Both the position numbers and the translations under genes were made by a program. Shown piece after piece: positions 1 through 64,000 of a stretch of DNA of 64,000 bases. Source of the DNA: Escherichia coli (GTDB lineage Bacteria; Pseudomonadota; Gammaproteobacteria; Enterobacterales; Enterobacteriaceae). How positions within the stretch are numbered: position 1 is the first letter of the stretch; each line of letters begins with the position of its first letter. The notes below the pieces were generated by a model. The model made no database searches and was not told where the DNA came from. It saw nothing but the letters and a program-made list of their open reading frames with translations. Location: NCBI RefSeq assembly GCF_044324875.1, contig NZ_CP172186.1. The stretch is one strand, 5' to 3'.

Positions 1-23
1 TGGAGAGTGTTTTATCTGTGAAC

Positions 24-914
24 TCAGGCTGCCAGATCATCGTTTCCGATGGAAGCATAATAAGCTTTTTCTGCTTCTGCCGGTGGGATATGGCCCAGCC
101 TTTCCAGCAATCGTCGATTGTTATACCAGTCCACCCACGTGAGTGTGGCCAGCTCCACTTCTGTCCGGTTTTTCCAGCTCTTACGGTGTATTACCTCCGC
201 TTTGTAAAGGCCATTGATGCTCTCCGCCATCGCGTTGTCATACGAGTCACCAGTACTTCCTGTTGATGCCAGTAATCCGGCTTCCTTAAGCCGCTGTGTG
301 TAGGCCAGCGATACATACTGAGAACCTTTATCACTGTGATGGACTGTGCCGGACGGTCGACGGGCCCATAACGCCTGCTCCAGAGCATCCAGCACGAATG
401 TCGTTTCCATAGACGATGAGACCCGCCACCCCACGATGTATCCGGCAAACACATCAATGATGAACGCCACATAGACGACCCCCTGCCATGTGCTGACGTA
501 AGTAAAATCAGCCACCCACAACTGGTCAGGACGTTCTGCCACAAACTGACGGTTTACGCGGTCGCCTGCGGCAACGGCTTTCCGGCTGACGGTAGTGCGG
601 ACCTTTTTACCCCGGAGAACACCGGCAAGTCCCATAACCGCCATGAGGCGCGCCACTGTACATCTGGCTACCCTGATTCCTTCCCGTAACAACTGACGCC
701 AGACTTTACGCACACCGTATACCTGATGATTCCCATCGTATACGCGCAGTATCTCTTTCTTCAGCCAGTCATCGCGCTGCGCACGGGCACTGCGTTTATA
801 AGGATGATGTCGCTGTTGCTGACAGTGGTAATACGTTGACGGGGCAATATGTAGTTCACTGCATACCGGTCCGACCCCGTACAGCTTACGCAGCTTATCC
901 AGCAGTGGCATCAC
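24..914 (-). CDS. IS3-family transposase OrfB (DDE integrase core)
   Basis: 296-aa ORF, one substitution relative to 25472-26362; HSDKGSQY...YDNAMAES motif. Confidence 0.9.
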
Positions 915-1163
915 TTTTTCCAGAGGCGGTCGAACTCCGCCTTCGCAAAATAAGCGGAAGCCTGGCGAAGGATATCGTTACTGCGGCGCAGTTCACGATT
1001 TTCACGTTCCAGCTCTTTCAGACGCTGACGTTCAGCGGTGGTGAGCCCGCCATCACCGCCTCCGGTATCCCGCTCATGCTGGCGTACCCAGACACGCAGG
1101 GTCTCTGGCGTACAGCCAATCTTTGGAGCAATGGAACAAATTGCCGCCCACTGTGAGTCATAT
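911..1163 (-). pseudogene. 5'-truncated orfA of the IS629-like element
   Basis: Reverse complement matches the 3' two-thirds of orfA 25149-25475; N-terminal coding sequence absent. Confidence 0.7.
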
Positions 1164-1193
1164 GTAAGCGACTCGTCAGAACCGTATTGATAT

Positions 1194-2765
1194 TTACTGA
1201 GAGCTCAGATCAACTTTCCAGGGCAACAGATCGCGTACCCGGTTTGCCGGCCAGTCCTGGATATGTTCAATGACGTAACGCAGCCACTTTTCTGGCTCCA
1301 CATTGTTCAGACGGCATGTGCCGATCAGCGAGTACAACACCGCCGCATGTTCACCACCGCTGTCGGAACCCGCGAACATCCAGTTTTTCCGGCCTACGGC
1401 CACTCCCCGTAAGGCGTTCTCTGCGATGTTGTTGTCGATTTCCACCCAGCCATTACTGCAGTACACGTTCAGTGCATCCCACTGTTTCAGCAGGTATGCG
1501 AACGCTTTTGCCGTATCTGAGTGACGCGACAGTGTTTTCATCTGTTGCTGTATCCAGTCATACAGTGACTGCATCAGTGGCGCGGCTCTGGCTTTTCTTG
1601 CCGCCAGACGCTGTTCTGCTGAACAGCCCCGGACCTCTGCCTCGATGGCATACAGTTCACCGATACGCTGCAGGGCTTCCGTGGTGATGTAGGTGGGCGC
1701 TCTTGCATGCACATCGTGGATTTTTCTCCGGGCATGAGCCATACACGCGGCTTCCGTTATTCTGCCGGATTCGTATAACGCCCGGTAACCACCGTAAGCA
1801 TCGGCCTGAAGCACACCGCTGTAACCGGCCAGGTGATTTTGTGGATGGATACCTTTCCGGTCCGGACTGTACGCGAACCAGACCGCCGGGGGCATCTGTG
1901 AACCGGCGTTACGGTCATCACGGACGTAGACCCACAGCCGGGCTGTCCGGGTTTTACCGCTGCCCGGCTCCTGGACCGGGACGGGGATATCATCAGCATG
2001 GACTTTACCGGGCATCAGCACATACTGGCGCAGGACGTCATACAGCGGCTCCAGCAGTTCAGCAACAGCACCTGTCCAGCGCCCCAGTGTGGCACGGCTC
2101 AGCTCCACTCCCTGACGACGGTATATTTCTGACTGGCGGTATAACGGCAGATGGTCTGCATATTTCCCGGTGACAACATGGGCCAGAAGCCCCGCTCCGG
2201 CATAACTGCGTGCAATGGGTTTTGAAGGTACTGGTGCCTGCACGATATGGTCGCACCGGCAACAGGCCTGTTTCGGACGTTGTGTTTCGATAACCTTAAA
2301 GGCGCTGCTGATAAGCTCCAGTTGCTCTGACACATCACATCCCAGAGAACTGAGTTCACCACCACAGGCAGGACAGCATTCCTCTTCCGGCCGGATAACC
2401 CGGGTTTCACGGGGAAGTGAGGCCGGTAACGGTTTACGGGCTGAAGACTGGCGCAGGGCGGATGGCAGTACCGGGTCATATTGCTCACCCAGCGTTTCCG
2501 CCATTTCTTCCTGAAGTGCGCTGATTCGCTCCTGTGCTTCCTGTATCTGCCGTTCGGTTTTTGCACGAAGTTTTTCTGAGCTTTTACCGAACTGCATACG
2601 TTGCAGTTTCGCAACCAGCGCCTTCAGCCGGTTGATTTCGGAAGCATAAGCCGCCACCCGCTGTGAGAGCAGGCGGTTGTATTCAGCCATCTGGCGGATG
2701 GTGTCCTGTTGCGTCTGCAACAGTGCCCGCAGGCGGGCGTTCTCATGAGCAAGTGAGGTGTCCAT
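1194..2765 (-). CDS. tnpC: IS66-family transposase TnpC
   Basis: 523 aa, N-terminal coiled-coil/leucine zipper, CxxC zinc motifs, C-terminal DDE region. Confidence 0.9.
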
Positions 2766-2784
2766 ATCCTCACTTTACAACGGG

Positions 2785-3132
2785 TTATATGCGGATTCCA
2801 GCGCGTTCCGTTCGTTTCGGGTGCTTCCAGTTGATACCTTCAAGAAGCATGGATAACTGAGCCGGAGTAAGGTGCACCTTGCCGTCACGGGTGACTGGCC
2901 AGACGAAGCGGCCCCGCTCCAGGCGTTTGGTGAAGAGGCACAGTCCGTCACTGTCAGCCCACAACACTTTTATCTGGTCACCCCGGCGTCCGCGGAAGAT
3001 GAACAGGTGTCCGGAGAACGGGTCATCCTTCAGGACGTTCTGAACTTTTGATGCCAGGCCGTTAAAGCCATTTCGCATATCGGTGATACCTGCAACCAGC
3101 CAGATACGCGAACCTGCAGGGAGAGATATCAT
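2785..3132 (-). CDS. tnpB: IS66-family Orf2 (TnpB)
   Basis: 115 aa, typical IS66 Orf2 size, start/stop coupled to neighbours. Confidence 0.9.
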   Translation of the reverse strand: MISLPAGSRIWLVAGITDMRNGFNGLASKVQNVLKDDPFSGHLFIFRGRRGDQIKVLWADSDGLCLFTKRLERGRFVWPVTRDGKVHLTPAQLSMLLEGINWKHPKRTERAGIRI

Positions 3133-3809
3133 CAGTGGCTGCTCCCTTTTATTTCGCGGATAAGTGTCTGTAATAACGCCGGCGTCAGTTTACCTTTAAG
3201 CCTGAGAGTTCCGGCCGGCAGAACCAGCTCACAACACAGACTGTCGGACGGTGTATTTATCTGCTCTGGTTCCTGTGCGGGGGCCGGGATTTTATTATCC
3301 GGCTCCGGCGTTAACGTCACGGGAAGCAGTGCCGGCATATTTTTTCCGGAAGGCAGCAGGCCACCTTTCCGGTATTGATGGCGCCAGTTGAAGAGCAGGT
3401 TATCGTTGATTCCGTTTTCCCGGGCGATCTGCGCCACACAGGCTCCGGGCTGCAGTGACTGCTCCACTAAGGCGATTTTAAACTCATAAGGGAAGTTGGG
3501 CCGCCGGGGACGTTTTTTTACCACGGGGGCTTCGGATATAACGGTGCTTTCAGGACGTACGACTGGTACCGTGGAAAATTGTCCGTAAAGGCAGGCATCA
3601 AGTTCCTGCTCCGACATGCCTGCGGGCAAAGGCCACGAAAGGCCAGCTCTCCGAAAGCGCACGAACATACTACAAACTGTTGATTTTGGTACACCCAGGC
3701 GACGCCCGGCCACAACCCGGGGTAAATGTTCTTCAAAGTGAAGACGTAAAGCTTCAGTGATCCAGGTCCGGTGTTTCATACGATAGTGTCCATTAAAAAT
3801 GATGGACAT
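3132..3809 (-). CDS. IS66-family accessory protein Orf1 (TnpA-like) with N-terminal HTH
   Basis: C-terminal half resembles IS66 Orf1 (PRRPNFPYEFKIALVEQ...); N-terminal part has HTH and an LSWPLPA motif also seen in IS21-type IstA. Confidence 0.6.
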   Translation of the reverse strand: MSIIFNGHYRMKHRTWITEALRLHFEEHLPRVVAGRRLGVPKSTVCSMFVRFRRAGLSWPLPAGMSEQELDACLYGQFSTVPVVRPESTVISEAPVVKKRPRRPNFPYEFKIALVEQSLQPGACVAQIARENGINDNLLFNWRHQYRKGGLLPSGKNMPALLPVTLTPEPDNKIPAPAQEPEQINTPSDSLCCELVLPAGTLRLKGKLTPALLQTLIREIKGSSH

Positions 3810-4085
3810 TATTTTTGTAGAGCCGGAGGAAACAGACCAGACGGTTTAAATGAGCCGGTTACTTCCCGACAGACGACTCGGTGAAAAAAGTGGTGTGGCT
3901 GGCAATCCAGTCTGCGTCCCGGAAATGGACGATGCCGTTGAAGGACTGGCGAATGGCAATGAGCCGCTTTATTATCGAGTTCGGTGACCGCCTGGACGGT
4001 CACTTCTGAGAAAGGCATTTACACAGAATCTTAAACAGGCTCAAGTGAAGCTAAGCACACAATCAATTCAGGTCTTTGACATCCT

Positions 4086-4152
4086 CCATCTTAACTTCCA
4101 AAGGGTACTCCCGCCGACATAAGGCGGGAGTACCCTTTGGAAGTTAAGATGG
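4086..4152. repeat. Perfect 30-bp inverted repeat with 7-nt loop (hairpin; candidate bidirectional terminator or protein-binding site)
   Basis: CCATCTTAACTTCCAAAGGGTACTCCCGCC-gacataa-GGCGGGAGTACCCTTTGGAAGTTAAGATGG read directly. Confidence 0.9.
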
Positions 4153-4296
4153 AAAACCGACATAAGAACCCTCTGTTATCCTGAAACTCTTATATTTATA
4201 TAACTTGTGAAGGCGTTATGCACACAACCAATCTTCGCAAAGTCGGCGTCTCGTTGACATCCTCCACGCCCTGACGAATGTGGAGGAATGTCAATA

Positions 4297-6570
4297 TTAA
4301 TGTCCGGGCCACTCCTGTTGTTCAGTGACGTGATGTGATATTTCTTCTTTAGCTGTAGCCTCATTCTGGAGGTTTGAAGTAAATATACGCTCCATTGTTT
4401 GTGCAACCGATGGTGGCATTTTTTCTTCCACACGTTCCTCTTCCGGACAACTCTGTGTGATATAGCATACGTGCCGTTCTTCCCGGGATGTGGTATTGAT
4501 GATGTGAACTGCCTTGTTCCACAGGCTGTTTCCCCGGGCAGAGATATCTGTATCATATTGCGGAAGCAGATCCAGCGATGTTTGTGTTTCGTTAAGCTGC
4601 TTCTGGAAGGTATCGATGATACGGTAAGGCTCTGTACGGTTTTTACGACGTTTACGGGATGGTTTTGCTGTCAGTACACCAATAATGCTGCTGACATGCT
4701 CCGGTGTGGGAAAACGGCGCTGCACTGTCCTGGGGACGAGACGGCGGAGACGCTCCAGGCGGGGGGCTTCAACGGAAATATAGCGGTTGATGACCACCGG
4801 ATCACTGTCGCAACTTTTCTCGCTGTCCGGAATATACACAGAGGCTGACGGCACCACATCCCCCTGGAAAACGGTAAAGAACTCACCGGCATTCAGTCTG
4901 ATCAAATCCTGCACGTCGATTTTGCTTTCCATCTGGATGGTGATCTGGTTACCGTCCACCCAGGACTCACCCATCACACCATCGTGGCGCTGCAGGCTGC
5001 CCATTCTGGCCCGAGCCTCTTCACCGGCGGCATTTTTCACCGTTCTTGCCGTTTTGTCGTCACTGACAATGCGTCCGGCGAATTTGGTGCCGGCGTTCTG
5101 CATCAGTGTGGCGGTGTTGGTGGCGGAGGTCTGCCCTTCAATTCGCTCCTGATCCTGCGCCATCATTATCAGGGAAAACTCCAGTGAACGTACCTGGGTG
5201 GCCTCCACAGCAATGCGGTCTGTGTAGTAGGCACCGACTTCGTCAAGGATACAGATATAGGGGAAGCGGCCTTTGTATTTTTTTACTTCCAGGGTCTGTG
5301 CGTCTGTGCCTTCCAGGCGGTAGCCCAGGTCACGGGCGAGGATCATGCTCTGCTGGGTGATGAACATACGACCGAGTGCCGACGTGGTATGGGCTGATGT
5401 GTCCAGTGCGGGGATCATCACAATCAGAATTCGGTCGCTGTGGATACTGTCGCGAATATCGATGTCGCCGGCATCTGCCGCAAAGACGTCCCCGAAGGTT
5501 TCGGCAAAGGTTGTGAATGTTTCCGAGAACTGACCGGAGAGATAAGCATGCTGTTTACGGGGCTCCTCAGTCCAGGCTGACGGCGTTCTCACCAGTGACA
5601 TATCGAATCCCGGAACGTCCTGCAGGTAATTTCTCAGTGGTGCGATGGCTTCTTCCGGCCACTGGTCATCAAGCCCACGGCAATAGAGTTTTGCCATACC
5701 TTCCAGCGTCATATGCTCCCGTAACATCTGCAGGGACATGGTTTTTCTTTCCCGGACGCACCAGAATTTTGTGCCAAAGACCAGGGCTTTGTTCATGGCT
5801 ATCGCCCGTGACTGCCATTCACCCCCCTGAACGTTCTGGGGAAGCATGGACTGCATGGTTTCGGCGGTGAAGGCTTCGGTGCTGAATGCGAACGGGTTCC
5901 AGGTGTTTGACTGTGGGCGGGATTTTTCGCCGCTCTGAATGATTTCACTGCGGGATTTTCCGCCGTTCATGAAGTTGATGACCTCGATATCATCCTCCCG
6001 GCCAAAACGTCGGGAGAGATACCAGATTGTCCTCGTGGTATCGTTCTGTGCCTTTCCGTCAACAAAGGTAAAGCCTCTTCCCCAGCAGAGAGGGTTGAGC
6101 AGCCAGGCAAAGGTGGTTTCTGTTTTACCGCCACCGGTGGTGGAAAAAAATATGATATGCCGGGTGAGGTCATCCATGCTCAGCCAGAGCTCACGACCGA
6201 TATCGTTGATACGGCGGTAACCGACATAAAAAATCCCCCGTGCGGGGGATGTTTCATCTGCTTCATACTGAAACAGGGTGGGCCAGAAGCTGAAGAGGCT
6301 TCGCCTGACCTTTCTGTCCTGGGAGGGGTCATCAAGGCTGAGCGTCATGGGCATACGCAGGGGGCATCGCCAGCGTTGCAGCGTGAATATCACGGAGGTG
6401 ACCAGGGTGAACAGCAGACAGACAGGAAGGGCCAGTGGCCATATCAGGGCCGTAATGATACTGCCGGCCAGACACAGACCAATGATGTTCAGGTTGTGCA
6501 GTGCATTCCACAGCGGGTTTCCCCAGGCCGTGCGGTGTATGAGGTCAGGATTAACGTGATGCTGGCTCAT
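4297..6570 (-). CDS. trbC: Type IV coupling protein, TrbC/DotL(IcmO)-like
   Basis: 757 aa, N-terminal TM helices, Walker A STTGGGKTET; last gene of a trbA-trbB-trbC unit as in IncI1. Confidence 0.75.
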   Translation of the reverse strand: MSQHHVNPDLIHRTAWGNPLWNALHNLNIIGLCLAGSIITALIWPLALPVCLLFTLVTSVIFTLQRWRCPLRMPMTLSLDDPSQDRKVRRSLFSFWPTLFQYEADETSPARGIFYVGYRRINDIGRELWLSMDDLTRHIIFFSTTGGGKTETTFAWLLNPLCWGRGFTFVDGKAQNDTTRTIWYLSRRFGREDDIEVINFMNGGKSRSEIIQSGEKSRPQSNTWNPFAFSTEAFTAETMQSMLPQNVQGGEWQSRAIAMNKALVFGTKFWCVRERKTMSLQMLREHMTLEGMAKLYCRGLDDQWPEEAIAPLRNYLQDVPGFDMSLVRTPSAWTEEPRKQHAYLSGQFSETFTTFAETFGDVFAADAGDIDIRDSIHSDRILIVMIPALDTSAHTTSALGRMFITQQSMILARDLGYRLEGTDAQTLEVKKYKGRFPYICILDEVGAYYTDRIAVEATQVRSLEFSLIMMAQDQERIEGQTSATNTATLMQNAGTKFAGRIVSDDKTARTVKNAAGEEARARMGSLQRHDGVMGESWVDGNQITIQMESKIDVQDLIRLNAGEFFTVFQGDVVPSASVYIPDSEKSCDSDPVVINRYISVEAPRLERLRRLVPRTVQRRFPTPEHVSSIIGVLTAKPSRKRRKNRTEPYRIIDTFQKQLNETQTSLDLLPQYDTDISARGNSLWNKAVHIINTTSREERHVCYITQSCPEEERVEEKMPPSVAQTMERIFTSNLQNEATAKEEISHHVTEQQEWPGH

Positions 6571-7669
6571 TGTGATTATCCTCGGTATCTGTGGCTTTCA
6601 GGAACAGGCTGACGGTAGTGGCGTCTTTCAGGATGCCGGACGGCAGGTGCCAGCCGGTATCGGATAACACCCATGGGGTACCGCCAAAACCGAACTGGCG
6701 GAAAGCCTGGTTATTGACATCGATGGCAGCACGAGCAGCGGTCAGACACTTTTCATCCGGTGCAGCCGGTGCATCGCCGGTGGGTGCCATACCACCGTCT
6801 GCGGAATACAGCTGATGCCATCCGGTCGCCCGTTTTTGTGCGTCCGGTTCACACAGCAGTGGCGCAGTCCGGTTTGTGCTGGCCTCTCCGCCGATTACGG
6901 AGACCGGATAAATCACCACGCTGAATTCCCGGGCCAGTTGCTTAAGCGCGGGCTCCAGAAGACGGCAGTTGATGCATGCGGGGTCAAGGAAGGCGTAGAG
7001 TGTGCGTTCATGACCAGTGGAGAGATTAATGGTGAACATACCCCGGTCCGCGTTGCGTTTAAGTACAGTGGCCAGATTACGGCGGGCTTCAGCGACCAGA
7101 GTATTTTTGTCTGCTGTTATCGCCGGGGTAGCGGATGTCTCCTGCATTTCCTGTGATGCCGGGTGAACGATTTCATTTTTCGTCTCTGACGGGGCTACTG
7201 ACCGGACAATTTCCTTGTCGATGTGTAATGGTGCTGTTTCTGTTACGGATTCTGTGACAGGTACCCTGAGAGGGGAATCGCTGTCCGGTTTCAGTAAAAT
7301 ATATCCGGCTGTTACCGCTGTCAGAAGTGCCAGCACTAATCCTGCACCGTATATCAGCCCTCTCATGAAGCTGGTTTTCCGGGCAGGAAGTTCTGCATAT
7401 GCCGCGCTCAGACAGCTGTCAATCGCGGAGAGCATTCTGCCGATGTGATGTCCGGGACGTTCAGTATCAACGGTATCAACAAGCAGTGTTTCGGTTATTT
7501 CACGAAAAGGGGTGCTGAAGGACAGGTGCATCAGCCTGTTATTACGGTTAATCAGTGCGCCCAGTTCTGTAACCGGCAGGATGGCAATAACCTCCTGACC
7601 ACCGTCAGGGTACAGGGCGGTCAGGGACAGGTGTTTATTGTTCAGTGTTGCAGTGTAGCGGATGGTCAT
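6551..7669 (-). CDS. trbB: TrbB, DsbC-like thiol:disulfide interchange protein
   Basis: 372 aa, TM/signal anchor, thioredoxin-type CINC (CxxC) motif; coupled between trbA and trbC. Confidence 0.65.
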   Translation of the reverse strand: MTIRYTATLNNKHLSLTALYPDGGQEVIAILPVTELGALINRNNRLMHLSFSTPFREITETLLVDTVDTERPGHHIGRMLSAIDSCLSAAYAELPARKTSFMRGLIYGAGLVLALLTAVTAGYILLKPDSDSPLRVPVTESVTETAPLHIDKEIVRSVAPSETKNEIVHPASQEMQETSATPAITADKNTLVAEARRNLATVLKRNADRGMFTINLSTGHERTLYAFLDPACINCRLLEPALKQLAREFSVVIYPVSVIGGEASTNRTAPLLCEPDAQKRATGWHQLYSADGGMAPTGDAPAAPDEKCLTAARAAIDVNNQAFRQFGFGGTPWVLSDTGWHLPSGILKDATTVSLFLKATDTEDNHNEPASR

Positions 7670-8982
7670 TGTGCTTTTTCCTTGTCGGCGGGATGCTGTT
7701 TTTCGGTGGTTTCGGTGGTTTCGGTGGTTTCGGTGGTTTCGGTGGTTTCGGTGGTTTCGGTGGTTTCACCAGTGTCAGTGTCTTCGTCGTTATCATGGCG
7801 GCGGGGTATCACGTCATCCGTGAGTGACCAGCGGGTCCTGATCTGACGTTTACGATCGCGATCTGGCTGAGGTTCGTCCCATATCAGGCCCAGCCCCAGC
7901 ATGTCCCGTCGAAGCCCTTCAATGGCCTCTTCCACACAGGGTTCCGGGCAGGGGAGGCCGAGACGGCTGGCTTCATTTTCTGCCCGGGCAACGGCCACCA
8001 CGCCGGCCCCTTCGATGAAGCCTTTTGTGGTGTTTGCCCGGTGAAGGGCATAGAAGAGCGTCCGGTCAACGCCCTTGAGCCACAGCCAGTTCGGAGGCGT
8101 CAGGCGCAAATCATGTGCGTAAAGCCAGACCAGACCGCTGCGAACGTAACGGTGCTGCCTGAGCCACTTTTGTGCGCCTTCTGTTTTGATGACCCGGATA
8201 AAGGCGTTTCTGGCCAGTGAATACACCGGCGTGCTGAAACGCCCCTGGTCCCGTTTACTTTTGAGCCTGCAGGAGAGATTGAGGTTGTTCATCAGGGCTA
8301 CCGCTGCTTTCCGGTCACCGAGGAAGAACTGCAGGCCAAAGATGGCAAAGAGCGCTTTTTCATGTGGGGCCATGTCTTTCCAGCTGGTCAGTGGTTGCCC
8401 CAGTTGCGCCATGAAGCACTGGCGTGTGGACGCAACATCGAGCTGCATGTTGCGGATAAGGTTGTTCTGCTCCACAAAGGCTTCGGGGGTTAGTGCGACA
8501 CGGCGCTCGGGACGTTTTTGTCCGTGGAAGAGTCTGTTGTTGTCTCCGTCAGCCAGAACGGGGGCGATCGCCGGTGACAGAGCTGAAAAAATATGGGGCA
8601 GTGTGTGGATATTCAGTGGCCTGCGGGTAAAACGGGGCTGGGCCGGATGGTGAAACCACATCCACAGAAAGCCGAATGTCATGGGAAGCAGAATCAGCCA
8701 GAGGATCCCCACTGTCCGGGACATAACATCCAGCCACTGGCTGAAAGTGATGGTTGCCGCGTTGTTAGCAGTGATGGCCAGCAGGTTGTAACGGGGGACG
8801 GCAAAGTTGTGAAAGGGCCCCCAGTCAATCATGCCCCACAGTGTGTGCAGGATCAGGCAGGAGGCGAAGACGATTTCAGGTAAAAAGCGCCAGATGATAA
8901 TCGCAAAGAGCAGGCATATGGCACCGACGATATACCATATAGCCATTGGATCTTCGGCGGCAGACGTCTGTTGGTAAGACAC
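7666..8982 (-). CDS. trbA: TrbA/DotM(IcmP)-like inner-membrane protein with C-terminal (TET)n acidic repeat
   Basis: 438 aa, several TM segments; position and size fit IncI1 TrbA. Confidence 0.65.
   Translation of the reverse strand: MSYQQTSAAEDPMAIWYIVGAICLLFAIIIWRFLPEIVFASCLILHTLWGMIDWGPFHNFAVPRYNLLAITANNAATITFSQWLDVMSRTVGILWLILLPMTFGFLWMWFHHPAQPRFTRRPLNIHTLPHIFSALSPAIAPVLADGDNNRLFHGQKRPERRVALTPEAFVEQNNLIRNMQLDVASTRQCFMAQLGQPLTSWKDMAPHEKALFAIFGLQFFLGDRKAAVALMNNLNLSCRLKSKRDQGRFSTPVYSLARNAFIRVIKTEGAQKWLRQHRYVRSGLVWLYAHDLRLTPPNWLWLKGVDRTLFYALHRANTTKGFIEGAGVVAVARAENEASRLGLPCPEPCVEEAIEGLRRDMLGLGLIWDEPQPDRDRKRQIRTRWSLTDDVIPRRHDNDEDTDTGETTETTETTETTETTETTETTEKQHPADKEKAQ
7701..7766. repeat. Tandem 9-bp repeat TTTCGGTGG x7 (coding, minus strand ACCGAAACC = Thr-Glu-Thr)
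   Basis: Seven perfect head-to-tail copies inside the 3' end of trbA. Confidence 0.9.
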
Positions 8983-9292
8983 GGGGATTCCTCCATAGAT
9001 GAATGGATAAATTTCGGGATTAAGTCGGGTGGCATGAATGCGAATCAGCGCCGGTAATAACCGGACAGGAATGAATTCAACAGGACATTTTTACAGAGAA
9101 GAGCGAACGGCAGAAGGTGGTGGGAGACAGGTACAAAAAAACCGACTGGTGAGGCCGGTTTTTTTGCGATTCCGGGGTGGAGTTGGTGGCTCTGACCGGA
9201 GGAAGTCTCTTTTCAGCTAACAATGAGAGAGCTGTTGTGACAGGCAATGTAAGAGTAAGCAGCAGTGATTTCCTCCATTGACGGAGAAACGG

Positions 9293-9376
9293 ATGATTAA
9301 CCTGTTAATCATCGTTCTCAGGGCGGTTGTTGCTGTGGCTAACGCAGTGATAGCTCTCCGGGAACTGGTTGACTGA
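9293..9376 (+). CDS. 27-codon hydrophobic peptide MINLLIIVLRAVVAVANAVIALRELVD (candidate type I toxin-like small membrane peptide)
   Basis: ATG 7 nt downstream of GGAGA; single predicted TM helix; hairpin 9399-9428 just downstream; below ORF-track length cutoff. Confidence 0.3.
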   Translation: MINLLIIVLRAVVAVANAVIALRELVD

Positions 9377-9785
9377 TAATCCCGGAAACGTACTTAAGGG
9401 CAGAGGGTCACCTCCTTCTGCCCTTTAACAAAATATGCTCAGGTTAAAAATCGAAAACCTTCCTGCACTTCCTGTGCCTGTTCCCGTGAGCCAAACATGA
9501 GCCGGCTTTTACCCGGAACTCCCCAGGAAATATATTCTACATCCACCCACCATTTTCCGTATTCTTCATACGGTCCGGATATCACTTTAGTGACAAATGC
9601 ATCAATCAGGTTCATTTTTACACCTTTCTGTTATTCTGCTTATTACGACCAGCAGACAGCAAATATTAAAAATAACGCGGCGGTAATGCGTATTCCGCTC
9701 TATTCGATCACGGATTGGCATCGAAGTCCGATCAGCGATTCGCATCCATTCGATCAACCGGGAACTTAACTTTTTCTACCGCTTT

Positions 9786-10565
9786 TTAACGCGTTTTTTC
9801 GCTGCTTTCCACTACCGGGGGATTTTTCCTCAGTGACTCTCCCTGAAGGACCACTCGGTGTGAGTTATGTACCAGTCTGTCCAGGATGGCATCTGCTGTT
9901 GTTGGGTTCTCCATCAGACCATGCCATTTATCTACCGGGAACTGGCTTACCACTATCGTGCTGCTTTGTCCGTAACGATCCTCTATGAGCTCCAGAAGGT
10001 CATTACACTGGGCGTTACTTAACTGTTCCAGCCCCAGATCGTCCAGGATTAGAACCTGTATTTTTTGCAACTGTTTCAGATATTTCAGCCAGCTGCCATC
10101 AACACGTCCCTGAGCCAGTTGTTCCAGTAATCGCCCGGTTCTACAGTACCGGACGCTGTGTTTCTGTCGACATGCCTGTTCGCCCAGCGCATTGGCTATC
10201 CAGCTCTTGCCACATCCTGTCGGACCGGTTATCAGCAGGTTTTTCCTGTGGGTTATGTAGTGGCCGTTCAGCAGTTCTCTCATCTGTTCAGCCCGCAGAC
10301 CTCTTGAGGCCGGATAGCGCAGCCCTTCCGGTGTTGCCTGGTATTTCAGGCCGGCATTTTTTCTCAACCGTGCCACACGGCTGTTTTCCCTGCTCAGAAG
10401 CTCGTCATCAACCAGCAGCGTCAGCCTTTCCTCGAACGACAGTTCGTCGTAGGTCTGAGGCGTTTCCCGCTGCCGTATCAGGCTCCCGGCCATCGCCGGG
10501 AGTTTCAGTTGGGTCAGTTTGTTTAACAGGTTATCACTCATACTGTTGTTCCTTCTGTCAGTGGT
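9786..10565 (-). CDS. istB: IS21-family helper ATPase IstB
   Basis: Walker A GPTGCGKSW, DnaC-like AAA+; start taken at MSDNLLNKL inside the 332-aa ORF. Confidence 0.9.
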   Translation of the reverse strand, partial: TTDRRNNSMSDNLLNKLTQLKLPAMAGSLIRQRETPQTYDELSFEERLTLLVDDELLSRENSRVARLRKNAGLKYQATPEGLRYPASRGLRAEQMRELLNGHYITHRKNLLITGPTGCGKSWIANALGEQACRQKHSVRYCRTGRLLEQLAQGRVDGSWLKYLKQLQKIQVLILDDLGLEQLSNAQCNDLLELIEDRYGQSSTIVVSQFPVDKWHGLMENPTTADAILDRLVHNSHRVVLQGESLRKNPPVVESSEKTR

Positions 10566-12204
10566 AGTAGCCCGGACCACGCAGGTTTTCATGCTCTGAA
10601 GCATATGCCGGATGTTGTTCGCCCTGGCGGGATAATGGAAGCTCCAGGTTCTCCCGATGGTGACGCAGCAGATTGTCGATAAAGCGTCTGTCAGGGGCGT
10701 TATAGTGCAGGGCAACGTAACAGGCCTTTTCCAGCCGTTCCGGGCCGTATTTTTTCTGAAGTGCCAGCAGCCCCAGAACTGCACGATAAGCCAGTTCCGG
10801 ATGGGGTTTTGCCTTCAGCATGGATTCAACCACCCGGCCTGTGGACGGGCCCGTACGTTTTCCCTGCTCGATCAGGCGTTCCGGTGTCCATGTCCCGTGC
10901 TGCCGGTGGCGCTCTGGCATGTGAAGCGGATTGGTTGTGTGTTTATATTCATGTGTGCTGCGCGGATGTTGCGCCACACACTGCCCCTTGTGCCAGAGCT
11001 GTACCACCGACTGCCCCGCCTTCAGTGACAGACGCTGACCGACCAGTTCGTGTGGAACGGAGTACCAGTGACGGGCATATTCAACGTGGTAGTCAGGGCC
11101 AACCTTCACAGCTTTGTATTCCGTGTATTCATAAGGTGCCAGAGGCAGCGGAGAGAGTGCTGGCGCATCCAGTATGCGGAAGCGTTCTGCACGGGTTTGA
11201 TTGCCGTACCCCTTCATTGGCCGGTTATTCATGTCTGTCAGTAACTCCCTAAGGCGCGCATTCAGCGCCCTGAGCGTGTGGAAGGTTTCATTACGGATGC
11301 GGGCAAGAAGCCATCGTTCAACGATGAGGACGCCGTTTTCTGCTTTTGGTTTATCTTTAGGTTTGCGTGGTCGGGCCGGGATGATAACCGTGCCATAGTG
11401 CTCAGCCAGTGCCTGATAACTGTCGTTGATGACAGGCTCATATCGATCGGCCTTTTTCACTGCGCTTCTGAGGTTATCGGGGATGAGCAGCTTCGGTACG
11501 CCGCCCAGGAAGGTCAGGCAACGGCTGTGGGCATTTAACCATGACATCATGTCCTGACCTTCGCACGCTTCAACGTAGGTATAGTTGGACGCCCCCATTA
11601 CGGCCACGAAGATTGCCACGCGGCGTATCTCACCGGTGTCCGGATTAATAACAGGAACCGTAGGACCACAGAAGTCGATAAAAAGCTTTTCGCCGGCACG
11701 ATGCTCCTGGCGCATGGAGAGACGTCGCGTTTTTTTCCACTCCCGGTAGCAACGGCAGAAGTGCGAGTATCCCATCGCTTTGTTACCCGCCTGTGCCTTG
11801 TATTCCATCCACAACAGTTGCCGCGTCACACCTGGTTTTCTCATTTCCGTATCGAAGTACAACATGTCAGGCATTACAAGCTCTGATGCAAAGGTGTCTT
11901 TGGGCGGAAAAATGAGTTTCTCCAGCGTGTCATGGGATATATCAGCAGGTAATGGCCATGACAGAGAAGAGGCTTTGAAGCGGGCAAGAACCTCAAAAAC
12001 GGTTGAGGCGCTGATGTGTAACGTCAGTCCGATACAACGGTTAGTCAGCTTCTTGTCGAACTTGAGCTGAAGGATCTTAAAACAGGTTTCCATAGTGCTC
12101 CTGGATTTTCTCTTTCTGGACATTGACGTCTCCACTGGTTTAAACACGGCAATGGAGACTGTGGTGAAAAGAGTTAATTCCCGGAGTGACTGGCAGGATG
12201 CCAA
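10558..12204 (-). CDS. istA: IS21-family transposase IstA (true start probably internal, METCFKIL at ~12093)
   Basis: N-terminal HTH, LSWPLPA motif, DDE core; 2-nt spacing to istB. Confidence 0.9.
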   Translation of the reverse strand: MASCQSLRELTLFTTVSIAVFKPVETSMSRKRKSRSTMETCFKILQLKFDKKLTNRCIGLTLHISASTVFEVLARFKASSLSWPLPADISHDTLEKLIFPPKDTFASELVMPDMLYFDTEMRKPGVTRQLLWMEYKAQAGNKAMGYSHFCRCYREWKKTRRLSMRQEHRAGEKLFIDFCGPTVPVINPDTGEIRRVAIFVAVMGASNYTYVEACEGQDMMSWLNAHSRCLTFLGGVPKLLIPDNLRSAVKKADRYEPVINDSYQALAEHYGTVIIPARPRKPKDKPKAENGVLIVERWLLARIRNETFHTLRALNARLRELLTDMNNRPMKGYGNQTRAERFRILDAPALSPLPLAPYEYTEYKAVKVGPDYHVEYARHWYSVPHELVGQRLSLKAGQSVVQLWHKGQCVAQHPRSTHEYKHTTNPLHMPERHRQHGTWTPERLIEQGKRTGPSTGRVVESMLKAKPHPELAYRAVLGLLALQKKYGPERLEKACYVALHYNAPDRRFIDNLLRHHRENLELPLSRQGEQHPAYASEHENLRGPGYYH

Positions 12205-12408
12205 TCAATGATCGGAAGCATGCCAAATCGTGATCGATTGTGATGCCAAACTGTGATCGGAGATGGATGCCAAATCATGATCGATTCGAATGCCAAACTG
12301 CGATCGATTCAGATGCCATTTTGCAGGTAAAAATGGCAATTTTTTTCATGCTGTATTTTTGCCATTTATTTTCTTTGAAATGGTTTTTTTCTTCATATCA
12401 GCAAATAA

Positions 12409-12876
12409 TTATTTCTTATTCTGTTTTCTCCAGGTCCATGGTGGTACCGGATTTTTATCTGCCCATAATCCCCGCTTCAGGGCGCGGGCATCACGCTGGA
12501 GCGGCGGGAGAGTATAGTCATTATTGTAGTCCGGGTACACCCAGGCAGCGCCGTTACGGACCTGCCAGCGATTTGCTTCTGTGCCGTCAGCGGTATAGAC
12601 CCGGCCGAGAATACGGCCATACCTGTCTGTCTGCGCGTATTGCACGGTTACGGGCTTTCCGGCCACCAGGTCCTTCAGCTGAGTGGCTGACCAGCGTCCA
12701 AAGGGCTGTTTCTTTTCCGGTGCATCAATATTAGCCAGACGGACCCTGACAGGCTTTTTGTCCTGTAATATTTCCAGCGTATCACCATCAAGAACGCGGA
12801 TGACGTGCCCCTGAATCTGTGCGGCACAGAGAGAAGCGGAAAAAATAATGGTGAGTGAAAAGATATATTTTATCAT
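12409..12876 (-). CDS. nuc: Secreted thermonuclease (staphylococcal nuclease/SNase-like) Nuc
   Basis: 155 aa, signal peptide, VIRVLDGDT and RLANIDAPE motifs typical of SNase fold. Confidence 0.8.
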   Translation of the reverse strand: MIKYIFSLTIIFSASLCAAQIQGHVIRVLDGDTLEILQDKKPVRVRLANIDAPEKKQPFGRWSATQLKDLVAGKPVTVQYAQTDRYGRILGRVYTADGTEANRWQVRNGAAWVYPDYNNDYTLPPLQRDARALKRGLWADKNPVPPWTWRKQNKK

Positions 12877-12978
12877 TTCATCGTCTCCTTTTTATTTATG
12901 AAAACAGGTGCAATTAATATTGCGAAATAATAACGTTCAGGTGTGTTTTTTTTGGCAGTGTGATACTTCACGCAGGGC

Positions 12979-13659
12979 ATGAATTCCAGTACGCTGATAT
13001 CCGTGATGATACGGCAACAGATATCCGGTGACGGTATGCAGGAACATATTGATTATCAGATTGAGAAATATCAGTTCAGGGCCAGGAATGAGTCACCGCG
13101 ACTGATGCGCCAGTGGGAAGATGTCATGCGTGAATGCCGTGATACCGGAGCAGGAGCCAGGGAGCGGCTGCGGATTGCCTTACTTAATGTTGATTATGTG
13201 ACCAGTTTTGAACTGCCGTTTCGTCTGCTGTTAACCCGGACACCGCAGATGATTGACAGCGTGCGGCGGGAATGGCAGCTCAGCCAGAAAAAAGTCGTAT
13301 TCAATGAGCGGCAGCGGGGATGTGTATACAGTCTGCAGAATGACTTATCCGGCGTGCCGGATAGCTTCAGTTACAGTCTTGCGACGCGAATACGGCGGGT
13401 GGACAGCTATGGCATGACGACGCGTTGTTTCACTGATATAGCCGGGCAGGTTAAAGCCCCGACAGCACGGCTGAAACTGGCGCTGGAAAGCGGGTTAATT
13501 GTCACCGCGCTGGATGGTCTGTTCTGGCTTGGTATTCAGCGTATTGCCGCAGATGTGCAGCGGCTGCGTCAGTCCGGAATGACAATCATCACCCGGGATG
13601 TTGAGGTCTCAGACTCGCTGACCGGAACCACACGGGTTGTTTCCGGGTACAGACTTTGA
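12979..13659 (+). CDS. Hypothetical protein, possible C-terminal DNA-binding helix
   Basis: 226-aa ORF divergent from nuc with AT-rich shared upstream region; no recognised family. Confidence 0.45.
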   Translation: MNSSTLISVMIRQQISGDGMQEHIDYQIEKYQFRARNESPRLMRQWEDVMRECRDTGAGARERLRIALLNVDYVTSFELPFRLLLTRTPQMIDSVRREWQLSQKKVVFNERQRGCVYSLQNDLSGVPDSFSYSLATRIRRVDSYGMTTRCFTDIAGQVKAPTARLKLALESGLIVTALDGLFWLGIQRIAADVQRLRQSGMTIITRDVEVSDSLTGTTRVVSGYRL

Positions 13660-13860
13660 TTTATGCAACAAAGTATCGCAGCGTCGAATATGAGCTATGG
13701 CCAGATTTTTGTTAATCGTGGTTGTTGCAACATGTAAGGCGAATGACCACACTATTCTGGTACGCTCGTAATCACGCTGAAATTCTGCTTCCTGTCCTGC
13801 CGTGATGAGTTCCGACCAGGACATACGGCGAAGTGTATGTCTGTCAGTAATATCCGTCAT
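13609..13860 (-). CDS. Hypothetical small protein (83 aa), last gene of a four-ORF cluster
   Basis: Start overlaps stop of upstream ORF; no recognisable domain. Confidence 0.35.
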   Translation of the reverse strand: MTDITDRHTLRRMSWSELITAGQEAEFQRDYERTRIVWSFALHVATTTINKNLAIAHIRRCDTLLHKSKSVPGNNPCGSGQRV

Positions 13861-14072
13861 GAGCTCTCAGCCTCCTCCTTCGTATTTCCGTCAGAAACAC
13901 AAACGCCCCGCAGAGAAAATTCGCCAACATTCTCCTTTTTAATGGCGCGCAATGCATCGCGGCAGGCCCGTTCGGTATGAAAGGCCTGGCTGTGCACCGC
14001 CAGTGTGGGCTGACGGGCATCACCGGAAGAGACATTAAAGGGCGATGAAAGCCAGAAAATCAGTAGCCACAT
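13857..14072 (-). CDS. Hypothetical small secreted protein (71 aa)
   Basis: N-terminal hydrophobic signal-like segment; coupled with neighbours. Confidence 0.35.
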   Translation of the reverse strand: MWLLIFWLSSPFNVSSGDARQPTLAVHSQAFHTERACRDALRAIKKENVGEFSLRGVCVSDGNTKEEAESS

Positions 14073-14075
14073 GCG

Positions 14076-14459
14076 TCACACCTCGTCCTTTTTATGCGGG
14101 TATCTGGACAGAATATTGAGCGCCTGTAATGGCGCTTCATGCATTTCACGGATACAACGGGCATCGGTGATATTTTCCCGGTAATGTGTGGTTTCCAGCA
14201 TCATATGATGCATATGGAGCATCCGGGCCAGGGCTGCGCGGAGTTCTTCAATATGTTGTTCATGGGAATGCTGGCGGGGCTGTATCCGGCAGAGAGGGAT
14301 AACCTCCACATCATCCGGGTGCGCGCGAAGCCACGCGTCAGTGACTGCAATGTCGTCAGTGTAAAACCATGTGCCGGATGTCCCGTTGGCCAGAAAACGC
14401 ATTTTCCAGGCTTCTGGGGTGGCGGTTGTGTTGTTATCTTTCATGGTGCCACCACTCAT
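14076..14459 (-). CDS. Hypothetical protein (127 aa), His/Met-rich segment
   Basis: ORF with ATGA overlap to upstream ORF; HMHHMMLETTHY stretch. Confidence 0.45.
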   Translation of the reverse strand: MSGGTMKDNNTTATPEAWKMRFLANGTSGTWFYTDDIAVTDAWLRAHPDDVEVIPLCRIQPRQHSHEQHIEELRAALARMLHMHHMMLETTHYRENITDARCIREMHEAPLQALNILSRYPHKKDEV

Positions 14460-14647
14460 TCAACAGGCTTAATGCTGTCCAGGCGCAGTCTGCTCAGACT
14501 GTCGTGGCTGCCACAGCGGCGTCCAGTGCTTTTGCTGTAGCACTCCTGCCCCCTGATACACCATGCCGTTGGCGTTTCGTAGAGGCTGACACGTCGGGTT
14601 TTATCTTTAATGATGAGAAGCCCGGTGTGAGTTTTTGTCTTTTTCAT
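14456..14647 (-). CDS. Hypothetical small basic protein (63 aa)
   Basis: First ORF of the coupled cluster; weak support. Confidence 0.3.
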   Translation of the reverse strand: MKKTKTHTGLLIIKDKTRRVSLYETPTAWCIRGQECYSKSTGRRCGSHDSLSRLRLDSIKPVE

Positions 14648-14901
14648 CGGTGGGGTACAAACGCAGAAATTTTGTTGTCATTACATCATCAGTTTTAGCC
14701 TGCAGAGACGCTGAAAAATCAGCGTTTTCAGACCCTGTTCAGGTTAGTGAATATTCTTGCCTGGCCTTTCGGCAATATCAATCCCCTGATGTGTGCACAC
14801 GTAGTCACTTTCCGGCTTTATTTCTGTCCCTGACACAAAATACGTGGTGGCATGAAAAGGATTGTGGCGGACAGGAAAACGATTAGAATAGCGGCGGGCG
14901 C

Positions 14902-15195
14902 TTGAGGCTGTATGCCGAAAGCGTTTTGTGGACGGCATGTAGCAGAAAGCCCCAGGCGATTTTTTTATCAATCAACCCAGGGCCCACTGTAATGCCTAGA
15001 CAACATTATAGTAGCCCGATGACGGCCGAAAGGCAATGGAGGGGCTGCGATGCCACAACGAACGTTTTTAATGATGTTAATCGTCGTCTGTGTGACGATA
15101 CTGTGTTTTGTCTGGATGGTGAGGGATTCGCTTTGCGGATTTCGTATCGAGCAGGGAAATACGGTGCTTGTGGCAACGTTAGCCTACGAAGTTAA
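14902..15195 (+). CDS. Possible pndC (mok-like) overlapping reading frame of the pnd locus
   Basis: ORF in alternative frame overlapping the Hok-family toxin gene, as in hok/mok loci; real start uncertain. Confidence 0.35.
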   Translation: MRLYAESVLWTACSRKPQAIFLSINPGPTVMPRQHYSSPMTAERQWRGCDATTNVFNDVNRRLCDDTVFCLDGEGFALRISYRAGKYGACGNVSLRS

Positions 15196-15202
15196 ACGTT
15201 AA
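15050..15202 (+). CDS. pndA: Hok/Gef-family type I toxin PndA
   Basis: Hand-translated 50 aa MPQRTFLMMLIVVCVTILCFVWMVRDSLCGFRIEQGNTVLVATLAYEVKR; GGAGG 9 nt upstream; not in ORF track (<60 aa). Confidence 0.85.
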   Translation: MPQRTFLMMLIVVCVTILCFVWMVRDSLCGFRIEQGNTVLVATLAYEVKR

Positions 15203-15339
15203 CGGGCAACACGGCGGTAGAGAATCTGCCGCCGGATTGTTGCGAAGGCTGACCTCAATGCGCCTTGTTTGTCTTTTTTACCGGACGACTGCTGGTTGCT
15301 GCTGTCCGGCAGCTATTATTTTTTCCGTCCTGTGCGTCA

Positions 15340-15555
15340 TCAATTATGACAGTCGCTCTCATTTAGTTGTCTCTGGTTAGATGTATTATTATATATTTTC
15401 GGGGTAATTCGATAAAAGTTATCCACTTCAGCACCAGACTGAATGATATATGCAATAAGATCTAAACGATGAATCTCGTATCGTGTACGTAACTCCATTA
15501 TTTCACGCCATGGAGTACCATGTCGTGCTGGAAAATTGCTGCGGGATTCAGACAT
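15340..15555 (-). CDS. Hypothetical small protein in AT-rich segment
   Basis: 71-aa ORF only; no recognisable domain. Confidence 0.25.
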   Translation of the reverse strand: MSESRSNFPARHGTPWREIMELRTRYEIHRLDLIAYIIQSGAEVDNFYRITPKIYNNTSNQRQLNESDCHN

Positions 15556-15828
15556 GATTTTATCTTTATGTTTTCTAGGTACTGCCTTGAGTGTGTGGAT
15601 ATGATAATTATTTATAATGATATTGTTATCTTTTATAGATAACTGATATGCAGAATTGTATTGATTTTGTCTACAGTGGGCAAGACAGTGCTAAGAATTT
15701 GTGGGGAAAACATAGAGACTCCATGCTGCGTCCTGAGATAGACGGCAGACAGGCATTCTGCCTGAAAAGAAAAAGCCGGTTCAGAGAAAACCGGCTGACG
15801 GATTATCGTCTAACAGTTGATAGCTACC

Positions 15829-16476
15829 TCAAAATACTTCTGCAACAGGAACACCGGCAACTTTTTCCCACTCTTTAACCCGATACCGGATCATCTGTGG
15901 GAAACGTTCCTTGTACTCATATCCACGTGCAGCCATGGTGTGCATGGTGTTGGCCAGCGTCCTTGCTGAGATGCCGGAGATCTCAAGAGGAATCATCGGC
16001 AGACTCACATAGGTGGTGTGGATTTCCAGCTTGCCGTCCTCAGCAACCGTGCGGGTAAAGTTGTGAATATCCAGACCAATCACATCCATCACATTGTTTG
16101 GATAAATACGCACATACAGCATGGTGCCGTTTTTAATGTCGATCCCGAAATAACAACTCTTCGAGAATGACAGTTGCTCATAATCGCTGGTCGGCGCAAA
16201 GGGACTGCTTTCTTTTATCTGCTGAACAACCTGCTGGACTTTCTTTTTCTTCGCCCTGGTTCTTAGATATAGCCAGAGTAATGGGAGGATAATCAGCGTT
16301 GAACATCCATATGTTATCATATAGATATTAGGGGAGGAGTATCTGGCGTAGCTAATACTTAATGTACCTAATATTGCATATATTAATAGGAATGGTATTC
16401 CAATAATAAAATAAGCATTGCGGATCAGGTAATAATATGCCCACCAGGAAGGATATCTGTTTTTTGTTGTACTCAT
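15829..16476 (-). CDS. Inner-membrane protein, putative entry-exclusion ExcA-like
   Basis: 215 aa, N-terminal TM helices, AT-rich, immediately downstream of traY as excA is in IncI1; assignment by position. Confidence 0.45.
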   Translation of the reverse strand: MSTTKNRYPSWWAYYYLIRNAYFIIGIPFLLIYAILGTLSISYARYSSPNIYMITYGCSTLIILPLLWLYLRTRAKKKKVQQVVQQIKESSPFAPTSDYEQLSFSKSCYFGIDIKNGTMLYVRIYPNNVMDVIGLDIHNFTRTVAEDGKLEIHTTYVSLPMIPLEISGISARTLANTMHTMAARGYEYKERFPQMIRYRVKEWEKVAGVPVAEVF

Positions 16477-16563
16477 AATAAACCTCCATATTCACCTGAA
16501 TGTATTTTAATCTCTTCAGGTGAATATGGCAATGGTATTTTAGTGGTTTTTCGATATTTTCAT

Positions 16564-18723
16564 TTATTGTTTTATTCCGTCTTTATCATCTCTATTAATA
16601 TTTTTCAGTTTTTCTTCACGAACGCCAGGTGTTCTGCGCATATTGGTATTACCTCCGGCAATAATATCTTTGACGGATGAAACCATATTCCCCAGCATAT
16701 TAACACCGTCACGTCCGCCCAGAAAATTAATCACATGGTCAGGCAGATAAGCCTGAAGCGCAAAAACGGCCGCAACCAGCGTGGTACAGACTCGGGCATA
16801 AATCAGCAAAAATCCTGCCATGCTGAATAGCCCCGTCAGGGAGTCTGTCTGTACATTGGCCAGTGCAGCTCCAAACAACGAATTTAGAATGGTTCCGGCA
16901 GCAATGATAGCGACTGACGCAAAGAAGAACCCGAATACCATCAGCAGCGGTCTGATCATGCTGTCTATCAGGTAGATGTAACCGTAAGCGGCCCGGCTTC
17001 CCCGGTCCTGGCTTGTTCCCAGGTGGGTGGCCGCCCAGAGGGGGCCAGCAGCACATCCAATCAGCACGCTGACTATCCAGTTACCAATGCCGGTCATCCA
17101 GAAGATAAACGGAATAAACGGCAGGTAAATGGATAACGAAAAGCCGGCACAGAACAGCAAAAACAGCAGGAAGTAGAGCGGTGGAGCGGCTGCTTCCATA
17201 AAAGCCTTTGCAGCCTCAGGTAAGCCCGTAACGGTATTAACCAGCCGACCAAAAATGGAGTTGCTGCCGGCAGTCGAAAGCACCCTGACTGTGGTATAAC
17301 CCGCCCAGATGCTTTCAGTAATGCCCATAGTGTAATCACCGATATTTTTCATTTTTATCAGTGGGTTTAGTTGGTCAGTGGTTGTGCCGGTTTTTGTAAA
17401 GATTGTTGCTACATTATTTGTAAGTTCTACTCCAGGAATTGAACTTAAAATAGCACTTTGCGGATCGTTACTGCCTGCGCTGTTATATTCATTTGCTGAT
17501 TTTAATGTTCCCAGTGCAGGAGTATACGTTGAGTTCTGTAGCTGTGCCTGGTAAGCCCCCTTGACTTCCTTCAGGAACTCCGTATCCCCGGCTTCGCCCA
17601 GTGACGAGACGCCACTCACAGTAGGAGCGCGGTTGGCCAGGTCTTCCAGTCGCTGGTTGGCGGTGGCAAAGGTCTGGTACCAGGCGCCCAGGGCAACCCA
17701 GCCGTAGGTGGTCAGGTAGGATTTCAGCTGCTCCCTGCGCTCAGTTTCTGCGTTATCTGCCGGCAACGCCTTCTGCACCGTTTCTTCATACCGGTTGGCA
17801 GCCTGCTGAATACGGCTTTCAATATCCGGCAGGTTGCCGTTACCCGTGTCGCGTCGGGTCCGGTACGCTGACACAAATTCCTGCGCCGCGCTGTCCAGGT
17901 CACGGAGCATGGTATCCATGGCGGAGCGCTGTGCCGTCAGAACCCCCTGATATTCCGTTTCAATGAAGGGATTGAAAAAATGGGCCAGCGCGGACTGCTT
18001 GTTACTGCCGTTTCCTTTCACGGAGAGACTCACACTCCCGCAGGTGGCGCTGCCATTTGAGACGGTGACGGTATATCTGCCATTCTCTGTCCGTGAGGAT
18101 TCGCTCATGGGCGGCGTTGATGAACGTGCGGTACGGTTAAAGTCATCGAGGCCCGTATTCATGGCGTGTTTGCACAGTTCCATCTCCAGTATTCCCCGTG
18201 CTGCCGTGCGGGTGGAGACATGTACTGGCTGTACGGTCATTGAATAGCCTTCAGCGATGTTTTCTGCCGCTGTCTGAACCATGATATTGGCGGAACCGAT
18301 GCCCATGATGGATGCGCCCCACAGCATGACCAGTTGTGCCAGACTCCAGCCGGAAGCGGTGGGCACAATCATCATAAAACCGCTCACAATACTGAGCATT
18401 CCGACGACGTCCCGTCCGTTGTTAAAGACATTGCCCTGGTGTCCCGTGCGGACAGCATGACGGATACCAATAAACAGAAACCAGACTATCCCCATCGTGG
18501 CGATAATTGCGTTAAACACCATGAACAGGTTGCCAATGATGGTGTTGCTGCTGGCTGTCAGGGGATTTGTGACCACATCACCAAAAATGGTGACCAGTGC
18601 CTGGCGCGACAGGTCATCCGGATTGGTGGCGGCACTCACAATGTCCTGATAGGTGACGAAAGCCTGTGCAGGTACGGCAGCCAGCGCCAGACCTGCACTC
18701 AGTGCTCTGGGTATGATTTTCAC
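16564..18723 (-). CDS. traY: TraY, polytopic inner-membrane protein (DotA-like)
   Basis: 719 aa, signal peptide plus many TM helices; terminal gene of tra block. Confidence 0.75.
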   Translation of the reverse strand: MKIIPRALSAGLALAAVPAQAFVTYQDIVSAATNPDDLSRQALVTIFGDVVTNPLTASSNTIIGNLFMVFNAIIATMGIVWFLFIGIRHAVRTGHQGNVFNNGRDVVGMLSIVSGFMMIVPTASGWSLAQLVMLWGASIMGIGSANIMVQTAAENIAEGYSMTVQPVHVSTRTAARGILEMELCKHAMNTGLDDFNRTARSSTPPMSESSRTENGRYTVTVSNGSATCGSVSLSVKGNGSNKQSALAHFFNPFIETEYQGVLTAQRSAMDTMLRDLDSAAQEFVSAYRTRRDTGNGNLPDIESRIQQAANRYEETVQKALPADNAETERREQLKSYLTTYGWVALGAWYQTFATANQRLEDLANRAPTVSGVSSLGEAGDTEFLKEVKGAYQAQLQNSTYTPALGTLKSANEYNSAGSNDPQSAILSSIPGVELTNNVATIFTKTGTTTDQLNPLIKMKNIGDYTMGITESIWAGYTTVRVLSTAGSNSIFGRLVNTVTGLPEAAKAFMEAAAPPLYFLLFLLFCAGFSLSIYLPFIPFIFWMTGIGNWIVSVLIGCAAGPLWAATHLGTSQDRGSRAAYGYIYLIDSMIRPLLMVFGFFFASVAIIAAGTILNSLFGAALANVQTDSLTGLFSMAGFLLIYARVCTTLVAAVFALQAYLPDHVINFLGGRDGVNMLGNMVSSVKDIIAGGNTNMRRTPGVREEKLKNINRDDKDGIKQ

Positions 18724-18797
18724 GGTAACTCCGGAACCGAAGGGGATGCCCGGGCATCAGCCCCCGGAATGAGGAAAAGAAATTGCAGACCGGACGG

Positions 18798-19367
18798 TCA
18801 GTACTGCCGGTGGGTAATGGCCAGCCATGTGGCCTGTTTCCAGCCGTGCCGGGCCTGCAGGTAATCGGGGAAGGTGCCCTGTTCGTCCTCGCTGACCCGC
18901 CGTTCATTCAGCTGCCAGAGGCGGTATGACGCAATCAGGGCTTTTGAGGCACACAGTGCTGCAATGGTGCTCATCAGTAACAGGCAGACCAGGATACGTA
19001 TCAGGGTGATGACCGGCAGTGCGGTGGCCGCAAGGGCCATACCACACAGCAGAAGTACCGGTATCATCATCAGCCAGAATCCTGTCCGCCAGAACATCCT
19101 GCGACGTCGCAGACGCCGGTCCAGTTCGTCGACCGTCAGTCCGCTGGCCCTGACCGCTTCCTCCCAGGTCATACAGACCGGACTCTCCGGTTGCCGGTCG
19201 GGCATGAGGCGCTTCAGGCGCGTTTTATGCTGGTCCAGCATATGGCGGCAGCTGCGCAGCATCCAGCGGGTTTCTGCCAGTGGTGCGAACAGATTTATCC
19301 CTATATCACCGATGCGGCGGAGACGGGGGGCCGGTTTTTTTTCGTCGATGCTGTTGTCGTCTTTCAT
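18798..19367 (-). CDS. traX: TraX membrane protein
   Basis: 189 aa, TM helices; synteny traU-V-W-X-Y. Confidence 0.55.
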   Translation of the reverse strand: MKDDNSIDEKKPAPRLRRIGDIGINLFAPLAETRWMLRSCRHMLDQHKTRLKRLMPDRQPESPVCMTWEEAVRASGLTVDELDRRLRRRRMFWRTGFWLMMIPVLLLCGMALAATALPVITLIRILVCLLLMSTIAALCASKALIASYRLWQLNERRVSEDEQGTFPDYLQARHGWKQATWLAITHRQY

Positions 19368-20569
19368 CTTACGCTCCCCTGGCTCATGGCCTGTGACAGT
19401 TCGCCAAGGCGCTGTCCGTAATACTGCCGTGCGGCCAGCGCAAGTTGCTGCCCGGCGATAACGTTACCCTGACGAATCTGCTCTTTCAGGTCGTTCATCT
19501 GCCAGTTCAGCAGGGCGGTGGTGCGCAGCAGTTCACGGAGAAGGTTATCGCCTTCCATGCCCTGCAGATCCTGCTGCCAGTCGGTGTTTGCATAGCGTCT
19601 GCCGGCTTCAAAGGCCTCAAACTCCCGCTGGCTCATGTGACCACGGGTGCGGGCCTCTGATGATGCGGTCCGGTCAAAATATGCCGCAGCGGATGGTGAC
19701 TGCAGGGCTTCAGTCAGCGCTCCACGGGTGGCCTCATTAGGGGTGCTGTCAGCTATCAGTGACAGTTGCGGATGAGAGGCGGCATCGATGATGCCGTTGT
19801 ATTCATTCTGCAGGCCCACATACGTGCGCCCGGTCTGTGTTCCCACTTCACCTTTCCCCGGGGCACGACCCGCTGACGGTCTGGCGGTGTTTTTCATGTA
19901 AGCCGTGGCAGCATCAATCTGTTTCTGATCCCAGGTGAGGGCGGCAGGGGTATCTGCTGTGCCTGCACCCTGATAGAGCGATCGCACCTGGCTGTCTCCG
20001 CCCGGCAGCTCGCCCACGGCAGGGCAGACATCGGTTCCGCCAAAGCGGGCATATTCAGCTTCCGTGCAGTAACCGGCATGAATGCCTGCACTGTCATATG
20101 CCTCGCGGGTTGGTGAGTCTGCTGCCCGGGAGAGACGTTCACGGATGAGTTTACTGCTGACGCCTCCTCCCTGACTCAGACGTGCAGCCGCAGACGCTGC
20201 TGCACGGCGACTTTCAGCTGCAACTCCGGAGGCGGATTCACTGCAGATGGAGTCCGGCACGCTGAAGCTCTTCCGGGCTTCCTCAAGCCGGCGGGTTTCA
20301 TTACTGAATATCATCTGCTGACGGGTGGCCTGCCCATCCTGTGCGATGACAGAGGCCAGCTTCTCTGAACTCTGGTTGATGGCTGTGCCGGTGGCTGTCT
20401 GCATACGGACCATCTCTGCCATCACGCCCTGAATGGCGGCCAGCTCCGGCATGATTTGTGTGGTGACAGGCTGGCTGGCCACTACGGTCACAGAATAGGC
20501 GTGGGTGGACGGGATAACCGCACAGCCTACCAGGAGTGCAAGCAGTGTGGTTGCTGGTTGTCTTTGCAT
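19364..20569 (-). CDS. traW: TraW lipoprotein
   Basis: Lipobox LLVGC after internal Met; ORF-track start at 20674 probably too far upstream. Confidence 0.6.
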   Translation of the reverse strand: MQRQPATTLLALLVGCAVIPSTHAYSVTVVASQPVTTQIMPELAAIQGVMAEMVRMQTATGTAINQSSEKLASVIAQDGQATRQQMIFSNETRRLEEARKSFSVPDSICSESASGVAAESRRAAASAAARLSQGGGVSSKLIRERLSRAADSPTREAYDSAGIHAGYCTEAEYARFGGTDVCPAVGELPGGDSQVRSLYQGAGTADTPAALTWDQKQIDAATAYMKNTARPSAGRAPGKGEVGTQTGRTYVGLQNEYNGIIDAASHPQLSLIADSTPNEATRGALTEALQSPSAAAYFDRTASSEARTRGHMSQREFEAFEAGRRYANTDWQQDLQGMEGDNLLRELLRTTALLNWQMNDLKEQIRQGNVIAGQQLALAARQYYGQRLGELSQAMSQGSVR

Positions 20570-21147
20570 TCTTTTTTCTCCGTTTTCAGGGGATACAGGA
20601 TGTCTGGTACGCGGTGACTGTGTGATTCCGGCAGCGGAGCCAGCGGGAAACACTGGAAGCGGCGCGTGATCCATCCCTGACGGTTACGGTTATCGATGAG
20701 CGTGAAGGTACGACGCTTCACGCGTTTCAGTGTCGGGGTGTCGCTTTCCATGACCGGCCAGTCTCCGGCTGTGAGTGCCGGTGTGCCGGGGACATCCGGC
20801 CACAGCCAGGTGTTGTCAGACATCAGCGCCGTGAGAGGCGAGGGCAGAAGCCAGTGAATGACATGCTGTATATCAAAAGGCGGTCGCTCCGGCACGTTAA
20901 CCTGCCAGGTGGCCGTTGTTATCAGCGTGCCTGTCTCTCCGGGCAGGGCCAGGCGAATACCACTCATCTCCCCGTCAGCCCGTCTGTCACTGGCAAAAAT
21001 GACCCGGGGATTGGGGGACGGTCGCAGTGTGAAGCAGGCGGACGGCAGGGTGAAGCTGAAACTGTCACCGTCCACGCGCAGCGTTTTCAGGAAGACCTGT
21101 CCCCGTGCAGGACGCCGGCAGCGGGGAGTGATGTGTATGCTGTACAT
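20527..21147 (-). CDS. traV: TraV
   Basis: 206 aa, stop/start coupled to traU; assigned by synteny. Confidence 0.5.
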   Translation of the reverse strand: MYSIHITPRCRRPARGQVFLKTLRVDGDSFSFTLPSACFTLRPSPNPRVIFASDRRADGEMSGIRLALPGETGTLITTATWQVNVPERPPFDIQHVIHWLLPSPLTALMSDNTWLWPDVPGTPALTAGDWPVMESDTPTLKRVKRRTFTLIDNRNRQGWITRRFQCFPLAPLPESHSHRVPDILYPLKTEKKECKDNQQPHCLHSW

Positions 21148-24100
21148 CAGAGGTGATATCCCTGCTTACGGATGAGTTCCGCAGCCAGATCATGGATGAC
21201 GTTTTCACTGTCATGTGTACGGGCGCGGTGTTCTATCAGTGAGGTGGCTGAACCACGGGGAAAGTTTTCTGCCAGGATCTGGCGTGCCCGCAGTGACCCG
21301 AGCTCCTGCGTCAGCGCACGTCTCAGGGCGCTGTCTTTGGGTGAGGAATTCAGAGCCCACAGCTCCAGTGGACCGAGAGTGAATTTCAGGATCCGGGCCA
21401 GCGTACCGTTTTTTACACGGAACACAGCCAGTACCGGGACACCGCTGCCATCCGGTGCAGCCCCTTCCGGCATTTTCAGAAAGCGCCGCAGGGTGACTTC
21501 AGGGACACCAAAATTATCCCGCAGAAACGGAATTTCGTCAGGGCGGTAACGCAGCAACCAGAGGGTGTTGGCGGATTTGAGAACTGCCGGTGGATAGTCC
21601 TGCAGTAGCTGGGTGCTCAGCACTGTGCGTATCCCGAACTTACGCTGCTCCAGCTCCTGGGTGTCCAGGGCTTCCCAGATGAAGTTGATCCCTTTTGCAT
21701 TGTGCAGTTCGTCATAGACTTTGGTCTTGACCTCCTGATCAAGCTGTTCAATGCGGCGGAAAATCACCTCATGGTAGCGTGGGTCGAGATTTTTCCGTAT
21801 TTCCTCCTGATACTGCGGCAGGACAAAATCCCCGCCGGCGATTTGTCCTGCCAGCAGGTACATGATGCCGGTGCGCAGACGCCCGGCAGGTGTCTTGTCA
21901 CCGGCCACATTGTTCAGATCAACGGCCACAACGCGGGTGTCGGGGCTGAGCATAAACCGGGTACAGCCGGACATCATCGGGTAGTCACTGTGTCCCTGAT
22001 CGAGGGCACGGCGGATGTAGTCCAGTAACAATTCTGCTGAGTTATCGCGCTGAACTGTGCCGAACACATCCCGGATGGATGGCTGTCCCAGCAGGGCGGA
22101 CATTTCAGCCAGCAGGGGCATGGCCTGGTAGTGTGCCCGCTGGGCTGCGGGGATATTGCCAGCCATATGCAGCATGTCCCTGATTTCAAACCAGGTGGCA
22201 GCATTCCACCATCCAGAGTCATGTTGTTCTGCGATGCCACTCTCTTCCAGGGCGAGATCCACAAGGGGCTCTGTTCCTGCACGGTACAGTCTGGGGTTGT
22301 TTTCGCCATACTCCCTGAAGGCCAGATCCACCAGGTTGCTTATGATTTGCCGGGTGTCACCGGGATTACAGGGCTGACCGGTGCCGGTATCCACGCACAG
22401 TGCGCAGAGTACAGATACCATGAAGTTCTTTTCCGGGGTGGCGGGTTTTTTAGCACCGTACATCACATCAAACAGGTTACGGGTGTGTTCCGGATCATTG
22501 CTCAGAATGATCCCCACGGCTTCGTCCTTTCTCTGCTCCGGCAGGCTGTCACGGATAAGCTGTACCAGTCCCTGTGCACTGAATCCCTTGTCGATATAGG
22601 CAATGAAAGGCAGGTTCTTCTGGGCTGAGGCTATCTGGATCTCCGACAGTGCGTTGATGAGTACCGATTTGCCCAGACCGGGTGCGCCGGGCGTCAGTTC
22701 CGTGTGCTTGTTCTGTTGTGACGATGCCAGTGCGACCTCCCATGCAGAGCCGTCCTCGGTGTGCATCATCAGATTTCCCTGTCCCCGCCAGACAGAGCCT
22801 GCCCTGTTCAGGGGAAACAGGGAAAGGGCGTGTGAAAGGGGCGGGTAAAGGGGGATCGGGCCGGAGCTGTGGGAGGCTGCCAGAACCGTGTTCACCCAGG
22901 CACGTCTCGGATCACCGAAGGTGGTGGTGGTGCCGCATACCCCCCAGCCTTCCAGCGCAGATTTCAGGAGAGCCTGGTTACGGGTACAGACTTCCCGGCT
23001 GTTTCCCCATGTGGTGGCAACAATGGTCATGATACAGACCGGATCATGTTTGTTGATGTCATTCAGCATCATCACCGAGTCATACATGGGCCGGAGAGGG
23101 GAAATAAAGCTGCTGTAGGTTAGCAGGGTTTTCTTGACTCCAAGCGCCTTCATGCCGCCGGGCATCAGATCCATCCGGATACGCCAGGGGATTGCGCGGG
23201 GCACATCCCTGACCAGCTGGTTGAATGTCCGCAGATTCTGGGGTGGCAGGGTAATGGCGACCATACCGTGCCAGAGGTCACCGGCCTTTATCAGGCTGCC
23301 GTGTGTTTCAGGCTGTGTGGTGAATAACTGCAGATTCAGCGACGGTGCGTGGAATACAGAGGTATCCTCGCCCTGTCGCCAGCCGGCAGGACGGGCATCT
23401 TCAGGCAGATGAGGCTGCCATACTGCAGGTGTGCTGTTGCGCTCCAGTTGACGGCGGATTTCCCGTCCCACTTCATGAATATCCATCAGGCGAACCAGCA
23501 GACCATCAGAATCATGTGTCAGGGCCTGCTCCAGCGTGTCCAGAAAGGCGTCATGCCGTATTTTGAGTGCGGAAAGTGTCCAGCGCCATGGATCCTGCGC
23601 AAATCGGGCTGGCGGAGCGTGTTCAGCGAGTTTCCTGATACGGGTCTGGTGGTCCTTGCGATCGGTCCGGCTCAGCAGTTCTTCAGAGCTCCAGACGGTC
23701 AGCCAGCAGCGTTCCCGGACAAGCCAGGGGGTGAGGGTGGTGACTTTTTCATCCAGAACGTCCTGAAGCAGGATCCCCGTACGTGCGATGGATTTTCGCT
23801 GGGGTAAGAGCATGGCTTCGATTTCATCCCTTCCACGCTCCGGATCGCGTTCGAAAACAAAACTGATTTTGTGACCGGTGTTTTTATAGGCAGTGTTCAT
23901 TCGCTCTGCCAGCGCTGTAATCAGTGATTCCAGTGTGCCGGGGGCTGTCAGGTCCGGGTTTTCATCCATTTCTTTCAGGGCACCGCTGATTTCAAAGACG
24001 GAAAGGTAATACCCCTGTTTTGTGGTGGCAATGTAGGGGGCTTTCAGCCAGGGGCGGCGTTCGCGGTCCTGTTGGTCCAGACCGATGACGGTGTGCAGAT

Positions 24101-24203
24101 CACAGTAATCGGGGAAGAATGCGGAAACGGAATACCGTGACAGGGTACTGATACAGTCTTCAATGGCAAAAATAATGCGGTTGATATTCATGGCATGGAG
24201 CAC
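21147..24203 (-). CDS. traU: TraU ATPase (DotO/IcmB-like, VirB4-class)
   Basis: 1018 aa, Walker A GAPGLGKS; size matches IncI1 TraU. Confidence 0.85.
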   Translation of the reverse strand: MLHAMNINRIIFAIEDCISTLSRYSVSAFFPDYCDLHTVIGLDQQDRERRPWLKAPYIATTKQGYYLSVFEISGALKEMDENPDLTAPGTLESLITALAERMNTAYKNTGHKISFVFERDPERGRDEIEAMLLPQRKSIARTGILLQDVLDEKVTTLTPWLVRERCWLTVWSSEELLSRTDRKDHQTRIRKLAEHAPPARFAQDPWRWTLSALKIRHDAFLDTLEQALTHDSDGLLVRLMDIHEVGREIRRQLERNSTPAVWQPHLPEDARPAGWRQGEDTSVFHAPSLNLQLFTTQPETHGSLIKAGDLWHGMVAITLPPQNLRTFNQLVRDVPRAIPWRIRMDLMPGGMKALGVKKTLLTYSSFISPLRPMYDSVMMLNDINKHDPVCIMTIVATTWGNSREVCTRNQALLKSALEGWGVCGTTTTFGDPRRAWVNTVLAASHSSGPIPLYPPLSHALSLFPLNRAGSVWRGQGNLMMHTEDGSAWEVALASSQQNKHTELTPGAPGLGKSVLINALSEIQIASAQKNLPFIAYIDKGFSAQGLVQLIRDSLPEQRKDEAVGIILSNDPEHTRNLFDVMYGAKKPATPEKNFMVSVLCALCVDTGTGQPCNPGDTRQIISNLVDLAFREYGENNPRLYRAGTEPLVDLALEESGIAEQHDSGWWNAATWFEIRDMLHMAGNIPAAQRAHYQAMPLLAEMSALLGQPSIRDVFGTVQRDNSAELLLDYIRRALDQGHSDYPMMSGCTRFMLSPDTRVVAVDLNNVAGDKTPAGRLRTGIMYLLAGQIAGGDFVLPQYQEEIRKNLDPRYHEVIFRRIEQLDQEVKTKVYDELHNAKGINFIWEALDTQELEQRKFGIRTVLSTQLLQDYPPAVLKSANTLWLLRYRPDEIPFLRDNFGVPEVTLRRFLKMPEGAAPDGSGVPVLAVFRVKNGTLARILKFTLGPLELWALNSSPKDSALRRALTQELGSLRARQILAENFPRGSATSLIEHRARTHDSENVIHDLAAELIRKQGYHL

Positions 24204-24366
24204 TCCGGTAAGGATGAATCATCACGGTCTGATATTTTTTGATGCCACAGCAGGGGATGTGGCATGAAAAAACAGCAGAGGAAATAAATAATCTGTTGAG
24301 GGACAGGTGCGTATTTCTGTGTGATTACAGTAAATAATAAAAATGTAATAAGGTGGAAACACGCTG

Positions 24367-24489
24367 TCAGCTTAGTGAATTTACAGGCGGATAAGTGATT
24401 TTATTAATATGTACAACAATAGATTTTCTTCTTTTATTTTGTATAAATACCGGTGGGACATAAAAGAAACGGAGACTGCAGAGACAGAG
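24367..24489 (-). pseudogene. 3' remainder of the tra-region gene split by the Tn3-family insertion
   Basis: Reading frame of 31268-31678 continues in frame across the ATGAA duplication for 41 codons to a stop at 24367. Confidence 0.5.
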
Positions 24490-24526
24490 ATGAAGGGGTT
24501 CTACGCCGGAACCGCCGAAATTTCCG

Positions 24527-25120
<594 letters not shown>

Positions 25121-25148
25121 TAAACTCCCTGAGAAAGAGGTAAACAGA

Positions 25149-25475
25149 ATGACTAAAAATACTCGTTTTTCCCCCGAAGTCCGTCAGAGGGCGATTCGTA
25201 TGGTTCTGGAAAGTCAGGGCGAATATGACTCACAGTGGGCGGCAATTTGTTCCATTGCCCCAAAGATTGGCTGTACACCGGAGACTCTGCGTGTCTGGGT
25301 ACGCCAGCATGAGCGGGATACCGGAGGCGGTGATGGCGGGCTCACCACCGCTGAACGTCAGCGTCTGAAAGAGCTGGAACGTGAAAATCGTGAACTGCGC
25401 CGCAGTAACGATATCCTTCGCCAGGCTTCCGCTTATTTTGCGAAGGCGGAGTTCGACCGCCTCTGGAAAAAGTGA
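25149..25475 (+). CDS. IS3-family transposase OrfA (HTH)
   Basis: 108 aa [19 protein letters not shown]..., leucine-zipper region; overlaps orfB start. Confidence 0.9.
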
Positions 25476-26362
25476 TGCCACTGCTGGATAAGCTGCGTAA
25501 GCTGTACGGGGTCGGACCGGTATGCAGTGAACTACATATTGCCCCGTCAACGTATTACCACTGTCAGCAACAGCGACATCATCCTGATAAACGCAGTGCC
25601 CGTGCGCAGCGCGATGACTGGCTGAAGAAAGAGATACTGCGCGTATACGATGGGAATCATCAGGTATACGGTGTGCGTAAAGTCTGGCGTCAGTTGTTAC
25701 GGGAAGGAATCAGGGTAGCCAGATGTACAGTGGCGCGCCTCATGGCGGTTATGGGACTTGCCGGTGTTCTCCGGGGTAAAAAGGTCCGCACTACCGTCAG
25801 CCGGAAAGCCGTTGCCGCAGGCGACCGCGTAAACCGTCAGTTTGTGGCAGAACGTCCTGACCAGTTGTGGGTGGCTGATTTTACTTACGTCAGCACATGG
25901 CAGGGGGTCGTCTATGTGGCGTTCATCATTGATGTGTTTGCCGGATACATCGTGGGGTGGCGGGTCTCATCGTCTATGGAAACGACATTCGTGCTGGATG
26001 CTCTGGAGCAGGCGTTATGGGCCCGTCGACCGTCCGGCACAGTCCATCACAGTGATAAAGGTTCTCAGTATGTATCGCTGGCCTACACACAGCGGCTTAA
26101 GGAAGCCGGATTACTGGCATCAACAGGAAGTACTGGTGACTCGTATGACAACGCGATGGCGGAGAGCATCAATGGCCTTTACAAAGCGGAGGTAATACAC
26201 CGTAAGAGCTGGAAAAACCGGACAGAAGTGGAGCTGGCCACACTCACGTGGGTGGACTGGTATAACAATCGACGATTGCTGGAAAGGCTGGGCCATATCC
26301 CACCGGCAGAAGCAGAAAAAGCTTATTATGCTTCCATCGGAAACGATGATCTGGCAGCCTGA
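25472..26362 (+). CDS. IS3-family transposase OrfB (DDE)
   Basis: 296 aa, rve domain; made as OrfAB fusion by -1 frameshift in this family. Confidence 0.9.
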
Positions 26363-26405
26363 GTTCACAGATAAAACACTCTCCAGGAAACCCGGGGCGG
26401 TTCAA

Positions 26406-28271
26406 AACGTCAGCCACATCACAAAATGGTAGCTGTTCATAGAATCGCGTCTCTTTTGCCTTATTACGATTGACAACGGGTTTATGCCAAGTCAGCTTCT
26501 GCGTTTCTCTATCGTATATCACATGCTTCAACTTTCCCTGTTTTAGCTCGCGGTTGAATGCTTTCCATTGTCGATGCAGTTCAGACTCCAACTTCTTTAG
26601 TTGTGTTTTGATCGGCTTGTGCAAAAATGGGATATTCATTTCAGCCAGCACCGTCGCCTTTTTTCCTTCTGGTACCAGTTCATCAGAAAGATGACGATGA
26701 CGGAGACTGTTATTGAGGTGGAATTCACCTGCCTGAAAGCGTTTTCTAATCTGTCGGTAGAGCCAGAACTCATAGCGCCCAGCATTCAGTCCAATGACTT
26801 CGCCACTCTCATCAAACTCTAGCAAATACGGGCGTAATCGTTTGGGTAATGTTCCCTTTGGGCATTCTGTTAGTGGTCGCTGCGAAAGCGTCTGCTTTTT
26901 ACTGAATACCACCTTAAGCCAGTTCATGGCTTTTACCCACGGACTATCGCTGACTACACTGTTGAGGTCGAGCGACAGAAATAATGGTCGAAGGTGACGC
27001 CGGATTAATCCGGTCATACCATCGACAGCTTGCCACTGTAATGCCAGTTTGCTGACGGGTTTTACGCTCATACGCTGAGCGGTGGTTTGCAGTGTCTCCC
27101 GTGGCATAATCTTCCACGCTCTACGGCGCACTTCGCCAAAGGTGGTAAAGTCTGAGACACTATCATCAACATAAAGAGACAGCAGTCGTCCGATCTTAGG
27201 CGTTTCACGCCGGTGTTTTTCTTGAACGTCAACCAGAAGCTGCTTAGCTACACGGCGACTCTCATCCTCGATCTTTTTCAAATGGAAAAACATGGCTTCC
27301 ACCAAGTTATCGCTGAACTGACGATAACGAACCCATGCATAACACAGCAGATAAAGACGCGCCTGCTCGGGTTTCAGTTGACGCAGATCGTAAACGGTAT
27401 AGAAATTTGCCAGACTCGCGTAGTACAACAGGTTTTGCTGAGAAATATTCAGTGTAGGTAAAATATTGCAGGCTTTATGGTGCAGTGCTTCCAAAATGGT
27501 TCGTTTTTCCCTTTCTTGGGTCATCTGTCGCCATCCGAAGTCTCGGGCATCTTGCCTGAGAATGGCAAGGCGGGAAAGAGTTTCATCGCGTTCAATCAGC
27601 TTGTTCAAATGAGCAATAGTCGCGTCATCGAGTTGTTCCGTTAAAATATGTCCTAATCTTTGTCTTTCATTAGAAAGGACTTTGCTGACTAGCTCTTGAA
27701 GTGTGGTATAGCCGGGTCTGATAATTTTGTTCTCGTTGAGCCAGATAATTAGCTCTGTGGCAACAAATCCGGGAGTGATATCGCGGTGAACAATATGGAC
27801 AGCTTGTTGTTCAACCAATGAAGACAATGCTGAGGACCATGGACGATAATTATACAATTTGAATATTTTTTCTCGCTGAGCATAGCGTTCATATTTAGAG
27901 GGCGATTGAAGTGGAATTGACTCTCCAGGAAAATAACGACTCAGGATAAAGTTGCAGTCGTCCAAGACATCATGCCAATTGAAATGAAAAAACAGACTTT
28001 TAGCTTTAAAGTAAGCAATCTGCAGAATGCAACAAAGCTGCGCATGAAGCCCTTTTCGACTGTTGACTAACGCTAACTCCGATTCATCCAGAACCAAAAA
28101 CTCTAATTGTTGTGCATCATCGAAATCAGGGAGGCCATAGAGAGCTTCTTGTTCAGCATTACTTAATACCGCTAGTCGTTCACTTTTACCAGCGGCTTTA
28201 CCACCACTTACCATCTTGCCCCCCGAAATTAATGTCCGTAAGAGGATCGTTAAGCGGACAGTAATAACCAC
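26406..28271 (-). pseudogene. tnpA: Tn3-family transposase tnpA, N-terminal ~620 codons (interrupted, internal deletion)
   Basis: Tn3-type TnpA N-terminal region; ORF-track frame runs into IS629; combined fragments shorter than a ~1000-aa TnpA. Confidence 0.8.
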
Positions 28272-28362
28272 TTTTATAATCCGCCTATTTATTAGGCTGA
28301 CGTTGTCTCATATAACTGGTACGATATCAATCTCTTTTATCCCCCCTTAAACGTACATTAAT
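28272..28362. promoter_or_regulatory. Probable res site / divergent tnpA-tnpR promoter region
   Basis: Intergenic between divergently oriented tnpA and tnpR, the usual res position in Tn3-family elements; inferred, subsites not mapped. Confidence 0.4.
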
Positions 28363-28938
28363 ATGACTGGAATCAAGATTGGCTATGCTCGTTGCTCCAC
28401 AGACCAACAAGACCTAACTGCCCAGATAGATGCGCTGATAAATCTAGGCATTTCCACTGACAGGATCTATACAGACAAAGGACTGACTGGTTCAAACCGA
28501 CAGAGGCCGGGCCTAGAACAGGCGCTTGCAGCGGTTCGAGAGGGAGATACGCTAGTTGTTCCAAAACTAGATCGTTTAGCCCGTTCAGTACCTGATGCAA
28601 GAGGTATTGCTGATATCCTACAAGCTCGAGGAGCGAAACTCGCTCTAGGGGACAGTATCTATGATCCAACAGACCCGATGGGGAAAATGTTCTTCAATAT
28701 TCTTGCTACTTTTGCAGAGTTTGAAGGAGACCTTATTCGACTACGAACTAAAGAGGGGATGGCTGTTGCCCGTTCAAAGGGAAAATTGAAAGGAAAACAG
28801 CCTAAATTATCTGAAAAACAACAAAAAGAACTATGCCGTATGCGTGATACTGGCCAGTACTCTATCAGCGATCTAGCGGAACTATTTACCGTCTCGCGTG
28901 CAACGGTTTATCGAACACTTTCACGAGGACAAAAATGA
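28363..28938 (+). CDS. tnpR: Serine recombinase (resolvase) TnpR
   Basis: 191 aa, GYARCSTDQQ catalytic serine motif, C-terminal HTH. Confidence 0.9.
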   Translation: MTGIKIGYARCSTDQQDLTAQIDALINLGISTDRIYTDKGLTGSNRQRPGLEQALAAVREGDTLVVPKLDRLARSVPDARGIADILQARGAKLALGDSIYDPTDPMGKMFFNILATFAEFEGDLIRLRTKEGMAVARSKGKLKGKQPKLSEKQQKELCRMRDTGQYSISDLAELFTVSRATVYRTLSRGQK

Positions 28939-29149
28939 CCGATTTAACTACACAGCAACATCTAGTAAAAATTGTCCATGATTATGCCTGCCCTCAAAAG
29001 GGTCATGGACAGTCCATCAAAGGTTCAAATGGATTACATCTGCATTCAATACCCAGATTACTTCCGCTTTGCTAAATGGATAGAACGGTTGGCGTAGGGT
29101 ATTGTTGATGGTGTAATTAAAGTTCCTAAAGATCATTAAAATATCAGAT

Positions 29150-29188
29150 CGGAAATTTAGGCGGTTCCGGCGTAGAACCCAGAACCCC
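29150..29188. repeat. Internal third copy of the Tn3-family terminal IR (variant terminus)
   Basis: CGGAAATTTAGGCGGTTCCGGCGTAGAACCCAGAACCCC, same orientation as the right-end IR at 31234-31267. Confidence 0.8.
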
Positions 29189-29197
29189 TTATCCGAA

Positions 29198-30061
29198 TTA
29201 TTGTTCAGTTAACTTCATTTCGACAAGTAAAGGTAAATGATCTGAGACAGATGCATATGGCTTACTTTCAGGGGTCGCTCTATCTGACGGTTTAGGAATA
29301 TATACATCTTTAATGTCCCATTTTTGAGCATTTGATGTAAGTATATAATCAATTTTCCTGTCTGGATTCCATGATGGTGCCGTGTACTTCAATTCCTTAT
29401 CAGTGTCATTGAACCATGCTGTTAAATCCAAGTACTCTGTTGATTGAGGTGGTAAATTAAGATCACCCACTATAATTGGAAGTGCATTTTTAAACTGCCA
29501 AGAAGAGAATTTTGTTTGAAGAGTTCTTACTTGCTCTGCTCGTAATGGCTGCGTAGTGAAGTCCAAATGAGTAGTTACTAACATAACAGGCGCAGGATAA
29601 TTAGGGACATCAACTTCTACAGCACAGGCCGCTCTTTGCTCCGCACCTTTGATGTTAGGTAGTTCCATCCTTTTACTCAATTTCAAATCATACTTAGACA
29701 GTACTGCTGTACCATATTCCCCACCATCATGATCTATAGCCTTGCAGAAGTAATAATTCATTCCCAACTTATTAGCTATATACTCTGCTTGATTGACTGG
29801 GTTAGAACCCTCTTTACTAAAGTTCTTACCAGAACGCCTAGTCATGTTATCAACTTCTTGCAGTCCAATAATATCAACATTCATTTTACGAATTGCTTCT
29901 ACAATGGCATCAGTACTCCCCATTCTAGAGGCCATTATGTTATATGACCCAACACGAATACTATCGGTATCTGCTGGACCATCCATGAGGCGATCAGAAG
30001 CTAAAGTTGAAGAGGAAAGAACTATAAACCCTATAACCGCAGCAATGCTTGTTAATTTCAT
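29198..30061 (-). CDS. Secreted endonuclease/exonuclease/phosphatase (EEP, DNase I-like fold) family protein
   Basis: 287 aa, N-terminal signal peptide, SYNIM...GLQEV and C-terminal SDHLP motifs; AT-rich; cargo inside transposon. Confidence 0.7.
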   Translation of the reverse strand: MKLTSIAAVIGFIVLSSSTLASDRLMDGPADTDSIRVGSYNIMASRMGSTDAIVEAIRKMNVDIIGLQEVDNMTRRSGKNFSKEGSNPVNQAEYIANKLGMNYYFCKAIDHDGGEYGTAVLSKYDLKLSKRMELPNIKGAEQRAACAVEVDVPNYPAPVMLVTTHLDFTTQPLRAEQVRTLQTKFSSWQFKNALPIIVGDLNLPPQSTEYLDLTAWFNDTDKELKYTAPSWNPDRKIDYILTSNAQKWDIKDVYIPKPSDRATPESKPYASVSDHLPLLVEMKLTEQ

Positions 30062-30062
30062 T

Positions 30063-30390
30063 TGGATTTGCCCCTATATTTCCAGATACCTGTTATCACT
30101 TAACCCATTACTGGCTTGCTGCCGTAGATATTCCCGTGGCGAGCGATAACCCAGTGCACTATGCGGATGCCATTCGTTATAATGCTCGAACGCCTCTGCA
30201 AGGTTCTTTGCTGCCGTTAACCCGTCTGGTTTGGGCATGACACTGATGTAGTCACGCTTTATCGTTTTCACGAAGCTCTCTGCTATGCCGTTACTCTCCG
30301 GACTCCGCACCGCCGTGCTCTTCGGTTCAAGCCCCAACATCCGGGCAAACTGCCGTGTTTCATTAGCCCGGTAGCATGAACCATTATCCG
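30063..30390 (-). mobile_element. IS2 remnant (3' end of orfB plus terminal IR)
   Basis: IS2 end TGGATTTGCCCCTATATTTCCAGA; translation matches IS2 OrfB C-terminus; junction with IS1 approximate. Confidence 0.8.
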
Positions 30391-30937
30391 TCATCCATAT
30401 CACCACGTCAAAGGGTGACAGCAGGCTCATAAGACGCCCCAGCGTCGCCATCGTGCGTTCACAGAATACGTGCGCAACAACCGTCTTCCGGAGCCTGTCA
30501 TACGCGTAAAACAGCCAGCGCTGGCGCGATTTAGCCCCGACATAGCCCCACTGTTCGTCCATTTCCGCGCAGACGATGACGTCACTGCCCGGCTGTATGC
30601 GCGAGGTTACCGACTGCGGCCTGAGTTTTTTAAGTGACGTAAAATCGTGTTGAGGCCAACGCCCATAATGCGGGCAGTTGCCCGGCATCCAACGCCATTC
30701 ATGGCCATATCAATGATTTTCTGGTGCGTACCGGGTTGAGAAGCGGTGTAAGTGAACTGCAGTTGCCATGTTTTACGGCAGTGAGAGCAGAGATAGCGCT
30801 GATGTCCGGCGGTGCTTTTGCCGTTACGCACCACCCCGTCAGTAGCTGAACAGGAGGGACAGCTGATAGAAACAGAAGCCACTGGAGCACCTCAAAAACA
30901 CCATCATACACTAAATCAGTAAGTTGGCAGCATCACC
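30390..30937 (-). mobile_element. IS1 remnant (IR, insA, 5' two-thirds of insB) fused to the IS2 remnant
   Basis: IS1 terminus GGTGATGCTGCCAACTTA at 30920-30937; InsB sequence ends at WMTD then continues as IS2 OrfB. Confidence 0.8.
30607..30882 (-). CDS. insA: IS1 InsA
   Basis: 91 aa [30 protein letters not shown]... Confidence 0.85.
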
Positions 30938-31267
30938 CGCGAATTATTAAATAAATACCATGGGCTCTCTCGTATTAGCCAAAAATTAAGGCAAAAAGGC
31001 TCGAGACCTTAGTAATAGAACAAGAGCTTGAAGATACCGATGTCAATTGGTTTGAGACGTGCCTTAAAGCAAAAGAAAAAAGTTTGGCAGCAGCTTCCCC
31101 CAAAATCAGAGTTAGAAAACAAAGATGATTCGTGACCTTCTATATTAAGGTCACTCGTTATCAATGATATTAGAGTGCATAAGCAAATAGAAAGAACATA
31201 CCAGTCAATTACTTATACTTTCTTTGACTCAATGTCGGAAATTTCGGCGGTTCCGGCGTAGAACCCC

Positions 31268-31678
31268 ATGAAGTTGTTTTCTCCGTTTCCTTAATGAAAA
31301 TTCAGCCAGAGGCGCAGCAGGATGATTATGTAGTGCACTTAATGCCCTGTTGAACTGAAGTATTCCGGCAATATCCATCCATGAGAGATATTTATCGACG
31401 CTCACTGTGACGGTGATGCAGTCATGGGTACGGGATTTTTCATGAATTTCTGCAGCCAGAAAGAGCAGCCAGCCGCCGTTAAATGCCGGGTGGCGGAGAA
31501 TGAACCGGGCAATCTCTTTTTCAACTCCATCAGGCGGAATATCGTCCGTCAGTGTCCGGATAATAAAGTGCCGGAATGCATCAGCGGTGAACTGATATGC
31601 GGCAGAGAGGGTATCCATTTTTGTTCCTCTGTAAGTTGAGAGGGCCGGCAGAACGTCACCGGCACCGGTGTGTGTCAC
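31268..31678 (-). pseudogene. 5' part of the tra-region gene disrupted by the Tn3-family insertion
   Basis: ORF-track ORF 31229-31678 takes its last 13 codons from the transposon IR; native frame continues at 24489-24367. Confidence 0.55.
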
Positions 31679-32493
31679 ATGACGTACTTTTTGTCAGGAA
31701 ACGAATCCGGCAGCAGGATAAGCGCCACACCGTCCATTTTCTCCCGCAACATTTGACGCTGTGCCGGCGGCCAGCGGCGCAGTGCATCAGCAAAATCCGC
31801 CGGACGCCAGGTGCGAAATTTCTCCTCAACGGCCAGGCGGTTCTGTACCAGGGCATTCAGTACGGCCCGTCCCTGTCTGACTCGCTTACGCTCATCGCTG
31901 AAAATTTCCTTCAGTGCCCGTGCATTGAGAGCAACTACCGAGGCCGGATGCAAATCAGGGAGCCAGACCATCACCCCCTGTGCGGCAGCGTAGCCGTTCA
32001 GGCAGTGCCAGGCGTGGCAGAAGGCACAGAGATGAAAGGGCGGGCCTTCCGGCTGCAGCAGTTCACTTTCATTTTCGCTGAGTGCATCTGTTGTGACGAT
32101 TTGTGACTTTTCCACATGACGCAGGGCCAGTCGCCTGGCCGACAGGCGGGCCTGTGCCAGGGACCGCTCCGCATCCTGCAGGGTTCGGGTGTGTTTCTTT
32201 TTTTCGTCAGCGTTTTCCGGTACCGGATGTTTTTTCAGGCGCATCACCCGGGTGAGGTTTTTTTCCAGCAGGACGACCGTATCCCGGCAGGTGTCAGCCA
32301 TCTGCTGTAATGGCCATGAATCCTCCAGAATGAAGCGGTGAGTGACGGTCCTGCGACAGCAGGGACAGCGTCCGGGTGTTGAGAGCACGGGTGGTGGCAG
32401 CAGGGATTCACCGCTGAATACCGTGTCCGGTTGCGGGAGCGGGAAAAGCCAGCGTTCCCGGGCCGGGGCGATGAGTGGCGGTGTTTTGTTCAT
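31675..32493 (-). CDS. Tra-region protein (traS/traT position), unknown function
   Basis: 272-aa ORF coupled to neighbours; no recognised domain. Confidence 0.5.
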   Translation of the reverse strand: MNKTPPLIAPARERWLFPLPQPDTVFSGESLLPPPVLSTPGRCPCCRRTVTHRFILEDSWPLQQMADTCRDTVVLLEKNLTRVMRLKKHPVPENADEKKKHTRTLQDAERSLAQARLSARRLALRHVEKSQIVTTDALSENESELLQPEGPPFHLCAFCHAWHCLNGYAAAQGVMVWLPDLHPASVVALNARALKEIFSDERKRVRQGRAVLNALVQNRLAVEEKFRTWRPADFADALRRWPPAQRQMLREKMDGVALILLPDSFPDKKYVM

Positions 32494-32715
32494 ACGTTTT
32501 TCTCTCTGTATACAGGGTGACGGCAGCCAGAATCAGTGCTGCGATGGCGGTGGAATAACACTCTGCAAACACAAACTCCTGATTATCCCGGTTGTCGCGG
32601 GCAATCACGTTGCCGTGCTCTGTTCTGAGCAGGGTGAAAGGGGGCAGCTCACAGGACATGGTCTGGTCCTCTTCATTGTGTGAAGACGGCACCGGGAAAC
32701 CGGTGCCGTTGTGGA

Positions 32716-33114
32716 TTAACTGATGGAGACCGGAGAAAGACCGAGCGTTTTCTGTCCGCTGCTCATCATTTCCGGTACGACGGCAAGACAGGCACCGACC
32801 ACAATGGACAGTATGCAGGCCAGCCCTGCTCCGGGTTTTTTACCGATTTGTTTGAGGCCAAGCAGGCCGGCAATAAAGAGCACCAGGCCAATAACCTGAG
32901 CGATGGTCACAAATGAACTGCTGGAGCCTTTTGCACCATCGCCAACGGTTTTGATCATATCGAATAGGGTGTTTGCCATCGCTGTGTGGGGCAGCAGTAT
33001 CACGGGAAGCAGAAGTAACAGGCGTATCAGCCGGTCACGGCAGGCCACCAGGCATAACTGAACATAAATAAATGCAGCGCACAGACGCGCCGCCATGGCA
33101 CGGAATCGTGACAT
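32716..33114 (-). CDS. traR: TraR-position small inner-membrane protein
   Basis: 132 aa, three TM helices; symbol by synteny. Confidence 0.45.
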   Translation of the reverse strand: MSRFRAMAARLCAAFIYVQLCLVACRDRLIRLLLLLPVILLPHTAMANTLFDMIKTVGDGAKGSSSSFVTIAQVIGLVLFIAGLLGLKQIGKKPGAGLACILSIVVGACLAVVPEMMSSGQKTLGLSPVSIS

Positions 33115-33160
33115 ATAGTCTCCTTAACTAACAGACTGAATTACTGAAAATGAATGTGGA

Positions 33161-33691
33161 TCAGAAGGCGAGACCAAGACTCGCCAGAGAGGCATCGATG
33201 ACGCGATCGATAAAAACCAGCAGAACGCCGGCAACAAACTTGACGTTTCCTTTGCTGATGGACTCACTGCTGCTCAGGGCGGTATGCCCGTCCAGCAGGG
33301 ATTTACGCCAGATGGAAATGCCGTTCATGGCAAATCCCACTCCGGCCAGTTTTACCAGTGAGAGCATGGCATTGGCGGCACCGGCAGCGGCACCAAAGGT
33401 GGTTGGTTGTACATAAGCGATAGGGCCGAAGGAATCTGCCCTGAATCCCATCTGGGTACCCCCGGCATTGATGAAGGATGGCAGGGCGACCAGCATGCCG
33501 CAGATGACGATACCGGCGATAAATTTTCCCGGTCCCATACTGTGACGCCCTTCTGCCCGGGCGCGCATCAGATGACCAATCAGGCCGATAATCCCCAGCA
33601 GCTCTCCCCAGGTGAAGAGAAACTCCATGCCTGCACTGAATATACCGCTGGCAAAGTTCTCTATGGCTGTCAGGGCATCAATGCTCATCAT
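33161..33691 (-). CDS. traQ: TraQ inner-membrane protein
   Basis: 176 aa polytopic; by synteny. Confidence 0.5.
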   Translation of the reverse strand: MMSIDALTAIENFASGIFSAGMEFLFTWGELLGIIGLIGHLMRARAEGRHSMGPGKFIAGIVICGMLVALPSFINAGGTQMGFRADSFGPIAYVQPTTFGAAAGAANAMLSLVKLAGVGFAMNGISIWRKSLLDGHTALSSSESISKGNVKFVAGVLLVFIDRVIDASLASLGLAF

Positions 33692-34401
33692 CGTAATGTA
33701 CCGGCAGAGGTGATGACTGAGCGGCTGGACGGTTCAATCCGGGTGATGGTGATATTCCCCAGCCTGTCACCTTCCCGTACTGCCCAGGCGCTACCCTGCC
33801 AGCGGATCCAGGCCATTCCTTTTTCCACCGACATGATTTGCATGCCCTGCAGGCGGGAAGGCGGGGTTTTCGTTGACTGGCCGTTATTCCCGGTCGGGAT
33901 TTGCAGTGGTCCCTGCATCTGCAGGGCATGCACCTGCTTACGGGTTTCATCAAGCAACTGACGGGTTTCCTGTGCCCAGGCCTCATCTTTCCGTATGGTG
34001 TCGCCAAGGGTTGTGATGCTCTCTTTCAGCATGGTCAGGGTACGTCGGATTTCCTCATCCCGCCTGTCCAGCTCTGCTTTCAGGTCACGGGCAAGCTGCT
34101 GCATGTCTGCCTGTGGGGTGACAGGAGGCGCGGACATGGTGTTTCCGCTCCCGGTCTCCGTTATGGGCATGGGCTCTGCCCAGCTTTCGGCTGCGGGCGG
34201 TGTGACAGCGAAGCCTGCATCTGCAGGGGGCTCTGAGGGTGTCCGCAGAAACTTGTACCAGACTGCGGCCAGGATGATGAGGACACAGCCGGCCCAGACT
34301 GGCAGGCTGTATCCCATATACTGGCGTTTCAGGAAGGATTTGCCGGATGCCGGTGTCGTTGTTTCGCCAAAACTGCCGGGATCTTCATGTTCGTTTTTCA
34401 T
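33688..34401 (-). CDS. traP: TraP membrane-anchored protein
   Basis: 237 aa, single TM; coupled to traO and traQ. Confidence 0.5.
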   Translation of the reverse strand: MKNEHEDPGSFGETTTPASGKSFLKRQYMGYSLPVWAGCVLIILAAVWYKFLRTPSEPPADAGFAVTPPAAESWAEPMPITETGSGNTMSAPPVTPQADMQQLARDLKAELDRRDEEIRRTLTMLKESITTLGDTIRKDEAWAQETRQLLDETRKQVHALQMQGPLQIPTGNNGQSTKTPPSRLQGMQIMSVEKGMAWIRWQGSAWAVREGDRLGNITITRIEPSSRSVITSAGTLR

Positions 34402-35729
34402 GGATGACTTTCCTGTTGTATTCCGTAACGTTGCCGCATTTCGTTCTGTTTACGCATGACAGCTGCCTGGATCCTGTCAGACGCCTGACGCTCTGCTTCT
34501 TCCTGGGTGAGCGGGCGTCCGGAGGGCGGTGGCACAGAAGGGGCAGTGCCGGAGGAGGGGGGACTGATATCGTTGCTCATGACCGGCTCAACAAACAGAA
34601 TGGAGACAACCTCTCCGCGTGACACTGTCACCTGCCGGTAAGGTTCGCTCTCCGCCTGGCGGGTCAGCAACTGACTGCCCCGTTCGGCCATGCCGCCTGC
34701 AATGACGCCAGCCAGCGCCTCGCCATCAGGCATTCCCACCCTGCCAGTAATGCTGCCGTAGTTTCCCTGAATGACCTGTGTGTTGGCGTCTTTGTAAAGA
34801 CTTCCGACACTGCCCACCCCACCGAGCACAGACGGCAGAACGATATGCTTAAACCAGCGGTGGTTCACGTCGCTGGCCACGGATGACATGCCGGTATGTT
34901 CATTCAGGGCATATGCATTGACTTTCAGAAACATGCCCCGCCACATCATCCGGTCAAAGTGGATATCCATTCCCTTGCCGGCGAGTCTGGCGTCCTGGCT
35001 GTAGAGGACGGCCCCGGCCCATGGGCCGGCAGGTACGGAGGCCACCACGCGGGAGACAGCATTGTCAGAGTCCACTTCCGTATCAATGAAGGCAGGTACG
35101 CGGGTCAGTGCCGGTATCAGCTGTATCCCTGTACGAGCTGCCGGGGTTGCCAGACTGGCCTCCTGCAGACGTGGTTGTGGTGATGTGCCGGTACCGGGTG
35201 GTGAGGCGTGTGAGCTTATCCCGGGAGCACCAGTGGCACCCCACATTGCAGCCGCCACTACCGGGGGGCGGGCGTCAGGATGCTGTGTGTTGATGCGGGC
35301 AAGCAGTTTTTGTAACGCTTCCCGCTGTTTTTCCCGGGCTGTTTGATCTGCCTGAGGGGGCGTTGATGGTTGACCAGAACCCTCGGCCTGGTCAGCAGGC
35401 TGAGTATCCCTACTTTGATTCTTTCCGTGATCAGTATCCAGTCCCCTGGGCAGACTGGCGATGAACGTCTGGTTATTACGTAATGCTTCTGCGGCCCCGC
35501 GCTCATTGTCAGCACGCAGTAAATCCCGGTAGTGCTGTGACTCCACCACGGTCCGCCCGCTGCCTGTTGTCGTGCTGTTGATATTGACTGACGAGAGCGA
35601 TGCGCTGTTTTCGGGGGAAAGCCAGGTGAGCAGCAGGTATCCGCCCCCGATGATAATCACGCTCCCGAGAACCAGCAGGGCTGACAGTTTTTTGCCGGAC
35701 TTTACGGCTGTGTCCTGTTCTGCGCTCAT
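34398..35729 (-). CDS. traO: TraO (DotG/VirB10-like core component)
   Basis: 443 aa, N-terminal TM, Pro/Gln-rich linker, conserved C-terminal domain. Confidence 0.6.
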   Translation of the reverse strand: MSAEQDTAVKSGKKLSALLVLGSVIIIGGGYLLLTWLSPENSASLSSVNINSTTTGSGRTVVESQHYRDLLRADNERGAAEALRNNQTFIASLPRGLDTDHGKNQSRDTQPADQAEGSGQPSTPPQADQTAREKQREALQKLLARINTQHPDARPPVVAAAMWGATGAPGISSHASPPGTGTSPQPRLQEASLATPAARTGIQLIPALTRVPAFIDTEVDSDNAVSRVVASVPAGPWAGAVLYSQDARLAGKGMDIHFDRMMWRGMFLKVNAYALNEHTGMSSVASDVNHRWFKHIVLPSVLGGVGSVGSLYKDANTQVIQGNYGSITGRVGMPDGEALAGVIAGGMAERGSQLLTRQAESEPYRQVTVSRGEVVSILFVEPVMSNDISPPSSGTAPSVPPPSGRPLTQEEAERQASDRIQAAVMRKQNEMRQRYGIQQESHP

Positions 35730-35732
35730 GAT

Positions 35733-36707
35733 TTACTCCAGTTCAGGGGTGACGTGAATGGACTGACCATTCACGGAGAAGGTGAGTAAGGGAGTCACCG
35801 GCAGTTTCCACAGACGCGTACCGTCAGCAGATGCCAGCGTCTGTTCAAATTCATCCCGCAGCATGGCCCGCGATCGCACGAGCAGATCATCGCCGTGCTG
35901 CCAGATGGTGGTGCCCGGAACATTTCCGGAGAATTTCAGCCGACGCACGGTGGGATCATCGGGAGGAACACCGTCCAGAAAGGCCTGCAGGGTGGCATCA
36001 TGCAGGGCAATCTTCTCTGATGGTACGGCTACCACAGGACTGGCAGGTCCCTGACGGGGAATGCGCAGATCCAGACGGCTGTCGATCTCCTGACTCAGGG
36101 TATTGGTGTCGGTTTCACCACTGGTGATATTCAGAATGACCGGTACAGACAGTCCTTTGAGGTAGACCGTTACATTCCCTGCAGCCCAGGCGCGCAGGGG
36201 GGTGACGGAGACCATATTGCCGTTGAACTGCACATCAAAGTGACCGGGTGCCGCGTTATAAGGCGGATCCGACTGAGGCCACGGGGAGCCGTTGATGTCC
36301 GTGAACGTTACCACGCTGACGTTATGCAGTGCGGTTCGGACAAGCGGCAGACTGGCCCCGGGTGACAGATTTACCGTGAGGGAGCTGATACGGGGCACCA
36401 CACTGGTGACAGGTGCGCTGATGGCCCGTTCGTTATCGGCCATTCGTCCCCGCAGTTCCCGAATTTCACCTGCATTCAGGGGGGAATCCAGTGATGCGGC
36501 TTCCTGAACAAGAGGAGAGGCAGGTGGCGGCAGGGGGCCTGTGAGTTGTGTGGCTGGCGGGGGGCCGCCTGCGGGGGCGCTCCCGGGAGCCTGTCCTGTC
36601 TTTCCGCCAGCCTGTGGGGTTCGTGCGTTCTGCCAGCCCGGGTTATCTGCAGCCGTGACAGTGCCGCACACAATAAGCAGTGCGCCAAGAAGATGATGTA
36701 TTTGCAT
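35733..36707 (-). CDS. traN: TraN (DotH-like periplasmic/outer-membrane component)
   Basis: Signal peptide MQIHHLLGALLIVCGTVTA; start taken at internal Met. Confidence 0.55.
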   Translation of the reverse strand: MQIHHLLGALLIVCGTVTAADNPGWQNARTPQAGGKTGQAPGSAPAGGPPPATQLTGPLPPPASPLVQEAASLDSPLNAGEIRELRGRMADNERAISAPVTSVVPRISSLTVNLSPGASLPLVRTALHNVSVVTFTDINGSPWPQSDPPYNAAPGHFDVQFNGNMVSVTPLRAWAAGNVTVYLKGLSVPVILNITSGETDTNTLSQEIDSRLDLRIPRQGPASPVVAVPSEKIALHDATLQAFLDGVPPDDPTVRRLKFSGNVPGTTIWQHGDDLLVRSRAMLRDEFEQTLASADGTRLWKLPVTPLLTFSVNGQSIHVTPELE

Positions 36708-36717
36708 GATATGAGTC

Positions 36718-37413
36718 TCAGGTTCCTGATGCGGCGTTACGGGAAACCATCTGGCTGATTTCCATGCCGCCGGGTTTGATTCGTGGGTCAACGCGCCGGA
36801 CAGTGATTTCAAAGGTGAAGGCCTGCTCGGGGCGGGTGCTGGTCTGACCGACCAGACGCATCCTGACCGGATACTGGAATTTCCAGAACCAGATGCCGTT
36901 TTCCATCTGGCCCTGATTCACCAGCGTGCCGGCCCCGATGGTGGCTGTGAGGTTAAATTTCTCCTTTTTAATGGTGTCCAGAATGTTGGAGGCCTGAAGA
37001 GCATTCACATAGCCGGCAAAACCGGCTTCGGAAAAGCGTGGAGCCAGTGTCGTGATTTGTTTCCTGTAGTGGACAAAATCCAGATTAAAAGCTTCGCTCA
37101 GCGTCATGCTGCCAAACGTCATGACGTCGCTCTGACTCCAGGCTGGCTGACTGGTGGGGGCCAGGCGGACCAGCCGGCCATTGTCGGTGGCAAAGTATTC
37201 GCGCGTCACGTCGGTGGCATGCCAGTACTGTATGATATTGCCGGTCAGACTGATGACGAGAGCTGCGCTGCTACACAGCAAGGCCCTGACCAGTCCGGGA
37301 ACCAGTGCGGCCCGTTGTTCTGACTGTGCGATGGTTCTGAGCACGGGGTTATAAATATCTCCGCTGTTATCCGCTTCCGGTGAGACAGGGGAGGTGGGTT
37401 GTGCTTCGCTCAT
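36718..37413 (-). CDS. traM: TraM membrane protein
   Basis: 231 aa, one TM; by synteny. Confidence 0.5.
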   Translation of the reverse strand: MSEAQPTSPVSPEADNSGDIYNPVLRTIAQSEQRAALVPGLVRALLCSSAALVISLTGNIIQYWHATDVTREYFATDNGRLVRLAPTSQPAWSQSDVMTFGSMTLSEAFNLDFVHYRKQITTLAPRFSEAGFAGYVNALQASNILDTIKKEKFNLTATIGAGTLVNQGQMENGIWFWKFQYPVRMRLVGQTSTRPEQAFTFEITVRRVDPRIKPGGMEISQMVSRNAASGT

Positions 37414-37424
37414 GGTGCTCCTGT

Positions 37425-37775
37425 TCAGAGGTTATAGTCTTTCCAGGGGTCGATATTCCCCGGCAGATGTTCATTCACCCGATCCACGACGGCATCACAG
37501 ACCTGGTTTTCCAGGTCGCGGAGGAGTTTGTCCAGGCTGGGGAACTGCGGAAGAGTGATGCTGACGTCCTTGATGCGGGACAGGCAGGACTGCAGGGAAG
37601 AGGCGACGTCATTCTCCCGCTGTGACCATGCCTGGCTGGCTGTGCGCGCCCGCTCCCAGGCGGCTCTGCTGCCGGCTTCGGCAGCGGCCCCCGCCCGGCA
37701 GGTGGCGGCACCTGCCACCGGTGATGCCAGGGTGATGCCGGTCAGTATGACCAGCAGCGTTTTTTTCATGTTCAT
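37425..37775 (-). CDS. traL: TraL small secreted protein
   Basis: Signal peptide MNMKKTLLVILTGITLASPVAGA; start taken at internal Met downstream of primase stop. Confidence 0.5.
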   Translation of the reverse strand: MNMKKTLLVILTGITLASPVAGAATCRAGAAAEAGSRAAWERARTASQAWSQRENDVASSLQSCLSRIKDVSITLPQFPSLDKLLRDLENQVCDAVVDRVNEHLPGNIDPWKDYNL

Positions 37776-37791
37776 GGTCGTCCTTACCGGC

Positions 37792-40700
37792 TCATCGGCC
37801 GGGGCTGTGAGATTGTGCCTGTTGCAGAGTTTTTTCCTGCCTGTCCTCCGCCTTTTGGCTGTCAGACCACTCTTTCCAGGTCTGCTCAAAACCCAGAGAG
37901 CGGAAAAGCTTGTCCGGCTGCTCTTCCGGTTTGTGGATGGCGGCAAACAACGGGGAGTCCTGTTGCTTCAGGTGAAACTGCATCAACTGTGGGGCAGGAC
38001 GCTTAGGGCCGTCCGCATCCCGGTTGATGGCCTCACCGTAACCGGAAAACTGAAGGCCCCTGTCGGTCATGGCGTTGATGACCAGCTGACGGCTGTCCGC
38101 TGTCGGGGTGGCCAGTGCCGGGTAAAGGGTGCCGTTCAGGCGGACCACGCCCTGCATGTATTCGTCGGCGCTTTGTAACAGCAGCAGATCCAGACGCTGG
38201 CTTTGTTTGTCGACGGAGAAGATGAGCGGCGTCAGTGTGGCGGGCGGTGTTCCGTTAAGTGGAACCCGCAGTGCCGGGTCTCGCGGTGCAGCGGCTGGCT
38301 GGCGGTCCTCCCCCAGATACAGGGTGTCGGGTACTTTGTCGGGGAGACGTACATCCTGCATGAGCTGTGGCCATCCCTGCTGTAACAGGGTCATCATCTG
38401 GCGGAATGTGGCCGCCGGATATTCCCGGATGTACTGGCCTTCATGCGGGTTATCATGCGATACGCTGATCCCGTTACAGACCGGTTTCATGGTCCAGATA
38501 TTTCGCACCCATTCCGGTTTGCCCTGTGATGAAGGTGATCTCTCCCGGGCCTGCAATGTCAGCGTGACGGGGTCGCCTTTCTGGTGGTTTTTGACCAGTT
38601 CTTCCAGGCCTTTTCCCCAGTATTCCCGTTTGCCACTGCGGTTGGTGAGCTCCACAAAAAAGCAGCGCCCTTTTCCGGGCGCATACTCTTTTTCTCCGTA
38701 GTTTGTCAGGACGGCAGTCACACTTTCACCGGGTCTGAGTTTGCCGGGGGGCTCTTCCTCCGGTGTGTCGGGTTGCTGTGGCTGTGCACTGACAGCGACG
38801 TTTCCTGCTGACGATGACGGGGCGGCTGGTTGTTCCGGTGTGTCGGCCCGGGGGGCTTCAGCTTTTGCCGTGACCGGCGCTTCCGGATGCGGTGTTTCAG
38901 CCGTACTGCCTGCAGTTTGCTCTGTTTCTGCTTTCGGTGACACAGGGGGGGCCGGTTGTGCCATTGTTGTCTCTTCCGGTGACAGGCGGTTGAGTTCCGG
39001 CGTGGGTCTGTGGGTGACGATGGCATCATGCGCCATCCCTTTCTCCTGGCGGAGTTTTTCCAGCGCAGCCCTCTGGGTCGGGAGTTTCATGCGAACCTTG
39101 ATGTCGTATTCGACAATCAGTTGCATGGCTTTTTGTTTAAAGGCATCACTGCCGGTCAGCTCGATAACGCCGCCATAGAAATTGGTGGCCACAGCAAGGG
39201 CAGCCAGAACCTTTTTGTCATCCGCGCTGGCGCCATCCACCATTTCCAGACGGTTGAGTTTATCCAGGAATGCCGGTTCGCCGTCGACGCGGTAGAGCGC
39301 AGTATTGTCGGGTAACTCTTCGTGCTCAAGATTTTTAATAATCTCGTCCAGGTTGTGCCGCTGCGGACTGTCGGGACGGCGGGGCGCAAAGATAATCGTG
39401 TCCGGTTCCGTTGACGATGTGTCTTCCGGGCTGTTTTCCGGTGGTGATGGTGGTGCGACCTCCTCTGTTGCTGTTTCAGCCTCCGTGGGCTTTTTCTCCT
39501 GAATAACGGAAGGTTCTGAGGTGCGTGATTTCCCACCGGTCAGAAAACGGCGCAGACGGCTGAAAAGCGATGGCGTTTCAGGGTGGGCTGCTTCATTCGC
39601 TGTGCTGGTCTCAGTGGCAGACACAGGACGCTCTTCCTGCAGTTTATCTTCAGCCGTCGGTTCAGCGGTGGCCTGCCGGACTGGCTGAGTTTCTGCAGGT
39701 TCAGAAGGTGAGGCTGTTTCTGCTGTGCCGGTGTTGTGAACAGTGGCAGCAACCGTGGCATCGGCATTGAGCTCCTCAGGCGGTGCGTCACGGTTGTTAT
39801 CGGGGACGGCAGAGGCACTCTTTTCACTGGTATCCGTTGCAGACAGAACATCCTCTTCCTGCGGTTTATTTTCTGCCGTTGCTTCAGGGGTTGCCTGCTG
39901 AACAGGCTGAGTCCCGGCAGGTTCAGAAGGTGAGGCTGTTTCTGTTGTATCGGTGTGGTGAGCCGTGGTCATCACAGTGGCATCAGCGTTGAGGTCTTCC
40001 GCAAATGCGCTCCAGTCGTCAGCGCTGGCCATGGAGACCTGCAGTTGTTCTTCAGTCTGCGTTGTGGTGGTGTGCTGTGTCCCGGTCGCGTCGGAGACGG
40101 AGGTTTCCGGTGTGTCGTCACCTGGGGAGAGCTCTTCTGCCTGTACGCTCTGGTTGTCAGCGGTGGTGGCAGAGGCATTTTTTTCACCGGTATCAGCGGC
40201 AGGTATAACGCTCTCCTGAGGTTTGTCTTCTGCTGTTGGTTCAGGGGAGGACTTCTGAACAGGCTGAATCTCTGCAGGTTCAGGAAGCGTTCCTGTTTCT
40301 GCTGTGTTGGTGTTGTGAGCGGTGTCTGTACCTGTGGCGTCTGTATTGAGGTCTTCCTGGTCGCCAGCGGTAGCCGCAGAGGTATTCTCTGTGCCGGTAT
40401 CAGCGGCAGACGCAATATTCTCCAGTGGTTTATCCGGGGATAACGTCTCCGTAGTTACTGACTGCAGGGATGCATAGGCGGCATAGTCATCTTCATATGC
40501 CTGGTTTTCTGTCTCTTCAGTGTGGATGTCATAAGGCGTATCCGGTGTCGCCAGCACCGTTTCCGGGGCTGTGCTCTGTTTGTTTTCAGGGGACATTTGT
40601 GGCTTCTCATCTTTTACCGGTGTGAATATCAGGTTGCCGATCACGACAGCTTCACGGTGGTCGGCAGTGTCACTGTTGGGTGTGGGGATACCGATATGTT

Positions 40701-41823
40701 TTAACTGTGCGTTCATGACATGCTGAAAGTCGTCCCGTCCCCGGCTGGCGTCCAGGTCATTGAAATCGGTCAGTCCCTGTGCTTTTTCCTCCTCCGTAAA
40801 GGCCGGAATAATGACTTCGCCATTCGTGACTTCTGCGGCTTTTGTTGCACTAAAAACCCCCTTGTTAATTTCCCGTTGATGATCGTTGTCGGCACAGAAG
40901 ACAAAGGGGCTGTCAGTCCAGATTTGGCGGGCATTTTCTGCCACGGCAATCATATTGCCGGCATCAACTGTCATCAGAACCGGAAGGCCGGTGGCTTCGT
41001 GCAGGGAGGCGGCAGTAGCGTAACCTTCCGCAAATAACAGGGGACGGCCATTTTCCGGGGTTCCGAAGGTGAACCAGTTGCCGGTTTTCTCGGAGTCTTT
41101 CAGAATGCGGGCATCCTTCCCGCCGGTGACCGGAATACGCTGGTACGAACGTATTTCCCCCCGGCCGTTGCTGAAGGGAATAACCAGCTCATTTTTATTG
41201 TTCAGCCGCACGCCAGGCGCGGCCCGGATGCCCTTGCGCGTCAGGTATTCATGTGCTGTTGCCTGTGGCAACCCGTTAATATAGGAGCGGGCATACCGGG
41301 CCTGTTTGTTGTACTGTTGCTGCAGTTTACGTGCGTTATCATCGCGCTGTTGCTGAGCGAATGCCCGCAGATGCAGTCTGGCCAGAGGATCGTGTTGTTC
41401 TCCGCCGGAAAATACCCAGTTTGTGGGACTGTCATCGGCGCTCCGGTAGTCGCGGTACCAGCCAGCGGGGCGCCCATCAAGATAGGCTTTGTATGCGCCA
41501 CTTTTGGCCCCTTTTTTGTCATCCCGGGTGGCGACTCTGTGTATGGCGCCATCCATCTGTGGCAATCCCTGAATAACCAGCCCGGCGTTTTCCAGGACCT
41601 GAGCAAATTCGGTGACCGGATCGCCGGCATCCATCGACAGTTCCTGCGGCCGGGGTAACCAGCGCTCCAGCAGAGAAAGTTCGGTACCTGCCCGGGCATA
41701 CCAGAGTTTTTTTTCTGGATCCCATGCGACAGCTTTGCGGCCATTTAACGGGGGTACTGCATTTTTTACGGCTTCTGTCTCCTCAGGCGGGACAGCAAGC
41801 CAGGTACGATATCTGGACTTCAT
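37792..41823 (-). CDS. sogL: Conjugative DNA primase (Sog-like; Toprim domain, repeat-rich linker)
   Basis: 1343 aa, Toprim-type CADNDH acidic motif, position between traK and traL. Confidence 0.75.
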   Translation of the reverse strand: MKSRYRTWLAVPPEETEAVKNAVPPLNGRKAVAWDPEKKLWYARAGTELSLLERWLPRPQELSMDAGDPVTEFAQVLENAGLVIQGLPQMDGAIHRVATRDDKKGAKSGAYKAYLDGRPAGWYRDYRSADDSPTNWVFSGGEQHDPLARLHLRAFAQQQRDDNARKLQQQYNKQARYARSYINGLPQATAHEYLTRKGIRAAPGVRLNNKNELVIPFSNGRGEIRSYQRIPVTGGKDARILKDSEKTGNWFTFGTPENGRPLLFAEGYATAASLHEATGLPVLMTVDAGNMIAVAENARQIWTDSPFVFCADNDHQREINKGVFSATKAAEVTNGEVIIPAFTEEEKAQGLTDFNDLDASRGRDDFQHVMNAQLKHIGIPTPNSDTADHREAVVIGNLIFTPVKDEKPQMSPENKQSTAPETVLATPDTPYDIHTEETENQAYEDDYAAYASLQSVTTETLSPDKPLENIASAADTGTENTSAATAGDQEDLNTDATGTDTAHNTNTAETGTLPEPAEIQPVQKSSPEPTAEDKPQESVIPAADTGEKNASATTADNQSVQAEELSPGDDTPETSVSDATGTQHTTTTQTEEQLQVSMASADDWSAFAEDLNADATVMTTAHHTDTTETASPSEPAGTQPVQQATPEATAENKPQEEDVLSATDTSEKSASAVPDNNRDAPPEELNADATVAATVHNTGTAETASPSEPAETQPVRQATAEPTAEDKLQEERPVSATETSTANEAAHPETPSLFSRLRRFLTGGKSRTSEPSVIQEKKPTEAETATEEVAPPSPPENSPEDTSSTEPDTIIFAPRRPDSPQRHNLDEIIKNLEHEELPDNTALYRVDGEPAFLDKLNRLEMVDGASADDKKVLAALAVATNFYGGVIELTGSDAFKQKAMQLIVEYDIKVRMKLPTQRAALEKLRQEKGMAHDAIVTHRPTPELNRLSPEETTMAQPAPPVSPKAETEQTAGSTAETPHPEAPVTAKAEAPRADTPEQPAAPSSSAGNVAVSAQPQQPDTPEEEPPGKLRPGESVTAVLTNYGEKEYAPGKGRCFFVELTNRSGKREYWGKGLEELVKNHQKGDPVTLTLQARERSPSSQGKPEWVRNIWTMKPVCNGISVSHDNPHEGQYIREYPAATFRQMMTLLQQGWPQLMQDVRLPDKVPDTLYLGEDRQPAAAPRDPALRVPLNGTPPATLTPLIFSVDKQSQRLDLLLLQSADEYMQGVVRLNGTLYPALATPTADSRQLVINAMTDRGLQFSGYGEAINRDADGPKRPAPQLMQFHLKQQDSPLFAAIHKPEEQPDKLFRSLGFEQTWKEWSDSQKAEDRQEKTLQQAQSHSPGR
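39550..40450. repeat. Degenerate tandem coding repeats (~70-110 codons, at least three copies) in the primase linker
   Basis: Repeated LNADAT...ETASPSEPA.TQPV.QAT.E.TAE.K.QE blocks; mirrored by similar antisense ORFs; boundaries approximate. Confidence 0.6.
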
Positions 41824-41886
41824 GTCGTTCTCCGGGGATTAAAGATGAGGGCGTTGTGATACGCCGGGATGATGGACAAAAGAGGG

Positions 41887-42177
41887 CTATTCTGGTCCGT
41901 GCCATTCACGGGGTAATTCTGTGCGGTGTCGGTACCACCAGGGACGTCCTGATGCCTGCTTACCCTGAAGCAGGCTGTACAGACGTATACAGAGGGTGCG
42001 GACTGTCCAGCCGGAATATCCCAGGAGCATAAAAAACAGCAGAATGCCGCTGCACACCCAGAATGTCGTTTTTGACGGATACGGAAACAACAGCAGGTAA
42101 ATCATGGTAAACGGCAGGGGGACACCATAAATGTTGAGCGGTGGAGTTACATCCCGCCAGAAGCCTTCGCGTTTCAT
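41887..42177 (-). CDS. traK: TraK small inner-membrane protein
   Basis: 96 aa, two TM helices, stop/start coupled to traJ; by synteny. Confidence 0.45.
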   Translation of the reverse strand: MKREGFWRDVTPPLNIYGVPLPFTMIYLLLFPYPSKTTFWVCSGILLFFMLLGYSGWTVRTLCIRLYSLLQGKQASGRPWWYRHRTELPREWHGPE

Positions 42178-43385
42178 CGGGGGAACTCTCCGGCCGGGAT
42201 GAAGAGCGCTGCTTCTGATTTCTCAATGCGGTCGTTCTGATACATGGTCAGAACCTGATCCCTTATCCGCCGTTTTTCCTGACGAATGATTTCGTCAATG
42301 TAATGTCCCCATGTTGCATGGGATTGTCCGGAGAGCGTATTGCGCAGTTCGTCAGTCATGACGATGTATTCCCGGACAGCCTGCCTGCCGCCGTCATTTG
42401 TTCTGACCAGTACCTGCACCAGAATGAACTGTACGAGGGAAAGCGTGGCTGCAGCCATCGAATCCCTGATTTCAGGAGGAAACAATCCCAGCAGGCGGGC
42501 AAAGGTTTCTCCGGGTGATTTTGTGTGCATGGTGCCGATACAAAAGTGTCCGGTATTACCCGCCTGGACTGCGGCATCTGCTGTTTCATAATCCCTGATT
42601 TCACCGATACCAATGATGTCCGGATTACGGCGAACGGCAGAGCGAAGTCCTGCAGCAAAACTTTCCACATCGCGCCCGATTTCGGCCTGATGGGGAGGCA
42701 GAAGGTCATTCTCTCCGCCCAGAATGTATTCCACCGGATCTTCATAGGTCACTATTTTGCGATCGGGGAAATTTTTCAGAATGTGGCGATACAGTGCCGC
42801 CGCCAGTGTGGATTTCCCGGAGCCGGTTTCTCCGCAGATGAAGCCCAGGCCGGTTTTTCTGAGCATGGCATCCAGCAGATCCGGTTCAATATTCATAGTG
42901 AGGATGTCCGGAATATCTGACGGGATCACCCGCATGGTGACGGAAATGGCTTTTTCTTCTGTTGCCGATGTTCCCTGTATCAGGTGGCAGCGCAGGCGAA
43001 CACGCTGACCTCGTTGCAGGCCATAGCGACCGGAGGCATCTCCGCTGACCTGAATGGTACGATCCACGGGATGACCTGACAGAACCCGGGGAAGAACCTC
43101 CCGCCCAAACAGCTCATCACTCAGTGCCATCATGATGGAGGACGGAAGGGGATTTACGGATGAGCGAACCCGCCGTCCAAAGCGACTGACGGATACCGGT
43201 GAACCGCCGGTCAGATCAATATCACTGACGCGGTGGCGGGCACACCAGGCAAAAAAATGGCGAAACTCTTCTGCCGTAAAACGGGAGAAGGGGAAGGTAC
43301 CGAAGTCATCTGGTGATATCATTTTTCTCTCCTTCGGTGCTGACAAGAGGGCGCCAGCGCGATTTCTGCAGCGTAAATTCAGCAT
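42174..43385 (-). CDS. traJ: TraJ secretion ATPase (DotB/VirB11/PilT-class)
   Basis: 403 aa, Walker A GETGSGKST. Confidence 0.85.
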   Translation of the reverse strand: MLNLRCRNRAGALLSAPKERKMISPDDFGTFPFSRFTAEEFRHFFAWCARHRVSDIDLTGGSPVSVSRFGRRVRSSVNPLPSSIMMALSDELFGREVLPRVLSGHPVDRTIQVSGDASGRYGLQRGQRVRLRCHLIQGTSATEEKAISVTMRVIPSDIPDILTMNIEPDLLDAMLRKTGLGFICGETGSGKSTLAAALYRHILKNFPDRKIVTYEDPVEYILGGENDLLPPHQAEIGRDVESFAAGLRSAVRRNPDIIGIGEIRDYETADAAVQAGNTGHFCIGTMHTKSPGETFARLLGLFPPEIRDSMAAATLSLVQFILVQVLVRTNDGGRQAVREYIVMTDELRNTLSGQSHATWGHYIDEIIRQEKRRIRDQVLTMYQNDRIEKSEAALFIPAGEFPR

Positions 43386-44142
43386 GTGTTTTCAGGCGGC
43401 GGACGCGATCGCCAGTGATGAGTTTTTGCCCGTTGCCGGTAACCGTCTGCATCTGCTCTGTGACATCTGGACGTGTGATCATGCCCTGACGCCACAGAAG
43501 GGCGTAAAGCATCATGCCCCGGTAATCACGGGTCAGGCGCTTCTGATTAGCTTCCAGTGTGAGATCTGCGTTGAGGCGCCCTTCCTGCCATCCCTGACGT
43601 AAGGCGTTTTCCCATAGTCTGCGTTGTGCCCGGTCTTCCGGCACAACCCGGCCTTCAGTGCCTGGTGTGGCGGTGGTTGAGAGTCCTTTCAGCAGCCAGT
43701 CACGCCATCCAGGAGGATTACTGACAAAGCGTTCCGGGCGGAGGATAGTCCAGACACGGGAGGCTGTTCTTATCTGGTCCGGTCTGATGTGTGCAACATC
43801 CTGCGCTTCATCGATAACAGGAGGCAGCCAGCCTTCCTTGCTGATGAGAGGCCGGAAATCATACAGGGCATTCAGGGTACTTTCCCGGGCATTCAGTGCC
43901 TGAATCAGTTCCCATGAGCGCTGTGCTTTTCCACCACGGAATCCCAGCGTTCTGCCGGCATCCGTGAGCATCTGACGACGGGTATCTGAAATACCATCAT
44001 CCTGGTTGCCGGAGGGCGTCAGCCATGCACGGATATCCGGGGGCGGTGCGTTTTCTGTCATGACGGCAGAAGAACGGTGATGCTGTCCGGCACAGCCTGT
44101 AAGCAGGAGAGCAGACAGCAGGAGACACAGGTGTGTTTTCAT
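43306..44142 (-). CDS. traI: TraI lipoprotein (DotC-like)
   Basis: Lipobox LLLTGCAG; 278 aa. Confidence 0.65.
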   Translation of the reverse strand: MKTHLCLLLSALLLTGCAGQHHRSSAVMTENAPPPDIRAWLTPSGNQDDGISDTRRQMLTDAGRTLGFRGGKAQRSWELIQALNARESTLNALYDFRPLISKEGWLPPVIDEAQDVAHIRPDQIRTASRVWTILRPERFVSNPPGWRDWLLKGLSTTATPGTEGRVVPEDRAQRRLWENALRQGWQEGRLNADLTLEANQKRLTRDYRGMMLYALLWRQGMITRPDVTEQMQTVTGNGQKLITGDRVRRLKTHAEFTLQKSRWRPLVSTEGEKNDITR

Positions 44143-44591
44143 TTTTTCTCCGGCGTCATAAAAGACAGATGTAAACGCCCGGCTGACTGCGAGAGTGTTG
44201 CCCGCCAGGCAGTCTGGGCTTCAGTGAGACGAAGGACATCAGCAAAGGTCATGTCGCGGACGTGCAGTGAGACGGGTAAGGGGAGACGGACGCCGCTGTA
44301 GCTGAACTGCTGGCCGCGCAGACGGGCCAGTTCGTTGAGCAATTCCAGGGCATCGCCTTCCCAGTCAAAGGAAACACGGTCGCTGTGAGCCTTCAGACTG
44401 CCGCCGGACTGACGCTCCGGAAGGGCTGCAGAGTAAATTCCCTGCCCCCATAGCTGATACTGCGCATGCCGGGCGACGGCGACATCAGAGGCAGCACCAT
44501 ACTTTCTGGTCGGAGCTGTATTATCCGGGGGGAGATGGCAGCCGTTCAGGCAGAGTACGGCGAGACATCCCGCAGGTATCATACGGTTCAT
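44139..44591 (-). CDS. traH: TraH lipoprotein (DotD-like)
   Basis: Lipobox LCLNGC; 150 aa; ATGA coupling to traI. Confidence 0.65.
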   Translation of the reverse strand: MNRMIPAGCLAVLCLNGCHLPPDNTAPTRKYGAASDVAVARHAQYQLWGQGIYSAALPERQSGGSLKAHSDRVSFDWEGDALELLNELARLRGQQFSYSGVRLPLPVSLHVRDMTFADVLRLTEAQTAWRATLSQSAGRLHLSFMTPEKK

Positions 44592-44949
44592 GGTGTATTT
44601 TTCCTGAGCAGTGAAAGAAGAAAGCGTTGTGGGGAGGATTTACTGGTTCGTGTTTTTGCTGAATGGCTGGAACACCTCAGAGGGTGACAGTGCTACCCGG
44701 ATACAAATATCGTTTGCTATCACGATATTACATTCGTTAGCTGTCGGATCCCGGAACGGTTCCACCATAAAGGCTTTGTTTTCGATATGCGTTTTATTTT
44801 TGTTAAACATGCATTTCCTCATGCGAAAATGATATGTCAGATAACAGCCAGATCAGAGGCAGCACTACAGGTCTGGCTGTGTCGTTTGATGGTCGGAAAA
44901 CGCGAGGATGCAGGTCTGGATACCCCGGTCAGTACCGGGGCAGAGATGA

Positions 44950-46152
44950 TCAGAATGTGAACTGCAGTTGTGCAACGGCACCGTAGTTGTTGTCTGTGCC
45001 TGCTATACCCGCCACATCAATATGGACGACATCAAATGGTGAGATACCCAGCCCGGCGGTGAACGCACTGCCATCATTGCTGGCCAGATTCTGGCGGTAG
45101 CCTGCACGTAACTGTGCCCATTTCCAGGCATTAAATTCAGCACCAATGGCAGCAAACTGACGTTTACTGTCTGATGTGAAGCCACTGGCCGGGGTCAGGT
45201 CAACATCCAGTGCTGTAGTGAACATGTCGTTGTGCCAGGAGACACCGGCAGTCACCTGCGGGCGGATCCTGAAAGTTTCAGTGACACCGTTCACTTCTTT
45301 TGTCTCAATACTGCGGGGGAGCAGGTTCTGTGCGACCAGACCCAGTGTCCAGTTGTCATCCAGGTCCATGCTGGCCCCGATATCAGCGTTAATGCCGTTT
45401 CTGGTGTTGTGGTAACGGTCGCCTTTGAAAGCGCTGCTGTCGTAATTTTTAACCAGCACGTTGTAGCTAAACAGGTCAACACGCTGGAATTTTGGTGTGA
45501 AGCCCAGAGACCACTTTTGTCCGGCCGTTTCCAGTTCAGTAGCCAGAGCAATACCCACATCGGTGACCAGTGCGGCACGGGCAAAAGCCTGAGAGGTCAG
45601 TCTGTCTTTATCCACATCCTGACCGTTACTGTTTGCAATGCTTTCCAGATAGTTCAGGTCGGCATCACTGACTTTACCGTCGACACTGACCGTACCGTAG
45701 CTTTTCAGCATCAGAGCGGCAGCGAGGGTGTCACCGGGAAGAGTCGCCACAGCAGATGTTCCCACCTGTGCGTCAGCATGCGTGTGACGGAAGTCCTGAA
45801 GTCGCGTCTTCAGACGTGCAGCAGTCTGCGACACGTTGCTCTGACTGTCGATGGCACGATCAAAGGCTTTCCAGTCATCACTGATTTTGTCTGCGTTGTC
45901 ACTGATATTACCCGGATCGGACAATTGCCCACCAACGGACGGAATCAGAAGACTGAAGTCATCTTCCGGACCGGCTTTTGTCAGCAGGGCCGGGTTTGCC
46001 AGAGGTGCCACACCGTAGTGAGAGGAGGCTACCCCGGTTCCCCCCATTGCATCATTGCGGGCTTCAAAATATGAAGTTGCGGCTGTTGAATTAAAGGAAA
46101 ATAAAACAGCAGATGCGATGAGAGTTCGGGTAATGTGCATATTCATCATCAT
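44950..46152 (-). CDS. Outer-membrane beta-barrel protein (traG/traF position)
   Basis: Signal peptide after internal Met, alternating-hydrophobic strands, C-terminal aromatic QLQFTF. Confidence 0.55.
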   Translation of the reverse strand: MMMNMHITRTLIASAVLFSFNSTAATSYFEARNDAMGGTGVASSHYGVAPLANPALLTKAGPEDDFSLLIPSVGGQLSDPGNISDNADKISDDWKAFDRAIDSQSNVSQTAARLKTRLQDFRHTHADAQVGTSAVATLPGDTLAAALMLKSYGTVSVDGKVSDADLNYLESIANSNGQDVDKDRLTSQAFARAALVTDVGIALATELETAGQKWSLGFTPKFQRVDLFSYNVLVKNYDSSAFKGDRYHNTRNGINADIGASMDLDDNWTLGLVAQNLLPRSIETKEVNGVTETFRIRPQVTAGVSWHNDMFTTALDVDLTPASGFTSDSKRQFAAIGAEFNAWKWAQLRAGYRQNLASNDGSAFTAGLGISPFDVVHIDVAGIAGTDNNYGAVAQLQFTF

Positions 46153-46241
46153 TTCAGTTTCCTGGTTTGAGGTGTTTTGGGTACAGCAACGGTATGACAC
46201 GACTGTGCCATTAAAAATTTACTGGTTTTTTCTCTGCGTTA

Positions 46242-47063
46242 TTACCAGGGTAATAACGGTATACTGAATAACTCAGCAGGTAATATTTTTCCTGTCATCA
46301 GATATTCTGCCTGTGCCGGACGAAGCGTTACGGTCCGGACGGATGTCTTTGCATATAAATTGCGGGCAGTGTGAAACCAGTTTTCTTTTTCCTTATTCAT
46401 TCTTACAGGTGATAAAGAAAGTACAGGATAAATGATGGCTTTATTAATTTCTTTTTTCTTGCGGAACAGTACACCGCAATATTCCTGTGAATGAACACCG
46501 GCAAAAGGAAAACTGTGCCAGATAATAATATCCACATTATCGCTGGCTGAAATAAGCTGGCAGAACGCATCCTGTGTTGCTGGCCACTCACCGGCACGGC
46601 TTAAAGGATAACGTACCCTGCCGTTCAGCCATTCCGGGTTGAGATAAAACCAGTCAGCCAGAGCAGTCAGAATCTCTCCTGTCAGATAATCTGCGAGTTT
46701 GTCCGGGTCACGGAAAACGGCAGGACGGATATTCCAGGGAGCCAGTAACGTTGTCATCGTTGTTACGCAGACATCATGTGCCTGCATGATGTGTTCTGTC
46801 CGGCAGATAAGACGGTGAACGATGTTTTCAGCCGGGAGAAACATTTCAGTTAATGCATCTTCGACCAGGATACGCGTCAGGTCGGATACAGAAAGGGAGA
46901 GTTGCTCGCTCATTATTCCGAGTGCTTCTCTGACGCCCTGCGGATAACGGATCTGCAGGGGAGTGGACTGCAACTGGCGGTTATTGAGCAGAGCTTCACT
47001 AATCCGGGCCCTGTCAATGGAGAGCATCATGCGGGCAGCAATGCCTGTGCTGTTGGGTTTCAT
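46242..47063 (-). CDS. Hypothetical protein (tra-region, traE/traF position)
   Basis: 273-aa ORF; no recognised domain. Confidence 0.4.
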   Translation of the reverse strand: MKPNSTGIAARMMLSIDRARISEALLNNRQLQSTPLQIRYPQGVREALGIMSEQLSLSVSDLTRILVEDALTEMFLPAENIVHRLICRTEHIMQAHDVCVTTMTTLLAPWNIRPAVFRDPDKLADYLTGEILTALADWFYLNPEWLNGRVRYPLSRAGEWPATQDAFCQLISASDNVDIIIWHSFPFAGVHSQEYCGVLFRKKKEINKAIIYPVLSLSPVRMNKEKENWFHTARNLYAKTSVRTVTLRPAQAEYLMTGKILPAELFSIPLLPW

Positions 47064-47322
47064 TTCACCTCCGTGCGGTTCATATGTTAAGTCTAAAGAG
47101 CGTGTTTACTGAACGGAAACGAGTTATTTCGATCGTTATGATCGAGTGTGTTTCAAGAGTGCTTTTAACTCTGTTTTAAGCGTGAATGAAAAGGATTCGG
47201 ACAGGACGTGATTTAGTATGCCGCTGGTCTGGCATTATGCTGCAGAGCAGACGGAGTCAGGAGATTGAAAGTATTTCGTTATATAATCTTTTCCTTTTCG
47301 GGATGAAATCAACGAGGTTCGT

Positions 47323-47643
47323 ATGAAAATTAAACAGCATAAAGAAAAACTGGAGATTATAAGGGATATTATTCGAGAGACGCTGTTGGGTAATGCTGCT
47401 CTTATTGTTCTGGCAGCCATGGTTCCGGTTGTACTGGTGAAACCATGGGATTCGATGACATTTATTTTTATGGGGGCCGTGTGTGTTTCTTTTGCAGTCA
47501 TTCTGTTTTGGCTGGTTTATATAGTTTGTTTGTATATAGGAACGCTTGTAAAGAATATTTTTATAAGGATTTTTGCTTTTTCTATTTGGGCCCTTTCTGC
47601 TGAGGGGGCAATTATTTATAACATGATAAAGATATTATCATAG
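47323..47643 (+). CDS. Hypothetical small membrane protein
   Basis: 106 aa, 2-3 TM helices, AT-rich, opposite strand to backbone. Confidence 0.35.
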   Translation: MKIKQHKEKLEIIRDIIRETLLGNAALIVLAAMVPVVLVKPWDSMTFIFMGAVCVSFAVILFWLVYIVCLYIGTLVKNIFIRIFAFSIWALSAEGAIIYNMIKILS

Positions 47644-47734
47644 AAAAGTTGTTTATATATTGGCTCTATGTAAAAAGAATGGTACCTCTGCCAGAGTTCC
47701 CGGCGTTATTTTTATGTGTTGGGGCCATGAATGT

Positions 47735-48055
47735 TTATTTGGCATCCCTTATCTCGCCCATTAGCAGGCGGATACGCAGCCAGGTGTCATGATCCAGAAC
47801 AGGTGATGGTGTTACCATGCAAGCACAGTGCCCGATGGCGAGCGTATCAAGGAAGCGTTTTGCATCGCTGGCACTTTCATATTCACCAGTATGGATCAAC
47901 ATCCACCTTTGCCCCAACGCTGATTCGGTGTGAATTGGTTGCGAGAATGCGATTGTGTAAACGTCTTCAATTGTAACGATACGATTATTATCCGCAGTGG
48001 CTGCACGGGAGGATAAGTGTTTCATAAAGGGTCTCATAGCGTTAATTTTGAACAA
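47735..48055 (-). CDS. Hypothetical protein downstream of rci
   Basis: 106-aa ORF; no recognised domain. Confidence 0.35.
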   Translation of the reverse strand: MFKINAMRPFMKHLSSRAATADNNRIVTIEDVYTIAFSQPIHTESALGQRWMLIHTGEYESASDAKRFLDTLAIGHCACMVTPSPVLDHDTWLRIRLLMGEIRDAK

Positions 48056-48066
48056 AAATTATTTGT

Positions 48067-49236
48067 TCAGGAGGAGGATATGAAAATACTGTTCGCTTTT
48101 GTCATGAACTGGCTGTTTGTTAACGGACAAATCATGACCCGTTCATCAATGTTTGCGGGTAGCTCGCCTGGTGTGGGGACGCGTTCACCCCGCTGAGCAG
48201 CCTGGGCCAGTGCGCGCAGCAACAATACGCTGGCGTGAGATATTGCCAGTTCCCGGGTTTCAGCACGGCTTTCAAGGTCGAAATCGTGCAGTGTCACAAT
48301 GAACACTCCGTTTCTGTTTCTGACAGTTGCAGGGTAGGGAACAAAATAAGGGGAAATTTTGCTGGTCTGTTTACGCCTTGCATCGAGTTTACTGACCAGG
48401 TGATATGCCCGGAGATGTGTGTACCGTTTCAACATGTTCAGGGAGCGGTGACCGGAAATGGCTGCAATCTCCATAACGTTCAGTGTGCCGAGCTCGAACA
48501 GACGGCTGATGGCCTCATGGCGGAGATCGTGAAAATGCAGATTTTCTATTTTCAGATCCAGAAGAGCGGTACGCCAGGCGCTTTTGAAACCGGACGAGGT
48601 GTAATTGAACACATTGCCGTTTATCTGTTGTGGCAGAATTTGCAGGTAGTTACGTGCTTTCCGGGAGAGTGGTACGTCGCGTGGTGAGCCATTTTTCGTT
48701 TCAGGAAGATGCGCCACGCCGTGCTGCAAATCGAGGTGTTCCCAGCGTAATGAGAGAATTTCTCCCTGGCGCATTGCTGTTTCCAGAGCCAGATGGAAGA
48801 TAACGTAGAGCTGCGGATTTTTGTCCCTGAAATAGCGGGAAAGGCGGCGTTCTTCACCAGAAGTCAGTCGGCGGTCGCGGCCATTACTGATTTTCGGTTT
48901 TCGGACCAGTTCAACAGGATTCATACGGCATGTTCCCCATTCCACACGGGCGATATTGAATAATGATGATAAAAGGGCAAGTTCAAGACGGACGGTATTT
49001 CCGGTGATTTGACGCCCTGTTCGTGGGTTAATTTGAGCTAAACGCTGATCCCGGTAACCGGCGATATCAATGGTAGTGATTTCATCCATATAGCGCTCGG
49101 CCATAGGGTGACGTTTAATCACATTGACGCGATAAAACTCCTGCAGATGACCTTTTTTATGGACGGAAACGGTTTTCAGGTATTTGTCCAGCGCCCGGTT
49201 GAGAGTCATTTTGCGAATTTTGATTTTTCGAAACAT
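48067..49236 (-). CDS. rci: Shufflon-specific tyrosine recombinase Rci
   Basis: Tyrosine-recombinase C-terminus (HDLRHEAIS...[14 protein letters not shown]); adjacent to 19-bp repeats; start taken at MFRKIK since the ORF-track start overlaps a repeat. Confidence 0.85.
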
Positions 49237-49298
49237 ATCTGCCTTCCACGATAAAAACGGGGAAGGTAGGAATAGTGAAACGGAAATGCAATATCGCC

Positions 49299-51117
49299 GT
49301 GCCAATCCGGTTCGTGGATTAGGGTATCAGGTAGCACTGTTCTGACAGGAAAAATCGCAAATGGAGAACGACTACCTTTGCCGTCTGGTTTTTCTGCCAG
49401 CCAGTGTACCTGGAGCGTCAGCAATGCTGAAAACCCGCATGGCTGGAAGCCAAATTACTTCGCAGGTTCTGTTGCGACATATGATTCGAACAGGATTGTG
49501 AAGTGTGGTTACTACGATGAATACAATTTTCACGGCGGTACAAACAGGAACGACCTGACGGGGAAATGTAGTTACATTGTGGTTTGCCAGTAAATCACTT
49601 TGTCATTGGCAAATGGCATGTACAGTTATTTTTCCAATGATGTGTTCTGTCGTATCGCAATAGCCATACCAGGCATTATTGTTTACAGGTATTGAACGGA
49701 CAAGCCAGATAAAGCCAATTCCAGAGCTGCATTCTGCACCACCCCCGATCACCTTCTTACCCATTGGGCAGGTGGCAGTAGCACCAGGCCAGCGGAGTTT
49801 TGATGCTGTTACTTTGACGATTTCAATATCGCCTTTTCCTGCATTTTTCCACGAACCGGATTGGCACGGAGGCCAGTGCCAATCCGGTATCTGGACAACG
49901 ACAAAAATGAACTTCACTACCAGTACATACAATATCGGGAAAAATACTCGTAATCTGAGCATTGGCGTACATGCGTACTGCTCGTGGACATACCTTAATG
50001 GCTCGCCTTTTGGTGGTTTTCAGCAGATATACGCCGACCAAAACAAGGTTTGGTATGTGAATAATTATGCGTGGGGAAATTATGAGTCCGGTGGCACAAT
50101 TACAGTGACATGCCTCAACCTTCCTGGTGCCGGAATCTAACCAAAAGGGCAACAGTAAGCATCGACGTGCTCTTCATCAATACCATCTCCGATGCCGTAC
50201 ATTCTTGTACCTGTCATGACGTACCCGGCAGGGCACTGAATCGGCTTGTAATAAATAGAACCTCCACTTCTGCCACCGATAAAATGTGCGGAGGTCGCTT
50301 CATACCATTTACAGGCAGAATAGTTCACTTTATTGCCTCCAAGCCACAAACCGGATTGGCACTGGCCTCCGTGCCAATCCGGTGTGTGGGTTGGCTTTGA
50401 ATCCTACCCTGTGGGAAGCCCTATCCCGTGGCCATCTGCCACTCCTCCACAAGGCTATCTGTTGATGAACGGCCAGTCGTTTTCCTGTTCCCGGTATCCT
50501 CAGCTTGCCCGTGCTTATCCTGGCTGTAAATTGCCCGATCTGCGCGGTGTTTTTATCCGTGGCTGGGATAACGGGAAGGGACTTGATGGTGATCGGAACA
50601 GACAACTCCTGAGTTATCAGGCCGATCAATCAGGCGTCTATCACGAACGTGGCGGATGGCTGAAAGGGCATCATAGTGGTATGCCATACTGGGCACAGGG
50701 GAGTACCACAGAAATGCGTCCCAAAAATATTGCATTCAACTACATTGTTAAAGCCAGCTAGGGACTCACATCTGATAGGCATACACAGAGAAAACACCGT
50801 TACCACAGGCGTAATTTTGTGTTGGTCTGGAGATGATTTGATATGACGCTCCCACTGGCACGGCAAATGAAATAAATGCTGTCTTTCCGTAGGAGGGGTT
50901 ATTGCTGGCATTCATACCAATGAAAGCGCCGTTCACATAGCCCTGAAGATTTGATGTGTTGGCGCAATCACCGCCACCGGCACCATTTCCACCGGAAGCG
51001 TACACAAACAAAGTTCCTCTGCCGTTATTTCTCCCGTTAAATGTTCCCCGGTGAGAACCCAGATTGCTGTAACTTCCGTCAGGTGCACCAATCGTTCGCC
51101 ACACACCGGATTGGCAC
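49299..51117. repeat. PilV shufflon: six 19-bp repeats GTGCCAATCCGGTNNGTGG bounding three invertible segments with convergent alternative pilV 3' exons
   Basis: Repeats at 49299-49317(+), 49849-49867(-), 49876-49894(+), 50345-50363(-), 50371-50389(+), 51099-51117(-); overlapping ORFs on both strands. Confidence 0.85.
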
Positions 51118-52100
51118 GAAAGTATTGCCCCTTTACTGTCGCGGCCTACAAGTCCGTCCGGTGAGCAGGAAGTACCTGCGGTGGCTGTTTTATCCAGCTG
51201 TAAATACTCACCCGTGGAAAGACGCCCCTCAGACCGGACAGTTCCACCACTGACTTTTCCTCCTTTGAGCTCTCCTTCGGTTGTGATCCCTTTGTTGTTA
51301 ACAGCACGTATCCATTGGCTGTCCGTCATGGTGAAACCGCCTCCGTGCGTCGTGTTCATCCACCCCTTGTTGTTTCTGGTGATAAGCCAGCCGTCTTCGC
51401 TGGTTATATCGCCTTTCACCGTGGCTTTCTGACCATTGAGGTTACCGGCGTTATTGATGTCATTTCCGCCCATGTTGATAGCTGTGTGCATCTGGTTCAG
51501 CTCTGATCTCCCCGGGACCTGGAAACGATACAACCTGTCGCTTTCCTGCAGATCATCACCCGTCATGACGACGGCAATGTGACCTGCCGAACAGGTGAGT
51601 CCGTAATCCCCCGGTTTGTCTGTCCAGGCGCCGAATGCGCCGGTTGCTGTTCCGTTTTTACCAATATAACCACCCAGCCCGGGAAGCTGTCCTGCCACAC
51701 TGCGCAGACCATCTTCTTTGATATTCTGCCCCCCTGTTGAGCAGGTCAGGGCTTCAAGACGTCCTGTAGTCTGGTTACGGCGGATACCCGTGATATAACT
51801 CTGCCCAAACGGAGAATGATTAAATCCCTGTTTCAGGTATCCCTTGCGAATCAAATCATCGGCTGTAAAGTTTGCCGGAAGGCTGCCGTTGTGCAGAGTG
51901 GCATTGTTATCGGCAATGTAATTTCTGGCTGCGGTATTGTAGGCATCTGCATGAGAAGCAGCACTCTGGTAAAGCTGTTCATTCAGCCAGTTTTCTATTT
52001 CGGAATAAATCAGCGGCGTGGCGATACCAATCACTATCAGTCCCGCCAGTATTTCAAGCAGAATAAAACCTTTGTCGTCATCGTGTCTGAACTTTTTCAC
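50766..52100 (-). CDS. pilV: PilV minor pilin/adhesin (constant N-terminus plus currently attached shufflon exon)
   Basis: Prepilin-like N-terminus GFILLEILAGLIVIG; ORF crosses the repeat at 51099-51117. Confidence 0.85.
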   Translation of the reverse strand: MKKFRHDDDKGFILLEILAGLIVIGIATPLIYSEIENWLNEQLYQSAASHADAYNTAARNYIADNNATLHNGSLPANFTADDLIRKGYLKQGFNHSPFGQSYITGIRRNQTTGRLEALTCSTGGQNIKEDGLRSVAGQLPGLGGYIGKNGTATGAFGAWTDKPGDYGLTCSAGHIAVVMTGDDLQESDRLYRFQVPGRSELNQMHTAINMGGNDINNAGNLNGQKATVKGDITSEDGWLITRNNKGWMNTTHGGGFTMTDSQWIRAVNNKGITTEGELKGGKVSGGTVRSEGRLSTGEYLQLDKTATAGTSCSPDGLVGRDSKGAILSCQSGVWRTIGAPDGSYSNLGSHRGTFNGRNNGRGTLFVYASGGNGAGGGDCANTSNLQGYVNGAFIGMNASNNPSYGKTAFISFAVPVGASYQIISRPTQNYACGNGVFSVYAYQM

Positions 52101-52804
52101 GTGAATATCTCCGAAGTGCGGAAAACGGAATCAGGGAGGAGGGTTAGTGCATACAGTGATGCGCAGAGAAACGGGGCGAACGGCAGTGCCTGCTGATGTC
52201 TGTGACGGCAGAAGAGGAGGATAAACAGAAATGCCCCGGAAGCTGCGGCGGTGATTAGCAGCGGCGTGTGTTGTGGCTGTGTCCACATTGCAATTCCTGC
52301 TATCAGGAATACATCACCAAGGCCGAGTGCTTCTGTTCCTTTTGCCGTTATGAAAAACTGCCGTAGCAGGTATGTCATGCCGAACCAGAGTGATGCGTTG
52401 AGGAGGCTGTATGTGAGCTCCTCCAGGCTGTACCTGAACGCTGCCCCCAGAACAATCAGTGAAAGCGTGAATATCCGGGGAAGCCGACAGACGGCGATGT
52501 CCGTCAGCGTCATTACAGTTAATAATCCCGTCAGAATGGAAAGGAATAACAGCCCCGTGGCTTCAACACCATATGCGCCGTTGAGGCTGACACTCACTAT
52601 GGCCAGAAGGCAACACACGTACACCACCGGCCTGGGCGGCCGGGTGTCGTGTACTGCTGACAGGTAGAGAGCGGCGGTGATGTATGCAATATAAAGAATA
52701 ACCGCCAGGATGATGATTATTATTGTCATGCTCAGTAATGCGCTCACCGTCACCTCGTATTTATTAATATTGTCTGAAATACCGGTTGTGGATTTTTCGG
52801 GCAT
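52097..52804 (-). CDS. pilU: PilU prepilin peptidase-like polytopic membrane protein
   Basis: 235 aa, multiple TM; position between pilT and pilV. Confidence 0.7.
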   Translation of the reverse strand: MPEKSTTGISDNINKYEVTVSALLSMTIIIIILAVILYIAYITAALYLSAVHDTRPPRPVVYVCCLLAIVSVSLNGAYGVEATGLLFLSILTGLLTVMTLTDIAVCRLPRIFTLSLIVLGAAFRYSLEELTYSLLNASLWFGMTYLLRQFFITAKGTEALGLGDVFLIAGIAMWTQPQHTPLLITAAASGAFLFILLFCRHRHQQALPFAPFLCASLYALTLLPDSVFRTSEIFT

Positions 52805-53240
52805 ATATCATGCGCCGGGCTGTGTTATTTTTGCTGAAACCGGCGTTATAGCTGCCAAGGCATTCCCAGTTAACGCCGCAGCGTTGAAAATGGCGGGCCA
52901 GTATCCAGGCACCGGTATGAATATTCAGGCAGGGCTTTTTAAGCAGTTCATCCTTGTTTTTAATGACGCCCAGTTTTTTCAGTTCAGGAATATGCACTGA
53001 ATTAATCTGCATTATTCCGTAATCCGTACTGATAATTTTTCCGGATTTGTTTTTATTGTGATTTATCGCAGTGGCGACCAGGCCGCTTTCCTGCTGTGCA
53101 ATGGTTTTAAGAAGCTCAGGCGCAATCAGGTAACGTTTTCCGGCCTGAATAAAACAGGAATCGAGATGATTATTATTCATCACAGATGCGATTGATGTGT
53201 GACTGAATAAAAGCAGGACAGAGAGATATAACCATTTCAT
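52764..53240 (-). CDS. pilT: PilT lytic transglycosylase (SLT domain)
   Basis: Signal peptide; SLT catalytic-region motifs QQESGL...DYGIMQIN. Confidence 0.8.
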   Translation of the reverse strand: MKWLYLSVLLLFSHTSIASVMNNNHLDSCFIQAGKRYLIAPELLKTIAQQESGLVATAINHNKNKSGKIISTDYGIMQINSVHIPELKKLGVIKNKDELLKKPCLNIHTGAWILARHFQRCGVNWECLGSYNAGFSKNNTARRMIYARKIHNRYFRQY

Positions 53241-53298
53241 TATGATAATCCCGGCAGTGACAGCATCCTCTGGTATTTAAGGATGCTGTCCGGAAACA

Positions 53299-53835
53299 TT
53301 AGCTGTTTGTTTCAAGGGTGATGTTATTTTTGTCGTTACTACATACTGTTACGGGATCCACAGTAGCCGGGGCGGTATTCATGATTTTGGTAAACATGGA
53401 TGAACTGCGCAGGCTGTTAATGAGTTCCACGCAATTTTCTTTCGGTACATTATTGCTGGTAATCGTATAACCATACTTATCTGCTGTTGCCTTAATGGTG
53501 ACATCACCGCCCCAGGCATTTTTGGCCTTGTTACCACCGGCGATCATATCGGCCGGCAGGGAACCACTCTGCGTCAGCGTTTTGATATAATCACTGCTGG
53601 TATATTGTCCCTGGAACTTGTACTGCTTCATTTTGGTTGCAATGGTCTGCAGGTTTTTCACTTCGCGCTGGTTATCACTGGATGACATGGTACTGGACAT
53701 CTGACTCATTGCGAGAACAACCACAATACCGATAATAATCAGTGCGCCGGCAACTTCCAGTAAGGTTAAACCTTTATCCTCCTCTTTCTCTTTTTTTAAA
53801 GCAAAATAAGAATAAAGACATGATCTGAAGTTCAT
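53299..53835 (-). CDS. pilS: PilS type IVB prepilin (major thin-pilus subunit)
   Basis: Long leader followed by GLTLLEVAGALIIIGIVVV hydrophobic pilin N-terminus. Confidence 0.8.
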   Translation of the reverse strand: MNFRSCLYSYFALKKEKEEDKGLTLLEVAGALIIIGIVVVLAMSQMSSTMSSSDNQREVKNLQTIATKMKQYKFQGQYTSSDYIKTLTQSGSLPADMIAGGNKAKNAWGGDVTIKATADKYGYTITSNNVPKENCVELINSLRSSSMFTKIMNTAPATVDPVTVCSNDKNNITLETNS

Positions 53836-53884
53836 ATATCACTCCTGGTTTATGGGATGTTTCAGAAATATTCTGTATGCGGGA

Positions 53885-54985
53885 TTATTGTTTCAGCATG
53901 TCGCTGATACTGTAGATGGCAGATATCATGTTAAGAATAAAAAAGAAGACAAAACCTCCTGATATACCGGTAATAATTAATCCAATTCGTTTTACCCGTT
54001 TTTTTGCTTCCTCCAGCCACTGATCGGCATAGAGTGCCATGGTTGCCACACTGTCCTCCCTTTCGGAGTTCAGGAGCAGTTTATTGATGCATATTCTGGA
54101 CGGAAAATCGTAACCGGAATTTCGCATTGCTGTGGCCAGATTCTGACCGGATAATACATGTTTTCGTATTGCCTGAATTCTCTCCTTTAACCATTTATTC
54201 TTTTCTGCACCTTTTTCCATTCGGAGCAGCGCCTGCGAAAGAGGAATATTAATCTGCAGCATGGATGAAATACTGAACAGATAATTCACCCCGTGTAAGG
54301 TCTGATACAGTGACCAGGGGGGAGCCTTGTCCAGCATCCTCCGGCCGGGGCCGGTATACCGGCTGAATGAAAAACGGATCAGAAGCGTCAGGGCGAAAAT
54401 GGTCCCACAGAGCCAGAATCCGTACCCGATGAAAAATTCCGACATGCCGGCAAGCAATTTCATCTGGAATGACCATTTATCTTCTGAAGCAAACGCACTG
54501 ACGATGGGGATGATACGGGTATGGGCGTTGTACATATTCACCACACAGAGCGAAAGCAGCAGAAGGGGGTAGAGGCAGACGGCAATGAGGCTGGATGTCA
54601 TTTCCCGCCGGGCTTTAACGGTTCTGGCCACCTGGAAAAGGGCGTCGGCAATATTTCCGCGCTCTTCCCCGTTTCTGATTAACGTGGCTTCCTCCGGTGG
54701 CACCCAGGTTAACAGGGCACCGGATAACATGCCGCTGGCTTTGATGGAATCGATGCATTCTTTTGCCAGAAAATACATGCCGGATGTGCCTTTCTTTTCA
54801 CCAAAATCGGTTTCGATCTCGCAGAGAAATTCGAGTGCACGCAGGGACGGCGTTCCGTCACGTATCATGCCGCCCAGGGCTTCGTAGAACTCCACCCGGT
54901 TCAGGGCAAAGGTTTTTCTGGCTATCCAGACAGTCAGTGCTGTCAGCTCAATGTCGGTGTTGTTGAGTTTTTCCAGAAATCTCAT
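53885..54985 (-). CDS. pilR: PilR inner-membrane platform protein (GspF/PilC family)
   Basis: Polytopic; start taken at internal Met adjacent to pilQ stop. Confidence 0.75.
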   Translation of the reverse strand: MRFLEKLNNTDIELTALTVWIARKTFALNRVEFYEALGGMIRDGTPSLRALEFLCEIETDFGEKKGTSGMYFLAKECIDSIKASGMLSGALLTWVPPEEATLIRNGEERGNIADALFQVARTVKARREMTSSLIAVCLYPLLLLSLCVVNMYNAHTRIIPIVSAFASEDKWSFQMKLLAGMSEFFIGYGFWLCGTIFALTLLIRFSFSRYTGPGRRMLDKAPPWSLYQTLHGVNYLFSISSMLQINIPLSQALLRMEKGAEKNKWLKERIQAIRKHVLSGQNLATAMRNSGYDFPSRICINKLLLNSEREDSVATMALYADQWLEEAKKRVKRIGLIITGISGGFVFFFILNMISAIYSISDMLKQ

Positions 54986-54986
54986 G

Positions 54987-56495
54987 TCAGTGCAGCAGCG
55001 TATAGCTGTCCTCGTCGATGGGAGAGATGTAATGGGCCGCCAGCGGATCAACCTGCCCGCTGTTGATTTTTCCCAGCAGATGCTGATTTCGTGTCATGCC
55101 GCCCAGCTCCCGGTGCCAGTATGTTCTGGCCTCAATACGCCCCTTTTCCCGGTACAACTGGAAAAAACGGGCATCCGGGGAGATGACTTCTGCGATCACC
55201 GTTCGTCCTGTCACGCCACGCCAGCAGTGCGGGCAGCCTTCATGATTTCGCAGATATACCTGGTCCGGGTTGCAGACGCTTTCCACCAGGTGCCGTTCAT
55301 CATCCGTGCGCTCGGTAGCCACCTCATGCCAGGGGCGACGGCAGTGCGGACATATCAGCTGAACCAGACGCTGGCTCAGCAGGCCAATGAACAGTTGCGG
55401 GTCGGCAATCATCCTGGCCTGTACCCCCTCCATCTCAAGACGTTCGAGGATGTTAATCGGGTCGTTCGCATGGATGGTGGTCAGCATCAGATGGCCGGTC
55501 ATGGCGGCTTTTATTGCCGTAATGGCGGAATCGTGGTCGCGGATTTCACCGTTCAGGATCCCGTCGGGGTCAAGACGCAGTGCCGATTTGATGGAGTCCA
55601 CCCAGCCCTGCGCGGTATCCATGACGGCGGTCTGAATGGCACCGGGAATACGCCCTTCCGGCGGGGATTCGATGGTGAACAGCCTGCGACGGGGAAGAAG
55701 AATATCGCCGGTGTTGTTGAAGCCGTACTGTTCAAGGTACGCCGCAGAGGCGGTTCTCAGCGTGGTGGATTTTCCTGAGCCGGTGGGGCCTGAGAGCGTG
55801 ATAATGCCTTCAGGGCGCTGCAGAATGCGGCGAAGAGTGCGCTCCTGGTCAGGGTGATAGCCCAGCATACTGAAGGTCGGGATTTGCTGACTGTCATCCT
55901 TGATCAGACGGAGCACAGCATATAGGCCGCCCACACAGGGGTAGTGGGAGTAGCGTGCACCAAACAGACCGGCCAGTTTCAGATACTGCTCTGAAAGACG
56001 TGCATCCTGAGGCACCCCGGGATCAAACTGTGTGCCCTTGATAACATCGGTCATGCCGGAATAGGTGGCCCCCAGTAATTCGAGGCCTTCTTCTTTCCGG
56101 AGGATATCGAGCACTTCCAGTTCGCCGTGAACCCGGGCTTCCACATAGGTGAAGTCCGTGTTGTCTCGTCCCGGGGTCATATGAAGGTCTGAGGCACCAA
56201 GAGAGGCAGAATGGCGGATATAGCCGAGCATTTTCTGCTGTACCGGGTTAATGACGCTTTCATCACCGGCGGTTGTGGTGTCCTGTCTGAGGCGGGCTAT
56301 CACATCCAGGGTGGTGAATTCAAAGTCTCCCACACGCCCCTGATGACGTGCGCGCAGGCGGGTCAGATATTCCTGGACGGCACGCAGATGTTTTTTTCCC
56401 TCCACGACCCTGACCCGCAGATGACCGGTTTTATCTGTGTCGATAGCCACATAATCCAGAATGTCATCCGGTGGCAGGTCTGCAGGCTCCAACAT
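54987..56495 (-). CDS. pilQ: PilQ pilus-assembly ATPase (GspE/PilB family)
   Basis: 502 aa, Walker A LSGPTGSGKSTT, tetracysteine motif. Confidence 0.85.
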   Translation of the reverse strand: MLEPADLPPDDILDYVAIDTDKTGHLRVRVVEGKKHLRAVQEYLTRLRARHQGRVGDFEFTTLDVIARLRQDTTTAGDESVINPVQQKMLGYIRHSASLGASDLHMTPGRDNTDFTYVEARVHGELEVLDILRKEEGLELLGATYSGMTDVIKGTQFDPGVPQDARLSEQYLKLAGLFGARYSHYPCVGGLYAVLRLIKDDSQQIPTFSMLGYHPDQERTLRRILQRPEGIITLSGPTGSGKSTTLRTASAAYLEQYGFNNTGDILLPRRRLFTIESPPEGRIPGAIQTAVMDTAQGWVDSIKSALRLDPDGILNGEIRDHDSAITAIKAAMTGHLMLTTIHANDPINILERLEMEGVQARMIADPQLFIGLLSQRLVQLICPHCRRPWHEVATERTDDERHLVESVCNPDQVYLRNHEGCPHCWRGVTGRTVIAEVISPDARFFQLYREKGRIEARTYWHRELGGMTRNQHLLGKINSGQVDPLAAHYISPIDEDSYTLLH

Positions 56496-56591
56496 AAGGC
56501 CTCCTTACGGGCAGCGGCGCCCGGAAAATATGTTTTCTGTTATTAAGCGAGGGAAATAATCAGTTCTTCTGCGGAGAGAATCTGGACATTT

Positions 56592-57266
56592 TCAGCACAG
56601 GCTTAACAGTGTAAAAATGATTACGCCTCCAAAAGCGAATAACAGGGGAATGTTTTTCTCCGGCTGTGTTGATCTCAGCGTTAATACCGGTGTGGCGAGA
56701 GCGTAAAAAATAATACCTGCGGTATAAATAAAATAAGGTGTGATGCCGGACAGATTACATACACTGGCGAATATCATAAGCATGACGGCAACTACCGATA
56801 AAATAATGGAAGTATTCTTCCATTCACCAGATGGTGTAAGTGAAATGATATCGCCATCCTGTTTATAGTTCGTGTTCAGCTTCAGGAAATGACGGATATC
56901 TTTCAGCGTGTTCAGTTTCTGCTGGATATCTTCCACAAGTTCCTGTCTGTCGGTTTTTTCACGGAGCAGCTGGAATTTTGTCTCCCTCAGTACAGATATA
57001 ATACGGTCCACCTGGCCGGGGGAGGGATAGTAATGATGTTCGAGCATCCACCGGATATCGGCGATTAACCGGTCAGTTACCGGTGTATTACCGTTGTTAA
57101 TGAGAGGTGTTTCGTGCATCCACTGAAATATGCGGTAGATATGTTGCTTAACAAAAATAAAATCATCGGTGGTTTTATTCTCCAGCATGAGATATATCCC
57201 GTCGAGTGTTAATAATAAAACGTCCCGGGTGTGAGGTGATTTGTGATGTATTGTACGGAATATCAT
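56592..57266 (-). CDS. Hypothetical membrane protein (soluble N-domain, 3 C-terminal TM), AT-rich
   Basis: 224-aa ORF between pilP-like gene and pilQ. Confidence 0.4.
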   Translation of the reverse strand: MIFRTIHHKSPHTRDVLLLTLDGIYLMLENKTTDDFIFVKQHIYRIFQWMHETPLINNGNTPVTDRLIADIRWMLEHHYYPSPGQVDRIISVLRETKFQLLREKTDRQELVEDIQQKLNTLKDIRHFLKLNTNYKQDGDIISLTPSGEWKNTSIILSVVAVMLMIFASVCNLSGITPYFIYTAGIIFYALATPVLTLRSTQPEKNIPLLFAFGGVIIFTLLSLC

Positions 57267-57283
57267 TTCTGCACTGTAATCGT

Positions 57284-57838
57284 TTACGCAGGTGATATAT
57301 CACACCAGAGTAAATACAGCGGAATGAAGCTGTAGAGTGACCAGAAAAGCCCGAGGGGATCTTTTGCCCACAGGCATAAGAATGTCAGTCCGGTGCACCA
57401 TGCGCCGGCAAGTGCCGCGCATAATTCAGCGCCTCCGGAATTGCCGCTCTTCATCATATAACAGAGCGCGATCAGCAGTGGGATAATGAAGACGAGCGGC
57501 AGGACAAAGGATTCGGCTGCGGATATCCATTCCCGGTAACGCCAGCGGTCGTTTAATCTGTCGGCATCATATTTCAGACAGTTGCTCAGGAACGCCAGAT
57601 CGTTCATGAGGGGGGCGTCCTGGCCATACTGCGCCGCGAGGCGCATTCTGGCACCCCACAACCGGGCACTCAGGGCACGGAGTTGTGCCGGGGTGACCTG
57701 TTTTCCCCGACAAAGTTGTACCTGTAATTGTGTTGCCTCGTGGACAATATCTGTGTGGTTCACCCCATATTCTGCAGCGGCTGTTTCCAGGTCACGGATG
57801 ATCAGGCTGAGCCAGGATATCAGTTCACTGATGTTCAT
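57284..57838 (-). CDS. Hypothetical membrane protein (soluble N-domain, 2 C-terminal TM)
   Basis: 184-aa ORF between pilP-like gene and pilQ. Confidence 0.4.
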   Translation of the reverse strand: MNISELISWLSLIIRDLETAAAEYGVNHTDIVHEATQLQVQLCRGKQVTPAQLRALSARLWGARMRLAAQYGQDAPLMNDLAFLSNCLKYDADRLNDRWRYREWISAAESFVLPLVFIIPLLIALCYMMKSGNSGGAELCAALAGAWCTGLTFLCLWAKDPLGLFWSLYSFIPLYLLWCDISPA

Positions 57839-57886
57839 TGTCGTTCATCCTTTTGTACGGACAGCCGCCTGTACTGGCGGCCGGTT

Positions 57887-58339
57887 TCATGGTCGCAGGG
57901 TTTTTCTGATGCCGGACTGCTCCAGTACCACACTGTCCGGTGTGATTTTCTCCACGAGATAAGGGGTTCCGGGGATGTTCTGGCCCGTCTTCACATCGGT
58001 GATGTGTCCACCCGAAAGTTCTATCCGGGCGCTCAGCTGAGGCTGTACACCAAATATTTCTGTCAGACGGGGGGATGTCGCCGTCGACGGGGCAGTCGGG
58101 ATGGCGGACGTGCTTTCCTGCGGACGACCGGGCTCTGCGGGAATACCCTGCTCCAGCATGCGCAGTTCATGACGGATTTTCTCTCTCGCCAGCATGGCTT
58201 CATACAGGGCTGTTTCGTCCTGTATCCGCTCAATCTGCAGTTGCCGGGGACTCTGTTCCTCTGCGTTTCCGGTTGTGGCCATTGCCGTTGCCGGTAACAG
58301 CAGCGCTGAAACCAGAAGGGCTTTTGTTTTAGCGTGCAT
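57887..58339 (-). CDS. PilP-position periplasmic protein
   Basis: 150 aa with signal peptide; downstream of pilO. Confidence 0.5.
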   Translation of the reverse strand: MHAKTKALLVSALLLPATAMATTGNAEEQSPRQLQIERIQDETALYEAMLAREKIRHELRMLEQGIPAEPGRPQESTSAIPTAPSTATSPRLTEIFGVQPQLSARIELSGGHITDVKTGQNIPGTPYLVEKITPDSVVLEQSGIRKTLRP

Positions 58340-59624
58340 AATATTTACCTGTAAATTGATAGTGGAAACGACCGTTCTCCAGTTGTCGTGTGACAGAGAT
58401 AAAACGGACAGAAGGCGCCTTCAGACGTTCAACCAGCTGGTATGCCGGGAGTAGCGTCTGTATCTGAAGGTCATACTCTTTCCACGGAGGCTGGATAATA
58501 TTTCCGTTTTCATCGGTGACGCTGTTACTGACCTCCTGCCAGTCCAGCGTCAGTGGCATTGACTGAGCAAGCGTGGTCAGTTGTTCTTGCAGGACAGAGC
58601 TTTCCGGCAGAGCATCAACGTCGACGGGATGTTCAGGCAGGCGGAAGCTGACTGGCAGGCCAATGCCGCCGGTCTTTCCTTCCGGCATCACAATAAAGGG
58701 GCGGGTACCCGTCATATCACTGATGCGCCGGATGAAGTCAGTCACTGTCGCGCCAGCTGTATTAGTGTACGAGGCGCGAAGATTGCCGCTGCCGCCGTCA
58801 GTTGAACATTCAGCCAGCGAATAACGCCATCCGGAGGCAGACAGTGGCAGTGACGTCCATATGTCAGCACATCCCTGGATAAAGGCGTCGGTTTCGGGGA
58901 GTCCGGGCCAGGGGGGACTGATTTGTTCCTCTGTGACCTGTCGGGCAGCTGCTGCCTGCGCGGCTTGTTCAGTCTTCCACCGTTCATAATACTGCCAGCC
59001 GTACCATGCAGCGCCGAGAAGGGCGATGATCAGCGAGACAGTGATGAACTGCGCTCCCCGGGATACCGGATTCAGGCGCGCGGCAGCCGGATGTTTACCA
59101 GAGCCGGTCAGGGTGGACAGCGGCAGGGCCTGATTCTGATCGCCTGCTGAAAATGCCACCGGTTCATAGCGTGTCCAGCCCTGCTCCGGTTCGGTGTTGA
59201 TGGAAAGAAAGGTATCCCGGGCTTCACGGACCTCTTCTCCGCTTCCCACCAGGTCACTGACGAGAACACCGTCGACAGCGGAAACAAAGCTGTAGCGCGG
59301 TGTTTCTCCGGGTAACGTCAGTTCCGTGATGGCATAGCCGCCCTGTTCAAGCAGTGGCAGGATCAGCAGGGCGAGGGAGAAGCACTGACGGGGTTTTCCG
59401 GGCAGTATGCGGCGACTGGCTGTGGCCACCATGGTGTGGGTATCGGCATCTTCATTACTGAGATACTGACAGGCCAGGAAAAGGTCGGCTTTCTGTGCCC
59501 GGGCAAAGTCGCGGGCATGCCGGTACTGTGAGGGCAGTGTTTTCCATTCCAGACCGGCCAGAAACACATTGCGCCCTGCCGTCAGCGGAAACACCTGCCG
59601 CTCTGTCGGTGAAATATCCGTCAC
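58329..59624 (-). CDS. pilO: PilO
   Basis: 431 aa, one TM; synteny pilN-pilO. Confidence 0.55.
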   Translation of the reverse strand: MTDISPTERQVFPLTAGRNVFLAGLEWKTLPSQYRHARDFARAQKADLFLACQYLSNEDADTHTMVATASRRILPGKPRQCFSLALLILPLLEQGGYAITELTLPGETPRYSFVSAVDGVLVSDLVGSGEEVREARDTFLSINTEPEQGWTRYEPVAFSAGDQNQALPLSTLTGSGKHPAAARLNPVSRGAQFITVSLIIALLGAAWYGWQYYERWKTEQAAQAAAARQVTEEQISPPWPGLPETDAFIQGCADIWTSLPLSASGWRYSLAECSTDGGSGNLRASYTNTAGATVTDFIRRISDMTGTRPFIVMPEGKTGGIGLPVSFRLPEHPVDVDALPESSVLQEQLTTLAQSMPLTLDWQEVSNSVTDENGNIIQPPWKEYDLQIQTLLPAYQLVERLKAPSVRFISVTRQLENGRFHYQFTGKYYAR

Positions 59625-59644
59625 GATCGTCCTCCTTGTGAAAA

Positions 59645-61264
59645 TCAGATGATATTGGGCGTGATCAGCACCACGAGAATGGTGTCGTCGTTTTCACTGT
59701 TGATCCCACCGCCAAGACCGAAGAATCCCGGCGTGCCTACACCCTGTTTTCCGCTGCGACGTCCTGACTGCTGGAAGCCACTGATAATGACCGTCTGCCC
59801 GGATTTCAGATCCACGGTCTGATTGATGGTTTTCAGATCCACATTCGGCAGCTGGGCTTTACTTCCACCGCTCTCATAATTCTCAATAACCGGTTTGTCG
59901 GAGAGACTCATGGAATAGAGCAACTGCAGTGTCTGTGAGTCCGGGAGAATGAACGGCAGAAGGGTCATGTTAAAACCGGTGGTGATGGTGGCCGCATTCA
60001 GGGAGGTGGATGAGCCGACATTGGCAGTGGTATCCGTCGTCACACTCTCGATGTAACTCTGCTGATTGGCGATCTGCATTGGCACCGGCGTCAGGTTTTT
60101 GGTGACGGCAGAGTTCTGGGTCACCACACTGACATCCCCCTGGGAAGACAATGCTTTCAGGAAGGCTTTTGAACCGGTGAGTTTACCGTCCACAATGGAA
60201 ACACCACCTGTGATGGCATCACTGGCTGCACTGGTGAATGTGCTGCCGAGACTCAGTCCCAGCGTTCTGTCGCTGAAGACTGCGTTCCAGTCGATACCGG
60301 CCTGCTCATTGCGGGTTTTCCGGATACTCAGAATTTCCACATTCAGCACCACCTGACGTTTCATCTCTTCATTGCGTTTTTCAATGAATGCCCGGACCGT
60401 TTCCAGAACCTGTGGATTATCTGTGACGGTGATAAAGCCCGTGGACATGAACATGCGTCCGATACCCGGGGTCAGCATTGATGTGACCGCATTTTTCACA
60501 TCCTGATACAGCGCAGACTTCATATCCACGGTGGTGGTCTGGGTATTGCTGGCATCACCGGAAATGGCATCTGATGCACTGCCTCCTGATGAGCCGTTTG
60601 AGGACATGGTGCCGCTGACCACAGTGGCGTTATAGGTCACCTGACTGTCCATATAGGTGATGGGGAAGGTCTGTGTCTCGAGATAATAGAAGATGATATG
60701 CGAGCCGTCATAGCGCCAGGATATACCGAGACGGGAGGAGACCGCATTCAGCAGGGTCGTCAGGCCGGAGGCATTCAGTTCAGACAGTGCTGCGGTATTT
60801 CCCGGCAGACGGGATGGTGGCGTGTCAGATGCGCCAATGGCGGCAAGGGGGACCATGCCGCTCGCATCTGGTGGGGGTAACGCGCCCTGGATTTGTTGTG
60901 TGCTGCCGGTTGTGGATGTATTCAGGTATGTCAGTACATCAGGTGTGATCCGTACCGGAATATGGCAGCTTTCCGTGATTCGCTGAACCACCTGCTGAAG
61001 GGTGATGCTCTGACGGGTATGAATGACAATGGGACAACCGGGAACGGTTTTGCCGGTGTTTTTATCCATGACCGGACGGGGATTGATCCATTGTCGTGAT
61101 GATTCCTTAACAACCGGCGTCCGGGTTCGCAGATCAGACATCATTTCCCGTGCCCGTTGTTGTTCCGCAACGGCTTCCTTTCTTGTGCTCTCAAGCTCTC
61201 TGTAACTGGCACAGCCCTGTAACAGAGCGGCGGCAATCATAATGGCAAGAATTTTTTTATTCAT
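59645..61264 (-). CDS. pilN: PilN secretin-like outer-membrane lipoprotein
   Basis: Lipobox ALLQGCAS, 539 aa, secretin-type C-terminal domain. Confidence 0.7.
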   Translation of the reverse strand: MNKKILAIMIAAALLQGCASYRELESTRKEAVAEQQRAREMMSDLRTRTPVVKESSRQWINPRPVMDKNTGKTVPGCPIVIHTRQSITLQQVVQRITESCHIPVRITPDVLTYLNTSTTGSTQQIQGALPPPDASGMVPLAAIGASDTPPSRLPGNTAALSELNASGLTTLLNAVSSRLGISWRYDGSHIIFYYLETQTFPITYMDSQVTYNATVVSGTMSSNGSSGGSASDAISGDASNTQTTTVDMKSALYQDVKNAVTSMLTPGIGRMFMSTGFITVTDNPQVLETVRAFIEKRNEEMKRQVVLNVEILSIRKTRNEQAGIDWNAVFSDRTLGLSLGSTFTSAASDAITGGVSIVDGKLTGSKAFLKALSSQGDVSVVTQNSAVTKNLTPVPMQIANQQSYIESVTTDTTANVGSSTSLNAATITTGFNMTLLPFILPDSQTLQLLYSMSLSDKPVIENYESGGSKAQLPNVDLKTINQTVDLKSGQTVIISGFQQSGRRSGKQGVGTPGFFGLGGGINSENDDTILVVLITPNII

Positions 61265-61294
61265 GGGAGATCCGTGATTTATTCAGATTCGTGA

Positions 61295-61732
61295 CTAATT
61301 CATCCAGAGGATGACGTGATCGGGGATCACTGACGGAAGTGTGATGGAAAGCGCTCTGCCGGCAGTGTCCAGCAGTCGGCCGTTTTCCACCCTGCCGAGC
61401 AGAGCAGAGTCATTACTCTGTTCCCTGAGCGCGGCCATCAGGCCCGGGGTTTCTGTAGCCCAGACAAAAACACGTTGCTGGCTGATGATATGACTGACGG
61501 TATCCGTCCCGGGAATCCCGAGCTGAGCGGATGTCAGCCGCCCTCCGGCTGTCCGTCGTTCCGGATGCTGATGCAGGTAATCATTGATGGCGTTCATATA
61601 ACGAATGAACGTTGCTGCCTGTTGTGTGTTTTCTGCGGCCTGATGACGGTGTTCGCTGCGGGAGAGCTGACTGGTGAACCAGAAATTGCCGGTGGTCGTG
61701 ATGACCATGATGAACACGATGAACCAGCCCAT
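61295..61732 (-). CDS. pilM: PilM
   Basis: 145 aa, N-terminal TM; between pilL and pilN. Confidence 0.5.
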   Translation of the reverse strand: MGWFIVFIMVITTTGNFWFTSQLSRSEHRHQAAENTQQAATFIRYMNAINDYLHQHPERRTAGGRLTSAQLGIPGTDTVSHIISQQRVFVWATETPGLMAALREQSNDSALLGRVENGRLLDTAGRALSITLPSVIPDHVILWMN

Positions 61733-61736
61733 AAGG

Positions 61737-62807
61737 TTATTCCTGTGGACGATCTGTCACCCGCAGCAGACATTGTGCTGTGCTGGTCCGGGCATACAGC
61801 GGTTTTTCCACCGGGGTGTAGAGTGCAAAGAGCTGCTCCAGCGCCTGGCGGAAACTGCCGGTGAAAACCAGAGGAGCATCGATGCTGTAGTTGACAGGTG
61901 TTTCCCAGCGCAGTGTCCATGTGCCGTGCGGGCATTTTTCGGATGATGTCCAGCGGGCCAGTCCGTCTTTCAGGGTGGTCCCCTTTTCCATTTTCCATTG
62001 CCGTGGCGGTATGACCTTCTGCGGTGGTGGCACTACCGGTTTCGTGGCCACCGGGGCTGGCGTGGTTGTTCTGCTCTCTGGTGTTCCGGATGCCCCGGTG
62101 GTGGTCTGAGCCCGGGATACGCTGACGGCAGGTGTCACTGGTGTCGGGCCTGCCGGCGTTGCGGTGCTGCCCCTGAACGGATTACGCGGTGTATCAGCAG
62201 CTTTCTGTGAACCCTGCGGTGCCGTGACGTCGACCGGCGGTGTTGCAGAGGTCGTGACAGTCAGTATTTTCCTGTTCCAGTCCATATGTCCGTAAAGCTG
62301 CTGGCCGGCCAGCAGCGCATTCAGTGCCCGGTGCCACTGGTCATTAACGGACCAGGAAGGGAGGCGTTTGTTCAGTGCCGGTGTGGCGGCATTCTGCTGG
62401 CGGAACTGCCAGCCGGTTGGCAGCAGCTGGCGTATCCAGTCACTGACGGTGCGCTGACGTGCTTCACGTAAATAAACGACGGATGAGGGACCGGGCTTAC
62501 CGGTCATAACCAGTGCAGACAGCGGTGTGGCCTGAAGAAGCGGGCGGGGAGGCAGTGCGGTACTCTGGCTGCTGACAGTGGTTGAGGGTGTCGCCGTTGT
62601 TGTCGGACGGGGCGGTGTCACAGGGCGGGTCACCGGTGGCGGAAGCAGACGTTTTTGCGTATGGGTGATAATGGCAGCACTTTCGCGAATTTGTCCGTCG
62701 ACGAACACCAGAGCCGGAGGCGTGGTATCCGGAACAGGCGTGGCATTAAATGCCGTACAGCCGCTGAGTAATGACGGCAGAAGGAGTGTCAGTGATTTCT
62801 TTTGCAT
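61737..62807 (-). CDS. pilL: PilL lipoprotein
   Basis: Lipobox LLSGCTA, 356 aa, Pro/Thr-rich linker. Confidence 0.7.
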   Translation of the reverse strand: MQKKSLTLLLPSLLSGCTAFNATPVPDTTPPALVFVDGQIRESAAIITHTQKRLLPPPVTRPVTPPRPTTTATPSTTVSSQSTALPPRPLLQATPLSALVMTGKPGPSSVVYLREARQRTVSDWIRQLLPTGWQFRQQNAATPALNKRLPSWSVNDQWHRALNALLAGQQLYGHMDWNRKILTVTTSATPPVDVTAPQGSQKAADTPRNPFRGSTATPAGPTPVTPAVSVSRAQTTTGASGTPESRTTTPAPVATKPVVPPPQKVIPPRQWKMEKGTTLKDGLARWTSSEKCPHGTWTLRWETPVNYSIDAPLVFTGSFRQALEQLFALYTPVEKPLYARTSTAQCLLRVTDRPQE

Positions 62808-62928
62808 AGAATATAATCCGGTATATTACGGGTTACGGTATAAGACAGGTGGCGGGTAACTGGCCTTCAGATGAATATCATTTCATCGGGTTATTGATGA
62901 TGAACCTTAAAAATCACAGAGGTGATGC

Positions 62929-63324
62929 ATGATAAAGAAGATGTGGCGTTATTTACGGCAAATTGATAAGTATGAATTGCTGCAGCAGGTGATTTCAGTA
63001 CATGAAGTGGAACTGCTCAGGAAAATGATGACAGATTCATTATTAGGGTGCTCAGTAGGATATGTGTTTTCGAAAATACTGAAGATATCCTTTCTGCGTT
63101 TTATTCAGTCTGAGGGGGGATGGGATATTATTACTTACTTTTTGTGGATGCTGGGAATGCTTATTGTCATGGCCGTGCTGTTTATCTGGATGTGCGCCGC
63201 TGTATGCTATGAGCTTCGGATGTATAAAATAAAAACAGGAAGGGAGAACGATATATTATTCTGGGTGTGGATTCTTCTTTTTGATGTCGCGGTTGTATTT
63301 TCGCTGGGTAATGTTATCTGGTGA
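62929..63324 (+). CDS. Hypothetical membrane protein, AT-rich
   Basis: 131 aa, 3 TM helices. Confidence 0.35.
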   Translation: MIKKMWRYLRQIDKYELLQQVISVHEVELLRKMMTDSLLGCSVGYVFSKILKISFLRFIQSEGGWDIITYFLWMLGMLIVMAVLFIWMCAAVCYELRMYKIKTGRENDILFWVWILLFDVAVVFSLGNVIW

Positions 63325-63756
63325 TTATGGGTTCAGTGACATATGGAAAAAGATAAGTGCGAACATTGATACTGAAGAATAATATATCCAGGAATAGAAA
63401 AACATGAATTTCGGAGATGGTTTCTTCTGTCTCCTGTTTTTCAGGGGAGTCTGTGGGTCAAATGTTATCAGCGTCATTAAAGGATACCCTTTCATAAGAA
63501 TAAAAATATAGACGCATAAATGAGCGTAAAGAGGTAACCTGTCCTGCCAGAACAGAATCATCATGATGACGGCAAGATGAAATGTCGTTACATTGATATA
63601 ATAAAACCAGCTGTATTTACGCAGATACTGTTGGATATTCACGCTGTCAGCATGCGGTTCTGGTGAACAATTTATGCAAAAACAGAAGAAAGAAATGATG
63701 ATGAACACGGTCAGAGTGACCGGTAATACAGTCACAAGCAGAAAGAGTATGGACAT
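63325..63756 (-). CDS. Hypothetical membrane protein, AT-rich
   Basis: 143 aa, 4 TM helices; convergent with previous ORF. Confidence 0.35.
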   Translation of the reverse strand: MSILFLLVTVLPVTLTVFIIISFFCFCINCSPEPHADSVNIQQYLRKYSWFYYINVTTFHLAVIMMILFWQDRLPLYAHLCVYIFILMKGYPLMTLITFDPQTPLKNRRQKKPSPKFMFFYSWIYYSSVSMFALIFFHMSLNP

Positions 63757-64000
63757 AAAAATATCTCCGTCAGGATAGTGTGATTATTCCTTTATGGTTC
63801 CATAACCCGGCGTAGCTCCGTCGACTGGTTATAATTTTATCCGGGACCTGGCTTTAAGGGGTAATGCCACCTCTTTCCATTCACTACAGCTTCCGGGAAT
63901 ACGTTCTGTGCGTCGTATTATTCGTGTGTTCTGGCATACAATAATCAGGGCATTGTCTGCCGTCTGAAAAGGCATAATCGCAATGTTAATATCTTCTGTT

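Follow-up and report, generated by a model that had tools for sequence, protein, structure and literature searches.

The region at positions 49299-51117 of the window (the whole 64-kb stretch of DNA analysed here), together with the adjoining genes, very probably constitutes a multiple-inversion shufflon of the Rci/sfx type, located on a conjugative plasmid that belongs to the I-complex and is of the IncK2/Z type. This identification, in which the sequence-only reading of the locus as a shufflon is upheld, is based on an orthologue of the recombinase Rci, sfx sites of the R64 type, a Shufflon_N domain, six exons in frame with pilV and the location in a thin-pilus operon. Shufflon systems have been characterised since the 1980s. 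The finding itself is already known, as repeat variants have been published for the same plasmid group, and the current understanding is unchanged by it.

A pattern search of the 64-kb window for GTGCCAATCCGGTNNNTGG identified six sites, all of them with 0 mismatches. By chance, 0.07 sites with at most 2 mismatches and 0.72 sites with at most 3 are expected from dinucleotide-preserving shuffles, and six sites were reached by no shuffle. No vestigial or degenerate seventh sfx site was found in the 64-kb window when the search was relaxed to 3 mismatches. The six perfect matches are:

49299..49317, plus strand: sfx repeat 1, type e (tcg), boundary of the shufflon on the rci side
49849..49867, minus strand: sfx repeat 2, type e (tcg)
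49876..49894, plus strand: sfx repeat 3, type f (atc)
50344..50362, minus strand: sfx repeat 4, type h (ttg), repeat-h in PMC5350095
50371..50389, plus strand: sfx repeat 5, type g (gtg)
51099..51117, minus strand: sfx repeat 6, type g (gtg), joining the pilV constant region

They form three inverted pairs, which enclose the segments S1 (531 bp), S2 (449 bp) and S3 (709 bp). The earlier description of six 19-bp repeats arranged as three pairs around segments of about 530, 450 and 710 bp is thereby borne out by measurement. In each site, a left arm that is not conserved is followed by the 7-bp core GTGCCAA and a conserved 12-bp right arm (TCCGGTNNNTGG). Wherever the seven R64 sites are conserved, the window sites have the same bases in core and right arm. 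The variable right-arm triplets tcg, atc, gtg and ttg are those of the IncK2 repeats e, f, g and h (Seiffert et al. 2017, PMC5350095), and the window reads e-e-f-h-g-g in this notation. Adjacent segments are joined by back-to-back repeats, which lie 8 bp apart. The spacer at 49868-49875 (GGAGGCCA) is the reverse complement of that at 50363-50370 (TGGCCTCC), the two being one junction module in opposite orientations, as expected after inversions that involve several segments.

The type IVb thin pilus has PilV as its minor pilin and tip adhesin. The pilV ORF runs from 52100 to 50766 on the minus strand and encodes 444 amino acids, the last 116 of which lie within 50766-51116. The segment attached to pilV had been said to give the ORF ending at 50766, and this is the case, with the right exon of S3 as the tip. 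The gene crosses repeat 6 as CQSGVW (residues 329-334). The constant region matches the Pfam family Shufflon_N (PF04917, "Bacterial shufflon protein, N-terminal constant region") with E-values of 5e-60 and 2e-47. The full-length protein is 48% identical to PilV of R64 and differs in 2 residues from the PGAP-annotated PilV of plasmid pC (NZ_CP069173). A search of the PDB sequences with full-length PilV gave no match, and NCBIfam returned only a sub-threshold GspG match. The constant region and the six exons are located as follows:

51118..52100, minus strand: pilV constant region, about 328 aa, with prepilin N-terminus and Shufflon_N (Pfam)
49300..49593, plus strand: S1 left exon, silent, 97 aa, D'-like (R64 D' 80%, R721 88% identity)
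49603..49866, minus strand: S1 right exon, silent, 87 aa (...AICQ), B-segment type (R64 B-segment exon 56%, R721 66%)
49877..50140, plus strand: S2 left exon, silent, 87 aa, C (R64 C 83%, R721 94%; PGAP "shufflon protein C" in relative L002)
50137..50361, minus strand: S2 right exon, silent, 74 aa, C' (R64 C' 81%, R721 83%)
50372..50761, plus strand: S3 left exon, silent, 129 aa, Collar-domain tip (R64 and R721 without counterpart)
50766..51116, minus strand: S3 right exon, 116 aa, A-like, attached to pilV (R64 PilVA tip 67%, R721 A 78%)

Every repeat, when read outward in the pilV frame (C-Q-S-G-x-W), leads into an open continuation (6/6). The two exons of each segment are convergent and almost fill it, and in S2 their stop codons overlap at 50137-50140. 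This agrees with the convergent alternative pilV 3' exons that had been proposed for each segment. Homologues among the R64 and R721 exons were found for five of the six. The alignment to the PilV tips of R64, which had been put forward as a check, yielded identities of 56-83% for these five, and the left exon of S3 is the one without a counterpart. The exon ending in AICQ is labelled "shufflon protein B" by PGAP, whereas the TP114 paper (PMC9045228) implies B'. No family was assigned by NCBIfam to the six exon peptides, and a search against PHROGs matched none of them except the Collar exon. Short coding sequences that PGAP annotates in shufflons as "hypothetical protein", "phage tail protein" or "prepilin, shufflon protein A" are such silent exons.

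The recombinase gene and two further genes of the pilus operon are located on the same strand as pilV:

48067..49236, minus strand: rci, shufflon-specific tyrosine recombinase, 389 aa (R64 Rci homology, Pfam, PGAP in relatives)
52097..52804, minus strand: A24 prepilin peptidase of the pilU type, upstream of pilV in the operon (ORF, PGAP in relatives)
53299..53835, minus strand: major pilin of the type IV pilus, pilS type (ORF, PGAP in relatives)

Over 373 amino acids, the window Rci shares 75% identity with its R64 counterpart. It matches the Pfam family Phage_integrase (1.4e-24) and retains the catalytic motifs of tyrosine recombinases. NCBIfam gave only sub-threshold matches to Xer and integron families. 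The position of rci beside the shufflon, as stated in the sequence-only reading, stands. The overlap of its start with the outermost repeat does not, since it holds solely for the longest ORF, which begins at TTG 49305. Judged from the sequence context, translation most likely starts at ATG 49236. A GGAAGG Shine-Dalgarno motif is located 5 nt upstream of this codon, the alignment with R64 Rci starts at residue 6 counted from it, and PGAP places the start at the equivalent position in relatives whose protein is identical or differs in one residue. With this start, rci and repeat 1 lie 62 bp apart, compared with about 51 bp in R64.

One of the exons is clearly homologous to phage tail-fibre tips, which would fit a host-range inversion cassette of phage origin with a serine invertase of the Gin/Cin/Hin type, as in the Mu G or P1 C segments. 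Such an origin has next to no probability, because the adjoining recombinase is an Rci orthologue of the tyrosine family, three segments with sfx sites are present, the invariant part of the protein is a Shufflon_N pilin rather than a tail fibre, and the neighbours are pil and tra genes. The Shufflon_N pilin, the Phage_integrase match and the 75% identity to R64 Rci effectively refute it. The phage systems share with the Rci/sfx shufflon the principle that the receptor-binding C-terminus of a surface fibre is exchanged by DNA inversion, but they use the serine invertases Gin and Cin, other sites, a single segment and a virion protein as target.

The shufflon lies at the end of a pilS-pilU-pilV type IVb thin-pilus operon of a conjugative plasmid. 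In relatives with at least 99% identity, genes for a prepilin peptidase, a lytic transglycosylase and the major pilin are located upstream of pilV on the same strand. The genes traE and traF follow beyond rci, an arrangement common to R64 and all relatives. A promoter and terminator scan of 47600-52900 was uninformative; shuffled sequence yielded more sites. Megablast of 48000-52200 returned 2316 plasmid records, 40 of them with at least 99% identity. The records inspected were all typed by MOB-suite as IncK2/Z, MOBP and MPF_I. The 24-kb backbone at 25001-49290 is 100% identical to that of pLH50-c-A (NZ_CP100501), which is typed IncK2/Z. By its near identity to typed relatives, the window plasmid can probably be assigned to IncK2/Z as well.

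Nine full three-segment copies with at least 98.5% identity, namely the window and eight deposited plasmids, were compared for the order and orientation of their segments. Eight distinct arrangements were observed, each copy coming from a different record (L001 to L019 denote relatives):

Window: S1+ S2+ S3+
L001: S2+ S1+ S3+
L002: S3+ S1- S2+
L003: S1- S3+ S2+
L005: S1- S2+ S3+
L006: S3+ S2+ S1-
L009 and L010: S1+ S3- S2+
L019: S1- S3- S2-

This comparison of records, rather than of reads from one culture, is indirect evidence that inversion isomers exist among the relatives. Their absence, together with repeats that Rci homologues do not recognise, had been named in the sequence-only reading as evidence against a shufflon; what was found is the same three segments in eight arrangements among near-identical plasmids. 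In plasmid p135-1, for example, the coordinates are nearly those of the window (2-bp offset) and the arrangement is S1- S3- S2-. The length of the annotated PilV in the relatives (444, 415 or 402 amino acids) tracks the exon that adjoins the constant region. In every relative, each segment keeps its own variable right-arm triplet. This is expected if strand exchange falls in the 7-bp core, as in the R64 model quoted in PMC5350095.

Reduced shufflons also occur among the relatives, with two segments in L007 and L011 and one segment in pLH50-c-A (L016). In pSTEC405_1 (L015, CP061218) PilV ends in the Collar exon, one repeat was found and no recombinase is annotated within the 4 kb flanking the match. 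This suggests either that segment loss and locking are common or that some of the assemblies are collapsed; shufflons are known to be mis-assembled (PMC5430464). These reduced and locked relatives would also fit a frozen relic in which Rci or the sites have lost their function. For the window a relic is very improbable, as rci is full-length with its catalytic motifs kept, its product differs in 0-1 residues from those of relatives whose shufflons occur in several arrangements, and all six sfx sites are perfect. The shufflon is predicted, with near certainty, to be active in the window plasmid.

Another explanation concerns only the order of the segments: the window could represent the assembly consensus or a chimera of a mixed population, in which case the shufflon would be real and the current tip would not be a property of one molecule. 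Heterogeneity within a clone and the difficulty of assembling shufflons, which are mentioned in PMC5430464 and PMC5350095 (citing Brouwer 2015), speak for it, as does the single segment of pLH50-c-A next to a 100% identical backbone. The window arrangement was, moreover, found colinear at 99% identity or more in none of the complete E. coli RefSeq genomes, where the best match had 94% coverage in three pieces. On the other hand, the arrangement is self-consistent, with perfect repeats, six intact exons and pilV in frame, and a Shigella sonnei IncK2/Z plasmid (L014, NZ_CP151335) carries the same segments in the same order and orientation, though its sequence is divergent. A consensus or chimeric order is considered unlikely, though it is the most plausible of the three alternatives. 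Some of the arrangement differences among the relatives could likewise be assembly artefacts.

The function of the Rci/sfx shufflon can be described by analogy with R64, following the R64 literature (Komano 1999; Gyohda et al. 2006; both cited through PMC5350095 and PMC9045228). Rci is predicted to bind each sfx site and to recombine inverted pairs only, so that segments would invert singly or in blocks and excision would not normally occur. The core and the right arm lie within the coding sequence (C-Q-S-G-x-W), and the reading frame is therefore kept after any inversion. Three segments would allow up to 3! x 2^3 = 48 arrangements and six PilV proteins. The exon that abuts repeat 6 would be fused to the constant PilV N-terminus of 328 amino acids and would be the only one translated, and the other five, which appear to have neither a promoter nor a start of their own, would be silent. 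In the window sequence an A-like tip is attached, with D'-like, B-type, C, C' and Collar-type tips held in store.

The variable end of PilV would select structures on the recipient surface during mating in liquid, which in R64 are sugars of the LPS core. The LPS-core ligand of R64 PilVA is GlcNAc-beta(1-3)-Glc, and other LPS core sugars are bound by the C and C' tips (Ishiwa and Komano 2004, as cited in PMC9045228). The attached exon sets the recipient specificity of liquid mating in R64 and TP114 (PMC9045228) and, according to a statement in PMC5350095, also the recipient specificity in pCT. By analogy with this work on R64, pCT and TP114 (PMC5350095, PMC9045228), the attached exon may control recipient specificity in the window plasmid too, as had been claimed for it. 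At 67-83% identity to the R64 tips, the sugar specificities of R64 serve only as leads for those of the window, and across the range of 56-83% a receptor specificity is not safely transferable from sequence comparison. A shufflon of this kind would influence the range of bacteria that an IncK2/Z resistance plasmid reaches in liquid settings such as the gut. It also explains mis-assembly and differences at this site between otherwise identical plasmids in epidemiological comparisons.

The closest described systems are the IncK2 shufflons of pDV45, pDV10, pTMSA1088 and pNVI1292 (PMC5350095), whose repeat variants e, f, g and h are the same as those of the window. These plasmids contain as many as four segments with eight repeats, and the window does not have the second e-e segment with exons of 91 and 86 amino acids. 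The four-segment shufflon of pNVI1292 (L013) carries all three window segments at 99.6-99.9% identity, and its Rci differs from that of the window in 35 of 389 residues. On this comparison, the window shufflon appears as the four-segment IncK2 set minus one segment. The fourth segment is located at 3868-4421 in pNVI1292. It encodes the 91-amino-acid exon (...VAVCAR), which has no counterpart in R64 and is possibly equivalent to PilVD, the variant called "new" in TP114.

The IncI2 plasmid R721 has the same layout of three segments and six repeats, with the pairs [A|A'], [B-type|D'] and [C|C'] and exon identities of 66-94%. However, R721 pairs A with A' (73 aa), whereas A is paired with the 129-aa Collar-domain exon in the window, and the backbones are MPF_T IncI2 and MPF_I IncK2/Z, respectively. 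From the exon counterparts and the common layout, the window shufflon can be regarded as an R721-type layout in which A' is replaced. The prototype, R64 (IncI1), shares the sfx core and right arm, the PilV architecture, the position in the operon and homologues of five of the six exons. It differs by its four segments and seven repeats, with D' standing alone and B/B' and A/A' as pairs, so that the window has neither A' nor a counterpart of the 85-aa exon of R64 but an additional Collar-type exon. The experimentally best characterised relative is the IncI2 plasmid TP114, where the variant becomes locked once rci is deleted and where the range of recipients, both in broth and in the mouse gut, depends on the PilV variant (PMC9045228). 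Its shufflon comprises four segments that encode eight variants of 69-113 amino acids, and no Collar-type tip was reported for it (PMC9045228).

The left exon of S3 (50372-50761) contains a Collar domain (Pfam PF07484, 4e-13). It matches PHROG 523 ("tail collar fiber protein", 2e-41) and 20 more families, 17 of which are tail proteins, and is 42-47% identical to the tail-fibre ends of HK106-like and other phages. The match to the receptor-binding tip of T4 gp37 (2XGF, 3e-20) covers the N-terminal collar strands and the C-terminal strand NIAFNYIV, and the long needle/head insert is absent from the exon. No homologue was found in R64 or R721. At 95% identity or more, the exon is present in about 408 PLSDB plasmids, often as the end of the annotated PilV, and versions with 66% identity were found in one Citrobacter and one Salmonella plasmid, again within shufflons. 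A literature search found no paper describing a Collar-type tip in I-complex plasmids. A fusion of PilV and Collar under programmed inversion in Pectobacterium brasiliense was reported as new in a 2023 screen (PMC9881135).

Compared with the S. sonnei plasmid L014, S3 (50390-51098) is 99.7% identical, whereas S1 reaches 76%, S2 85% and the region as a whole about 87%. Shufflons that share S3 at 99.7-100% identity, while their remaining segments agree at only 76-85%, suggest that whole segments may be exchanged between plasmids. The Collar tip in the place of A' could represent a functional class of PilV adhesins that derives from, or is shared with, phage receptor-binding proteins and has a recipient range unlike that of the seven characterised R64 tips, a tentative proposal to which we give slightly less than an even chance. 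It offers a modest lead, as it ties the recognition of recipients by the pilus to phage receptor-binding modules.

Elsewhere in the window, two inverted copies of an IS3-family element with 100% identity (1-1163 and 25223-26385) flank roughly 24 kb of transfer genes; the left one is truncated by the window edge. Each copy contains an ALIL frameshift pseudoknot according to Rfam (840-956, minus strand, and 25430-25546, plus strand). Two further Rfam families were found above the gathering score, a sok antitoxin RNA at 14896-15052 (plus strand, 125.6 bits) and an AgrB-type antisense RNA at 9133-9220 (minus strand, 51.8 bits), both of which probably belong to plasmid addiction modules.

Follow-up and report, generated by a model that had tools for sequence, protein, structure and literature searches.

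In the thin-pilus operons of R64 and ColIb-P9, pilP and pilQ are separated by a gap of 10 nt with no insert, and both plasmids carry the PilJ and PilK genes upstream of pilL. In pCT, the IncK1 prototype, the gap is 102 nt and also has no insert. The pilP gene is followed directly by pilQ in IncI2, in two other K/B/O/Z-type plasmids, and in Erwinia and Serratia plasmids as well. Complete pil operons are found in pCT and other K/B/O/Z plasmids, which lack PilK. Transfer operons also encode small proteins of the cell envelope. The exclusion proteins (TraS and TraT of F, ExcA of IncI, Eex of SXT) are small, fast-evolving and dispensable for transfer itself, and the known ones show specificity for the machine to which they belong (TraG or TraY). 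The tra operon of F contains several small, non-essential inner-membrane modulators, e.g. TraP and TrbI, whose mutant phenotypes are subtle or absent.

The stretch of DNA analysed here (64,000 nt, hereafter the window) belongs to an E. coli IncK2 plasmid. At 50-63 kb, the minus strand encodes a thin-pilus operon from pilL to pilV with the shufflon segments, in the order pilL, pilM, pilN, pilO, pilP, A, B, pilQ, pilR, pilS, pilT, pilU, pilV and shufflon. An earlier note on this DNA had given pilP followed by pilQ as the R64 layout, which the 10-nt gap bears out, and had pointed to two extra ORFs between these genes. Both ORFs (A and B) are indeed present, co-oriented on the minus strand and annotated as CDS in RefSeq; in over 100 near-identical IncK2 plasmids, both are labelled 'hypothetical protein' there. 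The features of the region, in gene order, are as follows.

57887-58339, minus strand: pilP, the upstream flanking core gene (ORF and RefSeq)
57839-57886, minus strand: left junction, between pilP and A, with a stem-loop and the ribosome-binding region of A (sequence and junction comparison)
57284-57838, minus strand: gene A, 184 aa (ORF and RefSeq CDS WP_089581189)
57189-57283, minus strand: spacer between A and B, 95 nt, where gene C is missing
56592-57188, minus strand: gene B, 198 aa (ORF, RefSeq CDS and homologue starts)
56496-56591, minus strand: right junction, the 96 nt that separate the stop codon of B from the start codon of pilQ
54987-56495, minus strand: pilQ, a GspE-family ATPase gene, the downstream flanking core gene (ORF and RefSeq)

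A 2-kb query over A and B matched about 110 E. coli plasmids at 99.7-99.9% identity. The matching set includes a few plasmids from Salmonella, Shigella and Klebsiella and many from chicken, and its typing is IncK2/Z, MOBP and MPF_I. Both ORFs were unbroken in more than 110 plasmids. Of the two lengths given in the earlier note (184 and 224 aa), the former stands, whereas the latter was over-extended from an ATG at 57266. The length of B is 198 aa, because RefSeq and every homologue start at MLENK (57188) and the upstream ATG is not conserved, being replaced by ACA in the 90%-identical variant L004. The N-terminal domain of A contains the motifs GKxVTPAQ, RMR and RWxYREW, and WAKDP...LFWSLYSFIPLY is located in its C-terminal part. 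The N-terminal domain of B is marked by WMLxHxYYPSPxQVD and LKDIRxFL.

The GC content of B is 0.43, compared with 0.54-0.60 for A and for the genes from pilL to pilQ. B is more AT-rich than these neighbours, as had been noticed, but it is not unique in the operon, since pilS and pilT also have a GC content of 0.43. Across all contexts examined, the GC content was 0.47-0.54 for A, 0.40-0.44 for B, and 0.34-0.41 for gene C; in each of them, the low GC content of B is a property of the cassette itself. A separate, later acquisition of B as an AT-rich gene was rejected because of the congruent A and B trees and the constant GC gradient (A > B > C). In the comparison of the window with L004, the dN/dS values were 0.53 (A), 0.28 (B), 0.30 (PilP) and 0.06 (PilQ), and other pairs gave 0.5-0.6 for A and 0.24-0.38 for B. 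Values below 1 indicate that A and B are genuine coding genes, under selection that is purifying but relaxed, or partly diversifying, a pattern typical of accessory genes. Across hosts, the full length of both proteins is retained at 22-40% identity, with invariant motifs, and shortened variants of A (107 aa) and B (148 aa) are common in other replicons.

Comparison of gene order revealed no A/B homologues between pilP and pilQ in the operons of R64, ColIb-P9, pCT, IncI2, K/B/O/Z, Erwinia and Serratia plasmids. The A- and B-family HMMs also gave no match in the R64 transfer region (85-120.8 kb). The possibility that A is a PilJ homologue was rejected (hhalign of A versus PilJ, 0.2%).

The junctions of the insert were compared with those of related loci. 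A stem-loop is located at about 57861-57884, just 3' of the pilP stop, and the AAGGA of A lies at 57848-57852. The region immediately 5' of A moves together with the cassette and has a homologous counterpart in an ICE copy (blastn, window 57890-57297 versus L006 7928-8540). The flanks common to the window and the ICE amount to ~50-70 nt before A and ~90 nt after B. The last ~40 nt before pilQ (TATTTTCCGGG...AGGAGG) are the native pilQ leader, which is also present in empty sites. In a sister K2/Z-typed lineage (plasmid pSTEC2018_607-b and relatives), a 72-aa remnant of A precedes a RelE/ParE pair encoded on the opposite strand, and in another sister lineage a shortened A is joined via a large deletion to traY/excA. 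A third sister lineage is 'empty' at this position. There, the ribosome-binding segment of A (AAAGGATGAA-GACA) is joined to the pilQ leader (TATTTTCCGGG), apparently through a precise deletion at an ACA microhomology. This segment of A is missing from the more distant B/O/K1-type gap. A search for transposon-like ends found no flanking inverted or direct repeats at the insert, only the microhomology at the deletion scar. The RelE/ParE pair differs from A/B in that it belongs to an unrelated family, is encoded on the opposite strand and consists of soluble proteins. Nevertheless, it occupies the same slot, adjoining the A remnant, and shows that the slot takes cargo. The gap between pilP and pilQ is a cargo site in this plasmid group.

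Wherever the neighbourhood of a homologue was examined, A and B occurred as a pair within a conjugative transfer operon, usually with gene C between them on the opposite strand. In F-type operons, the site is between traU and trbC (E. coli, Salmonella, several Klebsiella species, Hafnia paralvei and metagenomic contigs), and these copies of A are 22-41% identical to that of the window. An I-type (Dot/Icm-like) operon, in Salmonella diarizonae p28NP2, carries the cassette just upstream of traH-traI-traJ, with C intact and unannotated. In a chromosomal ICE of E. coli that encodes a TraI_2 relaxase, the cassette lies between pilO and pilP, and its A and B are 66% and 77% identical to the window, respectively. 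The IncK2 copy, between pilP and pilQ, has no C. In PLSDB, A was found in 206 records, 203 of them typed conjugative, and C in 85 records. A scan of 100,044 species-representative genomes returned two loci, both between traU and trbC.

Neighbour-joining trees of A and B were congruent, and the pil-borne alleles formed one shallow clade nested in F-type diversity. Because the F-type set is the most diverse, the site between traU and trbC in F-type operons was probably the original home. In the simplest history, the ancestral unit would have consisted of A and B in one orientation with C reversed between them, and its main home would have been the traU-trbC site of Enterobacterales F-type operons. 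One shallow clade would have moved into type IVb pilus operons, to the pilO-pilP site in the ICE and the pilP-pilQ site in IncK2, and IncK2 would then have lost C.

A and B very likely make up a portable accessory cassette that has been inserted into the thin-pilus operon of IncK2, and are not core pilus genes. The earlier note had offered two readings of the pair. That of an inserted cargo pair is supported by the absence of the cassette from all reference pil operons examined, its presence in F-type, I-type and ICE operons, and the sister slots that are scarred and empty or hold other cargo. That of lineage-specific pil accessory genes is not favoured, since it is among F-type systems, devoid of a type IV pilus, that the cassette is diverse, and since it is missing from close relatives. 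The cassette is also dispensable across relatives, because pCT, R64 and others do without it, several lineages have a frameshifted C or none, and shortened A and B are common.

Searches of Pfam, NCBIfam, PADLOC and PHROGs with A, B, C and family members returned noise only. Nothing rose above noise in Pfam/NCBIfam for 29 A/B family members, including the exclusion-protein families, and PADLOC reported zero families for A, B and four C proteins. A, B and C had no homologues in a phage collection, and profile searches found no similarity of A or B to ExcA, TraS, toxin-antitoxin or defence families. Anti-sigma and regulator families matched A and B neither in sequence nor in fold. Against PDB, sequence profiles of A/B hit designed helical repeats only, and Foldseek gave nothing below E = 1, the hits being generic four-helix bundles (Csp1, PA2107, PedB). 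AFDB50 contained only uncharacterised family members, from E. coli, Salmonella, Klebsiella and Erwinia. The profile searches called for at the outset assigned neither A nor B to a reference family. At E <= 1e-3, 1.84 billion proteins yielded 23 representatives of the family, and a 5.8-billion set contained 14 and 20 clusters. The family is tiny, confined to Enterobacterales and without a characterised relative. Full-text literature searches by position, IncK2 pil locus and protein accessions found no description of the A/B genes. The IncK2 genomics paper mentions only 'several hypothetical genes' in the core, and the main text of the I-complex TraDIS paper does not mention A or B.

BLASTP of A against B gave no match. 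However, hhalign of the two families (15 members in the A alignment) gave 98.7% with E 2e-16 over 141 columns, and the A-family and B-family HMMs found each other reciprocally. A and B are, as judged by these profile methods, the only ones to detect the relationship, distant paralogues. We modelled an A-linker-B fusion with AlphaFold2 from a paired alignment of 20 rows. The model (mean pLDDT 70) has, in each protein, four N-terminal helices and then three in the hydrophobic C-terminus. Its pTM was 0.44 with no inter-domain confidence value, so that A-B contact is neither supported nor contradicted by it. The helical N-domains of A and B span ~105-125 aa (approximately residues 1-100 in A), and the C-terminal membrane helices of A are located at about residues 111-129, 139-157 and 161-181. 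By hydropathy, B has three clear membrane segments, and A has two clear segments and one that is aromatic-rich. The model and hydropathy thus agree with the architecture first noticed, a soluble N-domain followed by C-terminal TM helices in both proteins. No signal peptide was found in A or B, and the flanking charges fit an N-in orientation, which is why the N-domains are probably cytoplasmic. The A/B family, not described before, is defined here by the motif region [GK]-x-x-P-[ST]-P-x-Q in a helical N-domain, by C-terminal membrane helices, and by adjacent, co-oriented genes within a conjugative transfer operon; the window pair shows all of these features. A and B would act together, and a hetero-oligomer is rather likely, considering that they are never found apart and that their trees are congruent.

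Gene C encodes a 3-TM protein with a cytoplasmic alpha/beta domain. In the ancestral cassette, it lies on the opposite strand in ~700 nt between A and B (compared in loci L006, L009, L011, L023, L027, L029, L030, L037 and L038). The window contains no homologue of C, PilK or PilJ. C was lost independently in a Salmonella F-like lineage, and several E. coli F-like plasmids and ICE copies carry it with a frameshift. The C-family HMM matched R64 TraD weakly (17.8 bits, E 5e-4 of 4173 segments) and R64 PilK weakly (6.0 bits, with 15 of 2000 shuffles equal or better), and hhalign of C versus PilK/TraD was also weak (61%, E 8e-5, over 49 columns). R64 PilK and TraD are themselves mutual paralogues (BLASTP E 6e-15). 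C is probably related to both. All are similar in size, have N-terminal membrane helices and a ~110-aa cytoplasmic domain, and are encoded in conjugative transfer regions; they have in common a ~50-residue 'SHLL' segment (I-x-x-x-SHL[LF]...L...G[IL]). In contrast to pilK and traD, C is antisense to its operon, the homology is weak, and A and B resemble neither PilK nor TraD. R64 traD adjoins the genes of a NusG-family regulator and traC at the head of the transfer region. PilK of R64 is required for the thin pilus, going by the titles of Yoshida 1999 and Sakai & Komano 2002 as cited in PMC10286972.

With four-helix cytoplasmic domains tethered by two to three C-terminal helices, A and B would work at the inner membrane, on its cytoplasmic side. 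Their role would be machine-independent protection or 'conflict' in a mating-competent cell, and not pilus assembly; an example would be the blocking of unwanted entry of DNA or of a pilus-specific phage (exclusion- or immunity-like). We tentatively favour such a role because the module occurs in three unrelated machines, is dispensable and evolves fast. Contact with a specific machine part is unlikely, as the module fits the F-type T4SS, the I-type T4SS and the type IVb pilus equally. A and B would be made only when the transfer genes are expressed. They are probably co-transcribed with the pil genes, being co-oriented and tightly packed between pilP and pilQ with no convincing terminator between. 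A promoter and terminator scan was not decisive, and it is the layout alone that speaks for co-transcription.

Like the exclusion proteins, A and B are small, fast-evolving envelope proteins encoded within a transfer operon and dispensable. Unlike them, the A/B cassette is found in three unrelated machines and not in a cognate one, and there is no sequence or profile similarity. The non-essential membrane genes of F tra (TraP, TrbI, TrbE/F/J and the antisense artA) resemble the cassette in being small and interspersed among essential tra genes, and artA is on the opposite strand, as is C. However, the F genes are fixed in one operon type, whereas the cassette is mobile between types and present in a minority of F-like plasmids (~90 PLSDB records). 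No homology was detected to the tra-operon neighbours in the loci compared. We must also note that a protective or exclusion-type role is a tentative assignment, drawn solely from portability, dispensability and evolutionary rate. IncK2 relatives already encode ExcA/TraY exclusion, so a second exclusion system would need another target. All predicted soluble domains are cytoplasmic, which is unexpected for a surface block, and the probable kinship of C with PilK points to an assembly or regulatory role.

An unlikely, though not far-fetched, alternative is that A and B (with C) are inner-membrane factors for assembly or dynamics of the pilus or mating apparatus, replacing in IncK2 the missing PilJ and PilK. 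The IncK2 window lacks the PilJ/PilK homologues that R64 and ColIb-P9 have upstream of pilL, C resembles PilK/TraD in the 'SHLL' segment and architecture, and the cassette lies within pilus or T4SS operons, in IncK2 immediately upstream of the ATPase gene pilQ. However, pCT and other K/B/O/Z plasmids keep complete pil operons with neither cassette nor PilK, and the gene that IncK2 has lost is exactly C, the PilK-like one. A and B have no match in the R64 transfer region, pseudogenes and shortened copies are frequent, and a specific structural role hardly suits one module that serves both F-type and I-type T4SSs as well as a type IVb pilus. The loss of C might instead be read as the loss of a toxin, with C as a toxic membrane effector of a toxin-immunity or abortive-infection system, A and B as its neutralisers, and the IncK2 pair as orphan immunity. 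The retention of A/B without C has the pattern of an orphan antitoxin or immunity gene; C is convergent, AT-rich (GC 0.34-0.41) and repeatedly frameshifted or deleted while A and B are intact, dN/dS is raised, and sister plasmids have RelE/ParE in the same slot. Even so, we consider this rather improbable: A, B and C have no PADLOC, Pfam or NCBIfam matches and no phage homologues, plain addiction would leave the strict confinement to transfer operons unexplained, and a repressible transfer promoter would make A/B a poor constitutive antidote. Purifying selection on A and B, moreover, persists without C (window versus L004).

The N-terminal cytoplasmic four-helix domain with its membrane anchor would also suit membrane-tethered regulators, in which the A/B bundles sequester a cytoplasmic factor (anti-sigma-like) and tie expression of the transfer machinery to a host stress response or to the control of transfer genes. 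TraD, the probable relative of C, is encoded next to the R64 NusG-family regulator and traC, and A/B are one gene-content difference between the IncK2 and IncK1 transfer regions. IncK2, and not IncK1, raises sigma-32 levels in a conjugation-dependent manner (PMC6803427). This link is a correlation only, as the lineages differ at many loci; A and B match no anti-sigma or regulator family by sequence or fold and have no known partner, and such a regulatory role appears quite improbable. That A and B are decaying leftover ORFs without a role is suggested by the missing C gene and the shortened A (107 aa) and B (148 aa) in other replicons. It is, nonetheless, highly improbable, given that both are intact in more than 110 plasmids and keep their full length down to 22-40% identity, with dN/dS < 1 and invariant motifs. 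The portable cassette with a proposed protective role is, as a whole, the best explanation and a fairly probable one.

It is also conceivable, if doubtful, that A, B and C form a machine-independent conjugation accessory system that can be plugged into F-type T4SS, I-type T4SS and type IVb pilus operons. If so, this membrane-tethered system would gate or sense, on the cytoplasmic side of the inner membrane, an event associated with mating (entry of foreign DNA or of a pilus-specific phage, or envelope or sigma-32 stress from the machine), and it may contribute to the conjugation and stress phenotype specific to IncK2 versus IncK1. Candidate roles of the paired membrane-tethered helical proteins include exclusion, protection from pilus phages, stress buffering and regulation.

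What appears to be new here is that A and B are paralogous, that they are part of a 2-3-gene cassette spread across the operons of unrelated machines, and that IncK2 carries a C-less version of it. Two unexplained R64 genes, pilK and traD, are now linked as paralogues. Accessory genes in transfer operons are usually taken as private to one system, whereas this module has moved between three mechanistically unrelated conjugation machines, its hosts being E. coli, Salmonella, Klebsiella and Hafnia. Among the main vehicles of blaCMY-2 in poultry are IncK2 plasmids, which also reach humans, and the middle of their mating-pilus operon holds this cassette as a feature specific to the lineage.

In the K2/Z-typed plasmids, the gap between pilP and pilQ, which in the window holds the paralogous inner-membrane protein genes A and B, is a variable cargo slot. 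Three plasmids illustrate its other contents:

L002 (pSTEC2018_607-b) 4047-4826, a remnant of A and a RelE/ParE pair
L003 4043-4537, a truncated A, joined to traY/excA through a large deletion
L020 3953-4038, an empty site keeping the ribosome-binding segment of A

The segment kept at the empty L020 site looks like a deletion scar. Directly 3′ of the pilP stop codon, the window carries a further element:

about 57861-57884, minus strand, a GC-rich stem-loop (GCCGCC-loop-GGCGGC)

Since this stem-loop is also conserved in cassette-free plasmids and lacks a T-run, it may act as an mRNA-stabilising or attenuating element. Downstream of pilV, the dense overlapping ORFs with repeated peptide motifs (window 48000-50760, both strands) represent the shufflon segments together with the region of the rci recombinase, both expected in an I-complex plasmid.

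Gene C, which lies on the opposite strand between A and B in the ancestral cassette, is probably a distant relative of R64 PilK and TraD (L031 30693-31283 and 32350-32916, respectively). The two R64 proteins are paralogues (BLASTP E 6e-15, 27% over 180 aa), TraD being a small membrane protein encoded within traABCD, and neither belongs to a Pfam or NCBIfam family. Some of the ICE copies, as well as E. coli F-like plasmids, have gene C split by frameshifts, with the flanking A and B intact; in the E. coli F-like plasmids with frameshifted C, B is cut to 148 aa. The frameshifted copies are:

L007 and L008 (ICE) 8512-9337
L014 and L015 (F-like) 6279-7093
L028 (F-like) 4528-5342

Beyond the A-C-B cassette, the traU-trbC gap of F-like plasmids contains more small unannotated or hypothetical ORFs, and therefore behaves as an accessory-gene hotspot:

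L009 9963-10253
L014 8288-8821
L016 8005-8523
L028 5869-6284

In the window, the region directly upstream of pilL is occupied by two AT-rich multi-TM ORFs, both with GC of about 0.37-0.40:

62929-63324, plus strand
63325-63756, minus strand

R64 and ColIb-P9 instead have pilJ and pilK at this position, and no PilJ or PilK homologue was found anywhere in the window. In the K1/B/O/Z relatives, the position is taken instead by a 106-111-aa soluble Cys-rich hypothetical gene. The sister plasmid NZ_OZ043765.1 (L032 2116-4457) carries one flotillin-family gene and one NfeD-like OB-fold gene between the traC-like gene and pilI; the two form a further membrane-related pair of cargo genes, located where the pil operon begins.

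Follow-up and report, generated by a model that had tools for sequence, protein, structure and literature searches.

The window (the whole 64,000-nucleotide stretch of Escherichia coli contig NZ_CP172186.1 that was analysed) reaches, at its end, the beginning of a thin-pilus (type IVb) operon that belongs to an I-complex conjugative plasmid and is read from the minus strand. The list of open reading frames (ORFs) includes pilN (59645-61264, minus strand; Pfam Secretin), pilM (61295-61732, minus strand; Pfam PilM) and pilL (61737-62807, minus strand). The last of these, a lipoprotein gene with a TcpQ domain (Pfam and RefSeq annotation), heads the conserved thin-pilus biogenesis genes that lie downstream of the interval considered here. 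It carries a 101-bp leader (62808-62908, minus strand), delimited by pairwise blastn of the interval against the corresponding regions of other plasmids (L003, L004, L006, L007, L008, L010, L011 and L014). Further along the operon, two hypothetical ORFs of 184 and 224 amino acids (57284-57838 and 56592-57266, both minus strand) lie between pilP and pilQ and may be another lineage-specific insertion. The record of plasmid pCh101 (L021, NZ_CP127318.1, 53500-103000) has pilQ, pilR, traO, a traU-like gene and traY annotated as frameshifted. Since pilQ (54987-56495) and pilR are intact in the window, the frameshifts in pCh101 probably arose in assembly.

Two ORFs, here called orf131 and orf143, occupy the interval upstream of pilL. 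The first-pass annotation had described them as a convergent pair of 131 and 143 amino acids with three or four transmembrane helices each, and this description was borne out, down to the exact coordinates. orf131 runs from 62929 to 63324 on the plus strand, opposite to the pil operon, whereas orf143 (63325-63756, minus strand) lies on the operon strand and begins 72 nt downstream of pilI. Both start with ATG and they meet tail to tail with no gap. Shine-Dalgarno sequences are found 4 nt before the start of orf131 (GAGGTG) and 8 nt before that of orf143 (GGAG).

From hydropathy and AlphaFold secondary structure, the orf131 product starts with a basic stretch of about 36 residues, predicted to be cytoplasmic, followed by three predicted transmembrane helices. 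The orf143 product has four long hydrophobic helices, also predicted to span the membrane. Lys and Arg are abundant in one of its loops (residues 99-117), and both termini are therefore predicted to be periplasmic. The structure models are not informative about function: that of orf131 is a generic three-helix bundle and that of orf143 has a mean pLDDT of only 48. orf131 is present in RefSeq as the hypothetical protein WP_029391920. In contrast, orf143 is not called by PGAP and has no annotated feature in the window-type plasmid records listed from PLSDB/RefSeq, although it is called by the Logan/ENA pipelines and in two GenBank records. Its absence from RefSeq is a systematic annotation gap affecting a conserved small membrane protein.

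On the other side of the pair, the 3' two-thirds of pilI (residues 25-80 of 80) occupy 63829-64000 on the minus strand, where the gene is cut by the end of the window; its start would lie at window-equivalent position 64071. The segment 63832-63999 (minus strand) matches the Pfam PilI family (PF10623) with 77.4 bits, and the full protein from the identical plasmid L001 scores 109.5 bits, both well above the gathering cut-off of 25 bits. The complete 80-residue pilI is annotated by RefSeq in identical plasmids (L001 and L002). PGAP omits it in the 100%-identical pCh101 (NZ_CP127318.1), yet annotates it in other identical plasmids. The earlier statement that nothing recognisable lies where pilI, pilJ and pilK would be expected must thus be divided: pilI is present, while homologues of pilJ and pilK are indeed missing. 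Beyond the window, a 181-bp remnant of a flotillin gene (99-100% identical; about 7426-7606 in L001, window-equivalent 64125-64305) can be seen. The corresponding flotillin/YqiJ (NfeD-like) gene pair has been lost from window-type plasmids and is retained between pilI and traC in many sister plasmids.

Both ORFs are AT-rich. Their GC contents (0.396 for orf131 and 0.380 for orf143) are well below those of pilL (0.598), pilM (0.562), pilN (0.531) and the whole window (0.524), so that the difference from the pil genes noted in the first-pass annotation is real. The deficit is located mostly at codon positions 1 and 2: GC1/2/3 values are 0.42/0.29/0.48 for orf131 and 0.35/0.31/0.47 for orf143, compared with 0.61/0.58/0.60 for pilL. 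Part of it is explained by the proteins themselves, which are hydrophobic and rich in Phe, Ile, Leu and Tyr. In addition, the pilJ-pilK segment of the IncI1 plasmid pEK204 shows the same dip (0.35-0.38, with flanks of 0.50-0.56). We therefore rejected the idea that AT-richness marks recently acquired foreign DNA. This composition is characteristic of the interval between pilI and pilL (hereafter the slot) and is not anomalous there.

The position of the pair becomes clear on comparison with reference plasmids. In R64/IncI1, the gap filled here by orf143 and orf131 carries pilJ and pilK; in pEK204, for example, the order is pilI, pilJ (98 aa), pilK (197 aa) and pilL. The pair is a local occupant of a variable AT-rich slot and not an oddity replacing a missing module. 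A megablast search with 62700-64000 showed this segment to be 99.8-100% identical in about 90 plasmids, mostly from poultry-associated E. coli and typed as IncK2/Z. In 5,426 complete E. coli genomes, all 392 places containing the slot stretch were on plasmids and none on chromosomes.

Relatives of the two proteins define two families, which we call A (orf143) and B (orf131). By tblastn, each occurs in 149 plasmid records with an identical breakdown of host organisms. The reference set comprised some 460 records with a pilL region at least 80% identical; about one third of the IncB/O/K/Z records carry both families, always together and convergent, and the others carry neither. The members of a pair always meet tail to tail, either abutting or overlapping by 8-11 nt. 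Every copy found sits between pilI (or traC) and pilL, and the hosts are a subset of E. coli-group I-complex plasmids (IncK2/Z, IncI-gamma/K1 and B/O).

Family B proteins at the same site and in the same orientation in sister plasmids are 141-146 residues long and share 33-37% identity with orf131. Their alignment has 37 invariant columns, including the motifs V.LLR..MTDSLL.CS.G.VF and EGG. Family A includes a 295-residue protein (L008 3106-3993, minus strand; also in L003, L004, L010, L011 and L014), both halves of which are about 27-30% identical to orf143. The matches cover residues 1-128 (E about 1e-11 to 1e-12) and 153-282 (E between about 5e-10 and 3e-8). Because each half aligns to orf143, the longer protein is a head-to-tail tandem duplication of the 143-residue module.

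The number of modules varies. The window has pilI, orf143, orf131 (reversed) and pilL, while many Logan contigs have pilI, a 143-aa gene, a 295-aa gene, a reversed 141-aa gene and pilL; AP024117 shares this arrangement with an extra small membrane ORF. In these sister plasmids the successive spacings from pilI to the 143-aa gene and on to the 295-aa gene are 27 and 79 nt. An IncI-gamma/K1 example carries pilI, the 295-aa gene, a reversed 141-aa gene and pilL. CP024887 has a 169-aa ORF where pilI would be, followed by the 295-aa gene, a reversed 141-aa gene and pilL, and in CP088788 the order is pilI, a truncated copy of the 143 module with a Cys-rich ORF joined to it, the 295-aa gene, a reversed 142-aa gene and pilL. 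The 169-aa product (L004 5523-6032, minus strand) has two transmembrane helices and a charged C-terminal domain, and gives a weak PADLOC match to the '2TM effector' model (E = 0.007).

The flanks, on the other hand, are conserved. pilL with its 101-bp leader is about 91-96% identical in all IncB/O/K/Z slot variants, and the pilI region is 88-94% identical across the plasmids compared over the pilL-pilI interval. Relative to the type with 143-, 295- and 141-aa genes, orf131 replaces the segment containing the 295- and 141-aa genes, with breakpoints at gene boundaries: 63323/63324 and, at the distal end of the pilL leader, 62908/62909, which forms the left limit of the variable cassette. By these comparisons, the stretch between pilI and pilL varies among I-complex plasmids and has conserved flanks and a replaceable middle.

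About two thirds of the IncB/O/K/Z records lack both families, yet their pilL and pilI remain some 90-95% identical at the nucleotide level. Their slot contains only an ORF for a soluble, Cys-rich protein of 106-111 residues, or a decayed copy of this ORF (it is found, for instance, at 2812-3132 in L006 and 2725-3060 in L007, both minus strand). Since most sister plasmids do without the pair, it is not essential for the pilus and is dispensable for the backbone. In more distant MPF_I plasmids of Enterobacter, Salmonella Rubislaw and Yersinia similis, unrelated small soluble ORFs precede pilL, and in IncI2 TP114 and the S. Typhi pil cluster pilI, pilJ and pilK are wholly absent (PMC9045228, PMC6232867). 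In pMS7163B, the plasmid used in an I-complex TraDIS study, the gene at 14202-14537 is labelled 'pilK'; surface conjugation rose when transposons were inserted in this gene or in pilI (logFC +3.2 and +2.9, respectively; PMC10286972, with the label in a supplementary table). From its size and position, this 'pilK' would be the Cys-rich ORF, unrelated to R64 PilK and apparently named by position.

Are the two window ORFs genes? To estimate chance expectation, the 1020-bp pilL-pilI interval was simulated 2000 times with a first-order Markov model. The longest ORF averaged 68 residues; at least one of 131 residues or more occurred in 26 of the 2000 simulations, and two in none. Intact variants of the 143-aa gene (90-97% identity) have dN/dS values of 0.26-0.65 and keep their frame through 19-24 substitutions. 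Values are mostly 0.28-0.58 for the 141- and 295-aa genes together and mostly 0.32-0.58 within the 141-aa clade, compared with 0.13-0.24 for pilL. Taken at about 0.3-0.55, against the lower range of pilL, they indicate purifying but relaxed selection on both families. The decisive point is that protein homology persists where nucleotide similarity has vanished; with the Shine-Dalgarno sites, dN/dS below 1 and a length beyond chance, this identifies both ORFs as real genes for small polytopic membrane proteins.

The alternative that they are spurious, or functionless remnants in a decaying intergenic spacer, is accordingly improbable, although decay is visible elsewhere in the slot. L003 has a truncated 143 module fused to the Cys-rich ORF, L020 a frameshifted Cys-rich ORF, and L011 an N-terminally truncated 141-aa ORF. 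Many shortened variants also occur in the databases, PGAP does not call orf143, and selection is relaxed, all of which would fit degeneration. Such remnants would nevertheless not be expected to retain invariant motifs at about 30% identity, consistently low dN/dS, an intact frame and good ribosome-binding sites on both ORFs, nor to reach a pair of lengths that no simulated interval attained.

A match to pilI/J/K homologues would have contradicted the first-pass annotation; none to PilJ or PilK was found for either ORF by BLASTP or profile comparison. BLASTP of PilK (pEK204, 197 aa) against both ORFs gave no alignment with E below 1, and hhalign assigned a probability of 0.1% to its relationship with either family. 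PilJ gave no BLASTP alignment with the window ORFs at E up to 10, and only weak alignments (E above 1) with the 295-residue sister proteins. The hhalign probability was 0.5% for family B against PilJ and 5.6% for family A, the latter over a 12-residue QQY(L/F)..Y motif only. Predicted architectures also differ: by hydropathy, PilK combines transmembrane segments at residues 5-24 and 34-68 with a soluble C-terminal domain some 130 residues long, and PilJ has two transmembrane helices, whereas orf143 has four and no soluble domain, and orf131 has its basic 36-residue head and three.

The likeness is therefore one of place and type. The pair shares with PilJ and PilK the slot itself, AT-richness relative to the flanks and the character of small membrane proteins. 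orf143, like pilJ, lies directly downstream of pilI on the pil strand, a positional likeness that does not establish membership of the PilJ family. orf131, unlike either, lies on the opposite strand. It is very unlikely that the two are true orthologues of R64 pilJ and pilK that have diverged beyond recognition. PilI itself is only about 25-27% identical (BLASTP) between IncI1 and the window lineage, so small hydrophobic neighbours could have drifted past detection, and the faint QQY(L/F)..Y match might be a trace of this. All comparisons are, however, non-significant, the architectures disagree, and the orientation of orf131 would require an inversion. Judging from the titles of Yoshida 1999 and Sakai & Komano 2002, as cited in PMC10286972, pilK is required for R64 thin-pilus biogenesis, whereas the window pair is absent from most sister IncB/O/K/Z plasmids.

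Searches outside the slot were equally unrevealing. Neither ORF matched Pfam or NCBIfam at E below 0.01, and the sister proteins gave nothing meaningful either. PADLOC reported no family for either ORF, and the best PHROGs matches (E = 0.15 and 0.84) were to families of unknown function. Profile searches of both families against PDB sequences gave nothing meaningful. A word-indexed search of 5.8 billion proteins with each ORF returned only E. coli plasmid relatives, and the family B profile used on this collection matched E. coli proteins only. An exhaustive HMMER search with the family A profile over 1.84 billion representative proteins gave six hits, all in its own family; no relatives were found when the family B alignment was scanned against representative genomes of 100,044 species. 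By these searches, both families are orphans. The literature searched, including papers on IncK2 and the I-complex, contains no expression or phenotype data on either ORF.

Signals for expression are sparse. A promoter scan found no consensus sigma-70 promoter for orf131 or orf143. The pil operon is activator-dependent, and the lack of such a promoter on the pil strand is compatible with this. A terminator scan and folding showed no terminator-like structure past orf143 on the minus strand, which makes read-through from pilI into orf143, across orf131 in antisense and on into pilL plausible. The plus strand has a G+C-rich hairpin and then UGUUUUUC (63413-63434; -12.4 kcal/mol, z = -2.8) within orf143, about 90 nt past the orf131 stop. 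Transcription of orf131 might terminate at this hairpin, an assignment made uncertain by its equal conservation in L010, L011 and L014, where the orf143 counterpart abuts no convergent gene. A perfect 13-nt inverted repeat (GATATATTATTCT at 63250-63262 and AGAATAATATATC at 63376-63388) spans the junction of the convergent ORFs. It is possibly fortuitous, because only one of its arms is in DNA that the sister plasmids share; the other is window-specific. Rfam gave nothing relevant over 62000-64000.

The explanation we favour, tentatively and with something short of an even chance of being right, is that the pair are dispensable, lineage-specific inner-membrane accessories of the thin-pilus operon, analogues and not homologues of PilJ and PilK. 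orf143 would be read on the TraB/TraC-dependent pil transcript, which would pass from pilI through orf143 and on to pilL. Its product would sit in the inner membrane with both termini periplasmic, would probably form a parallel homodimer, as suggested by the existence of the fused tandem-duplicate 295-residue version, and would act as an accessory of the type IVb machinery. orf131, expressed from the opposite strand, would give a second membrane protein that partners or modulates the family A product, and its transcription in antisense may in addition reduce read-through into pilL.

The facts bearing on function are residence only in the pil slot, the operon-like placement of family A, its constant antisense companion in family B, the variable number of modules, allele-like divergence between conserved flanks, patchy presence and relaxed constraint. 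In favour of this explanation are the reality of both genes, their confinement to the pil slot with no relatives elsewhere, the spacing of orf143 like an operon member with no terminator-like structure after it, and the behaviour of the pair as a unit. IncI1 provides a precedent, as pilJ and pilK, which occupy the same slot there, are likewise AT-rich and encode small membrane proteins. Several observations argue against it: the dissimilarity to PilJ and PilK, the sister plasmids that manage without the pair, the absence of pilI, pilJ and pilK from TP114 and S. Typhi, and the unrelated soluble ORFs of distant MPF_I plasmids. The orientation of orf131 against the operon, the missing sigma-70 promoter, the relaxed selection and the many shortened database variants count on the same side.

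The main rival, which we consider possible but rather unlikely, is a self-contained accessory cassette that is unrelated to pilus assembly and has settled in a permissive, AT-rich hot spot. Such a cassette could provide membrane-level exclusion or immunity, or combine a membrane toxin with its antidote, in which case the 131- and 141-residue forms would be specificity alleles. Allelic replacement speaks for it: orf131 and the 141-residue form are only 33-37% identical between flanks of about 88-96% nucleotide identity, with breakpoints at gene boundaries. So do the patchy distribution among closely related backbones, the convergent layout with overlapping 3' ends and a possible terminator of its own, and the changing module content (143 alone, 295 alone or both). 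This has to be set against the lack of any PADLOC, PHROGs, Pfam or NCBIfam match and of any toxin gene adjacent or annotated in the 50 kb examined. The plasmid also already carries the I-complex exclusion pair excA/traY. Furthermore, the families were found nowhere outside the pil slot, which is unusual for mobile immunity or defence cargo, and orf143 is spaced like a member of the operon.

Known systems resemble the pair in part. Entry-exclusion proteins such as F TraS, and phage superinfection-exclusion proteins, are typically small, AT-rich, fast-evolving and polytopic. The two window genes would resemble F TraS and ExcA in these properties, in their location in a conjugation cluster between conserved neighbours and in their allele-like divergence. 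They differ in being two proteins on opposite strands instead of one, in matching no curated family and in coexisting with excA/traY. Immunity genes of pore-forming colicins are reversed and encode inner-membrane proteins of about 100-180 residues with three or four transmembrane helices on enterobacterial plasmids. The size, number of helices and convergence with a neighbour are similar here. In contrast to colicin immunity genes, however, there is no Pfam or NCBIfam match and no colicin or lysis gene adjacent or annotated in the 50 kb examined; the convergent partner is another small membrane protein gene and the neighbours are pilL and pilI.

A more speculative idea, to which we give only a small probability, would make the pair an allele-specific recognition module acting at the membrane and tied to the thin pilus, with variants exchanged as cassettes between near-identical pil operons. 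Examples would be a second system for exclusion or self-recognition, or a toxin with its antidote; the 131- and 141-residue forms and the single or duplicated 143 modules would then represent specificity variants.

Among the major carriers of blaCMY-2 and blaCTX-M in poultry and humans are IncK2 and related I-complex plasmids, whose transfer in liquid and in the gut is driven by the thin pilus. Across the I-complex, the pilJ/pilK position is a slot of variable content, occupied by unrelated membrane proteins that are each restricted to a lineage; one of them lacks RefSeq annotation. This variability corrects the naming of genes by position (for example, the 'pilK' of pMS7163B). The comparison also singles out a few testable candidates for genes that might modulate pilus function, exclusion or the fitness cost of carrying the plasmid. 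If the pair should prove to be functionless, the outcome would simply be better annotation.
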